NCBI GenBank assembly: GCA_029855935.1
Contig: JAGSHN010000012.1
Location: 160,001 to 224,000, forward strand
DNA from: Candidatus Thorarchaeota archaeon
Lineage (GTDB): Archaea > Asgardarchaeota > Thorarchaeia > Thorarchaeales > Thorarchaeaceae
Reading direction: 5' to 3'
DNA: 64,000 nucleotides
This document shows, one piece after another, positions 1 through 64,000 of this stretch. The number at the start of each line of letters is the position of its first letter. Within the stretch, counting starts at the first letter, position 1. The position numbers and the translations under genes were made by a program. The notes beneath the pieces were generated by a model. The model did no database searches and had not been told where the DNA came from. It was given only the letters and a program-made list of their open reading frames with translations.

Positions 1-178
1 GCGGCCTCTCTCGTGCCTGCGCGGCGTGTACACTACGGTGCCCTCTCGGCCGCTTTGATGATGAGTGTCGAGGCCGTTGTGCGTTCCCCCCGAGTCACCA
101 CACTCTGGCCGTATAGCCTTTAAGGACGATTCGACTAACGACAGAACTACCGAATTGAGTCAGAGGATGTTGTCAACA

Positions 179-553
179 ATGGGATGCAAGGCTGAAGGTG
201 CTGCACAGGGCCTTACGCTCCTTGGTGCAGCAGTACTGTTTGTCTTTGGGCTCTTTAGCTTGGTGATACCTGGAGCACAGGTGGCAGCGTTCAGCGGCGA
301 CGTGAATGCGGTCATCGACCTTGTTCTGGGAATCACACTGATACTGATGGCCATACTGGGCCTCGACGCATGCGGGTTCGTGAGTTGGAAGATCACCCGA
401 AGCGGTCTTCTGCTGGCCATCTTTGGTTTTGTGTCCATAATCATAGTGGCACGAGGCCTCAATTTCAATCTTCTTAGTTGGCTGATGAACGCCGGAATGC
501 TGGCAGGTCTAATGTTCATCATTGCAGGCATACTCATTCTGACGAAGAGCTGA
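179..553 (+). CDS. small 4-TM membrane protein (paralogue of 2173-2508)
   Basis: Four hydrophobic segments. ATG at 179 preferred over GTG 65 because a TTTAAG box lies at ~119-124. Confidence 0.75.
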   Translation: MGCKAEGAAQGLTLLGAAVLFVFGLFSLVIPGAQVAAFSGDVNAVIDLVLGITLILMAILGLDACGFVSWKITRSGLLLAIFGFVSIIIVARGLNFNLLSWLMNAGMLAGLMFIIAGILILTKS

Positions 554-557
554 GAAC

Positions 558-574
558 GGCCCCTCATAGGGGCC
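558..574 (+). terminator. short GC-rich hairpin after stop codon
   Basis: ggcccct-cat-aggggcc, 7-bp perfect stem starting 5 nt after the TGA. Function inferred only. Confidence 0.25.
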
Positions 575-740
575 ATCCCCCTGCTAGTTTCGTTTCGATA
601 GGCCGCGCCAGAGCACGCTTCTGCTATGTACGGCCAGCGCGGTCACTCCTCTCCAGTACCGAGTTGGCCGACATCGGAAACTAGATTAGCCACATATCTC
701 GCGCAGTCGCTCGACCCGGACCAACGGAGGTACTGTGGTA

Positions 741-2093
741 ATGGACAGCAGGCATTTTGAGATATTTAAGGAACTGGGCTTTGACGATATCACTCCAGAG
801 ACGATGACAAACGAGTACTGGGCGAAGCGCGGCGCGAGGGCACTGGCGCTGACCACTCAGACCCGGGATGTCTATGGCTGCCTTGACCATACGCGCGGTG
901 AGGGCATAACTCTCTACGACGTTGAGGGAACAGAGTATCTTGATATGACTGGCGGCGTTGCAGTCCGCGCGTTCGGGATTCGATATCGCCCGCTGGCCGA
1001 CTTTGAGTCACGAATCAGCGATGTGATTCACGAGTTCCCAGGCATGGACTTCGACGCCATTCCTCAGACCTTGCTTGCGGAGAAGCTTGCATCGATCACC
1101 CCCGGAGACCATCAGAAGCAGGTTGTATTCACGACCTCCGGTGGTCGTGCGGTCGAGGGGTGTATGAAATCGGCGATGGATCTGAGCGGTCGGCATAGGT
1201 TCGTCGCCTTTCGTCCCGCCTTCCACGGTCGCACAGGTTACGCGCTGGCTCTGACAGCCTCCAACTCCAAGCACAAGACAGGATTCCCCCAAGGTGTGGA
1301 TGTTGTCCGCGTGTTCTATCCGTACTGCTACCGCTGCCCCTATGGACAGACCGAGGAGGACTGCAATCTCGAATGTGTGGAGGCGCTGCGCTATGCCCTT
1401 GAGGTCGAGGGGAACGACATCGCTGCCACCGTGATGGAGCCAATCTGCGGTGAGGGCGGAATCATTGTACCGCCATCCAAGGCGGTCAAGGGAATGTACG
1501 AGGTGACAAAGGAGTTTGGCGGCTACTTTGTGTCTGATGAGGTCCAGGCTGGGATGGGCCGCACCGGGAAGTGGTGCGCGATAGAGAATCACAGTGTCGT
1601 GCCTGACTACGTGTCGATGGCCAAGGCCCTCGGCGGAGGTTATCCTCTTGGTGCGTCAATCGGGCCAGCACCTATGTATACAGGTCCGTCACGTCACTCG
1701 GAGACCTTCTCTGCTGAGCCAAGAATGGCGTTGATTGCCCTCTGGGTCCTGCGCCACATCGAGGAGGGCGACTTCCTCAGGAAGAACCGCGAGAACGGTG
1801 AGTATCTACTCCGGCGCCTTGAGGAGCTCGTGGAGAAGCATGAGGTCGTTGGCGATGCCCGCGGAATCGGTCTGATGGCTGGCATCGAGATTGTCAAGAG
1901 CAAGAGGGGGAAGGAGAAGGCCCCCAAGCTCCGGGACCGGATAATAAAGCATCTTGTGTCTAAGGAGCACCTCTGGGTGCTTGGAGCGGGGCAGAATGTA
2001 ATCCGCTTCACGCCGAGCTATGTCATCACGCCGGAGGAGATTGACGACGCGGTAGATCGTCTTGACCGGGCCATAGGTGCAGTGACAGAATAG
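741..2093 (+). CDS. class III PLP-dependent aminotransferase (4-aminobutyrate/acetylornithine aminotransferase family)
   Basis: G-x-x-L-Y-D-x-E-G-x-E-Y-L-D start, AFHGRT, EPICGEGG, SDEVQAGMGRTG, MAKALGGG (PLP lysine). Confidence 0.92.
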   Translation: MDSRHFEIFKELGFDDITPETMTNEYWAKRGARALALTTQTRDVYGCLDHTRGEGITLYDVEGTEYLDMTGGVAVRAFGIRYRPLADFESRISDVIHEFPGMDFDAIPQTLLAEKLASITPGDHQKQVVFTTSGGRAVEGCMKSAMDLSGRHRFVAFRPAFHGRTGYALALTASNSKHKTGFPQGVDVVRVFYPYCYRCPYGQTEEDCNLECVEALRYALEVEGNDIAATVMEPICGEGGIIVPPSKAVKGMYEVTKEFGGYFVSDEVQAGMGRTGKWCAIENHSVVPDYVSMAKALGGGYPLGASIGPAPMYTGPSRHSETFSAEPRMALIALWVLRHIEEGDFLRKNRENGEYLLRRLEELVEKHEVVGDARGIGLMAGIEIVKSKRGKEKAPKLRDRIIKHLVSKEHLWVLGAGQNVIRFTPSYVITPEEIDDAVDRLDRAIGAVTE

Positions 2094-2110
2094 GAATAAA
2101 GAGTGGGGAC

Positions 2111-2150
2111 GAGACGTGTTCCTGGCACGTATGCCGCTGGGACACGTCTC
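2111..2150. terminator. inverted repeat between convergent genes
   Basis: gagacgtgt (2111-2119) ... acacgtctc (2142-2150), with an inner ggca/tgcc stem, between the stops at 2093 and 2173. Confidence 0.3.
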
Positions 2151-2172
2151 TCTGAACGTCCTCTGTACTCGA

Positions 2173-2508
2173 CTATAGCAGTAGTATGATTCCGCCGATG
2201 AGGACGAGAAGTCCTCCAAGGCCCGCACCGATGACCATCAACACGATACCGAGGATGATCATCACGACTCCGTTGTTCTCCAGCTTCAGTGCTGGAATAT
2301 CAACTACTCCACTCGTGGCAAGTACAATCAGTGCGACAACTATCTGTACAATACCAACGACGATACCGCCCAGTGGACCGATGACGTTGAACCAACTGAG
2401 GTAGCCAGATACCCAGTTGATAGCGGTCAGTATTCCTGTCAGAAGTGCTATTATGCCACCGATGACAATCAGAAGGTCAGCTGCCTTCTTGTTGGAAGCT
2501 TTCGACAT
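2173..2508 (-). CDS. small Gly-rich 4-TM membrane protein
   Basis: Four hydrophobic GxxxG-rich helices. Upstream TATA-like box at ~2563. Confidence 0.8.
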   Translation of the reverse strand: MSKASNKKAADLLIVIGGIIALLTGILTAINWVSGYLSWFNVIGPLGGIVVGIVQIVVALIVLATSGVVDIPALKLENNGVVMIILGIVLMVIGAGLGGLLVLIGGIILLL

Positions 2509-2842
2509 ATGTCTTCCACTCTCCTCTAAAGAGAATTTGCGAAAATTAGCACGCCGCCTTTGTTATATCTCTTGCTGTAAGAGGGGGCCTTCTTCTGAAG
2601 TTCTCTGAAGATGAAACAGAGGGTGAGTGGAGCGGTGTCGGGGCGGAGATGTCAGTACCACATCCCCCATGACCAGTTCTTGTTGTCAATCTCTCATGCG
2701 CCTACTGTAGTAGGTCCATTGACTGTGTCCCTGACCGAACTTGCCCGCTTGTTCGTTTGCCTGACGCTAATCCTTATAGGGTTCTATGTTGCTCCTCTGT
2801 CAGAACACAAAAGGAGGTAAGAAGCGCGATGGCAATAACCGA

Positions 2843-3087
2843 ATGGGGGAATCACGTTTGTCCGAAGATCCTTCCTAGCGCTGCCTCCCTCCGCGAAGTT
2901 CGTCTACGTTCTTCTTAAGGCGCGACAGCGCATGTCGCGTCAGGAGCTGATTGATGAGTCGTTCCTGCCTCCCCGGACTGTCAATTATGGCCTCAGTAGG
3001 CTCAAGGAGCTGGGTCTGGTGAGAGAGGAGTCTCACGCGGAGGACTTGCGGAAGGTCGTCTACGAGCTGACGGAGGCTCCCTTCTAG
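2843..3087 (+). pseudogene. MarR-type winged-helix regulator, 5' end apparently frameshifted (not in ORF track)
   Basis: Frame from 2851 reads ITFVRRSFLALPPSAKFVYVLLKARQRMSRQELIDESFLPPRTVNYGLSRLKELGLVREESHAEDLRKVVYELTEAPF*. This matches the archaeal LPPSAK..TV.Y.L.RL...D.R...Y wHTH pattern. There is no in-frame ATG/GTG/TTG before the domain; ATG 2843 is out of frame. Confidence 0.65.
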
Positions 3088-3279
3088 CGACGCCGAGATA
3101 GATGTGTGGATGCCGGGCCCAGCTGTGTCCGGTGTCCTCTCCCTCATCCCCGACGGACAGTCAGAAAGGTCTCGATAGTTGATGTGTGAAGAGCGTGATG
3201 GTCTCGGAGTGCATCCAAAAGCCTCATAATGGGTGGGTCGTGGGCTGTCACATCATCGACTTGAGACGAGGCTGTATCG

Positions 3280-4638
3280 ATGGACTTCTACCAAGCGGCA
3301 GGCGTTGAGCCCATTGGCAATCTCCGAAGGACGCATTTGTCAAGCCAGATAACGAACGACTTGGTTGGCCAGACCGTAGTCCTGATGGGCTGGGTTCACA
3401 TCCTACGCGACAAGGGCCGGATCAAGTTTCTCATCCTGAGAGATGAGGGAGGCACGGTCCAGATCACAATTCCGAAGAAGAAGGTGTCTGAGGAGGTCTT
3501 TGATATCTCCGGCCGACTCAAGCCAGAGGCCGTTGTGGCAGTTGAGGGTGAGGTGGTAGAGGCCCCACAGTCAAAGACGGGTGTGGAGGTCATCCCGCAT
3601 TCCATTCACATCCTCAACACTTCTGAGCCTCTGCCCATTGACGTCGTGGAGGGAAAGGTGTCCATAGAGCTTGACACTCGTCTCAATTATCGTATCTTGG
3701 ACCTTCGCAAGCCGACGGTCAATGCAATCTTTCGCATCCAACACTCTCTTGTCCGCTTCTCACGGGAGTTCCTTGAGAGCAACGGCTTTGTCGAGATACA
3801 CACTCCCAAGATTGTGGCTGAGGCGACAGAGGGAGGGGCTAACCTGTTCGAGATACAGTACTTCGAGCGAAAGGCGTTCCTCGCGCAGAGTCCCCAGTTC
3901 TACAAGCAGCTGATGCTGCTGGCTGGCTTTGGCCGCGTCTTTGAGATAGCCCCCGTGTTCCGCGCGGAGAAACATAATACTCGTCGTCACATCAACGAGT
4001 ACACGTCCTTCGATTTCGAGATGGCATGGATTGGAGGTGTGGAGGATGTCATGCAGATGGAGGAGCAGATGCTGAGCTACGCCTTTGCCAAGACCTTGGA
4101 GGCATCAGAGCGGGAGCTCAAACTACTGGGTGTCGATCTCAAGGTTCCGAAGACACCCTTCCCTCGAATCAAGTATGCTGAGGTCATAGACCTGCTCAAC
4201 TCCGAGGGCAAGGAGATCTCCATTCACGACGACCTCGACCCGGAGAGCGAGAGGATGTTGGGAGAGATATTCCCTGAGAAGTTCGGCACCGACTTGGTGT
4301 TCATCACACACTATCCTCTGGAGCTCCGACCAGCGTACACGATGCCGAGCCTGACGGACGAGGGGATGACAGAGAGCTTCGACCTGACCTACAAGGGAAT
4401 GGAGATCACCACCGGCGGGCAGAGAATACATCTCTACGACCTGCTCGTGGAGCGTTTCAAGGCAAAGGGCTTCAACCCCGACCACTTCCGCTTCTACCTC
4501 GACCCGTTCAGGTATGGTGCGCCACCACACGGGGGTCTTGGTCTCGGTGTGGAACGCCTGACGATGCAGCTGCTTGGTCTGGAGAACATCCGTGAGGCCG
4601 CGCTGCTGCCTCGTGACCGCGACCGACTCACCCCATAA
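3280..4638 (+). CDS. aspS: aspartate--tRNA ligase, archaeal type
   Basis: OB-fold [50 protein letters not shown]. Confidence 0.96.
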
Positions 4639-4729
4639 CCAGGGGCAACGTAATACTACGCCTTAAAGGAGCCGCTACGTAGTCGGTGACTGGTCAGCAG
4701 GTGTTGGCAGTAGCGTAGAGGTTTTGAAC

Positions 4730-5509
4730 ATGAGTGATGCTTTCCAGTCCGAAGTGTATGCCTCCATTGCCACACTGGACCAGCTCAAGCGTCTCTACGA
4801 CCTCGGCGATATCGATGTCCGCTTCTTCGAGCGTGAGTCGCGAGCATTGATCAACGAGGTTCAGCGTGGTCTCGAACAGATGAAGCGTCTTGGGCTGGAT
4901 GTGCAGGCCTTTCTGACAGACTGGAGCATACACCAGCGTTTTCCGGAGGCTGCGAATCTACTCGGACTGGTCCCTGCGCAGCCGGCAGGCCCGACGTGGA
5001 CGGCGGGCCAGTGGGCATCGAAAGAGGAGTTCTATGACTACCTAGGTCTGCTTGTTCTTGATGTGGCGACCAAACATTCCTCAAAGGGTCTGATCGGTCT
5101 GGCTGAGATGATAGTCGAGGTGCTCCGCAGCCTGCCTAATCCCCAGGTGGCCAAGTTCACTGACGTCATCGAGGCCGTCAACCGCGTTTCGGGGGCTGGA
5201 CTGATTCCCGGTATCCGTACGCTGAAGGGTGGTGTCAAGGTTGTCGAGCTCCGCCCCCTTGAGCTGAGACGTGATCAGGCCGATGTCATCAATCTCGCGG
5301 CGGGCAAGGGCTACGTTTCTCTTGAAGAGGTGATGATGAACCTCGGTTGGTCCGAGGATCACGCACGACGCGTCCTGGCCAGTCTTGTAGAAGCCGGGAT
5401 AGCGGTCGTGAGCCTGAAGTATAGCACAGGTGGCAGATACTATTTCCCCGGGCTCCGTCCGATGGAACAGGATGGTGGCCCGGACGGCAGTCCTACAGTC
5501 TCAGAGTGA
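4730..5509 (+). CDS. Vps28-N-like / ESCRT-II Vps22-Vps36 (EAP30) winged-helix fusion protein
   Basis: C-terminal EEFYDYLG..V..V...GLI.L...DV..AV..V....PLEL..DQ..V..LA..KGYVS..E....LGW...A...L..LV..G.A........YYFPGL matches EAP30/Vps22. The N-terminal ~80 aa resemble the Vps28 N-domain. Confidence 0.85.
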   Translation: MSDAFQSEVYASIATLDQLKRLYDLGDIDVRFFERESRALINEVQRGLEQMKRLGLDVQAFLTDWSIHQRFPEAANLLGLVPAQPAGPTWTAGQWASKEEFYDYLGLLVLDVATKHSSKGLIGLAEMIVEVLRSLPNPQVAKFTDVIEAVNRVSGAGLIPGIRTLKGGVKVVELRPLELRRDQADVINLAAGKGYVSLEEVMMNLGWSEDHARRVLASLVEAGIAVVSLKYSTGGRYYFPGLRPMEQDGGPDGSPTVSE

Positions 5510-6179
5510 TGGCATGGCGTTTCTTGTCAAGCCACTCGGCCAGTCCGTCCTCCACCAGGATTTGGAGAGCCCTGTGCAGCTCCTCCTCGGGCAGAGATGA
5601 GAAGGTTTCCTCTGGACACTGAATGACAAGGGTCTTGACATCAATCTGCCGTTCCCCTCGCCTCAGTGCCCATGCGTAGATGACCTCGGCCCACTCCTGC
5701 ACGGAGCGCCAGTATACCCTCAGCCTCCTCTTCTCCTCGTCCATCCACTCTGCGACTCCCTGCCCAACCAACCAGTCCCCAATCAGTCTGAATGCCTCAA
5801 TCTTTCCGTGAATCTCGCCGAACTCTCTCTCTATGATGAAATCGCCAAGCGAAACAACATGGGCACCCTGATGCCTCGCCCAGTCGAGCAGATACTCTCC
5901 CCACTCTGCTGTCCATCTTTCCCTTGCCGCGTCATTCTCTGGAACTGTATACATCCACACGGCGGCGCGCGAGCCACCCCATGGAGGCGGTGGTCCTCTC
6001 TCCCTCTGGGCCACGGTGACTGCCTGCGTCCGCACTCTCGCTGAATCCCTCGTCCTGTCGTGGCGTATCGCACCGGAGATTGGGAGCGGCTGACCTCTCG
6101 CTGTTTCCGTAGCTGGTACAGTGTCCCGCTGTTCCCCGGTTCGTTTCTCCCGCTGTTTCCGTTGTTCTCTCACAGCCAC
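5493..6179 (-). CDS. vps25: ESCRT-II subunit Vps25 homologue
   Basis: MYT.P....R..W...W...L..W, LV..G.AEW.D......V.WRS..EWA..IY.WA, F..L..E.L..AL..L...G.A: the tandem WH signature of Vps25. Gene lies immediately downstream of vps4. Confidence 0.88.
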   Translation of the reverse strand: MAVREQRKQREKRTGEQRDTVPATETARGQPLPISGAIRHDRTRDSARVRTQAVTVAQRERGPPPPWGGSRAAVWMYTVPENDAARERWTAEWGEYLLDWARHQGAHVVSLGDFIIEREFGEIHGKIEAFRLIGDWLVGQGVAEWMDEEKRRLRVYWRSVQEWAEVIYAWALRRGERQIDVKTLVIQCPEETFSSLPEEELHRALQILVEDGLAEWLDKKRHAITLRL

Positions 6180-6181
6180 GG

Positions 6182-7381
6182 CTACGGTGCCTCCGCCCAG
6201 CTGACGTACCTGCTTATGTCATTGGCTCTGATGGCTGGCCTCGTCAGGTCGATGGCGTACAGAAAGTCGTCCATACTCACAGGACGCAATACGGGGGTCA
6301 GACCATCACTCGAGAGCTGTCCGGTTCGCTGAAGTTCTCTGATCGGCTCCATTGCAGCCTCCCTGCATATCACGCTGATGTCCCTCCCGCTGTAGCCCTC
6401 GGTCAGGTCGGCAAGATCGCGGAAGCTCACATCTGCAGCGACTTCGACATCACGCATATGGACCCTGAAGATCATCTCCCGGGCATTCAGGTCCGGTAGA
6501 GGCACCAGTATCCGCTTCTCGAATCTGGACAGCAAGGCAAAGTCGAGTTCCCAAGGTAGATTTGTGGCCGCTATCACTGTGACTCGTTCTTCCGGTCTGC
6601 TGTTCAGGCCCTGGAGCTCGGTGAGGAGTTGAGTCTTCAATCGACGTTCTCCTCCGACATCGTCTGAGGAGCGCAGGCTACCGATGGAGTCTATCTCGTC
6701 GACGAAGATGATGGACGGCTGTCTCTCCCGGGCCATTGCGAAGAGAAGGTGGACGAGCCGCTCTGACTCCCCCAACCATTTGCTCACAATATTGGCTGCG
6801 GATACGTTGAAGAAGGTGGCGTTGATCTCTGCGGCTACCGCCTTGGCAATCATGGTCTTTCCGCAACCAGATGGACCATAGAGCAGGATGCCCCTCCACG
6901 GCTGTCTGGCCCGTCCTCGAAATAGCCCCGGATACCTCATTGGGACAATGACTGCGTCGTTGATTGCCTGTTTCGCCATCTCAAGACCCGCCACATCTGT
7001 GAGCCGGACGTTCGGTCTCTCCGTCACCATGGTGTCCTCAAGGGCCTCCATGAGATTGCGAGTTTCTGCAGAATCGGTTGCGAGTTCAGACCGTGGTGAG
7101 GCTGGCGAGACTGGCATGTCCGACGAGCTGGTGGGCCGTGGTCTCCGGGCGCGATGTTCGACAGTCACTCCCGACAGCTGCTTGACTCGCTGTATGCACT
7201 CCTCTGCGCGCCTGTAGTAGTAGTCTCTGACAGAGGGAATGCTTGTAGACCTAGACAGCTGCACGAGGACCCTGCTGGCCTGCAGATATGCCTGACAGGC
7301 CTCTCTTGCGAGGTTCTTCTGGTCCAGCTGTATGGCACGGCCGAGCAGCTCTCTCAGACCGCGGTCTATTCTGTCTGACAT
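6182..7381 (-). CDS. vps4: Vps4/CdvC AAA+ ATPase with N-terminal MIT domain
   Basis: MIT (RA..LD.....EA...Y), PNV...DVAGLE.AK, PWRGILLYGPSGCGKT, SKWLGESERLV, IIFVDEIDS, AATNLPWELD, RFEKRI.VPLPD, TEGYSG.DI. Confidence 0.95.
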   Translation of the reverse strand: MSDRIDRGLRELLGRAIQLDQKNLAREACQAYLQASRVLVQLSRSTSIPSVRDYYYRRAEECIQRVKQLSGVTVEHRARRPRPTSSSDMPVSPASPRSELATDSAETRNLMEALEDTMVTERPNVRLTDVAGLEMAKQAINDAVIVPMRYPGLFRGRARQPWRGILLYGPSGCGKTMIAKAVAAEINATFFNVSAANIVSKWLGESERLVHLLFAMARERQPSIIFVDEIDSIGSLRSSDDVGGERRLKTQLLTELQGLNSRPEERVTVIAATNLPWELDFALLSRFEKRILVPLPDLNAREMIFRVHMRDVEVAADVSFRDLADLTEGYSGRDISVICREAAMEPIRELQRTGQLSSDGLTPVLRPVSMDDFLYAIDLTRPAIRANDISRYVSWAEAP

Positions 7382-7464
7382 AGGTACCCTCTACTGGTGA
7401 GTCAGAGTGGGATTAAGAACCTCTGTGACTGCTCGGTATTACGTGCCTATGCGTTCCTACTTGT

Positions 7465-8814
7465 TCAGCCGGACGTGATCTGTGCCTGCTCTACTACGAT
7501 GGAGGGTGTGATTGCCTCAGAGGTCCTCCTCACATCCCCTCCGACGAGGATCACTCGTCTGAGCAGGTCGAGCATGTTTATTCCGATGAGAGTACTCTTC
7601 ACAGGGTACCGAATCTCTCCATTCTCGAAATAGTATCCCTCCATCACAAGTGCGCTGAGGTCGCCTGTCGTCATATTCGGTCTGTCGCCCGTGTCGCGAC
7701 AGAGTATACCGCGACCCACCTCTTCAACCAGATCCATCAGCCCGCCTCTTCCCGGTTGGACTATGAGATTACTTGGAGCAATCCTTGGAGGGCTGGAGTA
7801 GGAGGATCGGCTTGCGTGAGCGGTGTTCTCAACTTGATCCTTCTGTGCAGTGTACGAGTTGTGCAGTAGACTCTTTAGTACTCCCTGCTCAAGTAGCATT
7901 ATTCTCCTCGACGGAACCCCCTCTCCGTCGAACGGTCTTGAGCTGACCTCTCCAGGGCTCAGCGCATCATCTACTATAGTCAGGTGTTCAGAGGCTATCT
8001 GCTGTCCGAGGGCATCGGCGACGTACGACCGGCCGAACTGAACCTCCTCAGCGTTGACCGCTCCACCGAACCCGCCGCCAAGTACCGAGCCGACAGCTAT
8101 CGGCCCGAATACCACCGGCATCTTGTCGTTCTCAATTCTTCTGCCTCCGAGGTTTGCGATGACCGCAGCGGCCGCCTCTCTACCGACCTTCTCAGGGTCG
8201 AACTCGCGCAATGCTCGCGCCAGCTCATATTCAGAGCTCGATGTCTGTTCATCCTCTGTCTTGATGGTCGGAGCCGAGTAGATGTATCCGGTAGTCCCCT
8301 CGTAGTATGCCTCGATGCCCAACGAATTCACGATGCCAGCGCCCCCACGCGAGGTCCGCATCTGTGCCTCAATTGCATACTTGTAGTCTGACAAGCTCTC
8401 TTTGGTCGCGTCGACCATCCTTGTGACAATGTCGGCGGCCTCTTCGGAGCTGAGGTTGGCCATCGCCCGGTCGTAGAGTCTCTCAACAACTGGATATCCA
8501 CCGCTCGCCGAGGGGAGCGATCCAAAATCGGGGTCGGGGACAGAGACATGTGCGAGCGAGATGGCTCTCTCGACAGCGGCCCTGACGTCCTCCTCTCGGA
8601 TGGTCGTGACGTATGCAAAGCCGATTCTACTATCAATGACACACCTTATTCCACAGCCACTGTCACACCTCTCTGCAGCGCTCTTGATTGAGTTGTTCTC
8701 CACCTCAATTGTGAACGAGCGAGTGCTCGCCACAAAGGCCTCGGCCTGCTCGGCGCCTTGTCTCTCAGCGTGTCTGACCGCTATCTCAGCGATACCAAGT
8801 ATCTCTTCCCGCAC
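7465..8814 (-). CDS. pmbA: PmbA/TldE family protein (non-catalytic TldD partner)
   Basis: GA..AE.F, G.GIR, SRPFDGEGVP, L.E.GVL...LH..YTA, TGD.S. No HExxxH motif. GTG start at 8814 just after the tldD stop. Confidence 0.9.
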   Translation of the reverse strand: MREEILGIAEIAVRHAERQGAEQAEAFVASTRSFTIEVENNSIKSAAERCDSGCGIRCVIDSRIGFAYVTTIREEDVRAAVERAISLAHVSVPDPDFGSLPSASGGYPVVERLYDRAMANLSSEEAADIVTRMVDATKESLSDYKYAIEAQMRTSRGGAGIVNSLGIEAYYEGTTGYIYSAPTIKTEDEQTSSSEYELARALREFDPEKVGREAAAAVIANLGGRRIENDKMPVVFGPIAVGSVLGGGFGGAVNAEEVQFGRSYVADALGQQIASEHLTIVDDALSPGEVSSRPFDGEGVPSRRIMLLEQGVLKSLLHNSYTAQKDQVENTAHASRSSYSSPPRIAPSNLIVQPGRGGLMDLVEEVGRGILCRDTGDRPNMTTGDLSALVMEGYYFENGEIRYPVKSTLIGINMLDLLRRVILVGGDVRRTSEAITPSIVVEQAQITSG

Positions 8815-8816
8815 CT

Positions 8817-10202
8817 CTACATCCCTCCGACAGGAACTTCTGTGGCCCGTGCGTGTGGTCCACCGCTCATGTCCGGCACCCATTGACCATTCTTTCCGCA
8901 AGTACCTGCGTCAAGCTCGAAGTCCCTGCCCACCGCGTCTATCTTGGAGAGAACCTCCAGTATGAGACCTGACAGCGAAACATCCCTGACCATCTGGCCA
9001 ATCTCTCCCTTCTTGATCACGTATCCGTATTGGGCTTGAAACATGAAATGTCCCATAGAGGGGTTCGTGTAGCCGTAGTTGAATCTGCACAGGAGAAGGC
9101 CATGTCTGGTGTCCTCAATCAGCTCATCAACATCCCAGTCACCCGGCTCCATGAACGTGTTGCTCATCCTCGGGATGGGTACGTGTGCATAGGACTCAGC
9201 TCTGGCTGCGCCATTCGACTCCATCCCCAGCCTAGATGCCGTTTCGAGAGAGTGGAGTATCTCTGTCAAGATGCCGTCTTTGACAAGGATTCGCTTTCTC
9301 GTCTTTGTCCCTTCCCAGTCATATGGGTAGGATCCGCGGGCACAGTCCAGCGTGGGATCATCACTTATGTTGAGCCACTCTGGTCCGACACTCTGTCCGA
9401 GCTTGTCCTCAAGGACTGTTGTGTGCGCAGGCCAGCCATCGGCCTCACAGGCGTGTCCAAACGCCTCATGCACCATTACGCCGTTGAGGACCGGATCCAT
9501 CACGACATCGTAGACGCCTCCCCTTACAGCCACCGACGAGAGCAGGTCGACGGCGGTTCTTGCGGCTCTCTCTCCAACCGTCTGAGCGTCCTCTTCCATC
9601 ATCATCTCGAACCCGCCCTTTACTCCGACAGACCTGTAGGCACGCTGCCGATTCGCCCCCTCTCTTGCCGTTATTGACGATATGATGCGCGGGAGGGAGT
9701 TCTCAATATACACAGAGGTCCCAAGAGAATTGGCCACATAGAGCTCGCTCCACAGCTCCCCGTATACAGTCCTCGCATTGGAGACACGCTCGTCAAACTC
9801 ACGTGCCTGCATGTCAATCTGTTTGACAAACTCCATCTTCTCCTCCATCGGGACATCAGGGAAGGGGCGCCTGACGGAGATGAACTCCTTCGCCCTGAAA
9901 GTGGGGCCGTCGATCTCAAATCGTTCGGCAACAAGTGGACGGACAGCGAGAGCCAGCTTGGTAGCAGACTCGCCAACCCCTCGCATTCCCTCGGGTGTGA
10001 GTTCCGTCGTCTGAGCAAAGGCCCACGCCCCGTCGATGAACGCCCTCACTCCTGCGCCTCTGAGATGGGCGGACATCGACCTCCGAGTCACGCCATTGAC
10101 CATCTCTATAACGGTAGAGTGAGTGTTCTCAATTCTCACGTCAGCGAACGATGCTCCTGCGTCGAGTGCAGACTCTACGGCAATCTGGGCAAGGTCTTCC
10201 AT
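8817..10202 (-). CDS. tldD: TldD family metalloprotease
   Basis: GA.FADVR.E, G.GVRA...G.W.FA, HEAFGHACEAD, DDPT, YD.EG, PIPRMSNTF..PG, CGK.GQ.VP...GGPH. Confidence 0.93.
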   Translation of the reverse strand: MEDLAQIAVESALDAGASFADVRIENTHSTVIEMVNGVTRRSMSAHLRGAGVRAFIDGAWAFAQTTELTPEGMRGVGESATKLALAVRPLVAERFEIDGPTFRAKEFISVRRPFPDVPMEEKMEFVKQIDMQAREFDERVSNARTVYGELWSELYVANSLGTSVYIENSLPRIISSITAREGANRQRAYRSVGVKGGFEMMMEEDAQTVGERAARTAVDLLSSVAVRGGVYDVVMDPVLNGVMVHEAFGHACEADGWPAHTTVLEDKLGQSVGPEWLNISDDPTLDCARGSYPYDWEGTKTRKRILVKDGILTEILHSLETASRLGMESNGAARAESYAHVPIPRMSNTFMEPGDWDVDELIEDTRHGLLLCRFNYGYTNPSMGHFMFQAQYGYVIKKGEIGQMVRDVSLSGLILEVLSKIDAVGRDFELDAGTCGKNGQWVPDMSGGPHARATEVPVGGM

Positions 10203-10340
10203 CAGAATCACTAGCCGGTCGCATACACCGCTCGTTATAATTGCTTTGAAGAGTGAGTGGCGGTCGGTGTAACCTTGGTGATACACAGCTCTTTCTTATC
10301 CCATCACTGAGTCGAGACCAAGGCACACGGAGGCACACAG

Positions 10341-11909
10341 TTGAGTCAAGAATCCGCGCGCGACTCTTGCCAGGTCTGCAGAAGGTCTAACGGCGTCTAC
10401 TTCTGTGAGGACTGCGGTGCTGTTCTGTGTGCTGACTGTGTTGAAACGGTCACAAGCGACTTCTACTTCTGTGGCGACTGCCACTCCCAGATCCCGTCCT
10501 CGGAGACCGACAATCATCCGCAGAAGTGTCCCGAGTGTGGCTCCGAAGAGATTCGTACGGGGCGCCGGGAAGAGGAACGATGCCCCCGGTGTCACTCGAC
10601 AAGGCTTGTGCTCGTGTCGGAAAAGCGACGTACTCTCGCTCAGGACCTGCGTCAGGCAATCAATGTTCTCCAGTACGGACACTCAAGATTTCACGAGCTC
10701 TCTAGACGTCTTACTCGGATTGTCGAGACTCTGGTGTCACTACGGATGGCAAAGTTCGTCCACTACCACTGGCTTGAGCGCCACTTGGAGGAATTGCAGG
10801 AGGAGGTCCCTGCACTCAGGAACCGAATAGTCAACCGGGCCGAGATGGTGGCGCGCCAGATGGCTGCGGAAACATCAGGGATAATGCACGACCCTCTATG
10901 GACGGCTGACCAGTTCCCGTTCATATCAGGTGTGGTGAACAGGCTGCGCGAGCTTGGACGGGAGTACAAGGAGCGAGTCGATGAGACCCTCGCTGGTGCA
11001 TTCCGTCGTCTGGAGGAGATCAGCAAGACGATTGAGGGTCTCGAGTATTTCCGACGAGCCTTTGTGGCCTTTTCTAGCCTCGTCCCCCTTGAGGTCAATG
11101 AGCTGCCCGTCTGTGCACTGCCGGATATCCGCCTCACGGGGTCCGACTTTCTCAAGCACGACAAAGCCGCAGGAACGCTCTATCTGACCGACCGGCGAAT
11201 GGTCTTCATTGCCACCACTGGGACTATTCGAAAGAGGGAGTCCGTGGTCTTTGACTTTCCTCTGCCGTATCTGTCGGGGATTGAGGAGGACGGCAGACGG
11301 AAGAAGCGTCTTGTTCTGAGGATGCAACAAGGCGACATCAGGATAGTCTGTCCTGAGGGAACACGACGTGTGATGAGCGACTACATGGAGATTGCTCGCA
11401 GCTTTGCCAAGTATGCACAGACCAATCTTCAGCGTACGAGGCAGCTGCAGCGGTTCAGTTGTGCGCCTGATGAGGTGAGGATCCGTATATTGGATCTGAT
11501 TGATGACCTGCTCTCTCGAGAACGACGCAGAGCGATTGCCATGAGCGGTACGGGGGCGTACACTCGCTCTCCTCCTCCGGTCCACAGCTGGGGCTATCCG
11601 GAGACCTCGAATAGTCCTAGGGCCACATTCTCGGGGTCGCCATTCAGTCCGCAGGCCACAAGTCCAGATAGTCGCTACAGCTTGGACGGCTCGTATGTGA
11701 GAACGGCTGCGACTTCGCCCCCGCGCGGTGTCTACTCGCAACACTATGGCGACGGGGACATGACTGCACTACTCAATCACGAGATCCAAGAGACAATACG
11801 TGCACTCAGACGGGGTCGACTTCCTCCTGACGAGTTTGTTCGGCGTTATCGTGACCTGATGCGGAGTTCATTTGAGATGGAGCGACGCTTCTACGAAAGG
11901 GTTCGGTAG
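10341..11909 (+). CDS. multidomain ESCRT-I-like protein: 12-Cys zinc module, coiled coil, GRAM/GLUE-like PH domain, Pro/Ser linker, steadiness box
   Basis: Six CxxC pairs in aa 10-84; helical aa 95-240; LEVNE..AGTLYLTDRRMVF..FPL..L..IEE at aa 250-352; C-terminal IRALRRGRLPPDEFVRRYRDLMRSSF. Located inside the ESCRT cluster. Confidence 0.75.
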   Translation: MSQESARDSCQVCRRSNGVYFCEDCGAVLCADCVETVTSDFYFCGDCHSQIPSSETDNHPQKCPECGSEEIRTGRREEERCPRCHSTRLVLVSEKRRTLAQDLRQAINVLQYGHSRFHELSRRLTRIVETLVSLRMAKFVHYHWLERHLEELQEEVPALRNRIVNRAEMVARQMAAETSGIMHDPLWTADQFPFISGVVNRLRELGREYKERVDETLAGAFRRLEEISKTIEGLEYFRRAFVAFSSLVPLEVNELPVCALPDIRLTGSDFLKHDKAAGTLYLTDRRMVFIATTGTIRKRESVVFDFPLPYLSGIEEDGRRKKRLVLRMQQGDIRIVCPEGTRRVMSDYMEIARSFAKYAQTNLQRTRQLQRFSCAPDEVRIRILDLIDDLLSRERRRAIAMSGTGAYTRSPPPVHSWGYPETSNSPRATFSGSPFSPQATSPDSRYSLDGSYVRTAATSPPRGVYSQHYGDGDMTALLNHEIQETIRALRRGRLPPDEFVRRYRDLMRSSFEMERRFYERVR

Positions 11910-11957
11910 GCTCCGCCAGAACCCCTGCGTGAAACTATGAGGCGTGCACGGACTGTG

Positions 11958-11987
11958 GGACATTGAGCGTGAGGACATTGAGCGTGA
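11958..11987. repeat. 15-bp perfect tandem direct repeat
   Basis: ggacattgagcgtga x2 (11958-11972 and 11973-11987), followed by a degenerate gtctgagcgga. Confidence 0.85.
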
Positions 11988-12000
11988 GTCTGAGCGGAGT

Positions 12001-12633
12001 CTAGAGGCCAAGCCTCCTCTCAAGCGCCTGAATCTCTTCTGCCAGTCTGTCGGGTGGTGCCTTGGTGGATGGAGTGGTCCCCCTACGGCCGCCACTCTCC
12101 ACAACCTCGGAATCTATCTCCGCCATCACGTCTGCCAGCTCCTCAGGAGCAATTCTGCCATCCGTGGCTCCGTGGAGGGTCTCCTCGAAGATGCCGTTCT
12201 CAATCTCGAACTGCTCGAGTCTTCGTGCCACCTCGTCGAGATTCTGAATGACCCTCTTGGCACTGATCTCTTCTCCGAGGATACCAAAGATTGCTGCCAC
12301 CCTCTCCATGCCTATGTTGACTCTTGCTGTTATCCTCGCTCGCTTGATGTAGGACGCAATACGTAGAAGAGAGAACCGGACACGCTCGATCTTGAGAATA
12401 TCACGATGTGTCCGCAGGACCTCCCCGGCATAGAGTATGCAGGCCTCGTTCTGCCCGTTTCTGCGAGCTGTCACTGCCCGCCTCTTGGCATCGGCAGCCA
12501 GTTTCTCCAGATGGTTGCGCTCACGTTCGAGCTCTCTGGCCATCACCTGAAGACCGCTGACAATCTCCGTGACATCTGGCTTTTTTCTGCCCCATATGGC
12601 GGCCCGCTTCAACAGACGCAATAGTTTCACCAC
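12001..12633 (-). CDS. ESCRT-III (Snf7 family), Vps2/24/46-like
   Basis: Basic N-terminal helix, RELERER..LE, A.R.G..EA...YA.E.LR, acidic C-terminal half, terminal EEIQALERRLGL MIM1-like helix. Confidence 0.88.
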   Translation of the reverse strand: MVKLLRLLKRAAIWGRKKPDVTEIVSGLQVMARELERERNHLEKLAADAKRRAVTARRNGQNEACILYAGEVLRTHRDILKIERVRFSLLRIASYIKRARITARVNIGMERVAAIFGILGEEISAKRVIQNLDEVARRLEQFEIENGIFEETLHGATDGRIAPEELADVMAEIDSEVVESGGRRGTTPSTKAPPDRLAEEIQALERRLGL

Positions 12634-12717
12634 TGCTGGTATCCTGTCTCAGGAGTGGGTCAAGGAGGCCTTGTATAAACCCTAGTAGGACGCTGGGCAT
12701 ACGTGGCGCTACAGCTC

Positions 12718-14745
12718 TCACATCCGTTCGATGACCGGGATACCGAGCATTTGAAGGCAGTTGCGTATGGTGTCCCTGAACGCTCTGACAAGGGCAAGTC
12801 TTGCCCTTCGGAGGTCGCCATCAGCCTTCAGCACGGGACAGTTGTCGTAGAACTTGCTGAAGAGGGTCGCAATCTCGAAAGCATATTCTGTGAGTCTATT
12901 GGAGCTGAAAGCTGTACCACGTACCTCCTTTTTCAGTCCCCTGACGACCTGAACCACCTCGTAGGGGAATCTGGACAGTGCCTTCACGAGCGCGAACTCA
13001 TATGGTGTCACCAGGAGCGTGGCGTCGCCTCCCTCCCCTTCATCGCCAGCGCGTTCGAGTATCCGTTGGGCGCGCGCATAGGAGTACTGCAGGTATGGCC
13101 CGGTGTCGCCCTCGAAGTCTAGCACCGAGTCCCACCGGAAGGTTATCTTCCTGTCAGGTGAGGCATTCAACATGAAGTACCTGAGCGCCCCAACAGCAAC
13201 CTGTCCCGCGACGCGGTTCTTGAACTCATCGCTGGCGTCAGGATTTCTCTTCTCGACCTCAATCCTAGCGATCTCCTCCGCCCGGTCAAGAACGTCGTCC
13301 ACAGTATAACCTATCCATGTCCCCTTCCGTCCCGAGAACTCGGTGTCCTCAAGCCCGACGAACTCGTAGGCTATGTGGTGAGAGTTCTCGCTCTCCCTCT
13401 TGTAGCCCAACAGTTCGAGGATGTTGTAGATCAGCCTCTGAGGGTGGGCCTGTGCTGCAGCTATTACATTGAACACGAGGTCCACCTTACCCAAGTCGTG
13501 TCTATGACCCTCAAGAGTGGTACGATACACAGGCTTACCATTGGGCTGGACCTCGAACTCGACGTACCTGAATGGGTCCTCGATTATCTGATGTTTCCAC
13601 ATCTGAAACGCCAGGTCTGCGCCGGTGTAGGTACGTGTCCCATCTGACCGGAACAGCACCTTGTATGGATCCTTCATCCCCTTGAATTCCTCAAGGTCGT
13701 CGAGCTTTGCAACGATACATCCTGCCTTTTCGCCCTCCTGAAGGATCATCACCGAGGGGCATTTGAGAATCATCTTCTTTGCGATGTCCAGCAGGCCGCT
13801 GTGAGCAATGGAGCTCTCCCAGACCTGATAGTCGTGGTAGATGCCAAGTCGGTATGCTGTCTGACACTGTGCTTTCAGACACTCTGATACCATCTTCTCA
13901 CTGAACCTGGCCTCGTCAGAGTCGGGAATCTCCAGCTGTCTCGCCACCTCCCTCACGGCACGCTCCACTGCAGGGTCGCTCTCGAAGTCCCTCTGAATGT
14001 CAACATACACCCTGCCGAGGAAGTGGTCGTACTTCTCTCCCTTCTCGGGCTGTAGGTCGCCATCCATGAGCCGCCATGTCAGCTGCGCAATCTGGAGGCC
14101 GAGGTCATTGATATAGTCGAGTCTGATGACCTCAAAACCCACCATCTCAAGGACGTTGCAGAGAGTGTCTCCTAGGACCGCATTCCTTGCGTGCCCGATA
14201 TGCCACGGCTTTGACGGGTTGACCGCGGGAAACTCCACCAGAGCCCGTTTCCCCTCAAAGTCTCTGGTCCTCCCGTAGCTCGGTCCGGTCTCTGAGATTG
14301 CGTTGATGACGAAACGGGCAACTACCGCACGGTCGAGGAACAGGTTGATGTATGGCCCTTTCACCTCCACTCTCTCGAACAGTGGCTCCGCATCAATCGC
14401 GGTCTTGACCCTCTCTGCGACCTCAGCCGCAATTTGCACAGGACTCCTTCTCAGATGCTTCGCCAGCGCGAAGGCAACGGTCGTGGCCAGGTCCCCGAGA
14501 GCAGGGTCGGGCGGTACCTCCAAGAGATCAAGACTCTCATCGGCCCCTATGTCAGCTGCTTGTGCGATAATGTCAGCTGCCGTCTTCAGCATATGTTCCC
14601 AGGGGTTGATGACCGGTGATCGCACTGTCGAGCTCACCTGCTCGGGGTCACTCGGTGTGGTTCTCCTCATAAATGACGCGATGGGTGGCTGTTCGGCGAC
14701 CTCTTTCTCCTCTCCTAACACGAGCCGACGAAGGGAGCGGAGCAT
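12718..14745 (-). CDS. argS: arginine--tRNA ligase
   Basis: GD.A...AF.LAK, GPYIN, NP.KP.HIGHARN.VLGD, RSDGT..Y...D.A, FSGRKG, FEGDTGPYLQYSYAR, FY..CPVL, LGI...ERM. Confidence 0.96.
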   Translation of the reverse strand: MLRSLRRLVLGEEKEVAEQPPIASFMRRTTPSDPEQVSSTVRSPVINPWEHMLKTAADIIAQAADIGADESLDLLEVPPDPALGDLATTVAFALAKHLRRSPVQIAAEVAERVKTAIDAEPLFERVEVKGPYINLFLDRAVVARFVINAISETGPSYGRTRDFEGKRALVEFPAVNPSKPWHIGHARNAVLGDTLCNVLEMVGFEVIRLDYINDLGLQIAQLTWRLMDGDLQPEKGEKYDHFLGRVYVDIQRDFESDPAVERAVREVARQLEIPDSDEARFSEKMVSECLKAQCQTAYRLGIYHDYQVWESSIAHSGLLDIAKKMILKCPSVMILQEGEKAGCIVAKLDDLEEFKGMKDPYKVLFRSDGTRTYTGADLAFQMWKHQIIEDPFRYVEFEVQPNGKPVYRTTLEGHRHDLGKVDLVFNVIAAAQAHPQRLIYNILELLGYKRESENSHHIAYEFVGLEDTEFSGRKGTWIGYTVDDVLDRAEEIARIEVEKRNPDASDEFKNRVAGQVAVGALRYFMLNASPDRKITFRWDSVLDFEGDTGPYLQYSYARAQRILERAGDEGEGGDATLLVTPYEFALVKALSRFPYEVVQVVRGLKKEVRGTAFSSNRLTEYAFEIATLFSKFYDNCPVLKADGDLRRARLALVRAFRDTIRNCLQMLGIPVIERM

Positions 14746-14957
14746 TGTTTCATAAATACAATAACGATATTTTTGAAGAGCCGTGCAAACCCTTATTTAT
14801 GTTTGTTGTTTGGCGAACATGATTGTTCTCCGACAGGAGAACTCTCCCGTGTCCGCGTCCCACCATGCGGTCCCTCATCACGCCACGAGGGGTCGCACAG
14901 CATCGGTTCATTGACACCTCTGAGCGCAGGTCCTTCAGCGAAAGGGACTGCAGGGAG

Positions 14958-15923
14958 ATGATCGGACTGGCCAGCAGACAACCAAAGACCCGGACTCACA
15001 GGGAGAGTGGCCTTGGCGCGACTCGTTATGTCTGTTCAGCCTGCAGCTCGACTGATGTATACATTGATTCTACTCGTGGGGAAGTCATCTGCTCTAATTG
15101 CGGACTCGTTCTCTCTGACCACTCTATCGATATGGGGCCGGAGTGGAGAGCATTCACTGCTGACGAACAGAATGCCCGTCAGCGTGTTGGTGGTCCAAAC
15201 GACTGGAGCAAGTTCGACCAGGGCCTCACCACCATAATCGGCCGGCAGAACGTTGATGCCTCCGGCCGAAAACTCTCATCGACGCGTCGAGCGCAGATAC
15301 ACAGACTCAGAAAATGGCAGATTCGTACCAAGGTTCACTCGTCCGACAAGCGCAACCTCGCGGTTGCGATGACCGAACTCCACAGGATAAGTTCCCAGCT
15401 AAGCATCCCGTACTCGATTCGGGAGACATCCGCAGTGATCTACCGCAAGGCGCTGAAGAAGCGTCTGACCCGTGGTCGCACAATTCTCGGAATGGTCGCT
15501 GCCTCGCTGTATCTTGCCTGCAGAGTACACCAAGTGCCACGGCCTCTTGAGGAGATTGTGGAACAGATTCACATCACCAGGAAGGAGTTGAGCCTCTGTG
15601 TGAGACTCATTCTTAGATACCTAAATCTCAAGATCCCCCACAGCAACCCCATCGAGTTCGTCCACCGTTTTGGAACGGAGCTCAATCTCCCAGGTGAGGC
15701 CAAGAAGAAGGCCATTGATATCCTCAAGAAGGCACGCGAGCACCATCTCACGATTGGCAAGGACCCGAAAGGGATGGCAGCTGCTGCCATCTATGTTGCA
15801 AGCATCCTGACAGGTTCTCGAAGAACTCAGCTGGAGATTGCACGCACTGCTAGGGTCACGGAGGTGACTGTCCGCAATAGGTACAAAGAGATGGTTGAGC
15901 GCCTCGGTATCACGACGATGTAG
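14958..15923 (+). CDS. tfb: transcription initiation factor IIB
   Basis: Zn ribbon CSAC..GE.IC.NCG.V, ID.GPEWRAF, RLRKWQ.R, two cyclin repeats, GKDP.G.AAAAIY, TQ.EIA..A.VTEVTVRNRYKE. Start uncertain. Confidence 0.96.
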   Translation: MIGLASRQPKTRTHRESGLGATRYVCSACSSTDVYIDSTRGEVICSNCGLVLSDHSIDMGPEWRAFTADEQNARQRVGGPNDWSKFDQGLTTIIGRQNVDASGRKLSSTRRAQIHRLRKWQIRTKVHSSDKRNLAVAMTELHRISSQLSIPYSIRETSAVIYRKALKKRLTRGRTILGMVAASLYLACRVHQVPRPLEEIVEQIHITRKELSLCVRLILRYLNLKIPHSNPIEFVHRFGTELNLPGEAKKKAIDILKKAREHHLTIGKDPKGMAAAAIYVASILTGSRRTQLEIARTARVTEVTVRNRYKEMVERLGITTM

Positions 15924-16001
15924 AGTCGAGGTACGGTGCCAAACTCGGGCGGGGGTCCATCTTTCCCCGCCCCTCCGTACTCTTTCTCCACGGTGATTTC
16001 G

Positions 16002-16334
16002 ATGGACGTGCTCGTTGACGTGACTGTCACATGCCGGATGAACCGACACGAAAACTGGGAGTGCCTGAACAGGTGTCGTCTCCGGCTTGCCGGCGGCTCG
16101 ATGACAATCGAGGTCCTCGACGACCCGGGGCCATATTGCATTGACACAGTTCTTAAGGACGTGAGCTACGAGGTTGAGATGTCATCAATTGGCCCTGTGC
16201 TGTTCATGACGTGGGACAACGAGGGTTCAAGGACCACCCTTGAGATCCGTGGTGAAAGTTCATCAATCGACCGCCTCTCGGCGGCGCTGGAGGCTCTCAT
16301 TGCGGGGCCGTCCCCCGTGCCCGCGCAGGACTGA
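16002..16334 (+). CDS. hypothetical protein, possible PH-like fold
   Basis: Alternating beta-strand pattern ending in an amphipathic helix; ATG 16002 preceded by GGTGA. Confidence 0.6.
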   Translation: MDVLVDVTVTCRMNRHENWECLNRCRLRLAGGSMTIEVLDDPGPYCIDTVLKDVSYEVEMSSIGPVLFMTWDNEGSRTTLEIRGESSSIDRLSAALEALIAGPSPVPAQD

Positions 16335-16383
16335 GAGAAACTGGTACTCTTGCGAACGACCGAGTCTGAGGTGAAACTGGAAA

Positions 16384-17223
16384 TTGTCGTTGAGGCGGTC
16401 CATTCTTGGCATATGGGTGATTGAGCGGCACACCGGCCGTAATCTCGTCGCCCGTGCCTACGGGGGCATAGATGTGGATATGGATCTGATAGCTCCCTTT
16501 CTGTCAGCGACGCACACCTTCATCGACAAGGCATCGAACGAGTCTCTTCAGACAATCGACACGGTGAATTCACGATACGTGTGGGTCAGAAATGATCATC
16601 TACTGCTCGTGATGATTGTGAGCAAGGCGGCCCGGATTGGTCATATGCGTTTCCTGCTGAAGTACGCACTGAAGGAGTTCGTTGACACGATGATACCAAA
16701 GGGCCGTGACCTGGGAGAGTTCCTGAGCGAGTGGAAGGGCAATCCTGAGACCTTTGCCTCGTTCGGGGCATTCCTTGATGAGCTTGTCGAGCAGTATGAG
16801 ATGACTGATGAGAGTCTTGTTGCTGGAAAGTCTATGGACTCCTTGGAGGTGTACAATCACCTCTTCCGCGAGCTGATGCGGATCGATGTGGACCGCGTGA
16901 CGAAGAGGAAGATAGTCCGGGACATCAAGAGGCGCATGGCCTCTCTCATTGAGACATATCCGTTCTTGGAGGACGTGCCTGTCGATGAGGCTGGCGTCGA
17001 GGTGCTCGAGATTGACGTGCTCAACAACCAGATACCATATCGGGCCCTCCGTGCTGCACTTGAGGACCTGTTCCAAGTGGTTGCCGAGGCAGTCAGGTCG
17101 AATGTCGATTCAGGGTCCTACAGAGACTGCGTCTTCAGCCACGTGATGCGATACGTCAAGGAAGATCTGAAGCGTCTCCAGACATACGCCATTCTCGATG
17201 ATGTGGTCCGCTATCTCTTCTAG
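16384..17223 (+). CDS. longin-like domain protein with helical C-terminal domain
   Basis: I.GIWVI....G..L..R.Y...D.DLI..FLSA..TF.......L..I......Y.......LL.V.I is the Asgard longin/sybindin-like N-terminal pattern. Confidence 0.7.
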   Translation: MSLRRSILGIWVIERHTGRNLVARAYGGIDVDMDLIAPFLSATHTFIDKASNESLQTIDTVNSRYVWVRNDHLLLVMIVSKAARIGHMRFLLKYALKEFVDTMIPKGRDLGEFLSEWKGNPETFASFGAFLDELVEQYEMTDESLVAGKSMDSLEVYNHLFRELMRIDVDRVTKRKIVRDIKRRMASLIETYPFLEDVPVDEAGVEVLEIDVLNNQIPYRALRAALEDLFQVVAEAVRSNVDSGSYRDCVFSHVMRYVKEDLKRLQTYAILDDVVRYLF

Positions 17224-17224
17224 G

Positions 17225-18562
17225 CTATGGTCTTCCCAGTACGACGACCTCTCGCTGTACGATCTGCCCCCTCTTTCTCTCGGGAAGCCTTGTTCTCTCG
17301 GGATGGATTGTCAGTCCGCCTCGTTTCCTCAGTAGAGGTCGAAGGGCCTGCTTTGGTAACATTCTGTACGTGATGAATGGGGTCCCCTCCAGCATCGAGT
17401 CGACATCGACCGACACGGTCTTGTCTCCGACGACTACTACGGGCAATGTCATTGCCACCCGTCCATTCTCGTGCAGGACATCGCCTGCTGCCCTCAGGAC
17501 ATCCCGGTAGAGTGATGTCAGTTCAGCAATCGTCTGTTGTGCCTCGTTCAGAGCAGGAGGAGTCGCAAAGACGGGACCGAGGGGCGGTTCGGTGGCTATC
17601 GCATGAACTGTTTCATCAATCAGCTGAGGCAGTTTCCTGGCATCTCCCCTTATCACTTTGAAAACAATCTGTTCACCGAGTTCTCGACCCAGCCACTTCA
17701 GGTTGGACCGAGCCCCGCGCACTGCGTCCCCGTCGATGTCTATGCCGACCGCTCTCATACCGAGCAGAGCCGCCTCCATCAGGATGGTCCCGGTGCCGCA
17801 GAATGGATCAAGTATTGTGTCCCCCGGGCGGGCTCCCGCCAGATTCAGAAGAGTCCTGCACAGCTTCGGGCTGGTCGTTATCTCTGCTGAAACATACGGG
17901 CGCGCCTCATCCCGGTATTGCTGGAGAAGGGAGTCATAGGCACTGAGGGTCTTCCCGACGTACATCTTCGTGTCCGTTATCCCGACAAGTATCTCCGCGT
18001 TCGGAGGCGAGAGAAGTCTATGACGCGCGATGGTCTGCGGCCATAGTGCTGTTGGAGTCTTGGTAGGATGCCGACGATCAGGCTGTGTGTAGAGATGGTA
18101 CGCCGCTCTCTTGGCCCCGGCCTCCAGGAGCCAGTCCTTGACAGCCTCGCTCAGCGCACGCGCTAGGCGGACGGCGTGAATGGTGTCGTCATTGGAGGCC
18201 GGGTAGACACTCACTGCGAACTCCACCCTCTGCCCATCCGGCGCAGGCCAGACCTGAGGGCACCACTGGCAAGAGAGGACTCGTTTCCGCTCGGTCTTTC
18301 GAGGACGCCGGTCTCGCGGATACGCTCTCTCCACTGCTCTCTTCTCCTCGGTGTGAATGACGACACCGACCTTGAAGCACCCACCTAGGGCAGACTGTAT
18401 CTCCATAACCTCGTGCTCGGGCAGCTCGGACATGTCCAGTATGGCCACGTGTCTCGACAGGTCTGTCACATGAGCTGTGATTCCTCTGTTATCAAGCAGT
18501 GCTATCAGTTCTGCAAGTGAGAGTATCCAGTTCTTGCCGAGGACGAAGATGTAGTCCGTCAC
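17225..18562 (-). CDS. tRNA m2G10 methyltransferase Trm11/TrmG10 family
   Basis: F.LGKN..LS.AE start, R...RPY......P.L.R.L.NLA, ILDPFCGTGTIL.EA, DAR.L, IATEPP.G. Confidence 0.82.
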   Translation of the reverse strand: MTDYIFVLGKNWILSLAELIALLDNRGITAHVTDLSRHVAILDMSELPEHEVMEIQSALGGCFKVGVVIHTEEKRAVERAYPRDRRPRKTERKRVLSCQWCPQVWPAPDGQRVEFAVSVYPASNDDTIHAVRLARALSEAVKDWLLEAGAKRAAYHLYTQPDRRHPTKTPTALWPQTIARHRLLSPPNAEILVGITDTKMYVGKTLSAYDSLLQQYRDEARPYVSAEITTSPKLCRTLLNLAGARPGDTILDPFCGTGTILMEAALLGMRAVGIDIDGDAVRGARSNLKWLGRELGEQIVFKVIRGDARKLPQLIDETVHAIATEPPLGPVFATPPALNEAQQTIAELTSLYRDVLRAAGDVLHENGRVAMTLPVVVVGDKTVSVDVDSMLEGTPFITYRMLPKQALRPLLRKRGGLTIHPERTRLPERKRGQIVQREVVVLGRP

Positions 18563-19395
18563 CGCTGTGCCTCCTCAAGTTCTTGGAGCAGGAACTTGGC
18601 ATACAGAGCTCCCCTTACCGGGGTGGGCGTTTCGGAGATGATTGTTGGTGAATAACCTCTCTCACGAATCACTTCAAGCAGTGGGAGGATATCGGGTCCC
18701 CAGCTCTCGCCGAGAGGACGATGCGCCCTCTCGCCAGCCTTTGTGTATGTGATTCCGCTCACGTGAAAGTGCATATTATCGACGAAGAGGTCTCCGAGTT
18801 CTCTCTCAAACATATCTATGACCCTGACAAAGTCCTGCTTACGCCGCAGTGCTCCCTGTGAGCGCGCATACAGATGGGCCCAGTCGATTGTCGGAATGCA
18901 CCCCTCCACCTCTGTGCACAGCATAAGAATCTCGTCGACGGAGCCAAAGGCATTCACCTTGCCAGCTACCTCCGGGGCAAGGAGCGCCCCACAGCGGCGA
19001 CCGTCAGCCTGTTGCCACACCTCCCTCAGTGCGTTGCGGATCACTCTGAAGGCCTCTCTCTTGTCAAGGCCTCCGTATCCCCCTGGGTGGAACACTACTC
19101 GCCTCACTCGCATCAGCGGTGCAAACGTCAGTGCCTTCACAAGGCGTTCCTTGGACCGCTCTCTAATCTCAGGCTTGCGAGAAGCGAGGCTGATGTAGTA
19201 GGCGCCGTGAACACTCATTGCGATGTCATGTCTCTCGGAGAGAGAACCAATCTCGCGAGCCCGCTCCTCTCCTAGTCTGAGTCCTCTAACGGCTGCATAC
19301 TCCAGTGCGTCAAGGCCAATCTCGCTGAGAATGGCGAATACTCTCTCCAGCTTGCCTCTCGCCTCGTCCGGGTATCCTGCGGGACCAAACCTCAC
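18559..19395 (-). CDS. nfo: endonuclease IV / AP endonuclease family 2 TIM barrel
   Basis: RFGPAG.P, H..YYI.L.S, VVFHPG, E..GK...FGS.DE, IDWAHL.AR, HFH.SGI.Y...GE..H, IISETP. Confidence 0.88.
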   Translation of the reverse strand: MRFGPAGYPDEARGKLERVFAILSEIGLDALEYAAVRGLRLGEERAREIGSLSERHDIAMSVHGAYYISLASRKPEIRERSKERLVKALTFAPLMRVRRVVFHPGGYGGLDKREAFRVIRNALREVWQQADGRRCGALLAPEVAGKVNAFGSVDEILMLCTEVEGCIPTIDWAHLYARSQGALRRKQDFVRVIDMFERELGDLFVDNMHFHVSGITYTKAGERAHRPLGESWGPDILPLLEVIRERGYSPTIISETPTPVRGALYAKFLLQELEEAQR

Positions 19396-19407
19396 TCTGG
19401 CCAGTGG

Positions 19408-19917
19408 CTACTCCTCCAATGTGAACTCCCATGAACAGTACGCGTCTTCAGGATGTTCGTCAGGCGGGCAGAACAGGCACCGCGTCTTGATTCTCGGGTC
19501 TATAGTCTTGGCAAACTCTGTGTACTCGATGATGCCCACTGACTTGCACGGAAAGTCCGGAAGGCCCTTTCTCTTTCTCGCCGTCTGCACCCTGCAGGTA
19601 TTCATCGTGAAGACAAGCCTGTTGGGCCCATCCCACTCTATGGACTGCTTGTTCAGTGACGCGTAGACCCTGTACTTGAGCGCCTGCTCAAGAGACTTCA
19701 GCCCGCCTCCCTCCTCGATACCGAACTCCCGCATTATTCGTCGCGCCTCAATGGGGGAGAATATTCGCCAGGCCTCGCGGTCCATCTCCATTGCTACATC
19801 CATTCCGTACTTCTTCTCCAGTGAGAGGAAGTAGGCACCGTCCATTGCCTGCCACGCCTTCGCATAGGCATCGATGATCTTCAGGAGCGTTTCTCGTGGA
19901 AGGTCTTCAAATGTCAT
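19408..19917 (-). CDS. DUF6125-like protein (V4R-related)
   Basis: AK.W.A.DG..F..LE..YG, C.VQ.AR.RKGL..FPCK.VG..EY..FA..IDPRI...C..CPPD.H.....C.WEF. Confidence 0.8.
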   Translation of the reverse strand: MTFEDLPRETLLKIIDAYAKAWQAMDGAYFLSLEKKYGMDVAMEMDREAWRIFSPIEARRIMREFGIEEGGGLKSLEQALKYRVYASLNKQSIEWDGPNRLVFTMNTCRVQTARKRKGLPDFPCKSVGIIEYTEFAKTIDPRIKTRCLFCPPDEHPEDAYCSWEFTLEE

Positions 19918-20101
19918 TGCGGTTCACAATATCTCGCTCCCTCTTCCTCTGCTTAATGCTTTGGGTTGCTCCACGCCCTCCCTCCGCACCGCCCCCGCTC
20001 GCACCGGACTCACGACAGATCTTCATCAGGGTGCCGGAAGTCTTTAATCAATGATGACCACCGTTGCCACGAACTGGACGGTGTTCCGAGGAGCGACGCG
20101 T

Positions 20102-21010
20102 ATGGAAGGCCGCAAGACTGACCCTAAGGCATTCTTCTCCATAATCCGGCCACAGAACTGTGTGATTGGTGCTCTCACGGTGATTGCCGGGATCGCCATT
20201 GCCTACCGTGTGAATCCTGTGGGTCTATTGGGTGACTATCTGTACAACTTCGTCTACGGATACCTGACATACTTCTTTGTGGCGGCCGGCGGGAATGTTG
20301 TGAACGATATATTCGACATCGAGGTGGATAGGATCAACCGGCCGCACAGGGCGCTGCCCAGTGGAAGGATGACTGTGCGCCAGGCTTGGGTATACGTCGT
20401 CTTCCTCAGCATCTTGGGGACATTCTTTGCCTGGCTGAACGGGCCCTATGGCTCACTCGTCGTCGTGATATTCCTCCTCGTGGGTTACGCCTACGCCTCC
20501 AAGGTCAAGGAACTCGGCATAGCAGGCAACTTTCTTGTTGCCTTCTCCTTCGCCTTCGGTGTCATCTATGGGTCTTTTGTCTACGGAGAGCTCGTGGGAT
20601 CTATTGTGATACCGGTTCCCACGTGGCTGTTCTTTATCACCGCATTCATGATTCTTCAGGCACGTGAGACCATCAAGGGGGCGGAGGATGTCGAGGGTGA
20701 TGCGCTGAGAGACGTGCGGACCGTGGCACGAGTCTATGGCCACAAGGTGGCCGCTGCTGTAGCCTTCGTCTTCAACTTGATAGGTGTGCTGTGCTATACA
20801 CTGATCTGGACCTTGGGCTTTGCAAGCTGGGACCTCTGGCCGCTGCTCGTGCTGGGTGACGTTGTCGTTCTCGGTGCGGCTATTGCCCCTCTGACAGGCT
20901 ATGACAGCAAGCGGTCGCTGCTCATTGGTAGTACCCTTGACAAGATTGGCGCACTGGTGGGCCTCATCGCCTTTGTCATCATCCCCCTCTACGGCATAGC
21001 CCTATTCTAG
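20102..21010 (+). CDS. digeranylgeranylglyceryl phosphate synthase (UbiA family)
   Basis: IRP.NC, GNVVNDIFDIEVDRINRPHR.LPSG, GN..VA, RE.IK..ED.EGD, multiple TMs. Confidence 0.9.
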   Translation: MEGRKTDPKAFFSIIRPQNCVIGALTVIAGIAIAYRVNPVGLLGDYLYNFVYGYLTYFFVAAGGNVVNDIFDIEVDRINRPHRALPSGRMTVRQAWVYVVFLSILGTFFAWLNGPYGSLVVVIFLLVGYAYASKVKELGIAGNFLVAFSFAFGVIYGSFVYGELVGSIVIPVPTWLFFITAFMILQARETIKGAEDVEGDALRDVRTVARVYGHKVAAAVAFVFNLIGVLCYTLIWTLGFASWDLWPLLVLGDVVVLGAAIAPLTGYDSKRSLLIGSTLDKIGALVGLIAFVIIPLYGIALF

Positions 21011-21020
21011 TTCCTCTACG

Positions 21021-21827
21021 TCAGTGCACCTGCCAGAATGTCCACATCAGGACAGTCATACATGCCAGCGCCATCACGAAGGCCCACAGTGTGGAGGTAT
21101 TGTGCGCCTCTCTGATGCCAAATATCAGCAGGAACCCCACCCAGGCAAATGACGCGGCCGTCATATAGTCGAGAATGGTCCAATATGGTGCGTCATAGAT
21201 TGCAGTCACAAGCGCTACGAGATTGGTGGTCCCGGTCAGGTCAAATGGGGCCGCCATAACGGCGACGATGGCGAGACCGACCAGTCGTACCAAGACAATG
21301 GGCATGATGCTGTACCCGACAATGGACATAGTCTTCAGCCTGTTTCCAACGCCGCCCATTATCTTGAAGGCCAGATGTGCAAATGCGCTGCCAAGGATGA
21401 AGTAGACAATCCCCATCATGATATTGCCGATGAGCAGCCCGAGTGCACCGAGGTAGAATGTGGCGCCCAGGTCCGTGTTCAAGATGGAGGTCTGCACTGG
21501 TGTCCCGTCGATAATGACTGTGGTCGTGAACTTGGACGAGATGAGCAGGAAGTAGCCTGTCACAATCAGCGCGTTGATCAATATCAACAGTACCGGCCCT
21601 GCTGTGTCCGGTCGCCGTCCTATGTCGCGAAAGGTGGGGCCCGGCCTCCTGATGGTCCCCCACAGTCGCTCTACGGGGCTCAGGAATCGCACATCGGGCG
21701 ACTCAGGCCTCTTCAGCAACGGTAGGAGTCTCTCAAGGGTCTCCTCCCCTATCTCCTCTTTGCACACCGGACAGGTTGTTGCATCTGACGGTACTGGACT
21801 ATCACAGAACGGGCAACGTCGGACCAT
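21021..21827 (-). CDS. zinc-ribbon + Yip1 domain membrane protein
   Basis: CPFC-x10-CPVC, then ...P..TF..I, H...K..GG.G.....T.S..GYS..P, GI..AH..S...A; about 5 TMs. Confidence 0.8.
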   Translation of the reverse strand: MVRRCPFCDSPVPSDATTCPVCKEEIGEETLERLLPLLKRPESPDVRFLSPVERLWGTIRRPGPTFRDIGRRPDTAGPVLLILINALIVTGYFLLISSKFTTTVIIDGTPVQTSILNTDLGATFYLGALGLLIGNIMMGIVYFILGSAFAHLAFKIMGGVGNRLKTMSIVGYSIMPIVLVRLVGLAIVAVMAAPFDLTGTTNLVALVTAIYDAPYWTILDYMTAASFAWVGFLLIFGIREAHNTSTLWAFVMALACMTVLMWTFWQVH

Positions 21828-21966
21828 AGAGGGGACTCCCTACGGTTGTTTTATGGACCACTGGGGTGATGGCAGGGAGTCTATGTATTTAACTCATTTT
21901 GGACGGGACCCATTCCATTCTCCGTGACGCTCAAGATATCGCGTTCGGCCCCACTGTTGTGATGAC

Positions 21967-22623
21967 TCACCACATTCCGAAGTGCTTGAACAGCGGGGTC
22001 CTGTAGACAACCACGAAGGGCACGAGAGCGTCCCAGAATCCCTGTACTATGTTGAGCACCACAGTGTACTGCACTATGAAGCTGATGTCATTGAAGCCCA
22101 TCAACAGCGGGACAAGAACGATGTTGATAGGGACCATCAGTGCCAGTCGGACGACCAGTGCAAGTATCATCAGCAGTGCATATACAGCACCATTTGATAG
22201 TCTCTCACCACCACCATCAGTCCCAGCTCTAAGCTTGACATACAGCATCGGCACTATCATCATCGGGAGTGTCGCTGCCAGCTTGAAGAGAGGACCGACG
22301 AGCGTGGGGTCGGTCAGGAGCAAGGCGAAGGTCCCAGCCAGTGCGGCGGTCAGGCCGACATAGGGCCCACCGATGAGGAAGGCTGCAATCCAGAATAGCG
22401 AAACGGGATCAAATAGGGCAATCCCCCAGCTCAGTCTCGGCAGGAACGCAGCCACAGGCGATACTGCGACCGAGAGTGCTGCGAGTTCCGCTGCGGTGGC
22501 GACTTTCATGGTCAGGGTTCGACCACTCGCACTCGCCACGGGGGTGAGTTCAGTTCTATCAGTCTGAACACCATTGGGCGGATCGGATCCAGAATTGTCA
22601 CTCTTCATATGCTCAGGCGTCAC
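21967..22623 (-). CDS. ECF transporter S component-like membrane protein
   Basis: A..AAL...V, FDP.S...I.AFLIGGP..G, about 6 TMs, ending V..N...G. Confidence 0.7.
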   Translation of the reverse strand: MTPEHMKSDNSGSDPPNGVQTDRTELTPVASASGRTLTMKVATAAELAALSVAVSPVAAFLPRLSWGIALFDPVSLFWIAAFLIGGPYVGLTAALAGTFALLLTDPTLVGPLFKLAATLPMMIVPMLYVKLRAGTDGGGERLSNGAVYALLMILALVVRLALMVPINIVLVPLLMGFNDISFIVQYTVVLNIVQGFWDALVPFVVVYRTPLFKHFGMW

Positions 22624-22677
22624 GGTGCCCCTTATAAATGCTACTCAAGAGAGAGGAATTACTCAGTTCTGAGTAAA

Positions 22678-23256
22678 TCATTCTTGCGACCGCTGGGCCT
22701 CTCGTAGCCGCGCCCGAGTCAGCATCTGGAGGAGCCTGCGGGTGGGTTCGAGCCAGTTCGGATTGATTCTCCACTCGGCCCACTCGATTCCGGAGGACGG
22801 AGGTGTCCGGCTGAGTATCAGTTTCGCCGAGACAAGATCGTTCAGTCCTGACAGTATGGTACCGATGGTCACGGCACCAAGAATTGGCCGTGCCTGTCTG
22901 GCCACCCGGAGCAGGTCCGAGGTCGTGACCCATCCACCGTCCTCAATCAAGAGCCTAAGAAGTCTGGACCTCACGGGATCCGATTCAAGAATGCCCTTCA
23001 GTGGTGCAAGGTTGACCGCTCGCAAGCGTGCAGCCTGCTCCTCAGGGTCTATCCAGGGTCCCTGCCCCGTGAACCGGCTCCCCGCCATCTCTCTGCTGGG
23101 GGTCCGCTGGTCATAGTGATCCCGAAACGGTCCAGCAGGTTGGTCAACAGAAGAAGACAGTTGCCGGCGCGCTTCTCCAGAGGGATGTTCAGACAGAGAG
23201 TGTATGTCTCTCTGGGGGTGGTCTTCAAATTCCTTGAACGGTGGTCGAGGGTCCAC
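22678..23256 (-). CDS. hypothetical protein with probable C-terminal winged helix
   Basis: Disordered N-terminus, then R..LL..L....GW.T..DL...AR....G.VTIG..L and an EWRINP wing. Confidence 0.6.
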   Translation of the reverse strand: MDPRPPFKEFEDHPQRDIHSLSEHPSGEARRQLSSSVDQPAGPFRDHYDQRTPSREMAGSRFTGQGPWIDPEEQAARLRAVNLAPLKGILESDPVRSRLLRLLIEDGGWVTTSDLLRVARQARPILGAVTIGTILSGLNDLVSAKLILSRTPPSSGIEWAEWRINPNWLEPTRRLLQMLTRARLREAQRSQE

Positions 23257-23378
23257 TGCACTTCACTCTCACATAGAGTTCGTCGTCACATCCTTTTCAA
23301 GTCCAGTATTATGACGGGTGTGCAAGGCCATTGCACAACCCTTATACACGGATTGTATCGATTGTATTCCGGTGAGTC

Positions 23379-23756
23379 ATGACTACGCACGATCCGCTGG
23401 ACGGGATATTCTCACGTGGGTTCGACAAGCCGTCCGACTTCCTGTGTTGCGCGTGTGGGCTTAGGACGACCGAGATTGACACTTACTTTGCTCTGCTCTC
23501 TGGAGAGAAAACGGTAGAGGAGATACGGGAGATCATCAACAGAGACCGCACCACTGTTCAGCGGGTGCTGAGTCGTCTGTACAAGAAGGGGCTGGTCGTT
23601 CGTGAGGCCCGTACCTTTCCACGCGGCGGATACTACTACGTCTATCGTGCGGTTTCCACCAAGGACGTGAAGCGACGCATCTTGGAGCAACTGGAGCGCT
23701 GGTATCAGGAGACGAAAAGGTTCTTAATGGAGTCGTGGCCGGACCCGCCCGAATAG
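23379..23756 (+). CDS. TrmB-like HTH transcriptional regulator
   Basis: C..GL...E...Y..LL....TVEEI...I.RDRTTVQR.L..L...GLV.R......GGY.YVY. Confidence 0.88.
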   Translation: MTTHDPLDGIFSRGFDKPSDFLCCACGLRTTEIDTYFALLSGEKTVEEIREIINRDRTTVQRVLSRLYKKGLVVREARTFPRGGYYYVYRAVSTKDVKRRILEQLERWYQETKRFLMESWPDPPE

Positions 23757-23781
23757 TACATCCAAGTGGGGTACGACTGAG

Positions 23782-24354
23782 ATGGAATCGATTCCCGTCC
23801 AAAAGAGCAATGTCGTCTGGCTGGCAACTCTGTCCATGGTGGCAGCGCTTGGCGCAGTGTTCAGGCTCTTCGTCCGAATACCTGTCATTCCCGATTGGGT
23901 GGAGCTCACACCAGCCTTCACGTTCTCCGAGCTTGGAGGAGTCATCGGTGGGATTCCGGGTGGGATCTTTGTCGGTGCGGTTGTCGGAGTGGCCGGAGCA
24001 ATGGCTGGTGGCGAGGTCCCGCTGTTGCCAGCAATTGGTAACATCTGCCTTGGGATAGGCACTGGGTACGCGATTCACGTGACTCGTGAGCGTGACAGCG
24101 TTCTATACTGGGTGCTTGCAATAGTTGGCGGTGCGTTCATTGGCGGATTTATACCCACGCTGACTATCTTCGGTGGATTCTCACTGTCTCTTGAGGCGTC
24201 GATAGTCCCCGCGACCATCGATGGCTTGCAGGCCGCTCTGTGGGCATTTGTCGCTCTTGTGTTGGAGCGGACGGTGGTGCGCCCGATTGCTGGTGTCTAC
24301 CTCTACCCAAATGTTGAAGGTCAGAGTCCGTCGTCTGAAACGACGGAGGAATAG
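23782..24354 (+). CDS. ECF transporter S component-like membrane protein
   Basis: AAL..V......IP, GG..GG..GG..VG, about 5-6 TMs. Confidence 0.7.
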   Translation: MESIPVQKSNVVWLATLSMVAALGAVFRLFVRIPVIPDWVELTPAFTFSELGGVIGGIPGGIFVGAVVGVAGAMAGGEVPLLPAIGNICLGIGTGYAIHVTRERDSVLYWVLAIVGGAFIGGFIPTLTIFGGFSLSLEASIVPATIDGLQAALWAFVALVLERTVVRPIAGVYLYPNVEGQSPSSETTEE

Positions 24355-24356
24355 GC

Positions 24357-25007
24357 TTGACTGGCAAGACGATCACGATAGATGTGAGGCAGGACCTCTT
24401 CGGTGCTAACGAGGAGGCGGCTGCTATCAATGCGGCAGTCTTCCGTGAGCACGGCAACCGGGTGTTCGACATAATGGGCTCCGTGGGCACCGGGAAGACC
24501 CTGCTCATCGAGTCCCTGTGCGAGCGTCTTGGTGACAAGTATCGCATTCTGATGGTCGCAGGCGACCTTGCAACCTCGATCGATGCTGACAGGGTGGCGC
24601 AGCACGGCGTCGACACGCTCCAGATCAACACACAGACTGCGTGTCATCTCGATGCAAGAATGGTGCGGGTGGCCCTGAGGGATGTCGACCTGTCAAAGTA
24701 CGATGTCATCTTCATAGAGAACGTGGGGAACTTGATCTGTCCGGCAGGGTACCCTCTCGGCGCAGAGAAGAAGATAGTCATTGTCAGTCTCACTGAGGGC
24801 CCCTACATGATTCGAAAGCATCCGCTGACAATCAAACGATGCGACGCAGTGGTCATCAACAAGATCGACCTTGCGGAGGCTCTTGAGATTGATGTTGATG
24901 CAATCGAACGCGACATTCGAGAGATTGACGCGAAGATACCTGTCGTCAGGGTCAGTGCGAAGACTGGCACGGGTATTGACGACCTCATTCAGGTACTCGG
25001 TCTGTAA
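24357..25007 (+). CDS. hypB: hydrogenase nickel incorporation GTPase HypB
   Basis: MGS.GTGKT.LIE, GD.....DA.R, QINT...CHLDA, ENVGNLICPA.Y.LG, S.TEG.....KHP, NKIDL, SAKTG.G. Confidence 0.95.
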   Translation: MTGKTITIDVRQDLFGANEEAAAINAAVFREHGNRVFDIMGSVGTGKTLLIESLCERLGDKYRILMVAGDLATSIDADRVAQHGVDTLQINTQTACHLDARMVRVALRDVDLSKYDVIFIENVGNLICPAGYPLGAEKKIVIVSLTEGPYMIRKHPLTIKRCDAVVINKIDLAEALEIDVDAIERDIREIDAKIPVVRVSAKTGTGIDDLIQVLGL

Positions 25008-25009
25008 CC

Positions 25010-25696
25010 CTATCTCTGTGACTCGGACCTCAATCTTGCCAGAAGGTGATCCCTGACTCCCTCTATGTGCCCTGCACCGAGAACCGCAACTATCTTGCCC
25101 TTGACATCTCCTAGAATTGACTCCAGTGCCCGTGCTACATATTCGTCGCGCTGGTCTATCAGTGCGTCCGTGATTGCGGGGAACTCGCTGCGAAACTGTG
25201 CCATCATCTCGGCCACGCCCTCCTCTGTCTTCAGGGAGTCCACGTACTCCTTGGCCTCTCCTGAGGCGACCTCTTGTGCGGTCTCGGGTATCAGATTCAT
25301 CAGTCTGTAGATCTCGTCCAATGGGACCTTCATCAATGCCCTCATGGTCTCCCTAATGGGCCTGTCAACGAGTGCTATCTTCGCCCCGATTCTCCGGCCC
25401 TCCTCGATGGCTGCAAGCATCTCTGCTCCAACGCCCGAACCCATCTGATTGCCGAGGGCCAACTCAAGGCTGGCAATCTGCTGCATCAGGTTCTCGATTG
25501 GATCGCCGGACGACACAAACTCTGTCAGGTCCACTCGCCCGCCATCCCTCACCTGTTCGTACCTCTCTCTATCGAGCTCAACTGCCACGACCTCGGGTCT
25601 CTCGTTTCGGACTATCTCGCGTACCCGCTCTATGCTCTCAGTATCCGTATGAATCACAGGAACGAATATTATTCGCTCGATATCTTTCTCTGTCAT
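25010..25696 (-). CDS. TraB/PrgY family protein
   Basis: H....S.E.V..I.....P.VVAVELD..R, G.EM..AI......GA.I.L.DR.I..T, LID.RD, V.V.GAGH..G. Confidence 0.88.
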   Translation of the reverse strand: MTEKDIERIIFVPVIHTDTESIERVREIVRNERPEVVAVELDRERYEQVRDGGRVDLTEFVSSGDPIENLMQQIASLELALGNQMGSGVGAEMLAAIEEGRRIGAKIALVDRPIRETMRALMKVPLDEIYRLMNLIPETAQEVASGEAKEYVDSLKTEEGVAEMMAQFRSEFPAITDALIDQRDEYVARALESILGDVKGKIVAVLGAGHIEGVRDHLLARLRSESQR

Positions 25697-25841
25697 CGCT
25701 GGCGGGAGAGACACACAACCATCTTAACTTGTTTTCCACAGATGAGCCCTATCACTGGGCGGTGCAGCTGGTTGCAGCCCAGCATGAGCGTTACAAAGCT
25801 TTTTCACGAACGCGTCCAGTATCACGTCCGGTTGAGAAAAG

Positions 25842-26198
25842 ATGTGGCCAGACATGGACGTGGCTTTCTCAAAACTGATGAATCCAAGGATGCGTGTGGG
25901 CATCACCGTTCTTCAGACGCTGCTGACTCAGCTTCACGGTCCTCCGGTGCCCCCGAAGGAGGTCCGTGATCAGCTGAGAGAGATGTTTGGAGAGACTAGG
26001 ATATCGAAGCAATCAATCACAAATGCAGCTAGGCGGCTCTACGAACTTCATCTGCTTGAGCGACCCCAGGAGGGAGGCTATTCGGTCCGCTACGGCTATC
26101 TCATCGCTATATTGGTGGGTGCCATGATGGACTTGGTGAAACGTGTCGAGTCCCTTGAGGACGAGATAGAGAGTCTACGTCGGCCACGACAGCCCTGA
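25842..26198 (+). CDS. hypothetical winged-helix + coiled-coil protein
   Basis: SKQSI..AA.RL.E..LLE...GGY.V wing and a C-terminal heptad segment. Confidence 0.6.
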   Translation: MWPDMDVAFSKLMNPRMRVGITVLQTLLTQLHGPPVPPKEVRDQLREMFGETRISKQSITNAARRLYELHLLERPQEGGYSVRYGYLIAILVGAMMDLVKRVESLEDEIESLRRPRQP

Positions 26199-27380
26199 CT
26201 ATGCCGGAATGGTCGTTGAGATATCGTCGAGGTCGTTGAAGAAGGCGTTGATGGCACCCTCTTTGACGTGAGGCATTATCACCAGCCTGAGCGTGGGCGG
26301 CAGCGGCGATGTGGCCAGCCTCCATCCGCGAGCCTCCATCCTCTCGACTATGTCATCAAGAGGGACCTCCCTGCTCTCTATTCCAACAATGTTCATCACG
26401 GGGCTGATGGCCAAGTCCAGCAACGGGTTCTGTTCGACTCTGTTGACAACGTGATCGGTCCGCTTCATGCATGTTTCAACGACCTTGCGATATCCCTCTC
26501 TTCCCAGATGTTTCATTATGGCCCAGGCTGCAATGATAGGTGCTGCGGGTCGTGTTCCGAGGATCGACACCTGGACGGCACTCTCCCCTCTGAGATAAGG
26601 CACGGTCTTTGTGATGCGCCGAACGTAGCCCTTGTTGCGGAAGATGATGGCGCCTGCTGGGATTGGTGCCAGCCCCATCTTGTGAGGGTCAACACTGACG
26701 CTTGTCACACCGTCGACCTCGAACGCGAATCTGTAGTCACCTCTTCCGAGATCATTTAGAAATGGAATGACAAAGCCGCCGAAGGCAGCATCGATGTGCA
26801 GCGGAAGCCGATGGTCCTTGGCAATCTCGGCAATCTCCTCTATCGGGTCTATCTGGCCAAGATAGGTTGTCCCGGCAGTCAGCACGATACCGACAGTGTT
26901 CTCGTTGATCTTCCTCTCGATGTCCTTGGGTACCGCTCGGTATTCCCTGTCAACGCGTGTTCGGACTACCTTGACCCCAAGCAGCCATCCCGCCTTGTCG
27001 ATGGACGAGTGGGCTGTCCTCGGAGCGACTACCTCGGGCCGTTCGACCCTCCGTCTCGCCTTCTCTCTCGCGGCGAGTATTGCAAGGATGTTGGACTCGG
27101 TGCCTCCCGAGGTCGTCGTACCGTAGGCCTCGCCCCTGAGATTGAGGAGGTCGGCTATCATCCTTAGTAGCTCCTGCTCAATGCGCGCCGATCCCTGAAA
27201 CGTATGAAGGCGCCCAGCATTCTTCTCGAGGGTTCTTGAGAACACCTCCACTCCTAGGCTGTGCGGTATCGTGGACATTGATGCCACAGGATGACCGCTG
27301 CTGTACGTGCTGTCTGCTCTCAGCAATGCATCAAGCTCTTCCAGCACCTCGGTCCGATTCTGACCCTTCTCTTCGAACAT
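26199..27380 (-). CDS. mfnA: tyrosine/aspartate decarboxylase (group II PLP)
   Basis: SM.T.PH, TSGGTESNI.A, AGTT..GQIDPI, LH.DAAFGGFV.PF, SVDPHKMGL.PIP.G, GTR, R.VIMPHV. Confidence 0.9.
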   Translation of the reverse strand: MFEEKGQNRTEVLEELDALLRADSTYSSGHPVASMSTIPHSLGVEVFSRTLEKNAGRLHTFQGSARIEQELLRMIADLLNLRGEAYGTTTSGGTESNILAILAAREKARRRVERPEVVAPRTAHSSIDKAGWLLGVKVVRTRVDREYRAVPKDIERKINENTVGIVLTAGTTYLGQIDPIEEIAEIAKDHRLPLHIDAAFGGFVIPFLNDLGRGDYRFAFEVDGVTSVSVDPHKMGLAPIPAGAIIFRNKGYVRRITKTVPYLRGESAVQVSILGTRPAAPIIAAWAIMKHLGREGYRKVVETCMKRTDHVVNRVEQNPLLDLAISPVMNIVGIESREVPLDDIVERMEARGWRLATSPLPPTLRLVIMPHVKEGAINAFFNDLDDISTTIPA

Positions 27381-27491
27381 TGTCTATGCTCCGTGGGCTG
27401 GCCAGCTGTCTGGCGCGAGTTCTCTGTATTCTCTGGTATAATCATTGTGGCCATTACGACGCAACAGTGACAGCACGTGAGAATGAGAATA

Positions 27492-27566
27492 TGGGGCCCG
27501 AGGCGGGAATCGAACCCGCCGCCAAGGATCCACAGTCCTTGAGGTTGCCACTACCCCACTCGGGCC
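27492..27566 (-). tRNA. tRNA-His(GUG) with encoded G-1 and CCA
   Basis: Reverse complement: G-GCCCGAG...AAGGA-CT-GTG-GA-TCCTT...GCGGGTTCGATTCCCGC-CTCGGGC-C-CCA. Confidence 0.95.
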
Positions 27567-27691
27567 ATAGGTGTGATAGACCTTCAGGATTCGCTCCTGT
27601 GGGCCGCTCTTATTAGCTTATCTGTGCATCTCCGTTGTTGACGAGGAGTTCCCAAAGAGATATCGCCATCGGAGTCAGAGTGACCGGACGG

Positions 27692-28009
27692 ATGGTGACC
27701 CTCACAATGGGCGGATCAGGCAAGATAGTCATCAGGGTCAGAGAGGTGAGAGGACAGTGCCCAATCTTCACACCCGGCGACACCATCACCATTGATGGCG
27801 CTGAGCTGGACATGAAGGCCACAGACGCATATTGTGTATGGGCATCCGCATCCTTCTTGCCGTACCTAGTTGCCGCGCGCTACGGTGTACCTGCTGATGA
27901 GATAGGGTTGGGAACGGCCCCGACACAACCATATGTCGTCCAGTGCCTAGACCCAGGACCACCACTGACACCAGGCGGAACTGTCGTGTTCGAGATTCGG
28001 CGGGAGTGA
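27692..28009 (+). CDS. TIGR04076-like small Cys-containing protein
   Basis: I.V.EVRG.CP.F..GD.I.I, C..A..S..P, VQC.DPG...T..GTVVFEI.R. Confidence 0.8.
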   Translation: MVTLTMGGSGKIVIRVREVRGQCPIFTPGDTITIDGAELDMKATDAYCVWASASFLPYLVAARYGVPADEIGLGTAPTQPYVVQCLDPGPPLTPGGTVVFEIRRE

Positions 28010-28034
28010 GCTAGAACCTATCCCCCAGCTCTAT

Positions 28035-28496
28035 TCAATGTCTGTGGTGCCTCTCGTGGTCCTCATCATCGGGTAGCGAGAAGACAAAGAGGCGCACGTA
28101 CTTGATGCCCGACAACCCGCTGATGGTGTTGGCCAGATTCTCGATGTCTTTGCGGTCACCACGTATGGTCAGTGCCTCGAAACAGTGAGAATGGGTGAGG
28201 TGCACATGAACGGTGGAGATCACGTGTGCCCTAGATCTGTGCTGTGCGCGTATCAGTTCAGCCATCAGACGTGGCTTGTGTTCATACACAATGTTCAATG
28301 CCGCAAGGCGCCCCTCTTGCTGGGACTCCCATTCGCACTGCGCGATGAAGGCACGCATGGCATCTCGTATGGCCTCTGATCTGCCAACATAGCCCCTCTC
28401 TATCACAATCTCATCAAACCTCTTGAGGAGGTCTGCAGGCACAGAGACTCCAAACCTCTTCAGCTCAATCTCGTTCGTCGATGTAGATGATGTCAT
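28035..28496 (-). CDS. nikR: nickel-responsive regulator NikR
   Basis: RHH RFGVS.P..LL..FD......GY..RSEAIRDA.R, VY.H, QH, S..HVHL.H..C.E. Confidence 0.95.
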   Translation of the reverse strand: MTSSTSTNEIELKRFGVSVPADLLKRFDEIVIERGYVGRSEAIRDAMRAFIAQCEWESQQEGRLAALNIVYEHKPRLMAELIRAQHRSRAHVISTVHVHLTHSHCFEALTIRGDRKDIENLANTISGLSGIKYVRLFVFSLPDDEDHERHHRH

Positions 28497-28542
28497 TATG
28501 TGTCCTCCTCTGTGTCACCCTTGACACAGGGCAGCTACATTC

Positions 28543-28569
28543 GTGCCACGATTTTTCCGATAGTAACAC
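28543..28569. promoter_or_regulatory. candidate NikR operator
   Basis: gtgccac-N13-gtaacac, an imperfect inverted repeat in the nikR/nikM divergent region, immediately 5' of a TATA-like cttaagta (28571-28578). Confidence 0.6.
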
Positions 28570-28624
28570 ACTTAAGTACCTTTGCCCGACGCGGCCCCAT
28601 CGCATCAGGGAGATGCAGATAACC

Positions 28625-29320
28625 GTGCACGTTCCCGATGGAGTAGTACCTCTGTACCTGCAACTCATACTATTCGTGGTGAGTATAGCCTTCATTGTCA
28701 CCGCAGTAAGACGTGTCAACGGGCGACTTGACGAGAGGACCGTGCCCTATATCGGAGTCCTAGCGGCTGTGATTTTTGCAGCACAGTTCGTCAACTTTCC
28801 CGTACCGCCCTCGAGTGGTCACCTGATCGGCTCCACGATGGTGGCGGTCATGCTGGGTCCCTGGGCGGGAATGTTGGTGATCGCACTTGTTCTGTTCATT
28901 CAGGCGCTCTACGGCGACGGCGGAATGCTGACCTACGGCCTGAACTTCTTCAATATGGGTGCGTTCTCATGCCTCTTTGGATGGCTCCTTGCGCTCTCAC
29001 TGTTCAAGGCGCTGAAGAAGAGGATGGACGAGAAGAGGGCGGTCCTCGTGGCAACATCTCTTGCATCGTATGTCACGACAGTTGTGGCCGCGTTCATACT
29101 CGGCATCGAACTCCAGACGGTCCCCGGCTTTGGCGTAGCAGGTCTGCTTGTCATCACGGGCATTCACGCGGTGATCGCTGTGGGCGAGGCCGTCTTGACG
29201 TTCGTCATAATGCTCTATTTCGTCAAGGCTCGGCCACAGATAATATCGTTCCTCAGCGGCAGCGAGGTCGCGGAGCTCGCCCCCGCGGTGGACGCGCCCT
29301 GGGCAAGACCAGCAGAGTGA
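28625..29320 (+). CDS. nikM: Ni/Co ECF substrate-binding component NikM/CbiM
   Basis: GTG start gives the canonical MHVPDG; AA.IFAAQ..NFP...SSGHL.G, LGPW, QAL..DGG...G.N..NM, H..I..GEA..T. Confidence 0.92.
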   Translation: MHVPDGVVPLYLQLILFVVSIAFIVTAVRRVNGRLDERTVPYIGVLAAVIFAAQFVNFPVPPSSGHLIGSTMVAVMLGPWAGMLVIALVLFIQALYGDGGMLTYGLNFFNMGAFSCLFGWLLALSLFKALKKRMDEKRAVLVATSLASYVTTVVAAFILGIELQTVPGFGVAGLLVITGIHAVIAVGEAVLTFVIMLYFVKARPQIISFLSGSEVAELAPAVDAPWARPAE

Positions 29321-29338
29321 GCTCGGGAGGTAGAGAGA

Positions 29339-29626
29339 ATGGAGAGAGACGAGTTCGTCCGGTTTGTCATCCCCGTGGTCATTGTGCTGATTGCAATTCT
29401 GGCTGTGGTCATACTCGGCAATCTAGTATCGTCCAATCCTGATGGGTTCGAGTGGGCCCTCTTTGAGTTTGCCCACGTGTCAGAGCCAACAGGCGGCTTT
29501 GAGGGTATCTGGGCGTTTCTCGGTGAGGGACCTCTCGTTGAGGTCGTTGCCGGAGCCCTGGGAGTGATCATAGCGTTGATGCTCGGGCTGCTGTTGTTCC
29601 GTGCGATGGCGCGGAAGGAGCGCTGA
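29339..29626 (+). CDS. PDGLE-domain protein (NikN-like)
   Basis: Two TMs flanking SSNPDGFE; lies between nikM and nikQ. Confidence 0.82.
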   Translation: MERDEFVRFVIPVVIVLIAILAVVILGNLVSSNPDGFEWALFEFAHVSEPTGGFEGIWAFLGEGPLVEVVAGALGVIIALMLGLLLFRAMARKER

Positions 29627-29671
29627 GCGAGAGTCCCTCGATATAGAGTCTAGTGTATCGAACGACAATGC

Positions 29672-30505
29672 GTGACTGGTTGGCAACAGGGGGTTGATAC
29701 ATTGAGCCGGTTCCTACTACCGTTCACAGAACGGCCAGACACACAGGGGGCCTTCTCTCCAGCTGGCAAGCTGCTGATGGCCGCTGGGACAGGACTGGTC
29801 ATAACGGCTCAGGCTCAGCCCCTCACGGTCGCCATCCTACTGGCCCTGATTATCGCGGGCGCTGTCGTCACGCATACCAGGTGGCGGACGGTCTTGGATC
29901 TGGCGCTTCGTTTCGAGACGATAGTCGTTGCTTGGATTCTGATTGAGCCATTCATCTATGGTCAGACCGTGATTGCTCGTCTGACGATTCCATTCGGCTC
30001 TCTACCCATCTTTGCGGAGGGACTGGAGGTCGGTCTTCTTCTGGGACTGAGAATGATGACGCTCCTTCTCCTGTTTCTGATAGTCCTGTCACATATGACC
30101 CTGAGCGAGTTTGTCGACGGACTGCGCACACTGCACGTGCCATTCGTGATCGTGAGTTCTCTGATGGTGATGCTCAGGTACATCCCCTTGTTTATGGAGG
30201 AGAGAAACCGTCTTCAGGAGGCCCAGACGCTAAGAGGCTTCCACAGAGGCACCCGGGTGGAGCGTATCTCCTCGCTCGGCTATCTTGTCGGGACGATAAT
30301 TGATCGCGCTCTTGACAGGAGTGTCGCCGTCTACGAGTCAATGACGCTGAAGGGCCTCGGTCTTGGAGGTGGCGCTCACGGTAGTGGTCTACGCAGGGCC
30401 GATGCAGCGCTGCTGCTCGTCCCCGTAGTAATGCTGGTCCTCTCTTGGTGGTTGCTACCTGTTCTCTCGGAGGTTGTGTCATTATGGTATATGCGGTTCT
30501 TGTGA
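29672..30505 (+). CDS. ECF transmembrane T component NikQ/CbiQ
   Basis: P..KL, L..L.VP......L..M.RYI....EE.......Q..RG, RA.DRS..VY.SM...G. Confidence 0.88.
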   Translation: MTGWQQGVDTLSRFLLPFTERPDTQGAFSPAGKLLMAAGTGLVITAQAQPLTVAILLALIIAGAVVTHTRWRTVLDLALRFETIVVAWILIEPFIYGQTVIARLTIPFGSLPIFAEGLEVGLLLGLRMMTLLLLFLIVLSHMTLSEFVDGLRTLHVPFVIVSSLMVMLRYIPLFMEERNRLQEAQTLRGFHRGTRVERISSLGYLVGTIIDRALDRSVAVYESMTLKGLGLGGGAHGSGLRRADAALLLVPVVMLVLSWWLLPVLSEVVSLWYMRFL

Positions 30506-31257
30506 AGAACGTAGAGTTCGACTACGGAACATTCTCTCTACGTGACGTGTCTATGGCGCTCCGAGAGGGAGAGCAGAAGGCGCTGCTCGGTCCAAATGGT
30601 TCCGGGAAGACCACACTCCTTCGCCTCATCCTCGGGCTGTTGCGTCCGTCATCGGGTGAGATATCGGTCCTTGGGATTCCGGTGATTCCTGAGAACTTCT
30701 GGCAGGTTCGTCAGAGAGTGGGCTATCTGTTCCAGAATCCCCAGGATCAGCTGTTCGCCCCCACGGTGTGGGAGGATGTGGCCTTCGGGCCGCGCAATCT
30801 CGGCCTCTGTGATGATGAGGTCGAGCAACGAGTGCAATGGGCGCTGGACATAGTTGAGATGAGTGACCTCGCGTATCGACCGGTCAACAAGCTCAGTCAC
30901 GGGCAGGCGAAGCGAGCAGCTCTGGCCGGAGTCATTGCCATGCGTCCTCAGATCCTCTTCCTTGACGAGCCATTCACAGGTCTCGACTTCCGGATGGTGC
31001 GCAACATGGTCGACATCGTTGACAGACTCAGGTCTGACGGAGGAGTTAGCGTCCTCTTCACCACGCACAATCGATTCTTTGTCGAGAACTGGGCGGAGAG
31101 TGTTGTGGTGATGGATGCGGGACGGGTGGTGTTTGATGGGCCTGTGGAGGATGCCTTGGCTGACGAGAGGGTCAGGTCGGTCATTGGTGACTGGGAGTCG
31201 CTGAGGAGAGAGATGCGTAGTCCCGACTGCGTGGCGGAGCGGCGCCGTTACGGTTAA
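30484..31257 (+). CDS. ECF ATPase NikO/CbiO
   Basis: GPNGSGKTT, FQNP.DQLFAPTV.EDVAFGP.N, LSHGQ.KR.ALAG..AM.P..L.LDEP. Confidence 0.92.
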   Translation: MVYAVLVKNVEFDYGTFSLRDVSMALREGEQKALLGPNGSGKTTLLRLILGLLRPSSGEISVLGIPVIPENFWQVRQRVGYLFQNPQDQLFAPTVWEDVAFGPRNLGLCDDEVEQRVQWALDIVEMSDLAYRPVNKLSHGQAKRAALAGVIAMRPQILFLDEPFTGLDFRMVRNMVDIVDRLRSDGGVSVLFTTHNRFFVENWAESVVVMDAGRVVFDGPVEDALADERVRSVIGDWESLRREMRSPDCVAERRRYG

Positions 31258-31285
31258 AAGGCTCTGTGGATGAAACGGAGAATAG

Positions 31286-31373
31286 GCGGAGGTTGCCAAG
31301 CCAGGTCAAAGGCGCGAGGTTCAGGTCCTCGTCTCGTAGGAGTTCGCGAGTTCAAATCTCGCCCTCCGCACCA
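31286..31373 (+). tRNA. tRNA-Leu(CAG), long variable arm, CCA encoded
   Basis: GCGGAGG...CGAGG-TT-CAG-GT-CCTCG, variable arm, GCGAGTTCAAATCTCGC, CCTCCGC-A-CCA. Confidence 0.95.
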
Positions 31374-31510
31374 TCTATCTTCTGCTCATCTTTTGCCCAA
31401 CGGGTGAGAGCATGATTGTATTGTTTTTCCGGTGACAACGCGATAGTGTCCATCTCGACAGGGGTGCCTATCTGCCACGAGATTAGGAGCGGATCGGATA
31501 TGCTGCATTG

Positions 31511-31960
31511 CTACTCTGGCTCGGGCATCAGGAACATACTCTCCACGCTCTCGACACCCTTGAGCCTCTGCAGCTCTTGAGATAGAAAACGTGATAGCTC
31601 TGCCATGTTATGTACCCTGACGAGGCAGACCACGTTGGCAGGGCCTGATGTCCAGTAGACCTGATGCACCTCCTCATACTCCTGAAGCTGGTGATAGATC
31701 TCCTCGGACTTGCCTGGACGCGATGTCACAAGTACGAGAACGTGGATGTCATACCCGAGGCGACGATAGTCTATGTCGATGGTAAACCGCCTGATGATAC
31801 CTATGTCCATCAGGCGAGCGATCCGGTTCCGTACCGACCCTGCACTGAGCTTCACCTCTTTTGCGATGTTCCGCAGGGAGCGCCGCGAGTCCTCTCTCAA
31901 CAGCCTGATTATCTTGAGATCTCGTGCGTCTATCTTGGTACTACCCACTGCCACTATCAC
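31511..31960 (-). CDS. Lrp/AsnC family transcriptional regulator
   Basis: D..D.KI..LL..D.R.S...IA..V.LS...V..RI..L...GII..F.I.ID...LG plus a RAM domain. Confidence 0.92.
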   Translation of the reverse strand: MIVAVGSTKIDARDLKIIRLLREDSRRSLRNIAKEVKLSAGSVRNRIARLMDIGIIRRFTIDIDYRRLGYDIHVLVLVTSRPGKSEEIYHQLQEYEEVHQVYWTSGPANVVCLVRVHNMAELSRFLSQELQRLKGVESVESMFLMPEPE

Positions 31961-32034
31961 TCCCGTCTGAGCATATGGAGCAGGATTGTCTGCACACTAG
32001 GGTTGTGGATGTGGGGTGTCCAGCACTCGACCGA

Positions 32035-32436
32035 CTATGACGACTTTACACGGGTGATGACTCGTCGGCCCAGCAGCTCCCAGACCTCGACACCAGCATT
32101 GAGGGTGCACTTGGAGGCAATCTCCTCGTCCTTGGGTTTTGGTACCTCATAGGTTTCGTAGGTCTCAGAGTCCATGACCTGATAGGTCTCCCCCATATCC
32201 GCAATTATCGTGCCACTGCGCTTGTCAATCACGGGCACATCAACCTGCCGGTCCGCCGGCATGATGGTATTGCGCTTTCTGCCATCAAAGAAGCCGATAG
32301 CAACGATATTGACCTTCGCTGCCCCGTGCTTTCCCGGTTTCGACTTCTCAACTGAGACTACCTTACAGGGCTCGCCATCGATGATGAAGTAGCTTCCCGG
32401 CTTCAGAGACTTTGCCTCGGTCTTCCTTATACTCAA
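32035..32436 (-). CDS. eif5a: translation factor aIF5A
   Basis: Hypusine loop SKPGKHGAAK, VPVI.K, Q.MD.ETYET; TTG start. Confidence 0.96.
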   Translation of the reverse strand: MSIRKTEAKSLKPGSYFIIDGEPCKVVSVEKSKPGKHGAAKVNIVAIGFFDGRKRNTIMPADRQVDVPVIDKRSGTIIADMGETYQVMDSETYETYEVPKPKDEEIASKCTLNAGVEVWELLGRRVITRVKSS

Positions 32437-32594
32437 ACCTTCTCACCAACCAGTACCGGTTATGAAGTGGCTCCCTTGGGGCGACTCATATACCTTATGG
32501 TAGTCTTTCCTCTGGCTCCAATGAATCCCTCGTCCATAGTGGCAAGAGTAAAATGCCGGCTTGGTCAGCGAAGTTGCAAGGGTCGTGCTGCACA

Positions 32595-33464
32595 ATGATT
32601 GAGGAGACTCCGCGCATCCTGACTGACAGAGGCACGGTTGGTCTTGTATGCAAGCCGGGTCGCGCTGATATGGAGCGGACTGCTGCACGTGTGACGGACT
32701 TCTTGGTGTCGCGGGGTCTTGAGGTGCTAGTTGATACAGGTTCGTGCAATGTTGCAGAGAGAGGTGCAGTCCCAACACTGATTGAGGAGATGAATGTCGA
32801 CTTTGTAGTGACAATCGGCGGCGATGGCACGATTCTCCACACACTCTGTCTGCTACCCGACCGGGAGATCCCACTCTTCTGTATCAACCGGGGGACCGTT
32901 GGTTTTCTCACGGAGGCGAGCACGACCAATGCCATTGACGCGCTTGAGCGTGTTCTGCACGGGGACTGCATAATCGAACGCTGCATCAACATAGTCTCCG
33001 GCGTCGGGGACATAACCTTTGGACAGGCCCTGAACGAGGTCTACGTCACGTCGCGGCTTCCGGGTCGTCTCCTGACCTTTCAGGTGTATCTTGATGGGAC
33101 CCGCGTCGACTACGGTCGTGCGGATGGTGCGATGCTGGCAACTCCCTGCGGCTCCACGGCATATGCCTTGGCTGCTGGCGGGTCCATTCTGACTCCGAAC
33201 GTCAACGGACTGATATTCGTACCAGTCTGCCCCCCAAGGTTCGAACTCAAGTCGCTCGTCATCCCGGACACCAGCACTCTTGAACTAGAGCTCACCAAGC
33301 CGGGGGCCGGAGCATATGCTGTTGTGGACGGCCAGCTCAGATACGAGGTCGAGGCTGGTAGTACTGTGTGGTTGAGGAAGTCCGACAAGGTGACACGGTT
33401 CATCCGTCTCTACGACAACTACTATGACCGCTTGAACACACGGCTTGTCCCACGGACGCTCTAG
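32595..33464 (+). CDS. nadK: NAD kinase
   Basis: GGDGTIL, IN.G.VGFL, ALNE, ADG...ATP.GSTAYAL.AGG, VDG. Confidence 0.93.
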   Translation: MIEETPRILTDRGTVGLVCKPGRADMERTAARVTDFLVSRGLEVLVDTGSCNVAERGAVPTLIEEMNVDFVVTIGGDGTILHTLCLLPDREIPLFCINRGTVGFLTEASTTNAIDALERVLHGDCIIERCINIVSGVGDITFGQALNEVYVTSRLPGRLLTFQVYLDGTRVDYGRADGAMLATPCGSTAYALAAGGSILTPNVNGLIFVPVCPPRFELKSLVIPDTSTLELELTKPGAGAYAVVDGQLRYEVEAGSTVWLRKSDKVTRFIRLYDNYYDRLNTRLVPRTL

Positions 33465-33980
33465 GTGGTGAGGGTGGTCCGGTTCTATGTGGTCGATGCG
33501 GGCGTGTTGTTCTCGACTTGGCCTCTTGATCAGAGAAACGCCCGTTTTGTCACCACTAGTGACGTTCTGAACGAGGTTGTCAATCGCCCCAGCAGGCAGA
33601 GGGCTGAGACGCTCGCTGCGCTCGGTCGACTGACAACAGACGAGCCAGAAACACTGTCATTGCGAACAGTCCGTGATGCTGCTATGAAGACTGGCGACGC
33701 CACAGTCCTGTCCCAACAGGACATCGGTCTTGTGGCCCTGGCCCTCACACTGAAGCAGCGGGGCGAGGATGTACGTCTGGTGTCCACCGATCTTGCAGTG
33801 CTGAACACAGCGGAGGCACTGGGAATCCCAGTCGAGGATCCATCAGGTCGCTACAGAGGGAAGGTTGTCTGGACATATGTCTGTCCGGAGTGTGGTCACA
33901 GGATGACCCCTGGTGAGATGGTCTCCGACGACATCTGCCCGGTCTGCGGCAGTAGAATGCGACGCAGACGACGTCGCTGA
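33465..33980 (+). CDS. nob1: Nob1-like PIN endonuclease with Zn ribbon
   Basis: VVDA, V..EV, TGD...LS..D..L.ALA, TD..V.N.A..LG, W...CPECG...CPVCGS. Confidence 0.88.
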   Translation: MVRVVRFYVVDAGVLFSTWPLDQRNARFVTTSDVLNEVVNRPSRQRAETLAALGRLTTDEPETLSLRTVRDAAMKTGDATVLSQQDIGLVALALTLKQRGEDVRLVSTDLAVLNTAEALGIPVEDPSGRYRGKVVWTYVCPECGHRMTPGEMVSDDICPVCGSRMRRRRRR

Positions 33981-34152
33981 TCACTCTACCACTTCGTTTC
34001 GGAGGTGTAGGCCTTGCCACACCGTCCACGGGCAGTAACATAGCGTCATTTGTGAGGACGAGCGGGGGAGCCGCAGCCCACTTGCGGGTAATACCGGGGA
34101 AACACCACGTGTTATGTGTGGACGGAATAGTTTGTTCTCTGGTGGTCACCCG

Positions 34153-34398
34153 GTGTCAGACGGCGCTCTGCTACTCGACAGGGAGATTGAGGATGTGAAA
34201 GCCCAGGTCCGGCGAGAGCTCGCAGCCATAGACGAGATACTCGAAACACTGGGCTACAGATCGTCCCCGCCAGGTTGGAACACCCCGTATCAGCTCCACA
34301 AGTTGAGAAGAGCACTGCGTCTTCACTATCTGGCACTGAGAATTCGCGAGGGGGCACAACGCACCTGTGCGTCTCAGGAGATCACTTGGGACCTCTGA
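34153..34398 (+). CDS. small hypothetical helical protein
   Basis: Amphipathic helices filling an otherwise empty gap; GTG start assumed. Confidence 0.45.
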   Translation: MSDGALLLDREIEDVKAQVRRELAAIDEILETLGYRSSPPGWNTPYQLHKLRRALRLHYLALRIREGAQRTCASQEITWDL

Positions 34399-34405
34399 TG
34401 AGACC

Positions 34406-34837
34406 TCACTCTCCGATGACGACTGTCCGCAGAGTCCTCCTTCTCGGTCTGATGTCGAAGTCTGCAAAGACCATCTGCTGCCACGTTCCCAGTTCGAGTC
34501 GCCCGTCGACAACGGGAACGGTAAGGCTTGGTCCCACAACTGAGGCCCGTATGTGTGAGTGACCATTGCCATCACCCCACATGCGATGGTGTTCGTAGTC
34601 TATTCCCGTTGGTGCTATGCGCTCCATTGCATCGGGGAAGTCCCTCAGCAGTCCGGGTTCGTACTCGATGGTTGTGACCGCGCCCGTTGAACCGACGCAG
34701 AACACCGTGCAGATACCATTGGAGATGCCACTCTCACGCACCTGCGCTGCGACCTTGTCTGTTATGTTGATGAGCTCGCAGTTTCCCCGTGTGTCGAGTC
34801 TGATCTCACCGTGAAACACCGTCACTATGCTCACCAA
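34406..34837 (-). CDS. yjbQ: YjbQ/UPF0047 family protein
   Basis: IT..V...V..SG..NG...VF..GST, E.EPGL..D, Y.H....DGNGHSH.RAS..G.S, LGTWQ...F.DFD. Confidence 0.92.
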   Translation of the reverse strand: MVSIVTVFHGEIRLDTRGNCELINITDKVAAQVRESGISNGICTVFCVGSTGAVTTIEYEPGLLRDFPDAMERIAPTGIDYEHHRMWGDGNGHSHIRASVVGPSLTVPVVDGRLELGTWQQMVFADFDIRPRRRTLRTVVIGE

Positions 34838-34874
34838 TCTTCAGAGAAGAAGCCAGCGCTAATGAATCACACTC

Positions 34875-36725
34875 TCACTGGTGTTTCTTGTCTACTCTCT
34901 TTCTCGACTCGATGACCTCTCTCAGCTGTGGCACGTCTGCCCCAATCACTTTCTCATGTTCCTGAAGCGCCATTGTGGCGATGAGGTAGTCGGAACGCTG
35001 GATTGGCACAAGAACGGCTAGGATTGCCCGCATGTACTCATCGCCCGTCAACACCACAATCTTCTGCATCTCGTTCACGATGGACTCAAGCGCATCGTCG
35101 TTGTGTGGGGAGTCCCTACACGTGAGGACGAACATAAGCAGGAGGTCCTTGAACGCCTCCTTGAGCTCTCCCATCTGCTTGAAGTTCTGCGAGGACTCAT
35201 TGAGCAGTTCAACAGCGTGTCTCCTGAGATGGTCCTCGTTGGTCTTCAGAGCCTCGTGTGCGGCAGTGCGTTTCCAGACTGCGGCAAGCGGTATAATCCC
35301 TTCCCTCTCATATCCCCTAGCCACGTACTCAGCCTTCTTGCTTGCTATCCAGTGAAATCCTGACCATCTGTCTATGTCGGCCATCAGTCTGGCACACTCT
35401 GCAGCCTTGCTGTAGTATCGTGAACTGTTCTCGGTGTCACCGTTCTCCTGAGTCATCTCGGCCAGCTGAATGTATATCTCCAAGGCCTCCTCAAGGACAG
35501 CATTGGCCCGCTCTATTTCCCCCATCTCGTAGAGCACCTCTGCTGCCTCCTTGAGCCGCATTGCCTGCATCTCATGTTCCTGCTTCTTCTCGTGCTGCTC
35601 TGCGCGCTCAAGGTAGTAGCTGATCACATGGTCGTAGAGCTCCTGTGCGTCCTTGTTGGCCCCCCATTTCTTCAGTGACATTGCCTCGTACTGCAGGTAT
35701 TTGTAACGGGAGTCATCGTCGCCGTCCTTCTTTGCCCTCTCGGCCAATTGATGGAACATCTCCGCAGCCCGTTTGTAGGCCCACTTGGCCTTTACTGGAC
35801 TACCAGCCTCGGTGAACATCTCTCCCGCCTTGACAAGCAATGGTGCCACGACCTCGGGCGTGCCAGTCATCTGCATATACGCCTCTGAGGCCTTCAGCAT
35901 AGCCTTCCTTCGGGCTGTCGTGAGGCGTTCTCTCTTGTATAGCTCCTGCGCCGCATCGTAAGTGTTTCCAGCCTTCTCGAAGTTACCTGCACGCTCGTAT
36001 AGCTCGCCAGCTCTCATCAACAGCTTGACGGCCTCGGCAAGATCGCCCAGCATCTGGAGAATCTGTGCGGCATCGGCCAGAGCACTTGCTGCCTCACTGT
36101 GGTCTTGCCTTGCCTCGGCCTCTGCAGCCCAGCGTTTCGCTATGTCTGTGGCACGCCTGTAGATTCTTCGACCAAGCTCCTCATCACCAGATGAATAATA
36201 GATGCGGCCGACCTTCTTGAGCAGCGCCACAGTCTCTCCAAGTTCCCCCTTCATCTCTCTCTCATCGGCCTCATTCTCAAGGGCATCGGCCGCCTTGACG
36301 GCCAGCTCTTGCCGAGCCTCGGGGCTCTCAGCGAAGTCCGCGGCCCTAAAGTAGAACTCCGCAGCCTTTCTGTGGTCGGCTGCCTCTTCTGCAATCTCGC
36401 CTGCGAGTCTGTTTATCCGTGCAATCTCTCTCCGTGTTGTCGGGTCCTGCCCCGCGCGGAGGAGCATCAACGTTGCCTTGTCCAGCGCCTCGTAGCATTC
36501 GTCGGCCATGTAGGCCTGTCTGTACGCCTGCGCCGCCTCCTCGTAGATCTTTGCAGCCTGCCTGAGCTTATCGTGTGAGACGAGGACATCGGCGGCCTTC
36601 TTGAGCAGTTTTGCACCTGTCTTGTTGTCGCCCTGCTTGACCTTCTTTCTGGCCGCTCTGAGGACTTCTTGGAGTGTCGTCAAAGTCTTGTTCTCCCACT
36701 TGACTAAACGTTTCGACCTGCTCAC
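34875..36725 (-). CDS. alpha-SNAP-like / TPR-like helical solenoid protein
   Basis: Repeated AA..Y..AA..Y units (AAKIYEEAAQAY, AAEFYFRAA, AGELYERAGNFEKAGNTYDAA) over about 600 aa. Confidence 0.7.
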   Translation of the reverse strand: MSRSKRLVKWENKTLTTLQEVLRAARKKVKQGDNKTGAKLLKKAADVLVSHDKLRQAAKIYEEAAQAYRQAYMADECYEALDKATLMLLRAGQDPTTRREIARINRLAGEIAEEAADHRKAAEFYFRAADFAESPEARQELAVKAADALENEADEREMKGELGETVALLKKVGRIYYSSGDEELGRRIYRRATDIAKRWAAEAEARQDHSEAASALADAAQILQMLGDLAEAVKLLMRAGELYERAGNFEKAGNTYDAAQELYKRERLTTARRKAMLKASEAYMQMTGTPEVVAPLLVKAGEMFTEAGSPVKAKWAYKRAAEMFHQLAERAKKDGDDDSRYKYLQYEAMSLKKWGANKDAQELYDHVISYYLERAEQHEKKQEHEMQAMRLKEAAEVLYEMGEIERANAVLEEALEIYIQLAEMTQENGDTENSSRYYSKAAECARLMADIDRWSGFHWIASKKAEYVARGYEREGIIPLAAVWKRTAAHEALKTNEDHLRRHAVELLNESSQNFKQMGELKEAFKDLLLMFVLTCRDSPHNDDALESIVNEMQKIVVLTGDEYMRAILAVLVPIQRSDYLIATMALQEHEKVIGADVPQLREVIESRKRVDKKHQ

Positions 36726-36796
36726 GATAGGTGAGCTACTGATAACGCTTATCGTGCGTCATATGTCGCCGTCTTTCAATAGACTCAAATATAACG

Positions 36797-37939
36797 GTGA
36801 TGGACTCCTGCGCGGCAAGGGATACTCAATTGAGTGGACCAGACAGACCTCTCAGGATAGGACTGATTGGGACCGGCAATATTGGCCGCACACACCTCAC
36901 TGCGCTCGCCTCTCTGGCGCACGCCGGGCTCGTCAATGTCCGGGTGACAGCGCTCTGCGATATCGACAAGGAGGCTCTCGAATCTGCCGCTCAGCTCTTC
37001 GATGTACGGCGTACGTACACCGACTATCAGGACCTTGTCTCTAGTGATGACGTGGATGTTGTATACGTCTGCACACCGACCAATCGTCATAGCGATATGG
37101 TGAAGGCTGCTGCTCGGGCGGGCAAGGCCGTGTTCTGTGAGAAGCCACTGGCCCACAGCTGTCCTCAGGCGCGTGATATGCTTGCTGTGACTCAGGACAG
37201 GGGCGTCCACGCTGGCGTCGGCCTAGTTCTTCGTTACGACCAGCTATTGGTGTATGCTCGTGACTTGATTCAGAACAACGACTTTGGAGAGCCTCTCCTC
37301 GTCCACATTCGTGACGATCAGCGATTCCCCATTGACTATCTGTACTACAGCAAGTGGCGCGGCGAGAAGGCTATAGCGGGCGGGGGGACTCTACTGGAGC
37401 ACAGTATCCATGATGTTGACCTTCTTCTCTGGTTCTTTGGTAATATCGAGAACGTCTATGCCCGCGTGGGATTCAGATCCGAACGCGAGGTCGAGGACAT
37501 TGCCAGTGTGAGCCTTCGGCATACGAGTGGTCTTTTGAGCACACTTGATTCTGTCTGGCACTGGGTGGAACGACCAAACGAGAGACTGCTGGAGATGTTC
37601 TTCGAGCGTGGCTACATCGCGATTCATCTTGAGTCGGGCGACAGATTCCTTGAGTACCAGCTACAGGGATCCACGCCCGTCAGGGTCGGTGTCAGGCAGG
37701 CCGATGATGCCCTGATGCGCCAGCTGAATCTCGACAGGTCATCGCTCTCGCAGGAGGCTATGGACGCCATCACACGGGTCGGACCGGAGAGATATGCGGC
37801 ACTGAACTATGCGTTTTTGAGGTCAATCTCAAGGAATGAGGGTCCGTCGCCCTCTTTTGCCGATGCGATAGCAGCGCACCGTGTCGTTGATGCTGCGTAC
37901 GAATCAGCGAATCTGAACCGTCCCGTTGACCTGTTGTAG
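36797..37939 (+). CDS. Gfo/Idh/MocA family oxidoreductase
   Basis: IGLIGTG.IG..H, DVVYVCTP...H, GK.VFCEKP, GGG.L..HSIH..D. Confidence 0.92.
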   Translation: MMDSCAARDTQLSGPDRPLRIGLIGTGNIGRTHLTALASLAHAGLVNVRVTALCDIDKEALESAAQLFDVRRTYTDYQDLVSSDDVDVVYVCTPTNRHSDMVKAAARAGKAVFCEKPLAHSCPQARDMLAVTQDRGVHAGVGLVLRYDQLLVYARDLIQNNDFGEPLLVHIRDDQRFPIDYLYYSKWRGEKAIAGGGTLLEHSIHDVDLLLWFFGNIENVYARVGFRSEREVEDIASVSLRHTSGLLSTLDSVWHWVERPNERLLEMFFERGYIAIHLESGDRFLEYQLQGSTPVRVGVRQADDALMRQLNLDRSSLSQEAMDAITRVGPERYAALNYAFLRSISRNEGPSPSFADAIAAHRVVDAAYESANLNRPVDLL

Positions 37940-37983
37940 TCAGGCTTAAGTATTGCTCGAGTAATGAGAGGCTGGTCGTTGCG

Positions 37984-39360
37984 ATGAGAGAGATCCCACT
38001 CGCGAAGGTCAGCCCGGAGGAGTACGATGTCATTGTTGCAGGGGCTGGCGCAGGAGGACTGCTCACGGGTCTGGCCCTGACGGGTAGCGGGAAGAGAGTT
38101 CTCGTGATTGAACGTTCCGACCGCCTGGGTGGGGTGTGGCACGGATACTGGGTGGATGGCTATCGTGTCGACCAAGGCCTGCACGTCATCACTCGGGTGA
38201 CACGGGGCGCCTTCACACAGTTCCTGAGAGAGTTTCTGCCCGAGCCACCGAAGTATGTTCTGCATGAGGGCTGGTATTTCAGAGTAGGGGATCGTGTCGC
38301 GACCATTCCGACGAGCATTGGTCAGACTCTTCGCTGGCCGCTGACGGATCTGAGAGGTCGTCTCGCCCTTGCGCGGGTCGGGGCCAAGATCAAGACAATG
38401 AAGCTTGAAGAGATGAAGCGGTACAAGGACATCACGTTTGCGGAGTTCCTTGATCACCATAACATGACGAACCAGACGATTCGCGATGTTATTGAGAGCG
38501 CTATCTATCTTGCCGCTGGAGTGGGTATTGACAAGGCGTCTGCATACGAGGCGTTGCGTACGCTCAAGGACACGGATAGGGAGCAGTCCAAACTGGCCTT
38601 GCTCCGAAGGCTGCTGTTTGGCTCTCTGGAGTATGATGAGGGCTACGTCATAGGAGGAATGATCGGGCTTGTGGAGAAGGTTGCTGAGGCAATCAACGGA
38701 GACTACGTCCTCAATGCCCCTGTTGAGGCCATAGTGGAGCGTGATGGGCGTGTGACTGGCATCGAGGTGGCAGGCGACGAGATTCGGCACGAGCGGGTGG
38801 TCTCGAACATTCCCCTCTGGAGCATGCCCTCGATAGTGCAGTCTCAGCGCAACGATGTCGTGAACTTCTTTGAGCGATGGAGTCATATGCATATGACCCG
38901 AGGCGTGACCCTCTGGCTCGGTCTGGATGAGGTGGTGGTCGGCGACCGCAAGTCTCGTGTGATTGTTCACCCACGGCCAAGCCGGTGGTTGGTCTCAATA
39001 TCAAGCTTTGACCCGTCATGCGTGCCTGACGGAAAGGAACTCGTCGCGATAGCCACGATCGCCCATCCTGATCTCAGTCTCGATGAGCACGTAGAGATGA
39101 TCAAAGGCGGTGGACTGGAGAAGTATTATCCGCGGATACTAGAGCATGTTGAGATGGAGCATGCACAGATGTCATATGCGACGAGAGCGGCCTTGATCCC
39201 GGGCCAGACCGATCTTGACCGGCCCGGTCCTCGCACCCCGATTCGGGGGCTGTACATAGTTGGCACGGACACGGCTGGGGCTGGTGTGGGACTGCAGCAG
39301 GCGGCCAATTCGGCAAGAGGCGTCGTCAGGGCAGTTCTTGATGATATGTCAGGTCTATGA
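37984..39360 (+). CDS. FAD-dependent oxidoreductase (phytoene dehydrogenase-like)
   Basis: DVIV.GAG.GGL, E....GG.......DGY..D.G.H, RP..RTPI.GLY.VG. Confidence 0.85.
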   Translation: MREIPLAKVSPEEYDVIVAGAGAGGLLTGLALTGSGKRVLVIERSDRLGGVWHGYWVDGYRVDQGLHVITRVTRGAFTQFLREFLPEPPKYVLHEGWYFRVGDRVATIPTSIGQTLRWPLTDLRGRLALARVGAKIKTMKLEEMKRYKDITFAEFLDHHNMTNQTIRDVIESAIYLAAGVGIDKASAYEALRTLKDTDREQSKLALLRRLLFGSLEYDEGYVIGGMIGLVEKVAEAINGDYVLNAPVEAIVERDGRVTGIEVAGDEIRHERVVSNIPLWSMPSIVQSQRNDVVNFFERWSHMHMTRGVTLWLGLDEVVVGDRKSRVIVHPRPSRWLVSISSFDPSCVPDGKELVAIATIAHPDLSLDEHVEMIKGGGLEKYYPRILEHVEMEHAQMSYATRAALIPGQTDLDRPGPRTPIRGLYIVGTDTAGAGVGLQQAANSARGVVRAVLDDMSGL

Positions 39361-39464
39361 GCATAGCACGCCTCCGCGTCTTGTTCGATACAACGAAAAG
39401 GTTTTACACCTGTGGGAGAGGCTTGTGGTCGACCGGCAAGGTCAACGTGAAGGAGTCTTGAGCG

Positions 39465-40022
39465 ATGCCAGTTATTGAGGTCCGATGGCACGGCAGAGGC
39501 GGACAGGGCGGTGTGACCTCTGCAGAGCTGCTTGCCAAGGCAGCGTACTACGATGGCTACAAGGGTGTTCAGGCCTTTCCATACTTCGGAGCCGAGCGGC
39601 GTGGTGCGCCCGTCAAGGCGTTCACAAGGATATCAGACAAAGAGATCAACGTTCGCAGTCAGATATACGATCCTGACGTTGTGGCAGTACTGGATGCCAG
39701 CATTCTCGATTTGATTGATGTGACGGAGGGTCTCAAGCCCAACGGCAAAGTGATTGTCAACACGCCCAAGAAACCCAGCGAGATTAGCGTGAAGCGTGGC
39801 CACGTGTACACATACGATGGTACTGGTATTGCCCTACGATACGGGCTGATGGTCGCCGGTCTGCCCGTTGTAAACACCACTATGCTTGGCGCCTTTGCGA
39901 AGGCCACTGGCCTGGTAAGATTGGAAACGGTCCAGAAGGTCATAAAGGAGAAGTGGCCGGGCCCTGTGGGCGAGAGGAACGCCGAGGGGGCCCGTGAGGC
40001 GTACGAGACCTGCACAGACTAG
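39465..40022 (+). CDS. porG: 2-oxoacid:ferredoxin oxidoreductase gamma subunit
   Basis: E.RWHGRGGQG.VT, QAFP.FGAERRGAPV.AF.RIS, NT.MLGA. Confidence 0.93.
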   Translation: MPVIEVRWHGRGGQGGVTSAELLAKAAYYDGYKGVQAFPYFGAERRGAPVKAFTRISDKEINVRSQIYDPDVVAVLDASILDLIDVTEGLKPNGKVIVNTPKKPSEISVKRGHVYTYDGTGIALRYGLMVAGLPVVNTTMLGAFAKATGLVRLETVQKVIKEKWPGPVGERNAEGAREAYETCTD

Positions 40023-40044
40023 ATTGCGCCAACAGTTCTTTGGA

Positions 40045-40830
40045 CTACGCATACATTCTCTCGTAGGCGGGAGTACCAACTTCCCTACGCGGCCGCCTCA
40101 TGCTCTCTACCTGTCGGGCCATCTCTTCCATCTTCTTTCTTATCTGATCCGCACTCTCCACAAGCTCGCTGACGTCGATGTCGAACCCGTAGAGCCTGTT
40201 CAGTGCTTGCAGGAGTTGCACTGCTGCTCCAGGATCTGGCACAATCGCTATTGCCGGTGTCAGCAGAGCAAATCCAACCATGTCCCTACAGAGTGTTTCT
40301 GAGAGGATAGAGCCCGCGATGCCAGCTATCAGGCCCTTCTTGAACATCTCCAGCTCGGGGTCCTTCTCAAGCTCCGGAATCTTCTCCTCCTCCGCCGCGA
40401 ACAACACCTTCCTATCTGTCGGTAGGCCCTCAACAGGAATACCGTCAAGGACGACGGTCTCTCTCACTCCGACCTGCCACGCCCAGTCCAGCAGCGCCGA
40501 GCTCACCGCGTACATCCCCTCCTCGGCCACGGGAAGCTCCGTGGTGGCGACCAGTAGATTCTTCCCCTCATGTCCGTAGATTCGGAATGGATGTCTGAGC
40601 CGCCCGTCCAGAAATATCGCCGCAGATGGAATGTACTTGGAGCGGACATGCGCAATCTCAGTCATCTTGAACTGCTCGATGATTGTGTTGGCGGCTATTA
40701 TCCCGACCACTCCAGCGCTGGGAAAGCAACACACAAGGAGCGGTTCATCGATATTCAGTGTCTTGGTCTGTACGACCTTTGCCTCTGGTGAGCCGAGGAC
40801 TTTGGTCTCGCACTCTTCGGTCATTATCAT
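40045..40830 (-). CDS. proteasome assembly chaperone (PAC2 family)
   Basis: FP..G.VG.IA, P.RIY, G.I.GI.G..L, PDP.AA..L...L......D...L.E.A..I; C-terminus ends MYA (HbYX-like). Confidence 0.88.
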   Translation of the reverse strand: MIMTEECETKVLGSPEAKVVQTKTLNIDEPLLVCCFPSAGVVGIIAANTIIEQFKMTEIAHVRSKYIPSAAIFLDGRLRHPFRIYGHEGKNLLVATTELPVAEEGMYAVSSALLDWAWQVGVRETVVLDGIPVEGLPTDRKVLFAAEEEKIPELEKDPELEMFKKGLIAGIAGSILSETLCRDMVGFALLTPAIAIVPDPGAAVQLLQALNRLYGFDIDVSELVESADQIRKKMEEMARQVESMRRPRREVGTPAYERMYA

Positions 40831-40943
40831 TAGCCCACCTAATGACAGGGTCCCCAAGCGATATTAAGATTGGGTCTTGGTTATGCGATGAGTGATGCGG
40901 TGGATTAGTAAGGCGGTATAGTGCTATTGTTCGTGATGGCCCT

Positions 40944-42107
40944 ATGAAACTGCGTACCCGGAACATCAGACCGCCTCCGATAGTGCAGTTGATGCGTGCT
41001 GCCCAGCCGCTCGTGGGCTCTCCATCGTTCGTCAACATGGGACAGGGTGCGCCAGGACACATCCCGCCGCGAAATGTCCTTGATGCTCTGGCTGATCAGA
41101 TTCACAGTCCGTTTCTCCACGGGTATACTGCTGACCAGGGTCTCCTCGAACTGCGTGAAGAGCTGGCTCTCTATCTCCGGAGGGCTCATGAGGTTCATGC
41201 CGACCCCGAAGACGAGATTGTCATCACTGCGGGGGGGAATCAGGCACTTGCCGGCGCCCTGATGACGATTGTTGAGCCCGGGGACAACGTCATAGTCCTG
41301 GACCCGTACTACTTCAACTCGTACATGGCCATTCAGCTGACTGGTGCCACCCCCCGAGCCGTACCTGTCGAGACTGACTTTCAGCCCTCCGTCGAGTCTG
41401 TGAGCGAGGCCGTCGACGAGCACACCCGTGCCATCGTGATGGTTTCTCCAAACAACCCAACTGGCGCGGTCTATTCAGAGGATGTCGTGAACGGTCTGGT
41501 CGACCTGTGTCTTGAGAGGGGCGTGTTCCTGATCTCCGATGAGACTTACGCCCGGTTTGTATACGATGATATGATACATCACAGTCCGAGAAGACGACGA
41601 GACGCAGAGGAGAATGTCATCCTTCTTGGCAGCTTTTCGAAGGACTTTGGAATTCCTGGCTGGCGTGTGGGATATGTGGTCGCGAGTTCCTCGTTCGTGC
41701 AGGAATATATGAAGGTGCAGGACACGGTCACGATATGCGCCCCAACGGCCGGACAGGTCCTCGCCCTTGAGATGTTGCGTAGGGGGGAGGATCACGTTCT
41801 GACTGAGGTGGCACGCATTGGGCGTCTGAGACGCATTGCGTACTCACGTGCATCTGAGATCGATGCGCTTGAAACAGTGCGGACCTCTGGCACATTCTAT
41901 CTATTCCCCAGGGTGCGGGGATGCGCGGACTCGCAGAAGTTGGTCCTTGACATCCTTGAGAAGACCTCTGTGCTGGTGCTGCCTGGGTCCGTCTTTGGAG
42001 AGGCTGGCGAGGGTCACCTGAGAATATCTATCGCACATCTCACCTCTGAGGCCATCAATGAGGCCTTTGACCGCCTGGGGCGATTCTTCTCAGTCTACGG
42101 GCCCTAG
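40944..42107 (+). CDS. class I/II PLP-dependent aminotransferase
   Basis: G..ELRE, IT.GG..A, SPNNPTG, SDE.Y, SFSK.FG.PGWR.GY, PGS.FG..GEG..R.S. Confidence 0.92.
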   Translation: MKLRTRNIRPPPIVQLMRAAQPLVGSPSFVNMGQGAPGHIPPRNVLDALADQIHSPFLHGYTADQGLLELREELALYLRRAHEVHADPEDEIVITAGGNQALAGALMTIVEPGDNVIVLDPYYFNSYMAIQLTGATPRAVPVETDFQPSVESVSEAVDEHTRAIVMVSPNNPTGAVYSEDVVNGLVDLCLERGVFLISDETYARFVYDDMIHHSPRRRRDAEENVILLGSFSKDFGIPGWRVGYVVASSSFVQEYMKVQDTVTICAPTAGQVLALEMLRRGEDHVLTEVARIGRLRRIAYSRASEIDALETVRTSGTFYLFPRVRGCADSQKLVLDILEKTSVLVLPGSVFGEAGEGHLRISIAHLTSEAINEAFDRLGRFFSVYGP

Positions 42108-42109
42108 GT

Positions 42110-43417
42110 TCACGCGCTGAGGTACTTCTCCCACTCCCAGTCCGTGACGGCCCGGTTGACATACTCCTCCCACTCCCTCGACTTGATGTCTATGAAGACT
42201 CTGACCAGCTCTTCTCCAAGTGCATCCCTGAGAACGGTGTCCATCTTGAGTTCCTCAAGGGCCTCGCCAAGATTCTTTGGCAACACCCCTATTCCGAGCC
42301 TCTGACGTTCTGTTTCGTTCATTGTGAAGACATTGTCATTTACGGCCGGAGGCGGCTCCAAGTTTCGCTTGACGCCATCCATTCCTACTGCTATCAGAGC
42401 CGCGAACAGCAGGTAGGGGTTGGTGAGCGGGTCTGGTGAGCGGAACTCGATGGCCGCCTTGTCGGGACCAGCAAAGAGTGGTACCCTGATTAATGCGGTG
42501 CGGTTCCTGTAGCCCCAGCAGATGTATACGGGGGCCTCGTGATGGGGCACGAGCCTCTTGTAGGAGTTCACGGTCGGATTCGAGATGGCCGTGATCGCCC
42601 TCGCGTGCTCGATGATCCCTGCGATGAAGTGCTTGGCAGTCTCGGAGAGTTCCCCGGGCCTATCGCCGCCGAAGAGGTTCGTGTCGCCCTCCCATAGCTG
42701 CAGGTGGCAATGGAGACCACTGCCCGCAATGTCTGCAATGGGCTTGGGCATGAATGTGACATCTAGGCCGTTCTCCTGCGCAATCGCACGGGCGACCTGT
42801 TTGAAACGTACGAAACTATCAGCCATCCGCCGTGCGTCATCGGATGACAGTTCAATCTCATGTTGTGCCACTCCGACCTCGTGATGAGCAACTCTGACGC
42901 GGATTCCCATCTCCCGGACAGCCGATGCTATCTCAAGCAGCGTGTCCTGCCCTGGCGCGTCAGGATAGATGTCTGCGTATTGCCCCTCGTCGAGTAGGTC
43001 CCCCTCTGAGTCGAGGAAAAAGAACTCGGGCTCTGTCTTGACCCTCAGATGTAGTTCACCCGGTAGGAGCCTGTCATACGCAGTCTGCAACACACCTCTT
43101 GTGTCCAGATGGTAGTACGTGTCTGCAGCGTCTGCCTTTCTCTGGACATAGCACATCACGGCAGCAGTCCTCTGTAGGCCGAAGGGCAGCTCGACAAGAG
43201 TGTCGACGTCAGGCCGGAGGTGCAGGTCTGAGGACTCGACTGAGGTGAGTCCGACTATTGAACTACCATCCACACTTGATCCTGCTGATAGAACAGGGTC
43301 GTCTTGCAGGTCGTCCAGCGACTCCACGGGACTACATGGGACGATGACACCCTTCAACTGACCAAGGAGGTCGACGAGCTGGAGCACTACGTATGAGATC
43401 TCGTGGGCCATTGGCAC
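42110..43417 (-). CDS. glutamine synthetase family protein
   Basis: DGSS, SD..L.PD, EPEFF, HHEV...QHEI, TFMPKP, GSG.H.H, NSYKRLVP..EAP, NR.A.IRVP, E.RSPD...NPYL. Confidence 0.9.
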   Translation of the reverse strand: MPMAHEISYVVLQLVDLLGQLKGVIVPCSPVESLDDLQDDPVLSAGSSVDGSSIVGLTSVESSDLHLRPDVDTLVELPFGLQRTAAVMCYVQRKADAADTYYHLDTRGVLQTAYDRLLPGELHLRVKTEPEFFFLDSEGDLLDEGQYADIYPDAPGQDTLLEIASAVREMGIRVRVAHHEVGVAQHEIELSSDDARRMADSFVRFKQVARAIAQENGLDVTFMPKPIADIAGSGLHCHLQLWEGDTNLFGGDRPGELSETAKHFIAGIIEHARAITAISNPTVNSYKRLVPHHEAPVYICWGYRNRTALIRVPLFAGPDKAAIEFRSPDPLTNPYLLFAALIAVGMDGVKRNLEPPPAVNDNVFTMNETERQRLGIGVLPKNLGEALEELKMDTVLRDALGEELVRVFIDIKSREWEEYVNRAVTDWEWEKYLSA

Positions 43418-43508
43418 AACGCTCCATTGAGAGGTGGACCAATAGAGCGCGGTCTCTCCTTTTTTAACCTGTCCATCGCTTCAAGAAGCTCGCTCAGACG
43501 CGGGAACA

Positions 43509-43823
43509 TCATCCCCATATGGTCCTGAACCATTCCTCCGCGTCCTTTCCGAACTCGAGCCTGATTGACCCACTTACGACGCTCGGTTCTTCATCTCCCT
43601 TCACAATCTCGAAGTTCATTGCTGCTATTCTCACAGCCTTCTTCTCAAGCCACATATTGCCGATGTTGCGCGCGTGAATGCGGACTGTTCTCTTGTCGTC
43701 GGATATCTGTAGTAGGAGGTCCTCGTAGACCACGTCGGCCTTCATCTTGAACTTCGATTCGCGGAAGTCCCCCATGTGGGTTTCAAGGTTGAAGAACTCG
43801 GCCTTGACCTTCTCCGCTCTCAT
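43509..43823 (-). CDS. small hypothetical protein, PH-domain-like
   Basis: All-beta pattern ending in IRLEF...AEEWF..I, like the Trp-containing terminal helix of PH domains. Confidence 0.6.
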   Translation of the reverse strand: MRAEKVKAEFFNLETHMGDFRESKFKMKADVVYEDLLLQISDDKRTVRIHARNIGNMWLEKKAVRIAAMNFEIVKGDEEPSVVSGSIRLEFGKDAEEWFRTIWG

Positions 43824-43941
43824 TGCAAATCACTTGAGCAGGGGTGATGATGCCCTCTTAAGACTGACGACAGGCCTGCACATCGCTGCTACAGGCTTTG
43901 TGGCCACAACACAGAAACGTTAGAACATCATACTCCTTGAT

Positions 43942-44766
43942 GTGCAGCACATTCCTGAGGGCATTCACATAGGTACTAGCGGATGGTCCTATCCTGATGA
44001 CTGGGTAGGAGTCTTCTATCAGTCACGAGACTCGCTATTGCAGCAGTATCTGAGATATTTCTACACGGCCGAGATCAACTCGACCTTCTACGCTTTGCCA
44101 CAGCGGGGTTTCATTCGTCACCTGTCTCAGATTGAGAGTCCACGTGTATTCTTCTCAGCGAAACTCCCACGCGCTATCACTCACGATGCACGTCTCGTTC
44201 TGCAAGGCGAGGACGCACAGGTGATACACAGATTCTTCGACCTGATGCGTCCTCTTGCTGACAGACTTGCCTGTCTTCTAATCCAGCTGCCGCCATGGCC
44301 TCGTACCAAGATGGGCGACCTTGAGCAGTTTCTCTCCTCACTTGATGAGACTTTCAGGTATGCCATAGAGTTTAGGCATCACAGTTGGCTGGTCCCGGAG
44401 GTTCGCAAGGTGATTGAGGCATACAACATCGCTCAGGTTGTTGTGGACGAGCCTCTCTTGCCCGTCGACCTGACCGTCACCACAGACTTCGCGTATGTCC
44501 GATGGCACGGCCATGGTACCCGTATCTGGTACGACTATCGATACTCTACGGAGGAGCTCCAGCAGTGGGTCCCGCGTTTCAATGCTCTGCTCGATCAGGT
44601 CGGTACTGTTCTCGGGTATTTCAACAATCACTTCGAGGGCAATGCCGCTGTGAATGCACTTGAGATGCTTCATCTCCTCGGCTTGGCGAACAAGCTACAG
44701 GAGGCAAAGCTGGCACGAATGCATCGTCAGATGTCAGTTGATCAGACAACACTGGATGATCACTGA
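43942..44766 (+). CDS. DUF72 (UPF0759/YecE) family protein
   Basis: IGTSGWSY..W.G.FY, EINSTFY..P, QLPP, EFRH.SW, Y.R.HG, Y.YS..EL..W, YFNN...G.A..NA. Confidence 0.92.
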   Translation: MQHIPEGIHIGTSGWSYPDDWVGVFYQSRDSLLQQYLRYFYTAEINSTFYALPQRGFIRHLSQIESPRVFFSAKLPRAITHDARLVLQGEDAQVIHRFFDLMRPLADRLACLLIQLPPWPRTKMGDLEQFLSSLDETFRYAIEFRHHSWLVPEVRKVIEAYNIAQVVVDEPLLPVDLTVTTDFAYVRWHGHGTRIWYDYRYSTEELQQWVPRFNALLDQVGTVLGYFNNHFEGNAAVNALEMLHLLGLANKLQEAKLARMHRQMSVDQTTLDDH

Positions 44767-44862
44767 TGACCACGTTTCATGTGGCGTCTGAGAGCCTCCT
44801 CACTGCCATCTCTCTCGAAACTCTAATAAGCCGAGCCCAGGTAGCGCGCGTCGGTGAGTTGG

Positions 44863-45069
44863 ATGGAAGAGGTCACAGAGGTCGCTATGGTCAAGTCGCC
44901 CGGTGACGGACGACGGCGCACGGGGCGGGGCTTCAGCCCAGGCGAGCTTAAGGAGGTCGGCCTCCGAGTGAGAGAGGCCCGTCGAAGAGGACTGCCCGTG
45001 GACCATCGCAGGAAGAGTGTCCATCCTGAGAACGTAGATGCGTTGCGTTCTTTCCTGTCGGAATCGTGA
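44863..45069 (+). CDS. rpl13e: 50S ribosomal protein L13e
   Basis: R.GRGFS.GEL..VGL....AR..G..VD.RR.S.H.ENV..L. Confidence 0.92.
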
Positions 45070-46175
45070 GCTACGGCCACCGTGGGTCGGCTCGCGTCAG
45101 AGATGGACTCTGTGAGTTGGTCATCTTGACCGCTCCCACGACACTGCTCGAGGTGCTGTGCAACCCACCGGTTGTCCAGCGTCCTGTCATCATGCCTGAC
45201 TTCTTTGTCGATCATTTTGTCATTGGTGAATCGCTGGACGCCTTCATTGAGGGACTTAGACGTCTTGCTCAACAGGGCGGGGGCAATCTGATTGGCACCC
45301 GGCATATGTTGCGCCGAGGAGGGAACTCGGTCAACACCGCGTCGGCCCTGCTTCGACTCGGGGCTGATCCTGTGCTGATTGTGAAGACGAGCGCGCAGGG
45401 CCTATCACTGCTGAGAGCGCTCGTTGACCCGAATCTTGATCTATCGCACGTCAAGGCCACCGGGGCCCTCTCGTCGACTGTCTCGATTGAGCTGAACTAT
45501 GAGGACAGGCGGGTCAACTTGATGGTGAGCGACAGTGGCTCCGCGCGAGACTTCTCCATTCGTGACCTCACCGACTACGATGTCGGAGCCATTCGCGAGG
45601 CGGGGCTTGTTGCACTCTTATGCCTCAATCATAACGCGGACCCTGCACAGCTGGCGAACGACCTGTTCAGCCTCGTTCGTTCAGAGTCACAGGCGATGAC
45701 GTTCATGGACATTGGTGATCCCTCTGGACGGCCGGACATACTGCATCCTCTGCTCAGAAATGTCCTTGCTGAGGGTCTCGTGGACATCCTGAGCATCAAT
45801 GAGAACGAGATAGTCTGGCTTGCCCGAGCGATGGGTCGTGACCTCTCGTGGCAATCTGATGATGCGACGCTCCGTATGACTGGAGATGACATCTCTGAGG
45901 AGCTTGGCGTTCGAATCGACCTTCACACCCGAGGCTTTGTGTCGACGCATTGGAACGGAGAGGCTGTCCAAGTTGACACATTTCCTGTGGAGCCCCAAGT
46001 CACCTGTGGTGCGGGCGATGCGTGGAATGCGGGTGACATCTATGGATACCTGCTTCGTCTGGAGGTTTCGGACAGGCTGATGCTTGCCAATGCCGTTGCA
46101 GCACTGTACGTTTCATCCTCAGATGCCACTCATCCAACTAGGGAAGAGATCATCGAGTTCCTGACGGGAAGATGA
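45066..46175 (+). CDS. PfkB family carbohydrate kinase
   Basis: [23 protein letters not shown]. Start uncertain. Confidence 0.85.
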
Positions 46176-46311
46176 GGCTGCTGCTCAAGGCGGGCGAGTC
46201 CTCAGCGGCCTCATTGGCGTTGTTTCTGCAAGCGCGGTACGGCAGTCTGCGATGCTCGTGGTGGCAAGTTTCATATGTCGGATGTCATAGTTCCCCGCGT
46301 ATGCTGAGGAA

Positions 46312-47241
46312 ATGTCTCAGGCGGAGCGGCCCAGGATGGACTTGGAACGTGCTCTGACCAAGCTCAGATACGACGACGAGGTCAGTGGATACGCTCTCAT
46401 CACCAACGATGGCGAGCCGTTCCTGTCCTTCTCGCTGCCTGAGGAGATACTCCCCAGTATCCGCGGTGCGATGAAGATACACTCTACATCCTTGAAGCTA
46501 ATGAACATCATGGCCGGCCCCTGGACAGTTGTCTTGGCTCGCGTCAATCCTGACTGGGTCCTTGCGACGGTCTTTGCAGAGGTGCAGTTGGGTATTGCGC
46601 TCCAGAAGACGCGCGATGTAGTGCGTCTTCTTGAACAGGTGAAGCTGCCTCCGCCCCCGTCTGCAAGACCTGCAGAATCGGCTGCTGAGGTCCCAACGAC
46701 CGCTGAGGCCCCGGGGGCAACGGAGCCAGCACTATCTGAAGAGCCCGCGGTCGCTCCCGCTAAGAAGACAAGGGTGACTCACGGTTGTGTGGTACATCGC
46801 GGACCGAGGTACGCCGAGGCGATGCGTCTGGGATCGGAGTTGAACCACAGGCTGCGTGATCTTGGAGCGTTCGCCATTGATGTCCTGCTCCTTGTCGACG
46901 AGGAGCGGACCGTGTTCAAGATTGCAGAGACCCTTGCAAGGTCTGTTGACAAGGTCATCGAGGTCGTGCGCTGGTCTGTATCGAACCAGATTGTCACCGT
47001 GGAGTGCCCGGAGGAACAGGAGTCTGGCGAGCGTGTCATTGTCGAGGTCCCCATCTTTGAGGGCGAGCTAAGCAAGGCCAAAGCTGAGCACAGGCCTGTC
47101 CTGGAGCTCTGCAAAGGGGAGTTGACTCTCAATGAGATTGCCAATCAACTCGGGATGACATACTTTGAGGCAATGCAGTGCATCCTTCCGTACCGCGGCA
47201 AGACTCTACGCTTTGTTAGCACCAGTCGTGTAGTTTCGTAG
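46312..47241 (+). CDS. roadblock/LC7 domain + linker + two winged-helix domains (copy 1)
   Basis: L..L.....V.GY.LI..DG.P..S ... V.LG.AL roadblock pattern; Pro/Ala/Glu linker; LVD..RTV..IA and LC.G..T..EIA..LG helices. Confidence 0.75.
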   Translation: MSQAERPRMDLERALTKLRYDDEVSGYALITNDGEPFLSFSLPEEILPSIRGAMKIHSTSLKLMNIMAGPWTVVLARVNPDWVLATVFAEVQLGIALQKTRDVVRLLEQVKLPPPPSARPAESAAEVPTTAEAPGATEPALSEEPAVAPAKKTRVTHGCVVHRGPRYAEAMRLGSELNHRLRDLGAFAIDVLLLVDEERTVFKIAETLARSVDKVIEVVRWSVSNQIVTVECPEEQESGERVIVEVPIFEGELSKAKAEHRPVLELCKGELTLNEIANQLGMTYFEAMQCILPYRGKTLRFVSTSRVVS

Positions 47242-47256
47242 TGGAGGTGACGAGAG

Positions 47257-47763
47257 ATGGGAGTGAAAGGAAAACTCGCGTGGACATTAAAGATTGACAA
47301 AGTGGCGAAGCCACTGTTTCAGGCGACCTACCGAGAGCTGATGAACACGCTCATACAGACGTGCGACAATATCGAAGAGGTCAACAGGCGAATGAAGGAG
47401 ATTGGCTTTCGCGTTGGACAGGACCTGTTGATGGAGTACGCAGACAAGATACGAAAGCACGCCTCGACATTCGTGGAGTTCAGCAAGACACTTCAGCTCG
47501 CCTACAAGGTGAACAGCGGACAGGAGTTTACCGATGTGTGGATCAGTGAGGACGGTCGCGTGATCAAATATACTGACGACCATTGTGTGTTGTGTGAGGG
47601 CGTGGAGATTCGCGACATGCCCGGACTCCAGTATTGCGGTCTCATCTCCGGCGTGTTTCAAGCGGTCATGGACCTGCGTGGATTCAAGGCCGAGGCCTAT
47701 CAGGAGTCCTGTCGCGCGATTGGCGACTCCACCTGTCGCTGGACCATCCGGCTTCTTGAGTGA
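47257..47763 (+). CDS. Bet3/TRAPP-like V4R protein (copy 1)
   Basis: KV...LF..TY..L...L....NIEEVN..M..IGF.VG..L resembles the Bet3 N-terminus; V4R Cys motif YC..ISG....E.CRA.GD..C. Confidence 0.8.
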   Translation: MGVKGKLAWTLKIDKVAKPLFQATYRELMNTLIQTCDNIEEVNRRMKEIGFRVGQDLLMEYADKIRKHASTFVEFSKTLQLAYKVNSGQEFTDVWISEDGRVIKYTDDHCVLCEGVEIRDMPGLQYCGLISGVFQAVMDLRGFKAEAYQESCRAIGDSTCRWTIRLLE

Positions 47764-47851
47764 CCCCTAGTGGGCTAGCGAACATGTATAAATGGCGGGA
47801 GGTATCATGCAGTGGTGAAACGGTCCACGGAGACCAAGAGGAGGCAATGGA

Positions 47852-48352
47852 ATGGGACAGATCTCTGGCACGCTTGTGGGAATGGTCGTCGCGTTCCTTA
47901 TCACGTTCCTGATACTCATGTTTGGTGGTTCGATTCACGAGGATCTCATCCCCCCTGAGATCGTCGCGGACTTTCTTAGCAGGCCTGATCTTGAGCTCAA
48001 GCTTGCAGTGGTGGGAACAGTGATGTATCCACCCTACCTGGGGATGCAGCTTGGTTTCGGCGCTCAGGGTTCCACAATCCTGATGTTCCTCGCCTGGGGA
48101 ACCGGCGGTCTTATTGCTGGAGCTCTGTCTCGCGAGATCATTCCCGGCGTATTCGCAGCCATCTTCGCAGTCATCATCGGTGCGTTTCTGATGTGGCTGC
48201 TGATATTCTTTATCAGCACAACTGACTTCATGGCAATCTTTGGGGGCACTTCAATGTTGCTCCTTCAATTCGTTCTTGAGGGTGCTATATATCCCGCAAT
48301 TGCTGCAGTCGTGGGGAGTCTCCTCGGGAGCGGTGTCACGCGTGAGCGGTGA
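47852..48352 (+). CDS. membrane protein
   Basis: About 4 TMs, W..GG.IAG motif; upstream tataaa at ~47787. Confidence 0.75.
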   Translation: MGQISGTLVGMVVAFLITFLILMFGGSIHEDLIPPEIVADFLSRPDLELKLAVVGTVMYPPYLGMQLGFGAQGSTILMFLAWGTGGLIAGALSREIIPGVFAAIFAVIIGAFLMWLLIFFISTTDFMAIFGGTSMLLLQFVLEGAIYPAIAAVVGSLLGSGVTRER

Positions 48353-48914
48353 TGGTGTCGCAATCATCTTCAGTGCCCAGCTCGCGTCCGCACTCAGAGC
48401 ATATCAGGGGTCGGGACTTGAACACCGCCCCGCACTCGCATCTGGTGAGTATCGACTCGGGGGGAGGCACGGTTCCCCCACGCGTCAACACCTCAACGGC
48501 AATGCTGGTCGGGAGGATGGTGACAAGGCTGACCTGGGAGAGCAGAATCCCCTGTGCGAAGACTAGGAACAGTGTCGTATTTCTCTCGGGAGAGTCCCAC
48601 AGCGACGGGTTAGAGATCAATAGCGCAGCAATGGCAAGAGCTGAGAGAACGGCTCCCAGCCACAGAGATGATCTGACGCTATTCCACCCTCTCTTGGCCA
48701 CGACTCCTGCGATGACGCCCATCAACAGCCAGGTAGGAAGATGCGTCAACGGGTTTAGCACGTGATCAACCACGCCCTGAACGCTGAGAAGATATTCTCC
48801 TCCCCGCAGGATGCGTGTCAGCACATCCGTAGAGCCTCTTATGCCTGACACCCAGACATCTGTGAGATAGGCTCCTACCAGTGCCGCGGCCAGCGCACCA
48901 CCAAAGTTTCTCAT
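48336..48914 (-). CDS. membrane protein with C-terminal zinc ribbon
   Basis: About 4 TMs, W...G.IAG motif, CECG...CSECG. Confidence 0.72.
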   Translation of the reverse strand: MRNFGGALAAALVGAYLTDVWVSGIRGSTDVLTRILRGGEYLLSVQGVVDHVLNPLTHLPTWLLMGVIAGVVAKRGWNSVRSSLWLGAVLSALAIAALLISNPSLWDSPERNTTLFLVFAQGILLSQVSLVTILPTSIAVEVLTRGGTVPPPESILTRCECGAVFKSRPLICSECGRELGTEDDCDTITAHA

Positions 48915-49123
48915 CTCTCTCGACCTGTGATGTTGTCTGTGGCGCGGTCTTCCGCCCCTCTGGTGTGGGCTGTTGTCAGCCATTTAATGTTTCTGAACTG
49001 TGAGGTCACAACTCATTCGCCACAACTCGCAGACACGTCACCGCAATCCTTTTCTGATGTGCCTCCTCCCATATTCTCGAAGGCGACACGCCAGCGCCAG
49101 GGACCACAAGGTGTGTATCTGAC

Positions 49124-50089
49124 ATGTCCGGCGACCTTGAAAGAGCGTTATCCAAGCTCAGGTTTGATGATCAGGTCATTGGCTACTCCCTGATGACCAA
49201 GGGTGGCAGGCCGTTTGTCAGCTTTTCCTTTCCAGACGACCTTTTCCCGCGTGTCAAGGAGAGCATCAGCCTGTACAAGACCGACCTGAGACTAATGACC
49301 ATCGATACGGACAAGGGCCTTGTGGTTCTCGCTCCGGTCGACGACAACTGGATACTCACAGTCCTGTATGTTCCCGAGCTACAGCTGGGGTTGGCGATTG
49401 CCAAGACCAAGAACGTCCTGCGGATGCTTGAGGGGATCGAGCTGCCCCCGCCGCCTGAAGAGTTCGAGGAGGCCGTAGAGTCCAACTTGGAGGTTCTAGA
49501 GAGCATTGCGATGCAGGCCGCCTCCACCGCTGCTGAGGCGGCACCGACTGTCGAGGAGCCCGCCCCTGCTCCTGCTCAAGAGGCAGAGGAGCTCTCTCCT
49601 GAAGACTTTGTCGTAACATCCGATACTGTCCCCAAGAAGGGCGAGGCATATGCAACAGCTCTCTCTCTCGACTCTGACCTATATGATGAGATGAGAAAGG
49701 CCTACCGCAACTTCGGCTTTGACATCCTCATGCTCGTCGACGGGCGGTCCACGGTTGCAGCCATCGCAGACGCAATGTTCCAGCCTGTTGTCAAGGTGGC
49801 CGAGGTACTGAAATGGGCTGCCTCGAAGCGGATAGTAGAGCTTCCGAGAGCTGGTGAGGCGGCAGCGGAGGGGGTCACGAAGAAGCCGTCCCGTTTTGTC
49901 AAGTGTCCGCGATTCGAGGGCGACCTCTCAAAGGTGAAGCCCGACCACCTGGCGGTTGTGCGGCTGTGTGACGGCACACGGACGACGGAACAGATTGCCG
50001 AAGCCGCCGGGATACCTGCTCCGCGGGTCATCCACATTGTGGCGCTGTACCGCAAGCACGGTATGAAAATGATTGGCAAGACCATCTAA
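49124..50089 (+). CDS. roadblock/LC7 domain + linker + two winged-helix domains (copy 2)
   Basis: DLERALSKLRFDD vs DLERALTKLRYDD in 46312; LVDG..TV..IA and LCDGTRT.EQIA. Confidence 0.78.
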   Translation: MSGDLERALSKLRFDDQVIGYSLMTKGGRPFVSFSFPDDLFPRVKESISLYKTDLRLMTIDTDKGLVVLAPVDDNWILTVLYVPELQLGLAIAKTKNVLRMLEGIELPPPPEEFEEAVESNLEVLESIAMQAASTAAEAAPTVEEPAPAPAQEAEELSPEDFVVTSDTVPKKGEAYATALSLDSDLYDEMRKAYRNFGFDILMLVDGRSTVAAIADAMFQPVVKVAEVLKWAASKRIVELPRAGEAAAEGVTKKPSRFVKCPRFEGDLSKVKPDHLAVVRLCDGTRTTEQIAEAAGIPAPRVIHIVALYRKHGMKMIGKTI

Positions 50090-50125
50090 TTCCTCAAACC
50101 CGACACACACCAGAGGTTCAAGGCA

Positions 50126-50599
50126 ATGGCGCGAATAGAGAACCCCCTACTTTTGAGCATCTACGGTCAGCTAGTGGACAAGATTCTTGCTGAAACGCAG
50201 AACATCGAAGAGGCCAATGAGCGTCTCCGTGAGCTTGGTCGCACTATGGCCGAGCAAATCTATCTCACCACGGACATCGTTGAGAAGACCAAGGACGAGG
50301 TCCTCACGAGAGAAGATGTTGCGAAGTTGGTTGAGGTGGTCTTCAGGGTTCTATTTGACCGCAAGCCCACAGAGATTGACATGGAAACGGCCCGCGGTTC
50401 TGTCCGGGTGAGCGACTCGAACTGCGTCTGGTGTCAGGACGTGAACTTGGAGGGGATGCCCGGTTTTGGCTACTGCGAAGTCTTCAGCGGCATTCTTGAG
50501 GCAATACTGAAGTACAAGGGCGTGGATGCACGTGTCTTCGAGGAGACTTGCAGGGCCACAGGAGGCGTGACCTGCTCCTGGAATGTACGTCTCGTATGA
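50126..50599 (+). CDS. Bet3/TRAPP-like V4R protein (copy 2)
   Basis: L...YG.LV..I.....NIEEANE.L..LG; CVWC..V....MPG..YC...SG...E.CRA.G...C. Confidence 0.8.
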   Translation: MARIENPLLLSIYGQLVDKILAETQNIEEANERLRELGRTMAEQIYLTTDIVEKTKDEVLTREDVAKLVEVVFRVLFDRKPTEIDMETARGSVRVSDSNCVWCQDVNLEGMPGFGYCEVFSGILEAILKYKGVDARVFEETCRATGGVTCSWNVRLV

Positions 50600-50683
50600 T
50601 GGAGAAGACTCCGTGGCAGCCCATGTCACAGGAAAGCACTTATCCCCGGCTGTGGACGGGGTATCTGCCCGGAGGTATCTGAA

Positions 50684-51232
50684 ATGTCTAAAGAGCCTGA
50701 GGTTATCAAGTGGTGGCGTGGTAGGCTCAAGGAGCGCGACCTGATGCGTGCGTTCTTTGCCAAGACGTGGACGAAGATTGGAAACAGAATCGCAGTTATG
50801 TTCCCGGAGAGAGTACGTGATCTCTACTACAGCGCGGGACGGCTTGCTGGGCTTGAGGCGCAACAGGAGTACTTCAGGATTGGAAAGCAGAAGCCGCCTG
50901 GGGACTTCAAGGGCATCGTAGAATTCATCAAGATGGCCCTCTCCACCATCATTGTCCCCTTTGGAGATGTCGAGATCCAGAAGCTCTACAAGCTCTGGCT
51001 TGATGAAGAGGCCATAATTGAGATTCGTGACAACCCTTATGCATCGGGTCTTCACAGCGAAGAGCCCTCGTGCTATTTCCTCAGGGGTTTCATTGAGGCT
51101 GTTCTTGAATACCTGACAGACTTCAATAGAATCGAGTACGAGACGCTAACGGTCGTCGAGGAAACTTGTATAGCCACGGGAGCTCCATCTTGTACATTCC
51201 ACCTCAAGTTGACATACCCCGCCAAAGGCTGA
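50684..51232 (+). CDS. V4R domain protein
   Basis: Y..G...G, FG, P.C.F.RG.I..V, V.E..C.A.G...C.F. Confidence 0.85.
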   Translation: MSKEPEVIKWWRGRLKERDLMRAFFAKTWTKIGNRIAVMFPERVRDLYYSAGRLAGLEAQQEYFRIGKQKPPGDFKGIVEFIKMALSTIIVPFGDVEIQKLYKLWLDEEAIIEIRDNPYASGLHSEEPSCYFLRGFIEAVLEYLTDFNRIEYETLTVVEETCIATGAPSCTFHLKLTYPAKG

Positions 51233-51306
51233 CCCCGACTGGTACAAGCGTTGCCCAAACACATACCTTAACTTCAAACTTTGAGAAGGAGCGTAGAGGT
51301 GGTGCT

Positions 51307-52035
51307 ATGCGTCGCTCTGCAGCTTTACTCTGTCTGGCCTTTGCAATGACCGGGATAGTAATTCTACTCAACTTCCAGCTGCAGACCGGCAGCGACGCTC
51401 TCGCTCTCCACGATGCGAGTCCCTCTGTTCCAGCCAGTGGAAGTGGTCTTGCAGTCGCTCCGTTCGGTCTTGCTCTTGGGACGATGCCCCTCAATACTTG
51501 GACATCAGGTTCTCTATTGCTCTCCGGAGGATGCCTGTTTGTCATCGCGACTGTGGAGGTCGGAGTGCCATCTGGGAGAGCACAGTCGTTGCGAGAACGC
51601 GTTGTCGGCGAGATTGCTGCAAATCCGGGGATTCATCTCAGGGAGCTGTTGCGGAGCGTCGGCTGTGCGATGGGTGCACTACAATACCACGTGAAAAACC
51701 TGGAGAGGGAGGGTCTGATAGTGTCTGTGAGGACGGGCAACTTGAAGCACTTCTTCGTTGCTGGCTTCTCGTCTGATGCGAACGTGCTGCGTCTGGTTGC
51801 TCTTCTCAGGAATCCGACAATTGCTGCCATTGTCAGAGAGTGTACCGCCTCCGGGCCGACTACGCAGGCCAGTCTGAGTAGAACACTGTCGATGGACAAG
51901 AGCCTCGTCTCCTACTATGTGGGTCTTCTACTCAAGGCAGGAGTGTTGAAGACGATTCCTGTGTTTGGAAGGGAACGCCCACTGACTCTGACCGACTGGG
52001 CTCGTGATGCCCTGAGTCAGTGGTCGGCACAGTGA
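51307..52035 (+). CDS. membrane-anchored double winged-helix transcriptional regulator
   Basis: Signal/TM segments, then R..V...I..NPG.H.REL......G.LQYH...LE and a second HTH S.VSYY...L...G. Confidence 0.82.
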   Translation: MRRSAALLCLAFAMTGIVILLNFQLQTGSDALALHDASPSVPASGSGLAVAPFGLALGTMPLNTWTSGSLLLSGGCLFVIATVEVGVPSGRAQSLRERVVGEIAANPGIHLRELLRSVGCAMGALQYHVKNLEREGLIVSVRTGNLKHFFVAGFSSDANVLRLVALLRNPTIAAIVRECTASGPTTQASLSRTLSMDKSLVSYYVGLLLKAGVLKTIPVFGRERPLTLTDWARDALSQWSAQ

Positions 52036-52136
52036 AGCGACCGATATTCCTATCTTCATCCTTATCTTGACGACTGTACCCAGTGCAACCCACTGTACCG
52101 GCAATCCAAGAAACACGTCACAGGAACGTATCCAAG

Positions 52137-52904
52137 GTGTCCGACGATAGTACATCTGGAGGTCCCTCCGTGGAGGAGGATGATGAAGAGATCATACTGG
52201 TTGCTGAGAGCGAGTCGGCTGGCGTCAAGTATGCCACTCGGCTCGTAGATGTCTCTCGAGTCTACGAGATAGGGTCACGTAAGATTGTCGCGTTGCACGA
52301 TGTCAATCTTGAGGTACGCCCCGGTGAGTTCGTGGTGGTTGAGGGTCCCTCTGGATCCGGCAAGACTACTCTTCTCAACATCATTGGGGCGATTGACTAT
52401 GCCACAGAGGGACGCGTCTTTCTGATGGATGTGCCGATACAGGACTATGACGAGTCGTTTCGTGCCACGTTTCGTCTGACGAATACTGGCTTCGTCTTCC
52501 AGAGCTATAACCTGATCTCAACGCTGACCGCCCTGGAGAACGTGATGTTTCCGATGCAGCTCACAGAGCATCCTCGGGCAGCGCTGAAGGAGCGTGCCAA
52601 GTCGCTACTGGAGCGAGTGGGTCTGGACGACCGGTGGGATCATCTGCCGTGGCAACTCAGCTCCGGAGAACAACAACGTATCGCAGTGGCAAGGGCGATG
52701 GCCAATGATCCACCGCTAATTCTTGCTGACGAGCCAACAGCGAATCTTGACGAGGAGAGCGCGGACCTTGTACGTCGCATCCTCCGCGAGCTGAATGAGG
52801 CCGGCAAGACGGTCATTGTGATGACACACGACCCCAAGATAATTGGCACAGAGGATGCAAGGCACTTCAAGATGCAGAGAGGGGAGTTGACAGAGATTGT
52901 CTGA
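52137..52904 (+). CDS. ABC ATP-binding protein (LolD/MacB type)
   Basis: GPSGSGKTTLL, GFVFQSYNLI..LTALENV, LSSGEQQR.A.ARA..NDP..ILADEPT.NLD. Confidence 0.92.
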   Translation: MSDDSTSGGPSVEEDDEEIILVAESESAGVKYATRLVDVSRVYEIGSRKIVALHDVNLEVRPGEFVVVEGPSGSGKTTLLNIIGAIDYATEGRVFLMDVPIQDYDESFRATFRLTNTGFVFQSYNLISTLTALENVMFPMQLTEHPRAALKERAKSLLERVGLDDRWDHLPWQLSSGEQQRIAVARAMANDPPLILADEPTANLDEESADLVRRILRELNEAGKTVIVMTHDPKIIGTEDARHFKMQRGELTEIV

Positions 52905-54750
52905 GGCTCCGGACTACGCTCTGAAGGACCTCAAGAGACGCCCGTTCCAGTCGGGTGTCATGCTACTCTCTATGACTACTGTCGTGGCATTCACAGTCTT
53001 TCTGTTCCTCTTTGCCAACACATTGCTGTATGTCACCGCGTACGTCACATCGGCCGCCTTTATGGGGTCGCTCTATGTGTTCCTCGAGACTTTCATCTGG
53101 GGGACACTTCTCTTTGTTCTTCTACTGGGCCTAGTGGTCTTCTCTGCTGTCATCTCTCTTGAGATGGTCAGCCGTCGAAAGGACATTGGTCTGATGAAGG
53201 CGATAGGAACTCTCACCGACACTGTCTTTGACCACTTCATGGGTCAGGCTGTGATTCTGCTCGTCACCAGCGCGGTCCTCGGTGCGAGCATCGGTGTTGT
53301 GATGTATTTTGCGGGAACACTATGGTTGTCCTCCCTTGTACCTCCCGTCAGATTTGAGATGGCGTTCCCCTTCTTGCAGATACTAGTCCTAGTAGGGCTC
53401 TATCTTCTATCGGGATACTTTGCAGCCCAGAAGCCCATCTATGACGCTGTGCAGGAGTCTCCCATATCAGTACTGAATCCCCAGCTGGGGACACGTGTAC
53501 GCCACGTCGGCCTCCTTGACTCCTTCGGGCTCTCCTTTCGTGTGGCGACGAAGGCCATGGGCCGAAGGCTTCGAGGATCGCGGAGAACGCTCCTCTCTCT
53601 GTTCATGAGCATCGCATTGGCCTCTGCGCTCTGGGTTGGCGGCGGCATTGTCAACACTACGATGGACTCCTACATAGTGCGCTCAATGGGGTCGAATGTT
53701 GTGGCAATCGGTCACTCGTCCGTTCTATCAGCGTACTATCAGTCCTACTCGCTTGGCGAGGCCCCTCCCACTGTCAACACCTCGCTGACAGAGAGCTCCC
53801 TGATGGTCCCCACGGACCTCGTAGGGGAGGTGGCCTCTGTGGATGGCGTCAGAGCGGTCGAGCAGAGACTGATCGCGTATTCGGACGTCTCAGAGGGGCC
53901 AGCCATAGTCTGGAACCCCACTCTTCAGCAATGGGAGGAGATAGGTGACAACCGCAACGGTACTGCACTGCTCATTGGTGTGGACTGGGACAGTACCATC
54001 TCGGACTGGTACTTCGAGGGCGAGCCCATCAACGCAAGCAACCAAGTGCTAATAGGTGGTGAGATGGCCGACTCTATGTTCGAGGACCCACTAGTCCAGA
54101 CGCTACGGGTGCGTGGCGCCTCTTTCGAGATACGTGGCATTGCCTTCGATGTAGCCCACGGCGGGATGGTGGCGCTGATGCCCGTTTCTGCCATGCAGGA
54201 CCTGTGGGGAATCTCGGGGGCCAACCTTGTCCTCGTACAACTTGAGGAGTACCGGCAGGATGTGATCTCTCAGATCACCTCCATTGCTCGGAGTCACGGT
54301 CTGGACATCTTTCTCCAGGAGGAGGTCGTACGGCACAATCTGGCAGTGGTTGGCGGTCTGTGGCTGCTGTTGCAGCCCCTGCCAGTGATGGCACTGATCA
54401 GTGCCTTCTTTGCTCTCACAAACTATCTGCTCGTGTCGGTGTTCAGCAGGTTCCGAGACTACATAATTATGAGGTCCATTGGTGCCAAGCCTCTCTTCAT
54501 TGCGAAGACAATAGCAGCAGAGGGGATACTGATGGCGTCAAAAGCGGGAATACCCGCAATTGTGGGGTCCATCCTCTTCGGCGCCTACCTGCTGGTGCCA
54601 GAGGCGACCGTGCCCTCGGTGCTGTACTTGCCGCTCTCATTCATCCTGATGTTTGGTGCTCTACTGATGGTGTCCGTGCTGGCAGCCATCCCGGTGTATA
54701 TGATCTTCAGCAGGCGGATGGAGTTCAGGGTGTCAGAGTTCGGTGTCTGA
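52897..54750 (+). CDS. ABC permease, FtsX/MacB type (two permease units)
   Basis: R.KDIG.MKAIG and R.RD..IMRSIGA motifs, large extracytoplasmic domain. Confidence 0.88.
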   Translation: MSEAPDYALKDLKRRPFQSGVMLLSMTTVVAFTVFLFLFANTLLYVTAYVTSAAFMGSLYVFLETFIWGTLLFVLLLGLVVFSAVISLEMVSRRKDIGLMKAIGTLTDTVFDHFMGQAVILLVTSAVLGASIGVVMYFAGTLWLSSLVPPVRFEMAFPFLQILVLVGLYLLSGYFAAQKPIYDAVQESPISVLNPQLGTRVRHVGLLDSFGLSFRVATKAMGRRLRGSRRTLLSLFMSIALASALWVGGGIVNTTMDSYIVRSMGSNVVAIGHSSVLSAYYQSYSLGEAPPTVNTSLTESSLMVPTDLVGEVASVDGVRAVEQRLIAYSDVSEGPAIVWNPTLQQWEEIGDNRNGTALLIGVDWDSTISDWYFEGEPINASNQVLIGGEMADSMFEDPLVQTLRVRGASFEIRGIAFDVAHGGMVALMPVSAMQDLWGISGANLVLVQLEEYRQDVISQITSIARSHGLDIFLQEEVVRHNLAVVGGLWLLLQPLPVMALISAFFALTNYLLVSVFSRFRDYIIMRSIGAKPLFIAKTIAAEGILMASKAGIPAIVGSILFGAYLLVPEATVPSVLYLPLSFILMFGALLMVSVLAAIPVYMIFSRRMEFRVSEFGV

Positions 54751-54795
54751 TGGCAACGTTCTTTAGAACCGGCTGAGCGACCTCTGTCAGAAGAG

Positions 54796-56481
54796 GTGAC
54801 AGTGGTGCCTGTGCCCGCCCCGGAGGACGAGTTCTCCATTCATTGGATTGAGGATGTCGTCAGTAAGGTCCTCAAGCGCAATGTGGGCGACTACCTGATG
54901 TCTGCTGGCAAGAGTCCGAGCGGCAGCATTCACATCGGTATCATGCGAGAGCTGATAATCTCTGACGTGATAAAGCGAAGACTGCGGGACATGGGTCGAC
55001 GGGCACGGACAATGTTCATAGTCGACGACTACGACCCCGTGAGATCTTTCCCTCCAGGTGTTTCGCTCTCACTGGAGGAGTGGGTCGGAATACCGTATTC
55101 TGACGTGCCAGACGAGTTTGGCTGCTGTGAGAGCTATGGGGCGCACTGGGCGAACGAGCTGATTGAGGCCTTCCCCGACTTTGGCATCGACCCCGAGATA
55201 GTATGGACCTCCAAGCTGTATGAGACCCCCGAGATGCTTGAGGAGGTCCGAACGTGTCTGAGGCATACAGAGACCATTCGTGAGATAATGATTGAGTACG
55301 TGGCACGGGACTTCAGTCCCCAACAGCGTGTCCAGTACGTCGAGTCGATGAAGACATGGTATCCTGCGTCTGTGGTCTGCCCCAATTGTGGTCGTCTTCA
55401 GGCGGGTGCCAAGGGGTCCATATTGCCGAACCGGGTGCTGGACTACAATGTCGAAACGGACCAGATCACATTCAAGTGCCACTATTGCGGGCTCAAGGAC
55501 ACGCGTCGTCTGACTGACATCCGTATCAAGCTGACTTGGCGTGTTGACTGGCCCGCGAAGTGGCATTTGTTCAGGGTCACCTGTGAGCCTGCAGGCAAGG
55601 ACCACGCAGTCAAGGGCGGGTCGTACGACACGGGCCTTGAGATATCACGTCGCGTATTCGGCTGGGAGGGCCCCGTCAAGGTCCCATACGAGTGGGTACA
55701 GATTGGGGGCCGCGATATGACCACGTCAGAGGGAATCGTGTTCACGCCTAGGGCATGGCTAGACATAGCCCCTGCAGAGCTCTACAGGTTTCAAATGCTC
55801 AAGACCGACCTCCAACGTACAATCAACATTCAGCCGGAGAGAATTCCCGACTCTGTCGATCAGTACGACAAGTTTGAGCGTGTCTACTACGGTCTTGAGG
55901 AGGCGGACGAGGCGCGGCGCCAGTTGGCGAGACTGTTGTATCCATTGGCTGAGGCTCATCAGGTGCGTTCAGAGTACGTCCCGAAGCTTCCCTTCAAGTT
56001 CGCTGTCGTGATCTCGCAGCTGGAGGAGCTATTGGGACGGGACACGGTCATTGAGCGTTGTGTCACTGCAATCAAGAAGCGATTCTCATTGGGCACCATT
56101 CCGGATGAGGCATATCGGGTCATAGAGAAGCGTCTGGTCATGGCGCGCAACTGGGTCCGACAGTATGGTACCGATCGGGACCGTGTTGAGGTGTCTGACC
56201 ACGTCCCTGAAGAGATTCGGAAGACCATCACCGAACAGGACCGGGCCTTTCTCTCCAGACTGCTCCACACACTGCGGAGCGGCCCACTCACTGATGACGA
56301 ACTTCAGGGCGCGATCTTCTCTGCAGCGCGTGAAACAGGTCTGAAGGAACGCAGGGCCTTCACGGTGATGTATCGAATACTGATATCTCGGAAGTCTGGA
56401 CCGCGTCTTGGGCCGTTCATCAACCTCCTTGGTGCTGACTGGGTGGCCGACAGGATTGAGAGCGTACTTGTAGGGCCATAG
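54796..56481 (+). CDS. lysS: lysine--tRNA ligase, class I
   Basis: HW, SPSG.IHIG..RE, KL.WRVDWP.KW, EP.GKDH...GGS, Y..L.....GPRLG.F. Confidence 0.96.
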   Translation: MTVVPVPAPEDEFSIHWIEDVVSKVLKRNVGDYLMSAGKSPSGSIHIGIMRELIISDVIKRRLRDMGRRARTMFIVDDYDPVRSFPPGVSLSLEEWVGIPYSDVPDEFGCCESYGAHWANELIEAFPDFGIDPEIVWTSKLYETPEMLEEVRTCLRHTETIREIMIEYVARDFSPQQRVQYVESMKTWYPASVVCPNCGRLQAGAKGSILPNRVLDYNVETDQITFKCHYCGLKDTRRLTDIRIKLTWRVDWPAKWHLFRVTCEPAGKDHAVKGGSYDTGLEISRRVFGWEGPVKVPYEWVQIGGRDMTTSEGIVFTPRAWLDIAPAELYRFQMLKTDLQRTINIQPERIPDSVDQYDKFERVYYGLEEADEARRQLARLLYPLAEAHQVRSEYVPKLPFKFAVVISQLEELLGRDTVIERCVTAIKKRFSLGTIPDEAYRVIEKRLVMARNWVRQYGTDRDRVEVSDHVPEEIRKTITEQDRAFLSRLLHTLRSGPLTDDELQGAIFSAARETGLKERRAFTVMYRILISRKSGPRLGPFINLLGADWVADRIESVLVGP

Positions 56482-56557
56482 CCTGCATGCTCAACACGTT
56501 TATTAGAGTGACCTAAGTCCGCCCCGCCGGCCGAAGAGGCCGGGACTGTGCTTAGTC

Positions 56558-57295
56558 ATGCTGGGTCGTCTACGAGAGAGATACCAGAGGGCCATGAGAC
56601 CGCTGGGTGAGGTCCTTGCAAGAACGGGCATCACACCGAACATGATAACGGTACTGACCGTGCTTTTGGCTGGGGTGGCCGCGTATCTGTTCTATGTCGG
56701 GAATCTGATGATGGGCCTCGTCTTCATGATTCTCACAGTCGTCCTCGATATGTTCGACGGTGCAGTCGCACGTGCTGCCGGCCTGTCGTCGCCCTTTGGC
56801 GCAACACTTGACCACACACTCGACCGATACACCGAGTTCCTGTTCATGTTCGGACTGATGGCTGGCCCCGTTGGTCCCACGGGCATCGGCTGGTGGCCCG
56901 TCACAGCCGGTGACACGTTCGTCCCCTGGTTCTGGGGATATGTCGCGCTGTTCGGGATGATCATGGCAAGCTTCACGCGTGCCAAGGCCGAGTCTGTGGG
57001 CGGAGTGGAGAGATGTACCGTCGGAGTTGCAGAGAGGCAGGAAAAACTACTGCTGCAGTTCGCTGGAATACTCCTCCTCGCTCTGCCTCCAACGAATGTC
57101 TGGATGGACGTTCTGAATCTTCTCCCCAACATTGTGCACGACATCTTCGTTGCCCTTCAGGTGACGAACATTCTCACTCTGTGTGTTGTGATGGTTGCAG
57201 TCCTCTCACACATCACGGTCCTCCAGCGCCTACTGTACACGAGGGAACACGCCCCCGCATCTTTGGGTCCTGCAGCAGCCACTGAAGAGAAATGA
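56558..57295 (+). CDS. CDP-alcohol phosphatidyltransferase (archaetidylinositol phosphate synthase-like)
   Basis: TPN.IT, D.FDG.VAR......FGA.LD..LDR, S..RAKAE, G..ER.E. Confidence 0.9.
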   Translation: MLGRLRERYQRAMRPLGEVLARTGITPNMITVLTVLLAGVAAYLFYVGNLMMGLVFMILTVVLDMFDGAVARAAGLSSPFGATLDHTLDRYTEFLFMFGLMAGPVGPTGIGWWPVTAGDTFVPWFWGYVALFGMIMASFTRAKAESVGGVERCTVGVAERQEKLLLQFAGILLLALPPTNVWMDVLNLLPNIVHDIFVALQVTNILTLCVVMVAVLSHITVLQRLLYTREHAPASLGPAAATEEK

Positions 57296-57378
57296 CAGCA
57301 GGTGACGTCCCACATTGTACCAAGCGGACAATGAAGATTCATCTCTTCGGCCTCTTGTTGTAGAGGAGGAGTAATCAG

Positions 57379-58275
57379 GTGTACAGCATTGTAGTGGTCG
57401 GCAACTTGGCTCGGCTGATCTCGGCCAGGGGTGCTGCCGATGGGCCATTCGTCGGACCGGCAGTGGTGGCTGCATCGACTGTCGCACGACTGGGTGTGTA
57501 TGAGATGGCACTCCTCGGCGGCACCACGCAGGAATGGAAGCCGGATGCTGTGTCGGACTTCGACCAGTGTAGCATCTCCGAGTTCGTTTCTATCACGCGC
57601 CCGGAGCATCTCACAACGGAAATTGTCAATGTCCGCGGGGAAACCCTACGTCTGGGGGTCATCACTGACCGGATAAACATCCGTGAGTTTCCAGACGAGT
57701 TCCTCGGTTCTCGACTGATTCTTCTCTCTCCCTTTGCCGAGGAGGTTGACGACGAGCTGATAGAGTGGATGAGCACCTCCGGTGACGCGACCATCGTCCT
57801 CGATCCGAGTCTATATCGTGTGGTGAAGCGACGCGTCATCAGGGTCCCCATGGACCCTATCGATGCAAAGCATATACTGCGCCACGTTGATATTGTGCTG
57901 CTCAACGAGTCTGAGGCGGAGTTCATGGTTGGCGACTCCGACCCGATGGTGGCTGCTGAGCTTCTTGTCGAATGGGGTGCTGGCACTAGTATTGTGACCA
58001 GAGGGGAACAGGGCAGCGTGATGTACGGGGGTGAAGACTTTGTGATGATTCCCTCTTTCAACAGTGGCGCCCCGCCGCGCTGCTGGACTGGGTCATCATT
58101 TGCGGCAGCCTTCTCAACGGCCCTGACAGCAGGTTCTAGAATGGAGGAGGCCATTGCCTACGGCTCTAGCGTGGCGAGCGTATATGTCGAGGAGAAAGAC
58201 CACTCATCTCCGATGGACCTGCGTGAGATAGAGCGTCGGTGGGAGCACATTCGTGGAATGATTGAGTACTGCTGA
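57379..58275 (+). CDS. PfkB-like kinase fold protein, degenerate anion-hole motif
   Basis: LNE.EA, VT.G..G. The canonical D.TGAGD is replaced by CWTGSSF. Confidence 0.7.
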   Translation: MYSIVVVGNLARLISARGAADGPFVGPAVVAASTVARLGVYEMALLGGTTQEWKPDAVSDFDQCSISEFVSITRPEHLTTEIVNVRGETLRLGVITDRINIREFPDEFLGSRLILLSPFAEEVDDELIEWMSTSGDATIVLDPSLYRVVKRRVIRVPMDPIDAKHILRHVDIVLLNESEAEFMVGDSDPMVAAELLVEWGAGTSIVTRGEQGSVMYGGEDFVMIPSFNSGAPPRCWTGSSFAAAFSTALTAGSRMEEAIAYGSSVASVYVEEKDHSSPMDLREIERRWEHIRGMIEYC

Positions 58276-58285
58276 CTGGCCTGGA

Positions 58286-58639
58286 CTACACCTCTGTCAG
58301 GTCGAACACCTTGTTCAGGGTGTCGAGGAGAAAGGCCTTGGCCTCCCGCATGGCCTCACGTCCCCGCTGGGTGATCTCATAGTACTTCCGTGGCGACTCT
58401 GTGTTTCGCTGTTCCTGTATTAGCCCGTCCTTGACGAGACGATATATGATTGCATAGCCGCTCACCGTGGCAGGAGAGAAACCGAACCTCTTGCTCACAA
58501 GGGCCTTCAGCTCATATCCGTAGTGTGGCCGTTCTTGAAGCAGTCTCAGAATGTAGATCCACAGCATCTCCTTTGTCATCTTGTCGACAAGACGCCCGAT
58601 GGCCTTTGGCCGGTCCCTAGACGACTCCTCTCCTAGCAT
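58286..58639 (-). CDS. PadR family transcriptional regulator
   Basis: IL.LL...P.YGYEL, Y....RL..DGLI, RKYY.IT..G. Confidence 0.9.
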   Translation of the reverse strand: MLGEESSRDRPKAIGRLVDKMTKEMLWIYILRLLQERPHYGYELKALVSKRFGFSPATVSGYAIIYRLVKDGLIQEQRNTESPRKYYEITQRGREAMREAKAFLLDTLNKVFDLTEV

Positions 58640-59240
58640 TGTGCGTCATCCTCTCGAAGTGCGATATCACCATTGCGATACAGTGGCTGCTCAAGTAGCT
58701 TCTCGGCCCAAGTGATATGGCGGGGATGTGCATCTCCCCTATCACTCTCCGGGCCTGCGAATCAAAGCCCATGTGGTCTCCCAGCATAAAACTGTTCTCT
58801 GCTTTGTGAATACCAGAGTCAATCTCTGTCAGATCTCGACCTCCCTCATCCAGCACCCAGAGATGCCCGCCATGCCGTCGTATCTGTGCCACAACATCAC
58901 GGACGCTCGCGTTCTCAACGCTCACGAAGGGGGGAGGTCTTCCATCCAGTGAGTCCTTGATCGCCTTGGCCCAGGCGACCTCTCCTATGGGAGGACTATC
59001 TGGAGGGGCTGTGAAATGTAGGGCCTTGGTGTCGCCGAGGATGGCCACGAGCTCGATACGCTCCCTCGGCCATATGGTCGGTGCCCAGTCAAAACAGGCG
59101 GCTAGGTCTCTGCATAGAATGTCAATTCTGCGACCGCTGCCCGGGAGATCTTTTAGAATGAAGCGGGTTGCTGGTGGAGTGCGTGGCATGAGCTGGATGA
59201 AGCGGAGTATGCCCTGCTTCTTCGTCATCTGGAGTACCAA
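58617..59240 (-). CDS. trmY: tRNA pseudouridine-54 N1-methyltransferase (SPOUT)
   Basis: F.L.DLPG.G.R.DILCR, L.E.G, F.LGDH.G, SLGP......HCI. Confidence 0.85.
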   Translation of the reverse strand: MVLQMTKKQGILRFIQLMPRTPPATRFILKDLPGSGRRIDILCRDLAACFDWAPTIWPRERIELVAILGDTKALHFTAPPDSPPIGEVAWAKAIKDSLDGRPPPFVSVENASVRDVVAQIRRHGGHLWVLDEGGRDLTEIDSGIHKAENSFMLGDHMGFDSQARRVIGEMHIPAISLGPRSYLSSHCIAMVISHFERMTHNARRGVV

Positions 59241-59308
59241 CTGCCCCCTGTGCCCGTGAGGACCTGATGCACAGACAGTATGTATGTCATTGTGACGTGA
59301 TGCGATGT

Positions 59309-59596
59309 CTAGTAGTATCCGCGCCTCGGCTTTCTCTCGGCCGCACTACGAATCTGCAGCTTGCCTGAGTGAATGGCGCAACTGATACAGTAGTACTCGG
59401 TCACGACGCGTGTGTGTATGAACGCGCCCTGTTTTCGCAGCTCACGTGCCAGCTGCGGGTCTACAGCCGAGACTCTGCGCGTGAACTTCTTGGCCTTGTC
59501 CGCAGGAACAATCCTGCCACACTTGGAACACTGTACCGTACCGGTCCTTCCGGAGCCGCCCTTTGCGCGGCCGCCAGACTTTCTCTTCTTACCCAC
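59309..59596 (-). CDS. rps26e: 30S ribosomal protein S26e
   Basis: KKR.SGGR.KG..G, VQCS.CGR.VP.DKA, YCISCAIH...IRS..ER. Confidence 0.96.
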   Translation of the reverse strand: MGKKRKSGGRAKGGSGRTGTVQCSKCGRIVPADKAKKFTRRVSAVDPQLARELRKQGAFIHTRVVTEYYCISCAIHSGKLQIRSAAERKPRRGYY

Positions 59597-59677
59597 AGTA
59601 GTCCACCAGCGGTGTTTTTCACGGCGCCCCCTACTATTTGCCTTAAAACCTTGTGGCTATCTCCATTTATCCCCCTG

Positions 59678-60751
59678 TCATCGGGTCTGTTTCTTGACAA
59701 TCCTCTCCACCTCGTCGATAATCTTGGCATTGAGTCGCACTATGTCCTCGTCCACAATCCGCTCGACCTGGTCGTGAAGCCGCGGACAGCGCTCTCCTGC
59801 GAGTCCTCTCATTGAGGCCTCCACAGATAGCCCGACGAGGAACGGGTTGTACCCCCCCTCCAGCACCCAGAATGATCCGGACGCGTCTGTTTCCTCAACC
59901 AGTTCTCTGATCAGTCGGCCTATGCGCCAGAAGGTGGAGCTGTCGACGTTCATGTTCCCCACGGGATCGCCGTAGTGGGCATCGTAGCCCGCGGAGACAG
60001 CAATGATGTCAGGGTTGAAACTGACTATTGCAGGTCTAACAACACGCTCTAGGGCCTCCGTGTAGGACTCGTCAGGCGAGTTTTCTGCAAGGGGGATATT
60101 GATGTTCGTGCCCAGACCGTCCCCGTGGCCTCTCTCAAGGAAGTGACCCGAGCTGGGATTCTCAAAGTCATATTCATGGATCGAGATGTACTGTACAGTA
60201 GAGTCCGCATAGAAGATCTCTGCCGTACCATTCCCGTGATGGTCGTCGAAGTCAAGTATTGAGACTCGCTTGGCCTCAGACTTCTGCAGCGACCTTGTTG
60301 CTATTGCCACGTTGTTGAAGTAGCAGAGCCCCATAGCAGTCGATGTGGATGCGTGATGACCAGGCGGGCGCATGATGGAGAAGGCATGTCTCGCCTTCCC
60401 CTCTTGGACAAGGTGAGCAGCCTCAATGGCTGCGCCCGCTGCAAGTCGGGCAGTCCTGTACAGCGCAGGACTGGCATAAGCAGCATCCCCCACCTCCCCA
60501 CCGCCAAGCTTCGACATCAACATCACCAGTTCAATGAGATACCGCGAGTGAACGGTTGCCAGCTCGTCTTGGGTTGCCAGTCTCGGGGTGATGGTTTCAA
60601 TAACGTCCCTGAATCCGCACCTGTCAAGATGCTGGAGAATCATCTGGACGCGAAGTGGCCGCTCAAATGACTCGAGATGAGGTCTCGGAAATGGCATTAC
60701 GTGTTCCGTGACGTCCGGATGGGTCACGACGACGATATCGGCGAGGGCCAC
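59678..60751 (-). CDS. histone deacetylase family (acetyl-lysine/acetylpolyamine amidohydrolase)
   Basis: RPPGHHA....G.CYFNN.A, D.D.HHGNGT, S.H, N.PL, SAGYDAH..DP, LEGGY. Confidence 0.93.
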   Translation of the reverse strand: MALADIVVVTHPDVTEHVMPFPRPHLESFERPLRVQMILQHLDRCGFRDVIETITPRLATQDELATVHSRYLIELVMLMSKLGGGEVGDAAYASPALYRTARLAAGAAIEAAHLVQEGKARHAFSIMRPPGHHASTSTAMGLCYFNNVAIATRSLQKSEAKRVSILDFDDHHGNGTAEIFYADSTVQYISIHEYDFENPSSGHFLERGHGDGLGTNINIPLAENSPDESYTEALERVVRPAIVSFNPDIIAVSAGYDAHYGDPVGNMNVDSSTFWRIGRLIRELVEETDASGSFWVLEGGYNPFLVGLSVEASMRGLAGERCPRLHDQVERIVDEDIVRLNAKIIDEVERIVKKQTR

Positions 60752-60757
60752 GCGAGC

Positions 60758-62251
60758 TCACCACTCAAGACTCTGCAGCACGTCCTTATACTCTTGCCTC
60801 TGCGCCAACGGAAACCAGTCCTCTACCCTCATGACATATCTGTACAGAACATTCTCCGCGCGAGCCATTACAGTGTCTCTCCTCCTCCTACGGCTCAGCC
60901 CGCTGATGGGATGTCTCTCAAGATAGTACTCTATGAACTCGTCAACGTCTGTCCACCTTCTCGTGACGTCCACCCAGACGTATCCGTCCTTCTCGTAGGT
61001 GCGAGAATGTCGCTTCTTGAAGGCCCTGACGGCGTCTCCAAGGTCGAGCGGAGGTCCTCTCCTCTTGTACACAGGCTCAATCTTGGGCCGCTCCACGATG
61101 AGGGACGCTGCAAAGGTGTACCCCTCGAAGTACACCTCCCAGAGGACATCTCCAAACCTGACCTCACCTGTTCCCTCCCGGGCCAAGGCTGCGCTGAGGC
61201 CGCGCATGAGCCTGTAGATCTTGTCCCGGTAGAGAGTGTAGTGTTTCTCAGGGTCGCCGATGAACCTGATAGTCCTGCAGTGCGGTGCGAGCCAAGTTGG
61301 CAGAGGGTCGTCTGGTATCGGCTTCTCAATGACAATGGCGACCGCAGCGTTGTCGCGTCTATGTGCTGTCAGCTCCTGCAGATGGGCGAGCCTCTGCTGC
61401 ACCCATCTTATCGCCCTGGGAGAGAAACTTGCTCCCACGTTCCTATTCGGGTCGACAGGGTCTATTATGACAGCGAAGTCCTCCTCTATGGACGGTACCT
61501 GCTTGACTAGTTCTTGAGGGTTCCTCCGAAACGGATCAACCGGTCGTCTTCCAAGGCCACCAAGCAACGAGGCTGCGCCATCCAGTCCATCTCCAAGAAT
61601 GACCAGCACCTCAATGGCATAACCCGTGAGCCCTATCTGACCCACCGCACAGGAGTCACCGTAGGCGTGGGAGGCCCTGACGAACGACTTCAGTATCCGG
61701 ACATCCTCCCGCAGTTCGTCCGTCAGATGACTGACCACATAGCGCGTGTGATGGACAGTTCGGTCCACTGCTGTCAGGGGCCCCGTGTGCAACAACGTCT
61801 CAGCAGGCAGATCAAAACAGAAAATGATGTCTACGTCTATGCCATCTATCACTGCGCTCAGGTACGGATGCTGGGAGTAGGCCTTTACCATCTTTGTGGC
61901 CCCAGCGGCACGGGCAGCAGGTGCGAACCACTCGTTGACAAGGCCATCAAACTCTCTGGATATCAGGCGATCGCGCTCGGGTCGTGGGAGTGATACGATC
62001 TCCTCATAGTCTTCTGGTCGAAGCGCAACAAACAGGTCTATGTCGGCTGCACCACGGATCTGGGTCTGTTTCTCGCCAGTCGATCCCTGCGGCTCAATTG
62101 AGCTAAATCTCCTGCCCTGTTTCCGCCCAAGCTCTGCGAGATGCGTGGTGATCTTCTCGATGACCTTCCTCTGATGGCGTATCTCCTGAGGCGTGGGGGT
62201 GATATTGTCAAGTATCATCTTTCTTGCTCGTGACGTAAGGAGGCGCGCCAT
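60758..62251 (-). CDS. cca: CCA-adding enzyme, class I (archaeal)
   Basis: GS....T..RG..DID.F, Y.QHPY, AVDRT..H..YV, VR.LK.F, G..GY..E.L, DPVDP.RNV.A, GPP; ATG 62251 chosen as start. Confidence 0.9.
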   Translation of the reverse strand: MARLLTSRARKMILDNITPTPQEIRHQRKVIEKITTHLAELGRKQGRRFSSIEPQGSTGEKQTQIRGAADIDLFVALRPEDYEEIVSLPRPERDRLISREFDGLVNEWFAPAARAAGATKMVKAYSQHPYLSAVIDGIDVDIIFCFDLPAETLLHTGPLTAVDRTVHHTRYVVSHLTDELREDVRILKSFVRASHAYGDSCAVGQIGLTGYAIEVLVILGDGLDGAASLLGGLGRRPVDPFRRNPQELVKQVPSIEEDFAVIIDPVDPNRNVGASFSPRAIRWVQQRLAHLQELTAHRRDNAAVAIVIEKPIPDDPLPTWLAPHCRTIRFIGDPEKHYTLYRDKIYRLMRGLSAALAREGTGEVRFGDVLWEVYFEGYTFAASLIVERPKIEPVYKRRGPPLDLGDAVRAFKKRHSRTYEKDGYVWVDVTRRWTDVDEFIEYYLERHPISGLSRRRRRDTVMARAENVLYRYVMRVEDWFPLAQRQEYKDVLQSLEW

Positions 62252-62342
62252 CGTGCTCACGGATGGCCCTCGGTCGAGGATAAAGAATCTGCCTCTCACG
62301 TAACATTGAACTGATGGCGGTAGCGCCTTTTCTCGGAAGGTA

Positions 62343-62843
62343 GTGGAGATGTCGTCGATACTACCAATTGCAATCACTATCTTGCGGTGTGATGGCAGTT
62401 TTCTATTCATACGGAGGAGGCAGGCCCCATACGAGGGGCTCTGGAGCCTCGTCGGTGGGAAGATCCGTCCTGGTGAGCACATTGCGGCTGCGGCGGTTCG
62501 TGAGATACTTGAGGAGACGGGAGCAGAGAGTGTGCACGGGTATCGATACCAAGGGGTTGTATCGGAGCGCCTTGTTGATGCTACTGGTCACCTGTTGCAG
62601 CACTTCTTGATCTTTGTAGGTAGCGCTGATATTGACTCGTACTCTCCTCGTCACCGAGAGGGCGATCTGCGTCTGTTCACGCGAGCCGAAACCCGGGCTC
62701 GACGGGCTGAGTTCCTTCCGTCGGACCTCCACATGTTCGAAACAATGAGTGGAAGCGACCACGACTGTGGCCTTTATGAGGCAGAGCTCGTACAGGTGAA
62801 TGGCTCCTACTCTCTCAACTACTATCGGAAGTATGACGGTTGA
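62343..62843 (+). CDS. NUDIX hydrolase
   Basis: Nudix box GGKIRPGE....AAVREILEETG. Confidence 0.88.
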   Translation: MEMSSILPIAITILRCDGSFLFIRRRQAPYEGLWSLVGGKIRPGEHIAAAAVREILEETGAESVHGYRYQGVVSERLVDATGHLLQHFLIFVGSADIDSYSPRHREGDLRLFTRAETRARRAEFLPSDLHMFETMSGSDHDCGLYEAELVQVNGSYSLNYYRKYDG

Positions 62844-63811
62844 AGGTCGGCATGATTGACGTGGTTCCCATTGCTGCTGAGTCACTCGGGGTCAGATCTA
62901 TGTGCACACGAATTGTGACTCCTGACATCCGTCTGATTCTCGACCCCTCCGCTGCCCTGTCCCGACGCAACGGTCTCGAACCACATCCTGTTGAATACAG
63001 GCGTCTGCGTGAGACGCTCGAGCGCATCTTTGTTGAGGTTCGAGCTGCAGACCTCGTGTCAATATCGCACTATCACTTTGACCATGTGCGTCCGGGCTTC
63101 ACAGATTTTCGGTATACCTTTGGCTCCCGAGAGGAACTGCAGCGACTCTTTGAGGGGAAGCGGATCCTCGCAAAGGACTACAGAGATCACATCAATGCTT
63201 CGCAGAGGCGTCGGGCCTACTATTTCGAGAAGGACCTTCGTGGTGTGGCCGGGGAGATGGTCTGGGCCGACGCCTCTCGCCTTGAGGTTGGAAACACAAC
63301 GATCACGTTCTCCTCCCCGCTTCCTCACGGACCCGACAGGACCCCCTTGGGCTTTGTGCTTGCCACAACAGTCGAATATGACGGCACGCGTGTATTGTTT
63401 GCACCGGACCTCCAAGGCCCGGTCAGTGATAGTTCGTTGAAGTTCATCCTTGACACTGTACCTGATCTGCTGATCATAGGCGGTCCTCCGACATACCTCC
63501 AGCAATTTGCTCCACACCTGAGGACTGCTCGCGGGAACCTCATAGAGATCGTCGCTCGAATACCCCTTGTCGCCGTGGACCATCACCTGCTTCGGTCGAT
63601 GACTTGGCGGGAGTGGCTGGCTCCCGTGTCTGAAGAGGCCGAACGGAACGAGACCGACCTGAAAACACTCGCGGCCCTTGCCGGCCGCAGCGAGGACTGT
63701 CTTGAGGCACGTCGGCGACAGCTCTACGACGCAATGCCGCCCTCCGAGGAGTTTATAGACTGGACAAAGGCAACACGTGAGTACAAGATGCATCACCCTC
63801 CTCCCCTCTGA
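62840..63811 (+). CDS. UPF0282 metallo-beta-lactamase-fold hydrolase
   Basis: P.A.ES.GVRSM, DP..AL, ISHYH.DH, IN.SQ..R, PHG....LG.V, GGPPTY, DHHLLR. Confidence 0.88.
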   Translation: MKVGMIDVVPIAAESLGVRSMCTRIVTPDIRLILDPSAALSRRNGLEPHPVEYRRLRETLERIFVEVRAADLVSISHYHFDHVRPGFTDFRYTFGSREELQRLFEGKRILAKDYRDHINASQRRRAYYFEKDLRGVAGEMVWADASRLEVGNTTITFSSPLPHGPDRTPLGFVLATTVEYDGTRVLFAPDLQGPVSDSSLKFILDTVPDLLIIGGPPTYLQQFAPHLRTARGNLIEIVARIPLVAVDHHLLRSMTWREWLAPVSEEAERNETDLKTLAALAGRSEDCLEARRRQLYDAMPPSEEFIDWTKATREYKMHHPPPL

Positions 63812-63862
63812 GGGTTTGTATGACATACCTTTTAGTAAAGAAACAACCCAGCCATCTCGAAG

Positions 63863-64000
63863 ATGAGTCCATCAGTGTCCTCTACCAATCACTTCGAGAC
63901 TGAAACAGTGAGGTATCTCGTGGGAAATCTCGGTCTGCAGGTGCTCAACCTGATTGACCAAGGCTGTACCACTGACACAGACCTCATGCGGTTCTCAAGC
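63863..64000 (+). CDS. 5' fragment of hypothetical protein (runs off window)
   Basis: ATG 63863 is open to the window end: MSPSVSSTNHFETETVRYLVGNLGLQVLNLIDQGCTTDTDLMRFSS. Confidence 0.5.
   Translation, partial: MSPSVSSTNHFETETVRYLVGNLGLQVLNLIDQGCTTDTDLMRFSS

Follow-up and report, generated by a model that had tools for sequence, protein, structure and literature searches.

Gene content and order of the ESCRT locus

The window, i.e. the whole stretch of 64,000 nucleotides analysed here, belongs to an assembly of 2.97 Mb in 32 contigs with a completeness of 97.3 %. Its interval 4730-12633 is the Thorarchaeota ESCRT cluster, and the five ESCRT genes that a first-pass annotation had placed within 8 kb were all confirmed at their coordinates. 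It is nearly certain that they represent the conserved ESCRT locus of Thorarchaeia (Asgard archaea). The features are as follows.

4730..5509, + strand: Vps22 (EAP30) subunit of ESCRT-II with a Vps28-N-type hairpin (Pfam EAP30, E 1.1e-9)
4730..4984, + strand: Vps28-N-like hairpin, aa 1-85, predicted docking site of the steadiness box (profile, BLASTP, Pfam, AF2)
5021..5458, + strand: helix and two winged-helix domains of Vps22 (Pfam, AF2, Foldseek)
5493..6179, - strand: Vps25 of ESCRT-II (Pfam ESCRT-II, E 2.3e-14, aa 76-177)
6182..7381, - strand: Vps4 AAA+ ATPase (Pfam MIT, AAA, AAA_lid_3, Vps4_C)
7382..12717, no strand assigned: inverted four-gene block of the TldD/PmbA pair, Znr_CC_PH_SB and ESCRT-IIIA (gene order of five relatives)
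7465..10286, - strand: two TldD/PmbA metallopeptidase genes (Pfam PmbA_TldD, E 1e-63 to 1e-64)
10341..11909, + strand: Znr_CC_PH_SB protein, 522 aa, asCOG cog.011556 (homologues, AF2, domain order)
10341..10613, + strand: three zinc ribbons, six CxxC pairs at aa 10-84 (translation, weak Pfam, AF2)
10614..11081, + strand: long helical (coiled-coil-like) region, aa 92-247 (AF2 helices)
11088..11456, + strand: GRAM/GLUE-type PH domain, aa 250-372 (VIA-align, Foldseek)
11739..11903, + strand: Vps23-type steadiness-box hairpin, aa 467-521 (profile A3, AF2, Pfam)
12001..12633, - strand: ESCRT-III of the Vps2/24/46 class, ESCRT-IIIA (Pfam Snf7, E 6e-9)

All five relatives examined share this gene set and its neighbours, and the locus is far beyond chance. 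In these relatives, one of them of the same genus, the order reads Vps4 / ESCRT-III / Zn-PH-SB / TldD_b / TldD_a / ArgRS. The gene order found here, which had been taken as re-wired, differs from theirs only by the inversion of a local segment of about 5.3 kb, at whose boundaries no convincing inverted repeats were found. The TldD/PmbA pair, absent from the earlier description of the interval, adjoins the Zn-PH-SB gene in the five Thor relatives, and no such adjacency was seen in the remaining Asgard families that were examined; these genes are syntenic passengers, unrelated to the ESCRT parts.

Vps4 combines a MIT domain, an AAA+ domain and Vps4_C, and the Vps25 gene starts 2 nt past its stop codon. 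Vps25, present as a single copy in the genome, shows the expected pair of winged helices (PF05871), preceded by an N-terminal extension of roughly 75 aa. The frame upstream of the core is open in all relatives, and two motifs of the extension are conserved, i.e. VRE(R/Q)K at its start and P-x-W-G-x6-W-M-Y ahead of the core. The best PDB matches of the ESCRT-III protein were CHMP3 and CHMP2A, its Snf7 fold being nearer to CHMP3/CHMP2 than to Snf7/Vps20. A second ESCRT-III, located on contig C27 by the whole-genome search, is of the Vps20/32/60 type, its nearest relatives being Heimdall ESCRT-IIIB and Vps20/32/60-like proteins.

Vps22 carries a Vps28-type hairpin

The predicted Vps22 product starts with the ATG at 4730, as does database protein P0104, and shares about 60-69 % identity with other Thor orthologues. 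Its tandem winged helices are those of Vps22/EAP30, as seen both from the Pfam EAP30 match and from the AF2 model (pLDDT 82), for which Foldseek ranks human Vps22 first (3cuq_A, E 6.8e-9). The Pfam match is confined to profile positions 58-217, compared with positions 2-218 in one non-Thor Asgard Vps22, and the native N-terminal helical part (profile positions 1-57) was not detected by Pfam.

A Vps28-N-type hairpin stands where this helical part would usually be. The N-terminus aligns at 32 % identity with the N-terminal half of a free-standing Asgard Vps28 (BLASTP, E 3e-15), and the best PDB matches of its profile (A4) are the N-terminal chains of yeast Vps28 (E 0.027-0.055). In Pfam, aa 9-71 weakly match the N-terminal part of VPS28 (E 0.029), and the orthologue from the sister family exceeds the VPS28 cut-off. 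In the AF2 model the hairpin consists of helices 2-24 and 30-53 (pLDDT 86-97). The Vps28 N-terminal head hairpin is hence present as the N-terminus of Vps22, a fusion found in each of the other 26 genomes from its family; among the sampled Asgard genomes, full-length matches to it are confined to the Thor order.

The Znr_CC_PH_SB protein, a candidate adaptor

The 522-aa protein encoded at 10341..11909 also occurs in 26/26 other genomes of the family. It has 98 homologues, mostly named Thorarchaeota (E 1e-93 to 1e-163). The copy described here is only 40-51 % identical to the other Thor members. Zinc ribbons (three), a helical/coiled-coil region followed by a PH domain, a C-terminal steadiness box and kinship all place it in the Znr_CC_PH_SB family (also Znr_PH_CC_SB; cog.011556), which was proposed as a membrane-associated ESCRT-I component (Makarova et al. 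2024 mBio, PMC10936438). The printed start of ThorAB25_08990, labelled 'SB' in Hatano et al. 2022 (PMC9192718), agrees almost letter for letter with one homologue of our alignment (row P0066 of A1); ThorAB25_09030 is the Vps22 of the same source.

In the AF2 model (pLDDT 81) the zinc ribbons, with weak Pfam matches to B-box and DZR, form beta ribbons, and the helical region comprises helices 92-108, 111-137, 142-177 and 189-247. A DH-PH-like reading of this region together with the PH domain was rejected, as the Foldseek DH-PH matches reach a TM of only 0.2-0.3 with an rmsd near 20 A and the PH part alone fits. The PH part itself is a beta sandwich with a helix at aa 256-371, and K275 and R286, on its first two strands, are invariant. 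VIA-align gave Z scores of 12.4 for the MTMR2 GRAM-PH, 11.8 for Lam6 and 11.2 for human EAP45 GLUE (2hth_B, 20 % identity), and Foldseek a TM of 0.64 to mouse EAP45 GLUE (2dx5_A). The domain previously called GLUE thus has a GRAM-type PH fold, but the match to Vps36 GLUE is tied with, and inseparable from, those to other GRAM-type PH domains. Unlike Vps36, the protein has no winged-helix domains in the AF2 model.

A disordered linker (aa 406-466) leads to the steadiness box, whose helices, 467-490 and 496-521, are modelled with a pLDDT of 84-96. Its profile (A3) matches the C-terminus of yeast Vps23 (2p22_A, E 0.005; 2f66_A, 0.013; 2caz_A, 0.045), and Pfam Vps23_core gives a weak match (E 0.1); a C-terminal steadiness box of the Vps23/Tsg101 type is thus found on this protein, a candidate ESCRT-I-like membrane adaptor. 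Profiles and structures bear out the postulated similarity to Vps28-N (yeast) and the Vps23 C-terminus (yeast) and show a GRAM/GLUE-type PH domain, and the layout on two polypeptides, i.e. Vps28N-Vps22 and Zn-CC-PH-SB, agrees with AF2, Foldseek, profiles and BLASTP.

Absence of ubiquitin machinery

As noted in the first-pass annotation, ubiquitin, E1, E2, UEV and JAB genes are all missing from the 64-kb window, and the absence extends further: PF00240 (ubiquitin), PF05743 (UEV) and PF00179 (E2) gave no match in the whole 2.97-Mb, 97.3 %-complete assembly, and neither ubiquitin, UEV, E2 nor Vps28 was found in any of the 26 other family genomes. The same holds for the C-terminal four-helix bundle of Vps28, for which PF03997 gave nothing convincing in this genome and no match in the 26. 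A single ThiF match and some weak JAB matches are located away from this contig. A tblastn search of the genome also gave no copy of the EAP30-like paralogue of about 780 aa that many relatives carry.

It is very improbable that a canonical ubiquitin/UEV-Vps23/Vps28 set was simply missed through incomplete assembly or strong divergence. The assembly is indeed fragmented and slightly incomplete, and a protein on the same contig weakly matches most of the VPS28 profile; this best PF03997 match (C21:327533-328054, E 0.0013, 19 bits), however, falls in a highly charged coiled-coil protein of 444 aa and was judged spurious as a stand-alone Vps28. Moreover, the same searches were empty in 26/26 family genomes, whereas across a sample of 151 Asgard genomes they detected ubiquitin in 107, UEV in 46 and VPS28 in 103, and Hatano et al. 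2022 (PMC9192718) came to the same conclusion of Thorarchaeota without ubiquitin from 30 Thor genomes.

Since the lineage is without eukaryote-type ubiquitin, UEV-Vps23, E2 and full Vps28, ESCRT initiation in Thorarchaeia is most likely ubiquitin-independent. The lineage may have a prokaryote-type modifier, as the genome encodes three ThiS/MoaD-type beta-grasp proteins and one ThiF-type E1. That the adaptor, through its GLUE-like PH domain or its zinc ribbons, reads a SAMP/ThiS/MoaD-like tag would fit with the ubiquitin binding of mammalian GLUE (titles of PDB 2dx5, 2hth), but it appears improbable: the ThiS/ThiF genes lie neither in the window nor near the locus, most prokaryotes, as control searches show, have ThiS/MoaD/ThiF genes, which serve sulfur transfer, and neither UEV nor any other known reader turned up in the genome.

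Other Asgard archaea put this absence in context. In many other Asgard families the Zn-PH-SB protein occurs alongside ubiquitin, UEV-Vps23 and Vps28, which speaks against the idea that it substitutes for ubiquitin recognition. In one non-Thor Asgard locus (L038), E1, E2, ubiquitin, RING, UEV-Vps23, Vps28 and a Vps22 with a full EAP30 profile match are found together, with the adaptor and Vps4 about 12 kb away. Because the same adaptor adjoins such a complete cluster elsewhere in Asgard, the ubiquitin-less state of the Thor lineage most likely arose by loss.

Predicted docking of the adaptor on ESCRT-II

The pairing of the two hairpins, also part of the earlier proposal, is supported in silico. 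The complex model of the adaptor's steadiness box and the Vps22 hairpin reached an ipSAE of 0.84, compared with 0.01 for the best of three controls, with a contact agreement of at least 95 % between runs and a partner pLDDT of at least 74. The ipSAE mark was passed by 58/80 solved complexes and 2/110 mismatched pairs, a calibration that holds only roughly here, the alignments being our own. According to the model, the interface involves E8, A11, S12, A14, T15, Q18 and L19 of Vps22 and R490, E497, Y503, M507, R508 and S510 of the adaptor, all invariant or nearly so in the respective protein family. As the model resembles the solved yeast Vps23:Vps28 head, its high score may stem from memorisation of this known structure. 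At the sequence level, both hairpins match their eukaryotic counterparts weakly (E 0.005-0.05). A search of all six-frame ORFs with HMMs of the two hairpins returned the two known genes only, i.e. no third (Vps37-like) hairpin, the next-best ORFs having E values of 0.02-0.2.

In eukaryotes, the N-terminal helical domain of EAP30 holds Vps22 and Vps36 together, and the hairpins of the ESCRT-I head pair heterotypically. The Vps28-N-like hairpin could serve mainly for Vps22 self-association, replacing the EAP30 helices; the steadiness box would then bind a different partner or, as CdvA-like hairpins may, pair with itself. The shortened EAP30 match of Thor Vps22 would fit, as would its self-interaction in the two-hybrid tests of ThorAB25 SB, Vps22, Vps25, Vps4 and ESCRT-IIIA in Hatano et al. 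2022 (PMC9192718), whose text makes no mention of the pair SB-Vps22. Considering, however, the score of the heterodimer model over its controls, the conserved faces on both hairpins and the heterotypic precedent, we regard this explanation as unlikely. Self-association and steadiness-box docking by one hairpin are not mutually exclusive.

With heterotypic docking, Znr_CC_PH_SB would act as the only ESCRT-I-like subunit, its PH domain, and perhaps also its zinc ribbons, presumably binding membrane or cargo. Its steadiness box would dock on the Vps28-N hairpin fused to Vps22, as the complex model and conservation suggest, providing a link to ESCRT-II without the Vps28 C-terminal domain. By analogy with eukaryotic ESCRT and published Asgard two-hybrid data, Vps22 would then bind Vps25, which would recruit ESCRT-IIIB, encoded on another contig; ESCRT-IIIA would join next and the polymer would be recycled by Vps4. 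We consider this sequence, from the adaptor via Vps22/Vps25 to ESCRT-III/Vps4 without ubiquitin, rather probable as a whole. It is tempting to speculate, more tentatively, that ESCRT-I and ESCRT-II have merged into a constitutive ubiquitin-independent complex held by the steadiness box, the Vps22 hairpin and Vps25, with the PH domain reading archaeal lipid or untagged cargo. A deletion that joined neighbouring vps28 and vps22 genes may have given rise to the fusion; it would have taken out the C-terminal domain of Vps28 as well as the N-terminal helices of Vps22.

The reading as a distinct or novel complex, put forward in the first-pass annotation, is not supported: the SB-Vps22 fusion (asCOG cog.002769) and the adaptor were described by Makarova et al. 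2024 (PMC10936438), and the lack of ubiquitin and two-hybrid data by Hatano et al. 2022 (PMC9192718). With fusions, domain set and ubiquitin lack published in 2022-2024, the locus adds no new component; the explicit fusion-by-deletion origin and the direct-docking model are unstated in the accessible literature. The value of the locus is that of a further, fairly divergent member, together with the in-silico support it lends to a single contact, which bears on how ESCRT-II may be engaged when the C-terminal bridge of Vps28 is missing. Asgard ESCRT offers the best available view of the assembly of the eukaryotic ubiquitin-ESCRT sorting pathway, and Thorarchaeia offer a natural case of ESCRT-I/II/III/Vps4 running without ubiquitin.

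Comparison with known systems

Both hairpin types of the eukaryotic ESCRT-I head (Vps23:Vps28:Vps37; PDB 2F66, 2CAZ, 2P22) are present here and predicted to pack, whereas a Vps37-like hairpin, UEV and Vps28 C-terminal domain were not found and Vps28-N is covalently part of ESCRT-II. With the GLUE domain of eukaryotic Vps36/EAP45 the adaptor has the GRAM-type PH fold in common (20-23 % identity), in a match tied with MTMR2 and Lam6 GRAM; here, however, the domain sits on an ESCRT-I-like subunit and not on the winged-helix subunit of ESCRT-II, and ubiquitin binding cannot be its role in the Thor lineage. The Asgard ubiquitin-ESCRT clusters (Odin, Heimdall and Loki in Hatano et al. 2022, and L038) have Vps22, Vps25, Vps4, ESCRT-III and the adaptor in common with the present locus but add E1, E2, ubiquitin, RING E3, UEV-Vps23 and full Vps28, none of which was found in this family.

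Compared with the published Znr_CC_PH_SB/ThorAB25_08990 proteins, order of zinc ribbons, helical region, PH domain and steadiness box, ESCRT neighbourhood and lineage are the same, with no difference of substance beyond the divergence of this copy and the position of its gene in the inverted block. Likewise, the Asgard SB-fused Vps22 (cog.002769; ThorAB25_09030) shows the same N-terminal SB/Vps28-N-like hairpin followed by two winged helices, to which our analysis adds the 32 % identity of the hairpin to the N-terminal half of a free-standing Asgard Vps28 and the restriction of full-length matches of this type to the Thor order in our sample.

Gene order at the ESCRT locus

The source assembly comprises 2.97 Mb in 32 contigs and is 97.3 % complete, and the homologues of the window's proteins mostly carry the name Candidatus Thorarchaeota. 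All ESCRT genes that the first-pass annotation had placed between 4730 and 12633 are present as coding ORFs, the only omission being two TldD/PmbA peptidase genes, and the region is flanked by the genes for aspartyl-tRNA synthetase (AspRS), arginyl-tRNA synthetase (ArgRS) and TFB:

4730-5509, plus strand, Vps22/EAP30, coding ORF
5493-6179, minus strand, Vps25, coding ORF
6182-7381, minus strand, Vps4, coding ORF
7465-8901 and 8817-10286, minus strand, two TldD/PmbA metallopeptidases, coding ORFs
10341-11909, plus strand, 522-aa zinc-ribbon, PH and steadiness-box (Zn-PH-SB) protein, coding ORF
12001-12633, minus strand, Snf7-family protein (ESCRT-III)

Five other Thor genomes, one of them from the same genus, share the order AspRS, Vps22, Vps25, Vps4, ESCRT-III, Zn-PH-SB, TldD_b, TldD_a, ArgRS, TFB. 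Compared with these, the four genes that separate Vps4 from ArgRS (7382-12717, i.e. the TldD/PmbA pair, the Zn-PH-SB gene and ESCRT-IIIA) are inverted as a block in the window, and a search for inverted or flanking repeats at the block boundaries found none. At the level of gene order, the proposed ‘re-wiring’ of the locus thus amounts to this single inversion and nothing more; local inversion apart, the locus is an ordinary member of a known system.

Two further genes of the window encode a 616-aa TPR protein (34875-36725, minus strand) with a match to Pfam SNAP (soluble NSF attachment protein; E 1.1e-18), a eukaryote-like trafficking signature, and a Yip1-domain membrane protein (21021-21827, minus strand; Pfam E 3e-20).

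The Zn-PH-SB adaptor

The AlphaFold2 model of the 522-aa protein, built from 57 homologues (mean pLDDT 81), divides the chain as follows:

aa 1-91, zinc-ribbon strands, with six CxxC pairs in the sequence
aa 92-247, long helices
aa 256-371, beta sandwich with capping helix
aa 376-404, further helix
aa 406-466, disordered linker
aa 467-521, C-terminal helical hairpin

By its modelled fold, the beta sandwich is a PH domain of the GRAM type. It had been read as a GLUE domain, for which ‘GLUE-like’ is a fair description but not an exclusive one, because the structural matches are tied: VIA-align gives Z 12.4 for MTMR2, Z 11.8 for Lam6 and Z 11.2 (20 % identity) for the GLUE domain of human EAP45 (Vps36), and Foldseek aligns that of mouse EAP45 with TM 0.64 and 22 % identity. 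The profile of the C-terminal hairpin matches yeast Vps23, at its C-terminal steadiness box, in three PDB entries for the ESCRT-I core (E 0.005, 0.013 and 0.045); one repeat protein scores above these, via short motif matches only.

The adaptor was found in 98 of 151 sampled Asgard genomes, including 26 of 26 from the family Thorarchaeaceae and nearly all members of seven ubiquitin-bearing families. In locus L038, from another Asgard family, some 12 kb separate its gene and Vps4 from a compact cluster (L038:14766-19877), in which one strand encodes E1, E2, ubiquitin and a RING finger and the opposite strand UEV-Vps23, Vps28, a 95-aa ORF and Vps22. Therefore, the adaptor is old within the Asgard archaea and occurs alongside the ubiquitin branch.

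Absence of the ubiquitin system

The absence of ubiquitin and UEV noted in the first pass holds well beyond the window: a whole-genome search found no ubiquitin, UEV or E2, and outside the window's contig the genome holds one ThiF-type E1, two weak JAB matches and three ThiS/MoaD-type proteins. Ubiquitin occurs in 107, UEV in 46 and VPS28 in 103 of the 151 Asgard genomes, and each of them in 0/26 of the family. The ubiquitin branch was most likely lost in Thorarchaeia and the adaptor retained.

A Vps28-type hairpin on Vps22

In the model of Vps22 (pLDDT 82), a confidently predicted hairpin (helices 2-24 and 30-53) forms the N-terminus, followed by short helices, a flexible linker, and a helix with two winged helices. 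The closest structures to the whole protein are human and yeast Vps22 (3cuq_A, E 6.8e-9), and the Pfam EAP30 match is limited to profile positions 58-217. With a profile of aa 1-80, three of the four best PDB matches are the yeast Vps28 N-terminal head region (E 0.027-0.032), and a fourth yeast Vps28 chain follows at rank five (E 0.055). The N-terminus also aligns with aa 11-94 of a free-standing 202-aa Vps28 from another Asgard family (32 % identity, E 3e-15), and the orthologue in the sister family of the same order (L045:1607-2404, plus strand), preceding Vps25 and Vps4 as in the window, passes the Pfam thresholds of both VPS28 (26.9 bits) and EAP30. At the sequence level, these comparisons within the Asgard archaea are stronger evidence for the putative Vps28-N hairpin than the yeast matches. 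Taken together with the structure models, the profile matches bear out the domain reading first given for the locus.

Within our sample, only the Thor order gave a match to the complete fusion in a single frame (26/26 family genomes and 1/1 of the sister family), other Asgard families matching only from about position 35-110 onward. Vps22 of L038 matches the full EAP30 profile and lies in the order UEV-Vps23, Vps28, 95-aa ORF, Vps22; the Thor protein would result if the Vps28-N hairpin and the winged-helix part of Vps22 became fused by a deletion.

Both Vps22 and Vps25 are single-copy in the genome. In many genomes of the family there is a protein of roughly 780-850 aa; its version in a same-genus genome (L043:1623-3962, plus strand) has an Ig-like CarboxypepD_reg domain and, at the C-terminus, an EAP30-like pair of winged helices (E 2e-5). 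For this protein, tblastn found no counterpart in the window's genome.

Predicted pairing of the two hairpins

Complex modelling from alignments of the two hairpins, i.e. the adaptor steadiness box (SB) and the Vps22 N-terminus, gave a median score of 0.84 over three runs, and the best control out of three reached 0.01; at least 95 % of contacts were common to the runs and the partner pLDDT was at least 74. Among solved complexes, 58 of 80 meet the score mark passed here, as do 2 of 110 mismatched pairs, rates that are only rough in this case since our own alignments were used. The predicted contacts sit on invariant or near-invariant residues of each family. As a similar complex, the yeast Vps23:Vps28 head, is already solved, the pass may be owed to similarity with that structure and not to binding between the copies studied here. 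The pairing suggested in the first pass, in which the adaptor hairpin binds that of Vps22, is supported in silico as a predicted contact.

ESCRT-III and Vps25

The window's ESCRT-III is closest to CHMP3 and CHMP2A, of the Vps2/24/46 class. The genome's second ESCRT-III, on contig C27 and thus outside the window (G000:C27:58070-58750, minus strand), stands alone amid unrelated genes and most resembles Heimdall ESCRT-IIIB and Vps20/32/60-like proteins.

Vps25 starts directly after the Vps4 stop codon, and its N-terminal extension of roughly 75 aa (5955-6179, minus strand) is an open frame in all relatives, with two conserved motifs: the basic VRE(R/Q)K at its start and, immediately ahead of the core, P-x-W-G-x6-W-M-Y. 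The eukaryotic Vps25 N-terminus bears proline motifs, of which the latter may be the counterpart.

Comparison with published Asgard ESCRT systems

The steadiness-box fusion in Asgard Vps22 proteins (cog.002769) was described by Makarova et al. 2024 (PMC10936438), who also regarded Znr_PH_CC_SB (cog.011556), the adaptor family, as lacking in eukaryotes, probably ancestral in Asgard archaea and a likely ESCRT-I component expected to associate with membranes via its PH domain. Hatano et al. 2022 (PMC9192718) reported that ubiquitin is seemingly missing from Thorarchaeota, detected self-interaction of Thor Vps22 by two-hybrid, and used as clones ThorAB25_08990 (‘SB’), 09000 (ESCRT-IIIA), 09010 (Vps4), 09020 (Vps25) and 09030 (Vps22), the first being the orthologue of our 522-aa protein. 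A 2023 preprint further notes that UEV-Vps23 is missing from Thorarchaeia and uses cog.011556 as a steadiness-box family. Thus, earlier publications cover the architecture, the ESCRT-I assignment and the absence of ubiquitin throughout the lineage, and the claim of a distinct, novel complex is not supported, the system being known from the former two studies. Neither an explicit docking of SB on the Vps22-borne hairpin nor the origin of the fusion by deletion is stated in the texts consulted; both follow closely from published work. Based on these papers and our searches, we therefore judge the system to be a known family.

Follow-up and report, generated by a model that had tools for sequence, protein, structure and literature searches.

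In eukaryotes, Vps22 meets ESCRT-I non-covalently, via Vps36 and the C-terminal domain of Vps28. The stretch of DNA analysed here, referred to as the window (64,000 nt, G000:C21:160001-224000, from a genome of 2.97 Mb that is 97.3% complete), contains a gene in which this arrangement might be replaced by a covalent one: a preliminary description had read its product as a Vps28-like N-terminal domain followed by the winged helices of Vps22, so that ESCRT-I would be tied to ESCRT-II within one polypeptide. This raises the questions whether the N-terminal domain indeed is of the Vps28 type, whether the junction is genuine, how it arose and what the joined protein may do. Our analysis supports the view that the product of 4730-5509 is, as judged from its sequence, the form that the ESCRT-II subunit Vps22 takes in Thorarchaeota, its N-terminal helices having been swapped for a Vps28 steadiness-box domain. 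The explanation as a whole, i.e. a Vps22 headed by Vps28-N that originated from the fusion of neighbouring genes and for which docking on a steadiness box (SB) is the proposed function, appears very probable to us.

Architecture of the gene product and its Vps22 core

The vps22 fusion gene (4730..5509, plus strand) is an intact ORF encoding a Vps28-N/Vps22 chimera of 259 aa, the same length as that of the database copy of the protein (P0002). The ORF caller had proposed a start at a TTG codon (4724-5509), but the ATG at 4730 is the true start, since a GAGG-like motif lies about 10 nt upstream of it and the homologues begin there with MSxxxQSE. The protein's nearest relatives carry the label Candidatus Thorarchaeota, and more than 130 homologues from Thorarchaeota, all of about 250 aa, share 54-69% identity with it over 93-99% of its length. 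Across 27-52 Thorarchaeota homologues, the YASIATLDQLKK motif shows no or almost no variation.

Four segments can be distinguished. The Vps28 N-terminal (steadiness-box) domain spans aa 1-80 (4730..4969, plus strand) and consists of two long helices (residues 2-25 and 30-53) plus three short ones. It is followed by a Pro/Gly-rich junction linker of about 15 aa (aa 81-95, 4970..5014, plus strand), which differs in sequence and length between homologues, and by the first (aa ~96-175, 5015..5254, plus strand) and second (aa ~176-242, 5255..5455, plus strand) winged helix of the EAP30/Vps22 core. The first winged helix is composed of helices at residues 98-115, 124-134 and 143-155 and strands at residues 121-123, 161-164 and 170-173. 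A structural model of the full-length protein displays both winged helices with an overall pLDDT of 85.6, which falls below 50 at residues 84-89. The PAQPAGP linker of the preliminary description is thus real and coincides with this region of low pLDDT; the boundary of the domain in front of it needs a correction, in that the preceding FPEAxxLL helix still is part of the Vps28-N fold. It is within this very helix that phmmer begins to align the protein to human SNF8, an alignment that is weak over those first residues.

The identity of the C-terminal part is clear from several comparisons. Residues 72-229 match positions 58-217 of the Pfam EAP30 profile (PF04157) with 38.8 bits against a cut-off of 26.8, and phmmer aligns residues 73-244 to human SNF8 (E ~1e-15). 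When the full-length model was compared to solved structures using Foldseek, the Vps22 chains 3cuq_A (1.4e-9), 2zme_A and 1u5t_A ranked ahead of the Vps36 and Vps25 chains, the best PDB match being human SNF8. Likewise, BLASTP aligns residues 71-242 with residues 78-248 of Vps22 from G030, a genome of another Asgard family, at 36% identity (E 1e-30). The tandem winged-helix core is therefore common to this protein and eukaryotic Vps22/SNF8 (3CUQ_A, 2ZME_A, 1U5T_A), as had been proposed for the region behind the linker. The two differ in what precedes this core: eukaryotic Vps22 packs on Vps36 with N-terminal helices of its own, and the Thorarchaeota protein has Vps28-N in their place. This difference is also evident from the Pfam comparison, in which positions 1-57 of the EAP30 profile, corresponding to the N-terminal helical region, find no match in the fusion protein, whereas the EAP30 match of other Asgard Vps22 proteins begins at profile positions 1-6.

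Identity of the N-terminal domain

Comparison of the protein with the Pfam VPS28 profile (PF03997) aligns residues 9-71 to profile positions 2-66 at 14.6-17.4 bits, which is below the cut-off of 24.5 (E = 0.029 for the whole protein and 0.0039 for the N-terminus alone), and we did not count this sub-threshold match as proof of Vps28 identity. A far clearer result was obtained by profile-profile comparison. In hhalign, an alignment of the N-terminal domain matches 18 Asgard Vps28 proteins with 99.0% and an E-value of 2.7e-18, residues 4-80 pairing with Vps28 residues 17-93, and ordinary Asgard Vps22 proteins reach only 0.2-0.3% against the same Vps28 profile (0.3% for Vps22 of G030). BLASTP directly aligns residues 5-89 with residues 20-102 of the G030 Vps28 at 29% identity (E 1e-9). 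A profile of residues 1-80 searched against 1.84 billion representative proteins retrieved 48 proteins, among them Vps28 proteins at E-values down to 1e-12. Among the 40 matches that are not fragments, 26 carry VPS28, four Vps23_core, four UQ_con and one is another EAP30 fusion; leaving Thorarchaeota Vps22 fragments aside, most of the matches are about 200-220 aa long and are matched at their N-termini. The matches with Vps23_core and UQ_con are consistent with UEV-Vps23-Vps28 fusions such as the one known from Heimdallarchaeota. Within the genome itself, a profile search detected no paralogue of the N-terminal domain, the remaining matches having E-values of at least 0.15.

The structural comparison points in the same direction. 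An AF2 model of residues 1-80 (pLDDT 93.8) was submitted to Foldseek, and the nine best matches are all Vps28-N chains (TMq 0.70-0.84, rmsd 2-3.5 A), with E-values of 0.13-0.37 that are weak, as found for this helical domain of 80 residues. VIA-align places three chains of human and yeast Vps28-N, 6vme_U (Z 11.5), 2f6m_D (Z 10.2) and 2caz_B (Z 9.1), on top, each superposed over 78 residues with an rmsd of about 2.1 A, followed by unrelated S15 proteins with Z 8.8 and below over 65-68 residues; these scores have to be read with the caveat that many unrelated folds get middling Z scores against helical hairpins. The 50 best structural matches of the N-terminal domain include neither a Vps22 nor a Vps36 chain.

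One could argue that the region is nothing but the ordinary helical domain of Vps22/EAP30, or a generic helical hairpin whose likeness to Vps28 is due to chance. The two regions are helical, short and alike in length, the alignment to SNF8 extends from residue 73 onwards and the Pfam VPS28 match stays below its threshold, all of which would fit such a reading. It is, however, difficult to reconcile with the hhalign match to Asgard Vps28, with the 0.2-0.3% scored by ordinary Asgard Vps22, with the EAP30 positions 1-57 that are matched in other lineages and not here, and with the composition of the top 50 structural matches, so that we consider it highly improbable. The assignment of the first 80 residues to the Vps28-N type, including the residues quoted for it in the preliminary description, hence stands, as does the claim that this domain stands in for the helices ordinarily found at the N-terminus of Vps22.

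Eukaryotic and Asgard Vps28 (PF03997; 6VME, 2F6M, 2CAZ) share with the fusion protein the N-domain fold and the motif ELYAxIATLD...FPxA. In contrast, Vps28 proteins have a C-terminal four-helix bundle, which is lacking in the fusion protein and in the place of which the winged helices are found. Since only positions 2-66 of PF03997 are matched and residues 96-242 form winged helices, the protein is not a Vps28 but carries just the N-terminal domain of one, in agreement with the proposed loss of the Vps28 C-terminal domain.

Genuineness, distribution and proposed origin of the fusion

In other Asgard lineages vps22 is usually preceded directly by a separate vps28 gene of the same strand. In G030, for example, UEV-Vps23 (262 aa), Vps28 (222 aa) and Vps22 (250 aa) are encoded in this order in one operon, the last two genes overlapping by 4 nt. 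The two genes thus adjoin or even overlap in other Asgard, and a frameshift error could mimic a fusion, i.e. the junction could be an artefact of assembly or gene calling that joins two separate genes. Against this speaks that the same architecture of about 250 aa recurs in more than 130 proteins of independent assemblies and in 27/27 sampled genomes of the family, and that a simple read-through would keep two parts that are gone here, namely the C-terminal domain of Vps28 and the N-helices of Vps22. Moreover, a Logan contig of 12.7 kb with a depth of about 31 shows no differences over positions 4500-5700, although its probable origin is the source sample and it does not constitute independent evidence; the sole public run with matching DNA is a hydrothermal vent metagenome, probably that sample, and RNA runs with matching sequence are not listed. 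Taken together, the probability of an artefact is practically negligible, and the suspicion of an assembly chimera raised at the outset can be dismissed.

The fusion is also retained among related genomes. With the full-length alignment as query, a full-length match (positions 1 to ~248) was obtained in the genome under study and in 26/26 other sampled genomes of the same family. A full-length fusion is likewise present in G025, which belongs to a second family of the same order and in which the protein matches EAP30 and, at 26.9 bits and hence above the cut-off, also VPS28. No match in the other Asgard families begins before column 19, and most begin at columns 54-136. Three candidates for a partial N-domain, with matches starting within columns 19-42, were inspected and rejected: those in G046 and G067 are EAP30 proteins of the ordinary kind, N-helices included, the EAP30 match of the one in G036 does not begin until profile position 76, and a VPS28 match is lacking in all three.

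The occurrence of a separate Vps28 shows the opposite pattern. PF03997 was above its cut-off in 0/25 genomes searched of the same family (the own genome included), whereas this was the case in 11/15 genomes of other Asgard families, the match adjoining vps22 in ten of them; in G025 the match is the fusion protein itself. As these figures stem from HMM searches of six-frame translations, and as the MAGs are a sample and for the most part incomplete, the absence of a canonical Vps28 means that it was not found in the genomes searched. We propose that vps28 and vps22, as neighbouring genes, would have been joined in frame to give the fusion, and that the C-terminal domain of Vps28 and the N-helices of Vps22 would have been lost in the process.

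Some further observations were made in the course of these searches. In G031, from another Asgard lineage, a 98-aa ORF without a Pfam match (L014:2098-2394) lies between vps28 and vps22. Outside the window, the genome under study encodes an E/K-rich coiled-coil protein of 444 aa (G000:C21:~327383-328717; L001:1351-2685) that weakly matches almost the entire VPS28 profile (positions 17-185, E ~1e-3), and similar ORFs of about 410-450 aa with the same weak match occur in at least eight related genomes (G001, G002, G004, G006, G008, G016, G021, G023). This protein may be of the 'BAR-SB' type (Makarova et al. 2024), a divergent relative of Vps28 or coiled-coil noise; the second PF03997 match of the genome, which it produces (G000:C21:327533-328054), was not accepted as a Vps28, given its E/K-rich coiled coil and weak matches only. 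In addition, most genomes of the family contain a second EAP30-like winged-helix pair within an ORF of about 780-850 aa (e.g. G003:C1:698515-698961, G013:C39:65132-65632 and G010:C28:47444-47932). No such second pair was detected in the own genome at an E-value of 1e-5; a weak EAP30 match lies at the start of contig C27 (413-571), and the gene may be cut by the end of this contig.

The ESCRT locus, a proposed partner and known systems

The fusion gene is embedded in an ESCRT locus, in which it adjoins the genes for Vps25 and Vps4. The vps25 gene (ESCRT-II; 5493..6179, minus strand; Pfam ESCRT-II PF05871, E 2.3e-14) is convergent with vps22, the 3' ends of both genes overlapping by 17 nt (5493-5509), and in its product the ESCRT-II domain is preceded by about 75 additional N-terminal aa with a high content of R, E and P. 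It is followed by the gene for the AAA ATPase Vps4 with MIT, AAA and Vps4_C domains (6182..7381, minus strand; E 2.8e-6, 5.9e-40 and 9.8e-5, respectively). Further on lie a gene for a Znr_CC_PH_SB protein of 522 aa (10341..11909, plus strand), a family described by Makarova et al. (2024, mBio 15:e00335-24, PMC10936438), and an ESCRT-III gene of the Snf7 family (12001..12633, minus strand; Pfam Snf7, E 6e-9). Two TldD/PmbA peptidase genes (7465-10286, minus strand) stand between vps4 and the Znr_CC_PH_SB gene, so that this metallopeptidase pair splits an ESCRT locus whose genes follow one another without interruption in ThorAB25 (SB, ESCRT-IIIA, Vps4, Vps25, Vps22).

The 522-aa protein, a likely partner of ESCRT-I type, has B-box/zinc-ribbon matches and, at aa 487-511, the best (though sub-threshold) Vps23_core match of the genome, and is the orthologue of ThorAB25_08990, designated 'SB' in Supplementary Data 1 of Hatano et al. 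(2022, Nat Commun 13:3398, PMC9192718). Its C-terminal hairpin, itself sub-threshold, is the only Vps23_core-like element found in the genome. Searches for UEV (PF05743) or ubiquitin (PF00240) gave no match at E <= 0.1 in this 97.3%-complete genome, which agrees with published statements that Thorarchaeota are devoid of ubiquitin and UEV-Vps23. The steadiness-box hairpin of the 522-aa protein (aa 466-522, 11736..11906, plus strand) carries a FxRRYxxLMR motif that is conserved in 37 orthologues.

We predicted a complex of this hairpin (aa 466-522, alignment of 37 rows) with the N-terminal domain of the fusion protein (alignment of 27 rows). The ipSAE was 0.86 in all three runs, compared to 0.00 for the best of three controls; in calibration, this mark was reached by 58/80 solved complexes and by 2/110 mismatched pairs. 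The contacts of the three runs coincide to at least 91%, and the pLDDT of the partner is at least 90. In the predicted interface, the conserved YASIATLDQL helix lies against a conserved face of the steadiness box formed by F34, Y38 and R43, corresponding to F499, Y503 and R508 of the 522-aa protein. Since Vps23-C:Vps28-N pairs have already been solved (2F6M, 2CAZ, 6VME), passing this prediction speaks for likeness to these complexes rather than for binding of this particular pair.

Based on this prediction, Vps28-N would pack on the Vps23-type steadiness box at the C-terminus of Znr_CC_PH_SB and thereby mirror the contact between Vps28-N and Vps23 known from the ESCRT-I headpiece. This would couple the zinc-finger/PH adaptor directly to Vps22-Vps25 and, via these, to ESCRT-III and Vps4, and the coupling would do without a non-covalent contact between ESCRT-I and ESCRT-II. 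In the most likely model, the fusion would allow direct recruitment of Vps22-Vps25 by the Znr_CC_PH_SB adaptor. A covalent link between ESCRT-I and ESCRT-II through the fusion, as the preliminary description had suggested, is what we infer from this modelled arrangement.

The Vps28-N domain might instead mainly serve to dimerise Vps22 and not dock on another SB protein, a role that would be compatible with the main explanation. Thorarchaeota Vps22 interacts with itself in the yeast two-hybrid (Y2H) data that Hatano et al. (2022) report for it, and the replaced N-helices are those that likely promote the interaction of Vps22 with Vps36 (Makarova et al. 2024); in eukaryotes the N-terminal helical domains pair Vps22 with Vps36. 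Yet the winged helices could equally mediate the self-interaction, Vps28-N pairs with hairpins of Vps23 and Vps37 in the solved ESCRT-I cores, and the heteromer predicted with the SB of the neighbouring gene product passes with clean controls. We therefore regard dimerisation as the main role of the domain as unlikely, and docking on the steadiness box of Znr_CC_PH_SB remains our preferred reading.

The architecture itself is not new. Makarova et al. (2024) state that Asgard Vps22 in general is fused to SB, and their Table S3 lists the N-terminus of a Thorarchaeota Vps22 (KXH75178.1, residues 1-70) as matching PF03997, 'VPS28 protein (N-terminal domain - SB)', with an HHpred value of 99%. Their asCOG cog.002769 ('Vps22#') has the same Vps28-N/steadiness box followed by two winged helices, comes from the same phylum-level lineage and is found in the same neighbourhood with Vps25, Vps4, ESCRT-III and Znr_CC_PH_SB. 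Nothing essential distinguishes it from the gene in the window, which is probably the orthologue of another species (54-69% identity to database relatives). The protein ThorAB25_09030, which Hatano et al. (2022) used as 'Vps22' in their Y2H analysis, shows by eye the same SELxASIATLDQLKK start and belongs to the same length class, and its locus comprises SB, ESCRT-IIIA, Vps4 and Vps25; the window differs from this locus by the two TldD/PmbA genes between vps4 and the SB gene. In the parts of their publication drawn on here, ThorAB25_09030 is annotated simply as Vps22, the text does not mention a Vps28-N domain, and the Thorarchaeota set consists of SB, Vps22, Vps25, ESCRT-III and Vps4, with no Vps28.

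A fusion that also joins ESCRT subunits which are separate in eukaryotes is the UEV-Vps23-Vps28 protein HeimAB125_14070 of Heimdallarchaeota (Hatano et al. 2022), and its Vps28 part is matched by our N-domain profile. This fusion stays within ESCRT-I and keeps the Vps28 C-terminal domain, whereas the Thorarchaeota fusion spans ESCRT-I and ESCRT-II and has dropped this domain.

As the fusion architecture was already published in 2024, the value of the window is confirmatory. A modest addition concerns its distribution: the SB fusion is stated for Asgard Vps22 generally (Makarova et al. 2024), but the Vps28-type N-domain was found here only in the family of the window and one sister family, which restricts it to one order among the sampled genomes. 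Further additions are the origin from neighbouring genes that the gene order suggests and the predicted SB interface, which would join the two most conserved motifs.

A more tentative idea, which we consider possible but doubtful, concerns the two segments that were deleted together. The Vps28 C-terminal bundle and the Vps22 N-helices might bind each other in the other Asgard lineages, which lack Vps36, and the fusion would then be a natural covalent bypass that marks the ancestral interface between ESCRT-I and ESCRT-II. If this were true, the fusion would also define a minimal pathway independent of ubiquitin, which would run from Znr_CC_PH_SB via Vps28N-Vps22 to Vps25 and on to ESCRT-III and Vps4.

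In a lineage that apparently lacks ubiquitin, UEV-Vps23 and a free Vps28, the fusion is a natural Rosetta stone that connects ESCRT-I with ESCRT-II. The tail of Znr_CC_PH_SB and Vps22 provide a compact two-protein system for biochemistry, and the fusion suggests how a simpler chain from cargo to scission may be wired in these archaea.

Follow-up and report, generated by a model that had tools for sequence, protein, structure and literature searches.

Paired roadblock-winged-helix and TRAPPC3-like genes in a conserved Thorarchaeota cluster: a candidate regulatory module for small GTPases

The eukaryotic TRAPP core, a Rab GEF, contains Bet3/TRAPPC3 and TRAPPC5/6 together with subunits of the longin fold, Bet5/TRAPPC1 and Trs23/TRAPPC4. 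In GATOR1, NPRL2 and NPRL3 (Npr2 and Npr3 in SEACIT) are the Rag GAP subunits, and the roadblock fold serves as a GTPase platform in MglB, LAMTOR and the C-terminal domains of the Rag proteins. V4R is a known sensor domain of the bacterial regulators XylR, DmpR and PoxR. The actinobacterial conservon (CvnA-D; MfpE-MfpD-MfpC-MfpB) encodes a roadblock protein, a DUF742 winged-helix protein, a small GTPase and a membrane component separately (PMC11343762, PMC9769811). In mycobacteria, the roadblock protein MfpD is the GAP of the GTPase MfpB and the DUF742 protein MfpC, which has a predicted HTH, acts as its GEF (PMC9769811, PMC11343762). From Thorarchaeota, the crystal structure of a TRAPPC3 protein (Thor-TRAPPC3) is available; according to Tran et al. 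2024, it is a homodimer with cavities of ligand type, suggested to bind or transport a ligand (PMC10933270). The passages on this protein treat it alone, and in them a paralogue, an upstream roadblock-winged-helix partner, membrane proteins and GTPase-linked sister operons were not found described.

Gene layout and domain composition of the cluster

The window analysed (the whole stretch of DNA, 64,000 nucleotides) comes from an uncultured Thorarchaeota (Asgard) genome and carries a seven-gene cluster, P0001-P0007, whose gene order is conserved (Table 1). A sequence-only reading had described two tightly linked gene pairs followed by a third V4R gene, and the open reading frames match that description exactly. 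Each pair consists of a roadblock/winged-helix gene and then a TRAPPC3 (Bet3)-like gene, the gaps being 15 bp in the first pair and 36 bp in the second, and all five reading frames of the pairs and the V4R gene (P0001-P0005) lie on the + strand. P0006 and P0007, which lie between the pairs, were absent from that description yet are part of the conserved cluster; they are convergent with a 17-bp overlap, and P0007 is divergent from P0003. No Pfam family was matched by P0006.

Table 1. Genes of the cluster, with positions in the window.
Gene	Position (nt)	Strand	Length (aa)	Description
P0001	46312..47241	+	309	Large-subunit paralogue A; roadblock ~nt 46330-46650, LPPPP-started Pro/Ala/Glu-rich linker, two winged helices ~nt 46771-47229
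P0002	47257..47763	+	168	TRAPPC3/Bet3-like V4R-fold protein; conserved Cys 110, 113, 127, 160
P0006	47852..48352	+	166	Multi-pass membrane protein
P0007	48336..48983	-	215	Basic N-terminus, hydrophobic segments, C-terminal Cys4 zinc ribbon C182, C184, C195, C198
P0003	49124..50089	+	321	Large-subunit paralogue B; roadblock nt 49124-49447, LPPPP nt 49442-49456, acidic linker, two winged helices nt 49610-50086
P0004	50126..50599	+	157	Orthologue of crystallised Thor-TRAPPC3; Cys 100, 103, 117, 150 invariant
P0005	50684..51232	+	182	Classical prokaryotic-type V4R protein, 3' of second pair

The pairs were correctly described as homologous but diverged: P0001 and P0003 are 36% identical over their full length (E 7e-55), and P0002 and P0004 are 27% identical (E 2e-31). 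P0001 is also matched by the A1 and A2 profiles at E 6e-49 and 4e-62. The earlier domain calls (roadblock, two winged helices, Bet3-like and V4R) are supported by Pfam, AF2, Foldseek and hhalign.

The N-terminal domain of the large proteins is of the Roadblock/LC7 kind in both fold and homology, as indicated by AF2, Foldseek and hhalign. The AF2 model of the P0003 domain (pLDDT 93.7) has the topology alpha-bb-alpha-bbb-alpha, and its best Foldseek matches are Asgard roadblocks, LAMTOR2 and MglB (E 3e-6, TM ~0.7); there were 95 matches at E<=1e-3, and nearly all among the matches listed are roadblock proteins. Comparison with the genome's own roadblock profile gave an hhalign value of 95.3% (E 2e-8). 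On Pfam Robl_LC7 (PF03259), P0003 scored 13.3 bits, below the cut-off of 23, and P0001 had no match; judged by sequence, the P0001/P0003 roadblock family is a divergent branch. Structures of MglB are matched by the P0003 domain at E ~5e-5 and TM ~0.7, whereas MglB itself is a stand-alone roadblock dimer without winged helices or a V4R partner. No significant profile match was obtained between the N-terminal domain and the Asgard Bet5-like longin set, and a longin assignment was ruled out, as the domain starts with a helix and matches roadblock proteins. The linker that follows is disordered, acidic and proline-containing, and its LPPPP motif is invariant.

When the AF2 model of the winged-helix pair (pLDDT 86.8) was compared with the PDB, the best seven matches were all GATOR1/SEACIT entries, to NPRL2, NPRL3 or Npr2 chains (Z 9.4-10.3), the modelled lengths of the GATOR1/SEACIT chains serving to tell NPRL2 from NPRL3. 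The next match, and the first from outside GATOR1/SEACIT, was FAM91A1 (Z 8.8), and ordinary winged-helix transcription factors followed at Z ~6-7. The C-terminal model aligned with NPRL2 residues 168-238 at Z 9.8 (rmsd 2.5 A, 71 residues) and with NPRL3 254-558 at Z 10.3, and a search of the Atlas with the pair returned an NPR2-family cluster among the matches. Pfam HTH_47 is found in 62 of the 63 family members and DUF742 in 27 of them, the latter below threshold (best 4.4e-4); the last winged helix is of the HTH_47/DUF742 kind.

Like NPRL2 and NPRL3, the large proteins are two paralogues in which an N-terminal domain of the longin/roadblock superfamily precedes winged-helix-like domains. This likeness holds at the fold level only, and the roadblock topology differs from the beta-beta-alpha-beta-beta-beta-alpha-alpha order of the NPRL longin. 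The genome has no match to Pfam NPR2 (PF06218) at E<=1, and no Depdc5-like partner was seen. The catalytic arginine finger of the NPRL2 type, with an adjacent GP motif, sits in the beta1-beta2 loop (PMC12290439); in this loop the window's proteins show only G-x-P, with G28 invariant, P30 at least 90% conserved, and position 29 an Arg in the P0003 line and a Glu in P0001. The NPRL2-like family reported in most Thor MAGs by Liu et al. (bioRxiv 10.1101/2020.10.19.343400) is probably the P0001/P0003 family.

P0002 and P0004 are the only matches to Pfam TRAPP (PF04051) in the genome, at 35.5 and 28.1 bits respectively (cut-off 27). P0004 aligned end to end with 7YH2 (E 7.6e-73) and 7YH3 (E 4.8e-71), and this comparison identifies it as the orthologue of the solved Thor-TRAPPC3, a Zn(Cys4) homodimer with the same invariant cysteines; the two-layer alpha/beta Bet3 fold is assigned to it by this orthology. 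P0002 is a paralogue, with PDB matches to Thor-TRAPPC3 (2e-24) and eukaryotic TRAPPC3 (6.6e-8). Both the PDB search and the tree place it nearer to eukaryotic TRAPPC3 in sequence than P0004, and its type is common to other Asgard families. P0005 is a member of Pfam V4R (PF02830; 39.1 bits, cut-off 31) with a weak PDB match to MJ1460; with a median identity of 77%, it is better conserved than any other gene in the cluster.

The cluster resembles the TRAPP core in its paralogous Bet3-family subunits and their longin/roadblock-superfamily partner. It differs in that this partner is a roadblock rather than a longin protein, that it carries two winged helices absent from TRAPP, and that the Bet3-like proteins retain the V4R Zn(Cys4) site. 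With the conservon it shares a roadblock and a DUF742/HTH_47-like winged helix, here in a single chain, and membrane proteins encoded alongside; in contrast to the conservon, it lacks a histidine-kinase-like sensor, V4R/TRAPPC3-like proteins taking the sensor's place, its similarity to DUF742 is below threshold, and the GTPase lies outside the cluster (GTPases are present in a paralogous operon on contig C4).

Conservation of the pairs and their GTPase neighbours

The whole gene order P0001-P0007 is kept in Thorarchaeota, and a MarR/HVO_0163-type HTH gene is conserved directly 3' of it. Unrelated flanking genes (PfkB, DUF72, ABC ATPase) are also conserved in place in most Thor loci. As synteny in the family concerned (f1) extends to these flanks, retention of the pairing inside Thorarchaeota is weak evidence by itself. 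In a sister family, f2, P0003-P0004-P0005 have been retained in a setting that lacks the window's flanks, the large protein being of the P0003 type (paralogue B). Duplication of the pair as a unit predates the split between f1 and f2, and the duplication described in the sequence-only reading is thereby confirmed. Pair 1 is absent from one 97%-complete Thor genome (G016), which indicates that the two pairs are not strictly co-dependent.

Outside this setting, a synteny survey showed that the pairing is kept in relatives: TRAPPC3-like genes paired with a winged-helix partner recur in at least seven Asgard families. The constant element beside the TRAPPC3-like gene is the C-terminal winged helix of the upstream partner, and the N-terminal domain varies between a roadblock, a TRAPPC1/Bet5-like longin and a cysteine domain. 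In families f12, f13, f15 and f4 the winged-helix partner lies directly upstream; in f12, homologues of P0006 and P0007 adjoin the roadblock-winged-helix homologues. The profile of the partner N-domain in other Asgard families has TRAPPC1/Bet5 as its first match (E 3e-5), and in one case (f10) a Bet5/TRAPPC1-like longin is fused to TRAPPC3. In other Asgard families the likeness to TRAPP extends to a TRAPPC1/Bet5-like N-domain and to the presence of Ras-like GTPases beside the pair, as in the f16 operon, which encodes two Ras proteins, a Bet5/TRAPPC1-like longin-winged-helix protein and a TRAPPC3-like protein.

GTPase genes accompany related sets in Thorarchaeota as well. In f2 the P0003-P0004-P0005 set is head-to-head with a divergent small GTPase (only weak scores with the Pfam models Ras, Arf and SRPRB), the orthologue of which lies at C21:244462-245211 in the genome studied here. 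A third pair in this genome, on contig C4, is preceded by two Ras GTPase genes; it comprises a 156-aa protein whose C-terminal winged helix matches the second winged helix of P0003 (hhalign 95.7%) and a 204-aa V4R protein to which the P0002 profile aligns along the whole length. The trio of GTPase, winged-helix protein and V4R protein is also conserved in 9 other Thor genomes, which represent 7 genera. Contig C28 carries a V4R gene, a roadblock gene, an Arf-like GTPase gene, a 154-aa reading frame without a Pfam family and two more roadblock genes. No GTPase gene was found in or beside the window's cluster, the nearest Ras-like gene being ~17 kb off, outside the window.

The sequence-only reading had proposed that a roadblock:Bet3 complex acts on a small GTPase encoded elsewhere. 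The operons of the homologous pairs make a functional link with such GTPases likely; the constant partner of TRAPPC3-like genes is the winged helix and not the roadblock.

Proposed function and alternatives

On balance, folds, homology, genomic context and precedent favour the view that the cluster's products belong to a membrane-associated complex with a regulatory or sensor role towards a Ras-superfamily small GTPase whose gene lies elsewhere in the genome. The roadblock domains would form a dimer, perhaps a P0001:P0003 heterodimer comparable to NPRL2:NPRL3, and the surface that they present to the GTPase would work as GAP, GEF or scaffold. Docking of the TRAPPC3-like dimer may fall to the C-terminal winged helix, and the V4R-fold cavities of P0002, P0004 and P0005 may take a hydrophobic ligand or lipid that sets activity, with P0006 and P0007 anchoring or receiving the complex at the membrane. 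A proto-TRAPP-like or GTPase-regulating role had been suggested before, and the GTPase-linked context agrees with the second half of it. The architecture of the large protein is like that of NPRL2/NPRL3, or of conservon roadblock and DUF742 proteins fused together, and unlike that of a TRAPP longin subunit. In the best reading, GATOR1 and the actinobacterial conservon are nearer to the module in build than TRAPP itself is. Several observations count against the GTPase reading: the lack of a GTPase gene in or adjoining the cluster, the sub-threshold DUF742 and Robl_LC7 scores, the missing pair 1 in G016, and the f1 gene order being conserved for unrelated flanks too.

Another such observation is the basic character of the second winged helix (pI 9.4), which would suit the binding of nucleic acid as well. 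The cluster could instead encode a split ligand-responsive transcription regulator, in which the V4R-fold proteins, as sensors of a hydrophobic small molecule, control DNA binding by the winged helices at cluster or neighbour genes. V4R sensors have precedent, one V4R paralogue in the same genome also carries XylR_N, the winged-helix family has weak matches to TrmB, MarR and Sigma70_r4, and the conserved HTH gene lies directly downstream. The ligand-type cavities in the crystal structure of Thor-TRAPPC3 point the same way (PMC10933270). We nevertheless regard this explanation as unlikely: the winged-helix pair best matches the protein-binding C-terminal parts of NPRL2/NPRL3 and not transcription factors, the first winged helix is acidic, as is the linker, and the N-terminal roadblock, longin and GTPase context would be left unaccounted for. 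MfpC, moreover, has a predicted HTH yet is a GEF (PMC11343762).

The binding or transport of a ligand that Tran et al. suggest for Thor-TRAPPC3 (PMC10933270) would also suit a GTPase-free system for the binding and transfer of lipid or hydrophobic ligand at the membrane. TRAPPC3-like and V4R dimers would then hand the ligand to the two membrane proteins or take it from them, and the roadblock-winged-helix proteins would be adaptors; the genes of the membrane proteins lie inside the cluster and accompany roadblock-winged-helix homologues in f12. This is improbable in our judgement, as it leaves unexplained why homologous pairs in several families repeatedly have GTPase neighbours, and the roadblock domain has, to our knowledge, no role in such transfer. 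That the genes share no common function and are neighbours through Thorarchaeota-wide regional synteny alone, with two independent pairs, would explain the conserved PfkB, DUF72 and ABC ATPase flanks, and is very improbable given the short and conserved pair gaps (median 16.5 and 24 bp), the duplication of the pair as a unit, the persistence of the cassette in f2 without those flanks, and the fact that at least seven families have a winged-helix partner next to their TRAPPC3-like genes, with one fusion in addition.

The GTPase-regulating complex, which we prefer, allows a further and decidedly tentative proposal: the association of a Bet3/TRAPPC3-like dimer, a longin/roadblock platform and a Rab/Ras-like GTPase might predate eukaryotes. 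The Thor cluster might then be a duplicated hetero-oligomer (P0001:P0003 with P0002:P0004, joined by membrane anchors and a V4R sensor) whose GEF or GAP activity is gated by a ligand, and it might resemble a shared ancestor of the TRAPP core and of the NPRL2/3-type longin-winged-helix GAP subunits. Since related pairs lie in operons with Ras-like GTPases, the cluster supplies candidates for the partners in an archaeal precursor of the complexes that regulate GTPases in eukaryotes.

A duplicated gene pair and its surroundings

The five open reading frames that the sequence-only reading had described as a duplicated cassette of roadblock-winged-helix and Bet3-like V4R genes were all recovered at the positions given, each on the forward strand; the two genes of a pair are separated by 15 bp in the first case and by 36 bp in the second. 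The duplication itself was borne out: the large subunits P0001 and P0003 share 36% identity over their full length (E 7e-55), and the small subunits P0002 and P0004, the sole TRAPP matches in this 2.97 Mb, 97%-complete genome, share 27% (E 2e-31). The membrane-protein genes lying between the pairs, P0006 and P0007, are convergent, and their 3' ends overlap by 17 bp (window 48336-48352); that these two are paralogues was dropped, as BLASTP found no similarity between them. Language-model Atlas look-ups with P0003 and P0007 returned unnamed Asgard clusters only. Directly downstream of the V4R gene, P0005, is a MarR/HVO_0163-type HTH gene, kept in this position in 50 Thor loci and a possible regulator of the cluster; its listed TTG start overlaps P0005, and the true start is probably later.

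Coordinates of the cluster genes (window positions) and of related modules elsewhere
Feature	Location	Strand	Description
P0001	46312-47241	+	large subunit, paralogue of P0003
P0002	47257-47763	+	small subunit; passes Pfam TRAPP threshold
P0006	47852-48352	+	multi-pass membrane protein
P0007	48336-48983	-	hydrophobic segments and C-terminal Cys4 zinc ribbon
P0003	49124-50089	+	large subunit, paralogue of P0001
P0004	50126-50599	+	small subunit; passes Pfam TRAPP threshold
P0005	50684-51232	+	passes Pfam V4R threshold
HTH gene	51166-52035		MarR/HVO_0163-type
C4 module, same genome, outside window	C4:111817-114188 (L087 3818-6189)		two Ras-family GTPases, 156-aa Cys-domain + winged-helix protein, 204-aa V4R/Bet3-like protein
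C28 module, same genome, outside window	C28:124296-127388 (L086 4297-7389)		XylR_N+V4R, roadblock, Arf-like GTPase, 154-aa ORF without Pfam family, roadblock, roadblock
Longin-TRAPPC3 fusion, Candidatus Sifarchaeum subterraneum contig	L081 3318-4208 (= L112 1045-1935)		296-aa ORF

The order P0001, P0002, P0006, P0007 (reverse strand), P0003, P0004, P0005 was kept in all Thor loci of sufficient length, with the full seven-gene set in 42 of 63 loci and median gaps of 16.5 bp (P0001-P0002), 24 bp (P0003-P0004) and 68 bp (P0004-P0005). Both large-subunit paralogues were present in 43/43 sampled genomes of the window's Thor family (f1). Since the unrelated flanking genes (PfkB, DUF72, a MarR-like HTH and an ABC ATPase) were conserved in place equally well, synteny within the family is weak evidence of coupling and was down-weighted. 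The pairing was kept across the Thor loci, where it says little, and also in the sister family f2, whose locus (L078) has P0003-P0004-P0005 only and lacks the window's flanking genes. Mere synteny as a rival explanation has the conserved flanks on its side and the f2 arrangement against it. Another f1 genome, G016 (97%-complete; locus L085), is without P0001-P0002 and keeps P0006, P0007, P0003, P0004, P0005 and the flanking genes.

Domains of the large and small subunits

The N-terminal 108 residues of the large subunit were modelled as an alpha-beta-beta-alpha-beta-beta-beta-alpha fold (pLDDT 93.7), with the Asgard roadblocks 9JUE and 7F8M, LAMTOR2/p14 and MglB as best PDB matches (E 3e-6 to 1e-4, TM about 0.7). 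This domain also matched a profile made from the roadblock proteins of this genome (hhalign 95.3%); Pfam Robl_LC7 stayed below threshold on the large subunits. Directly after it stands L-P-P-P-P, invariant in both paralogue families (window 46642-46656 and 49442-49456), where a polyproline-binding partner might dock. The acidic linker that comes next has about 55 residues and a median net charge of -10 to -12.

The C-terminal 159 residues form two winged helices in the model (pLDDT 86.8), the first acidic and the second basic (pI 9.4). GATOR1/SEACIT subunits came top for this pair in three structure searches: Foldseek gave E 4e-3 to 1e-2, the Foldseek-independent VIA search gave 8fw5_C (Z 9.6) and 8adl_S (Z 9.4), and re-alignment gave NPRL2 residues 168-238 (Z 9.8, rmsd 2.5 Å, 71 residues) and NPRL3 residues 254-558 (Z 10.3), the NPRL2 or NPRL3 identity of a chain being read from modelled lengths. 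The first match outside GATOR1/SEACIT was FAM91A1 (Z 8.8), and ordinary winged-helix factors scored 6-7. An Atlas search with the C-terminal winged helices returned an NPR2-family cluster among its matches, plus bacterial DUF8082/PatA_N clusters. HTH_47 was found in 62 of the 63 large-subunit members and DUF742, below threshold, in 27 of them; public annotation calls the family 'hypothetical' or 'helix-turn-helix domain-containing'. It is probably the NPRL2-like family reported 'in most Thor MAGs' by Liu et al. (bioRxiv 10.1101/2020.10.19.343400).

The crystallised Thor-TRAPPC3 has its orthologue in P0004, which aligns to it end to end (7YH2, E 7.6e-73; 7YH3, E 4.8e-71) and whose Cys100, 103, 117 and 150 are invariant in 62 aligned homologues. 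According to PMC10933270, Thor-TRAPPC3 is a homodimer that has a Zn(Cys4) site and internal cavities. Against the Thor structures P0002 gave E 2e-24, and against chains of eukaryotic TRAPPC3 6.6e-8 to 1e-5, while P0004 matched eukaryotic TRAPPC3 at 1.5e-4 only; judged by these matches, the unsolved paralogue is the nearer of the two in sequence to the eukaryotic protein. The P0002 profile also scored the TRAPPC3-like proteins of other Asgard families far better than the P0004 profile did. In an Asgard-internal tree, built without eukaryotic Bet3/Trs31/Trs33 sequences, the P0002 and P0004 types are sister clades (support 86/98) and the single f2 protein groups with the P0004 side (97/98), which places the duplication before the f1/f2 split; the P0004 stem is long, which marks the crystallised protein as the copy that evolves faster. 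When P0003 and P0004 were put through complex prediction with alignments A3 and A4, the score was 0.24 (mark, 0.32), a value given no weight in either direction.

TRAPPC3-like genes and their neighbours in Asgard genomes

TRAPPC3-like genes were found in nine of 27 sampled Asgard families, and the constant neighbour of these genes is a partner whose C-terminal end is an HTH_47/DUF742-like winged helix. The N-terminal platform domain of this partner is variable (roadblock, Bet5-like longin or cysteine domain), with GTPase genes repeatedly close by. In f13 and f15 the winged-helix partner abuts the TRAPPC3-like gene. In f12 a protein of 160-190 aa is invariably encoded 10-70 bp ahead of the TRAPPC3-like gene; it combines an N-domain containing cysteines with the same C-terminal winged helix. 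The f12 homologues of P0001/P0003 (L089-L092), with a roadblock, a single winged helix and much longer proline-rich linkers of PPPLEPPP-type repeats, adjoin P0006 and P0007 homologues, with no TRAPPC3-like gene beside them. The partner in f4 and f16 is a longin and winged-helix protein; a profile of this longin and its Asgard homologues matched TRAPPC1 (3.3e-5) and Bet5 (4.9e-5 and 2.9e-4) first in the PDB and AP sigma, MON1 and TRAPPC4 later. The f16 operon (L110 499-2774, L111 20-2774) runs Ras-like, Ras-like, longin-winged-helix, TRAPPC3-like, and is the cleanest putative proto-TRAPP-like gene set among those examined. In f10 (Sifarchaeum) a Bet5-like longin is fused to a TRAPPC3-like domain in a single ORF; PMC10933270 mentions a comparable Heimdall fusion. 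In family f7, TRAPPC3-like genes occur as tandem pairs, or singly amid GTPase and roadblock genes.

The C4 module is a third paralogous pair of the window's own genome, in an operon with its two GTPases. The winged helix of its 156-aa protein matched the second winged helix of P0003 (hhalign 95.7%, E 9e-9), its V4R protein matched the P0002 profile over its full length, and the trio of GTPase, winged-helix and V4R genes was kept in nine further Thor genomes of seven genera. By hhalign, the N-domain of the C4-type partner is not a roadblock, and no match was obtained between the P0003 roadblock profile and that of the Asgard Bet5-like longins; for this reason the variable N-domains were not grouped into a single family. 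In f2 the cassette and a small GTPase gene are arranged head-to-head. The orthologue of this GTPase in the window's genome (C21:244462-245211, 58% identity), which lies beyond the window at a distance of 33 kb downstream, is divergent and extended at its C-terminus by about 70 residues, and a TPR protein follows it; it is a candidate partner GTPase of the cluster.

A putative GTPase-regulatory module

The roadblock superfamily fold serves as a GTPase platform in MglB, LAMTOR and NPRL2/3. Mycobacterial MfpD, a roadblock protein, acts as a GAP of the GTPase MfpB, for which the DUF742 protein MfpC is a GEF (PMC9769811, PMC11343762). Together with the constant winged-helix partner and the recurrent GTPases, this leads us, on balance, to favour reading the cluster as a module at the membrane that regulates small GTPases or serves as their sensor. 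The roadblock domains would dimerise, the winged helix would contact the TRAPPC3-like protein, the V4R-fold cavities may sense a ligand, and P0006/P0007 may anchor the module at the membrane. One alternative is a V4R-controlled transcription factor, for which the cavities of the crystallised Thor-TRAPPC3 and the basic second winged helix can be cited, and against which stand the lower scores of ordinary winged-helix factors. Another is a ligand-transfer system without a GTPase, to be weighed with the embedded membrane proteins on one side and the GTPase-linked operons on the other.

Known systems were also considered as the identity of the cluster and rejected: the TRAPP complex because the longin is missing and extra winged helices are present; GATOR1 because the N-domain is a roadblock, no Depdc5 was seen and Pfam NPR2 had no match in the whole genome; and the conservon because a kinase-like sensor and a GTPase in cis are both absent. 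Of the components, the TRAPPC3-like protein and Asgard roadblocks were known before, and there is earlier mention of an NPRL2-like family in Thor. The literature searched did not yield the obligate pairing of these two types of gene, the en-bloc duplication of the pair, the embedded membrane proteins or the GTPase-linked sister operons.

Asgard genomes encode dozens of small GTPases and roadblock/longin proteins and a few TRAPPC3-like proteins. The matching of regulators to GTPases is rarely readable from genome layout, according to the structural study of these proteins (PMC10933270). The cluster and its relatives provide concrete partner sets for these proteins: two TRAPPC3-like paralogues, each with a roadblock-winged-helix protein; a third pair, of winged-helix and V4R proteins, with two Ras-like GTPases in the same genome; and, in another family, an operon of Bet5-like longin, TRAPPC3-like protein and GTPase. 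With these sets it can be tested directly whether an assembly of the TRAPP or GATOR1 kind, active as GEF or GAP, predates eukaryotes.
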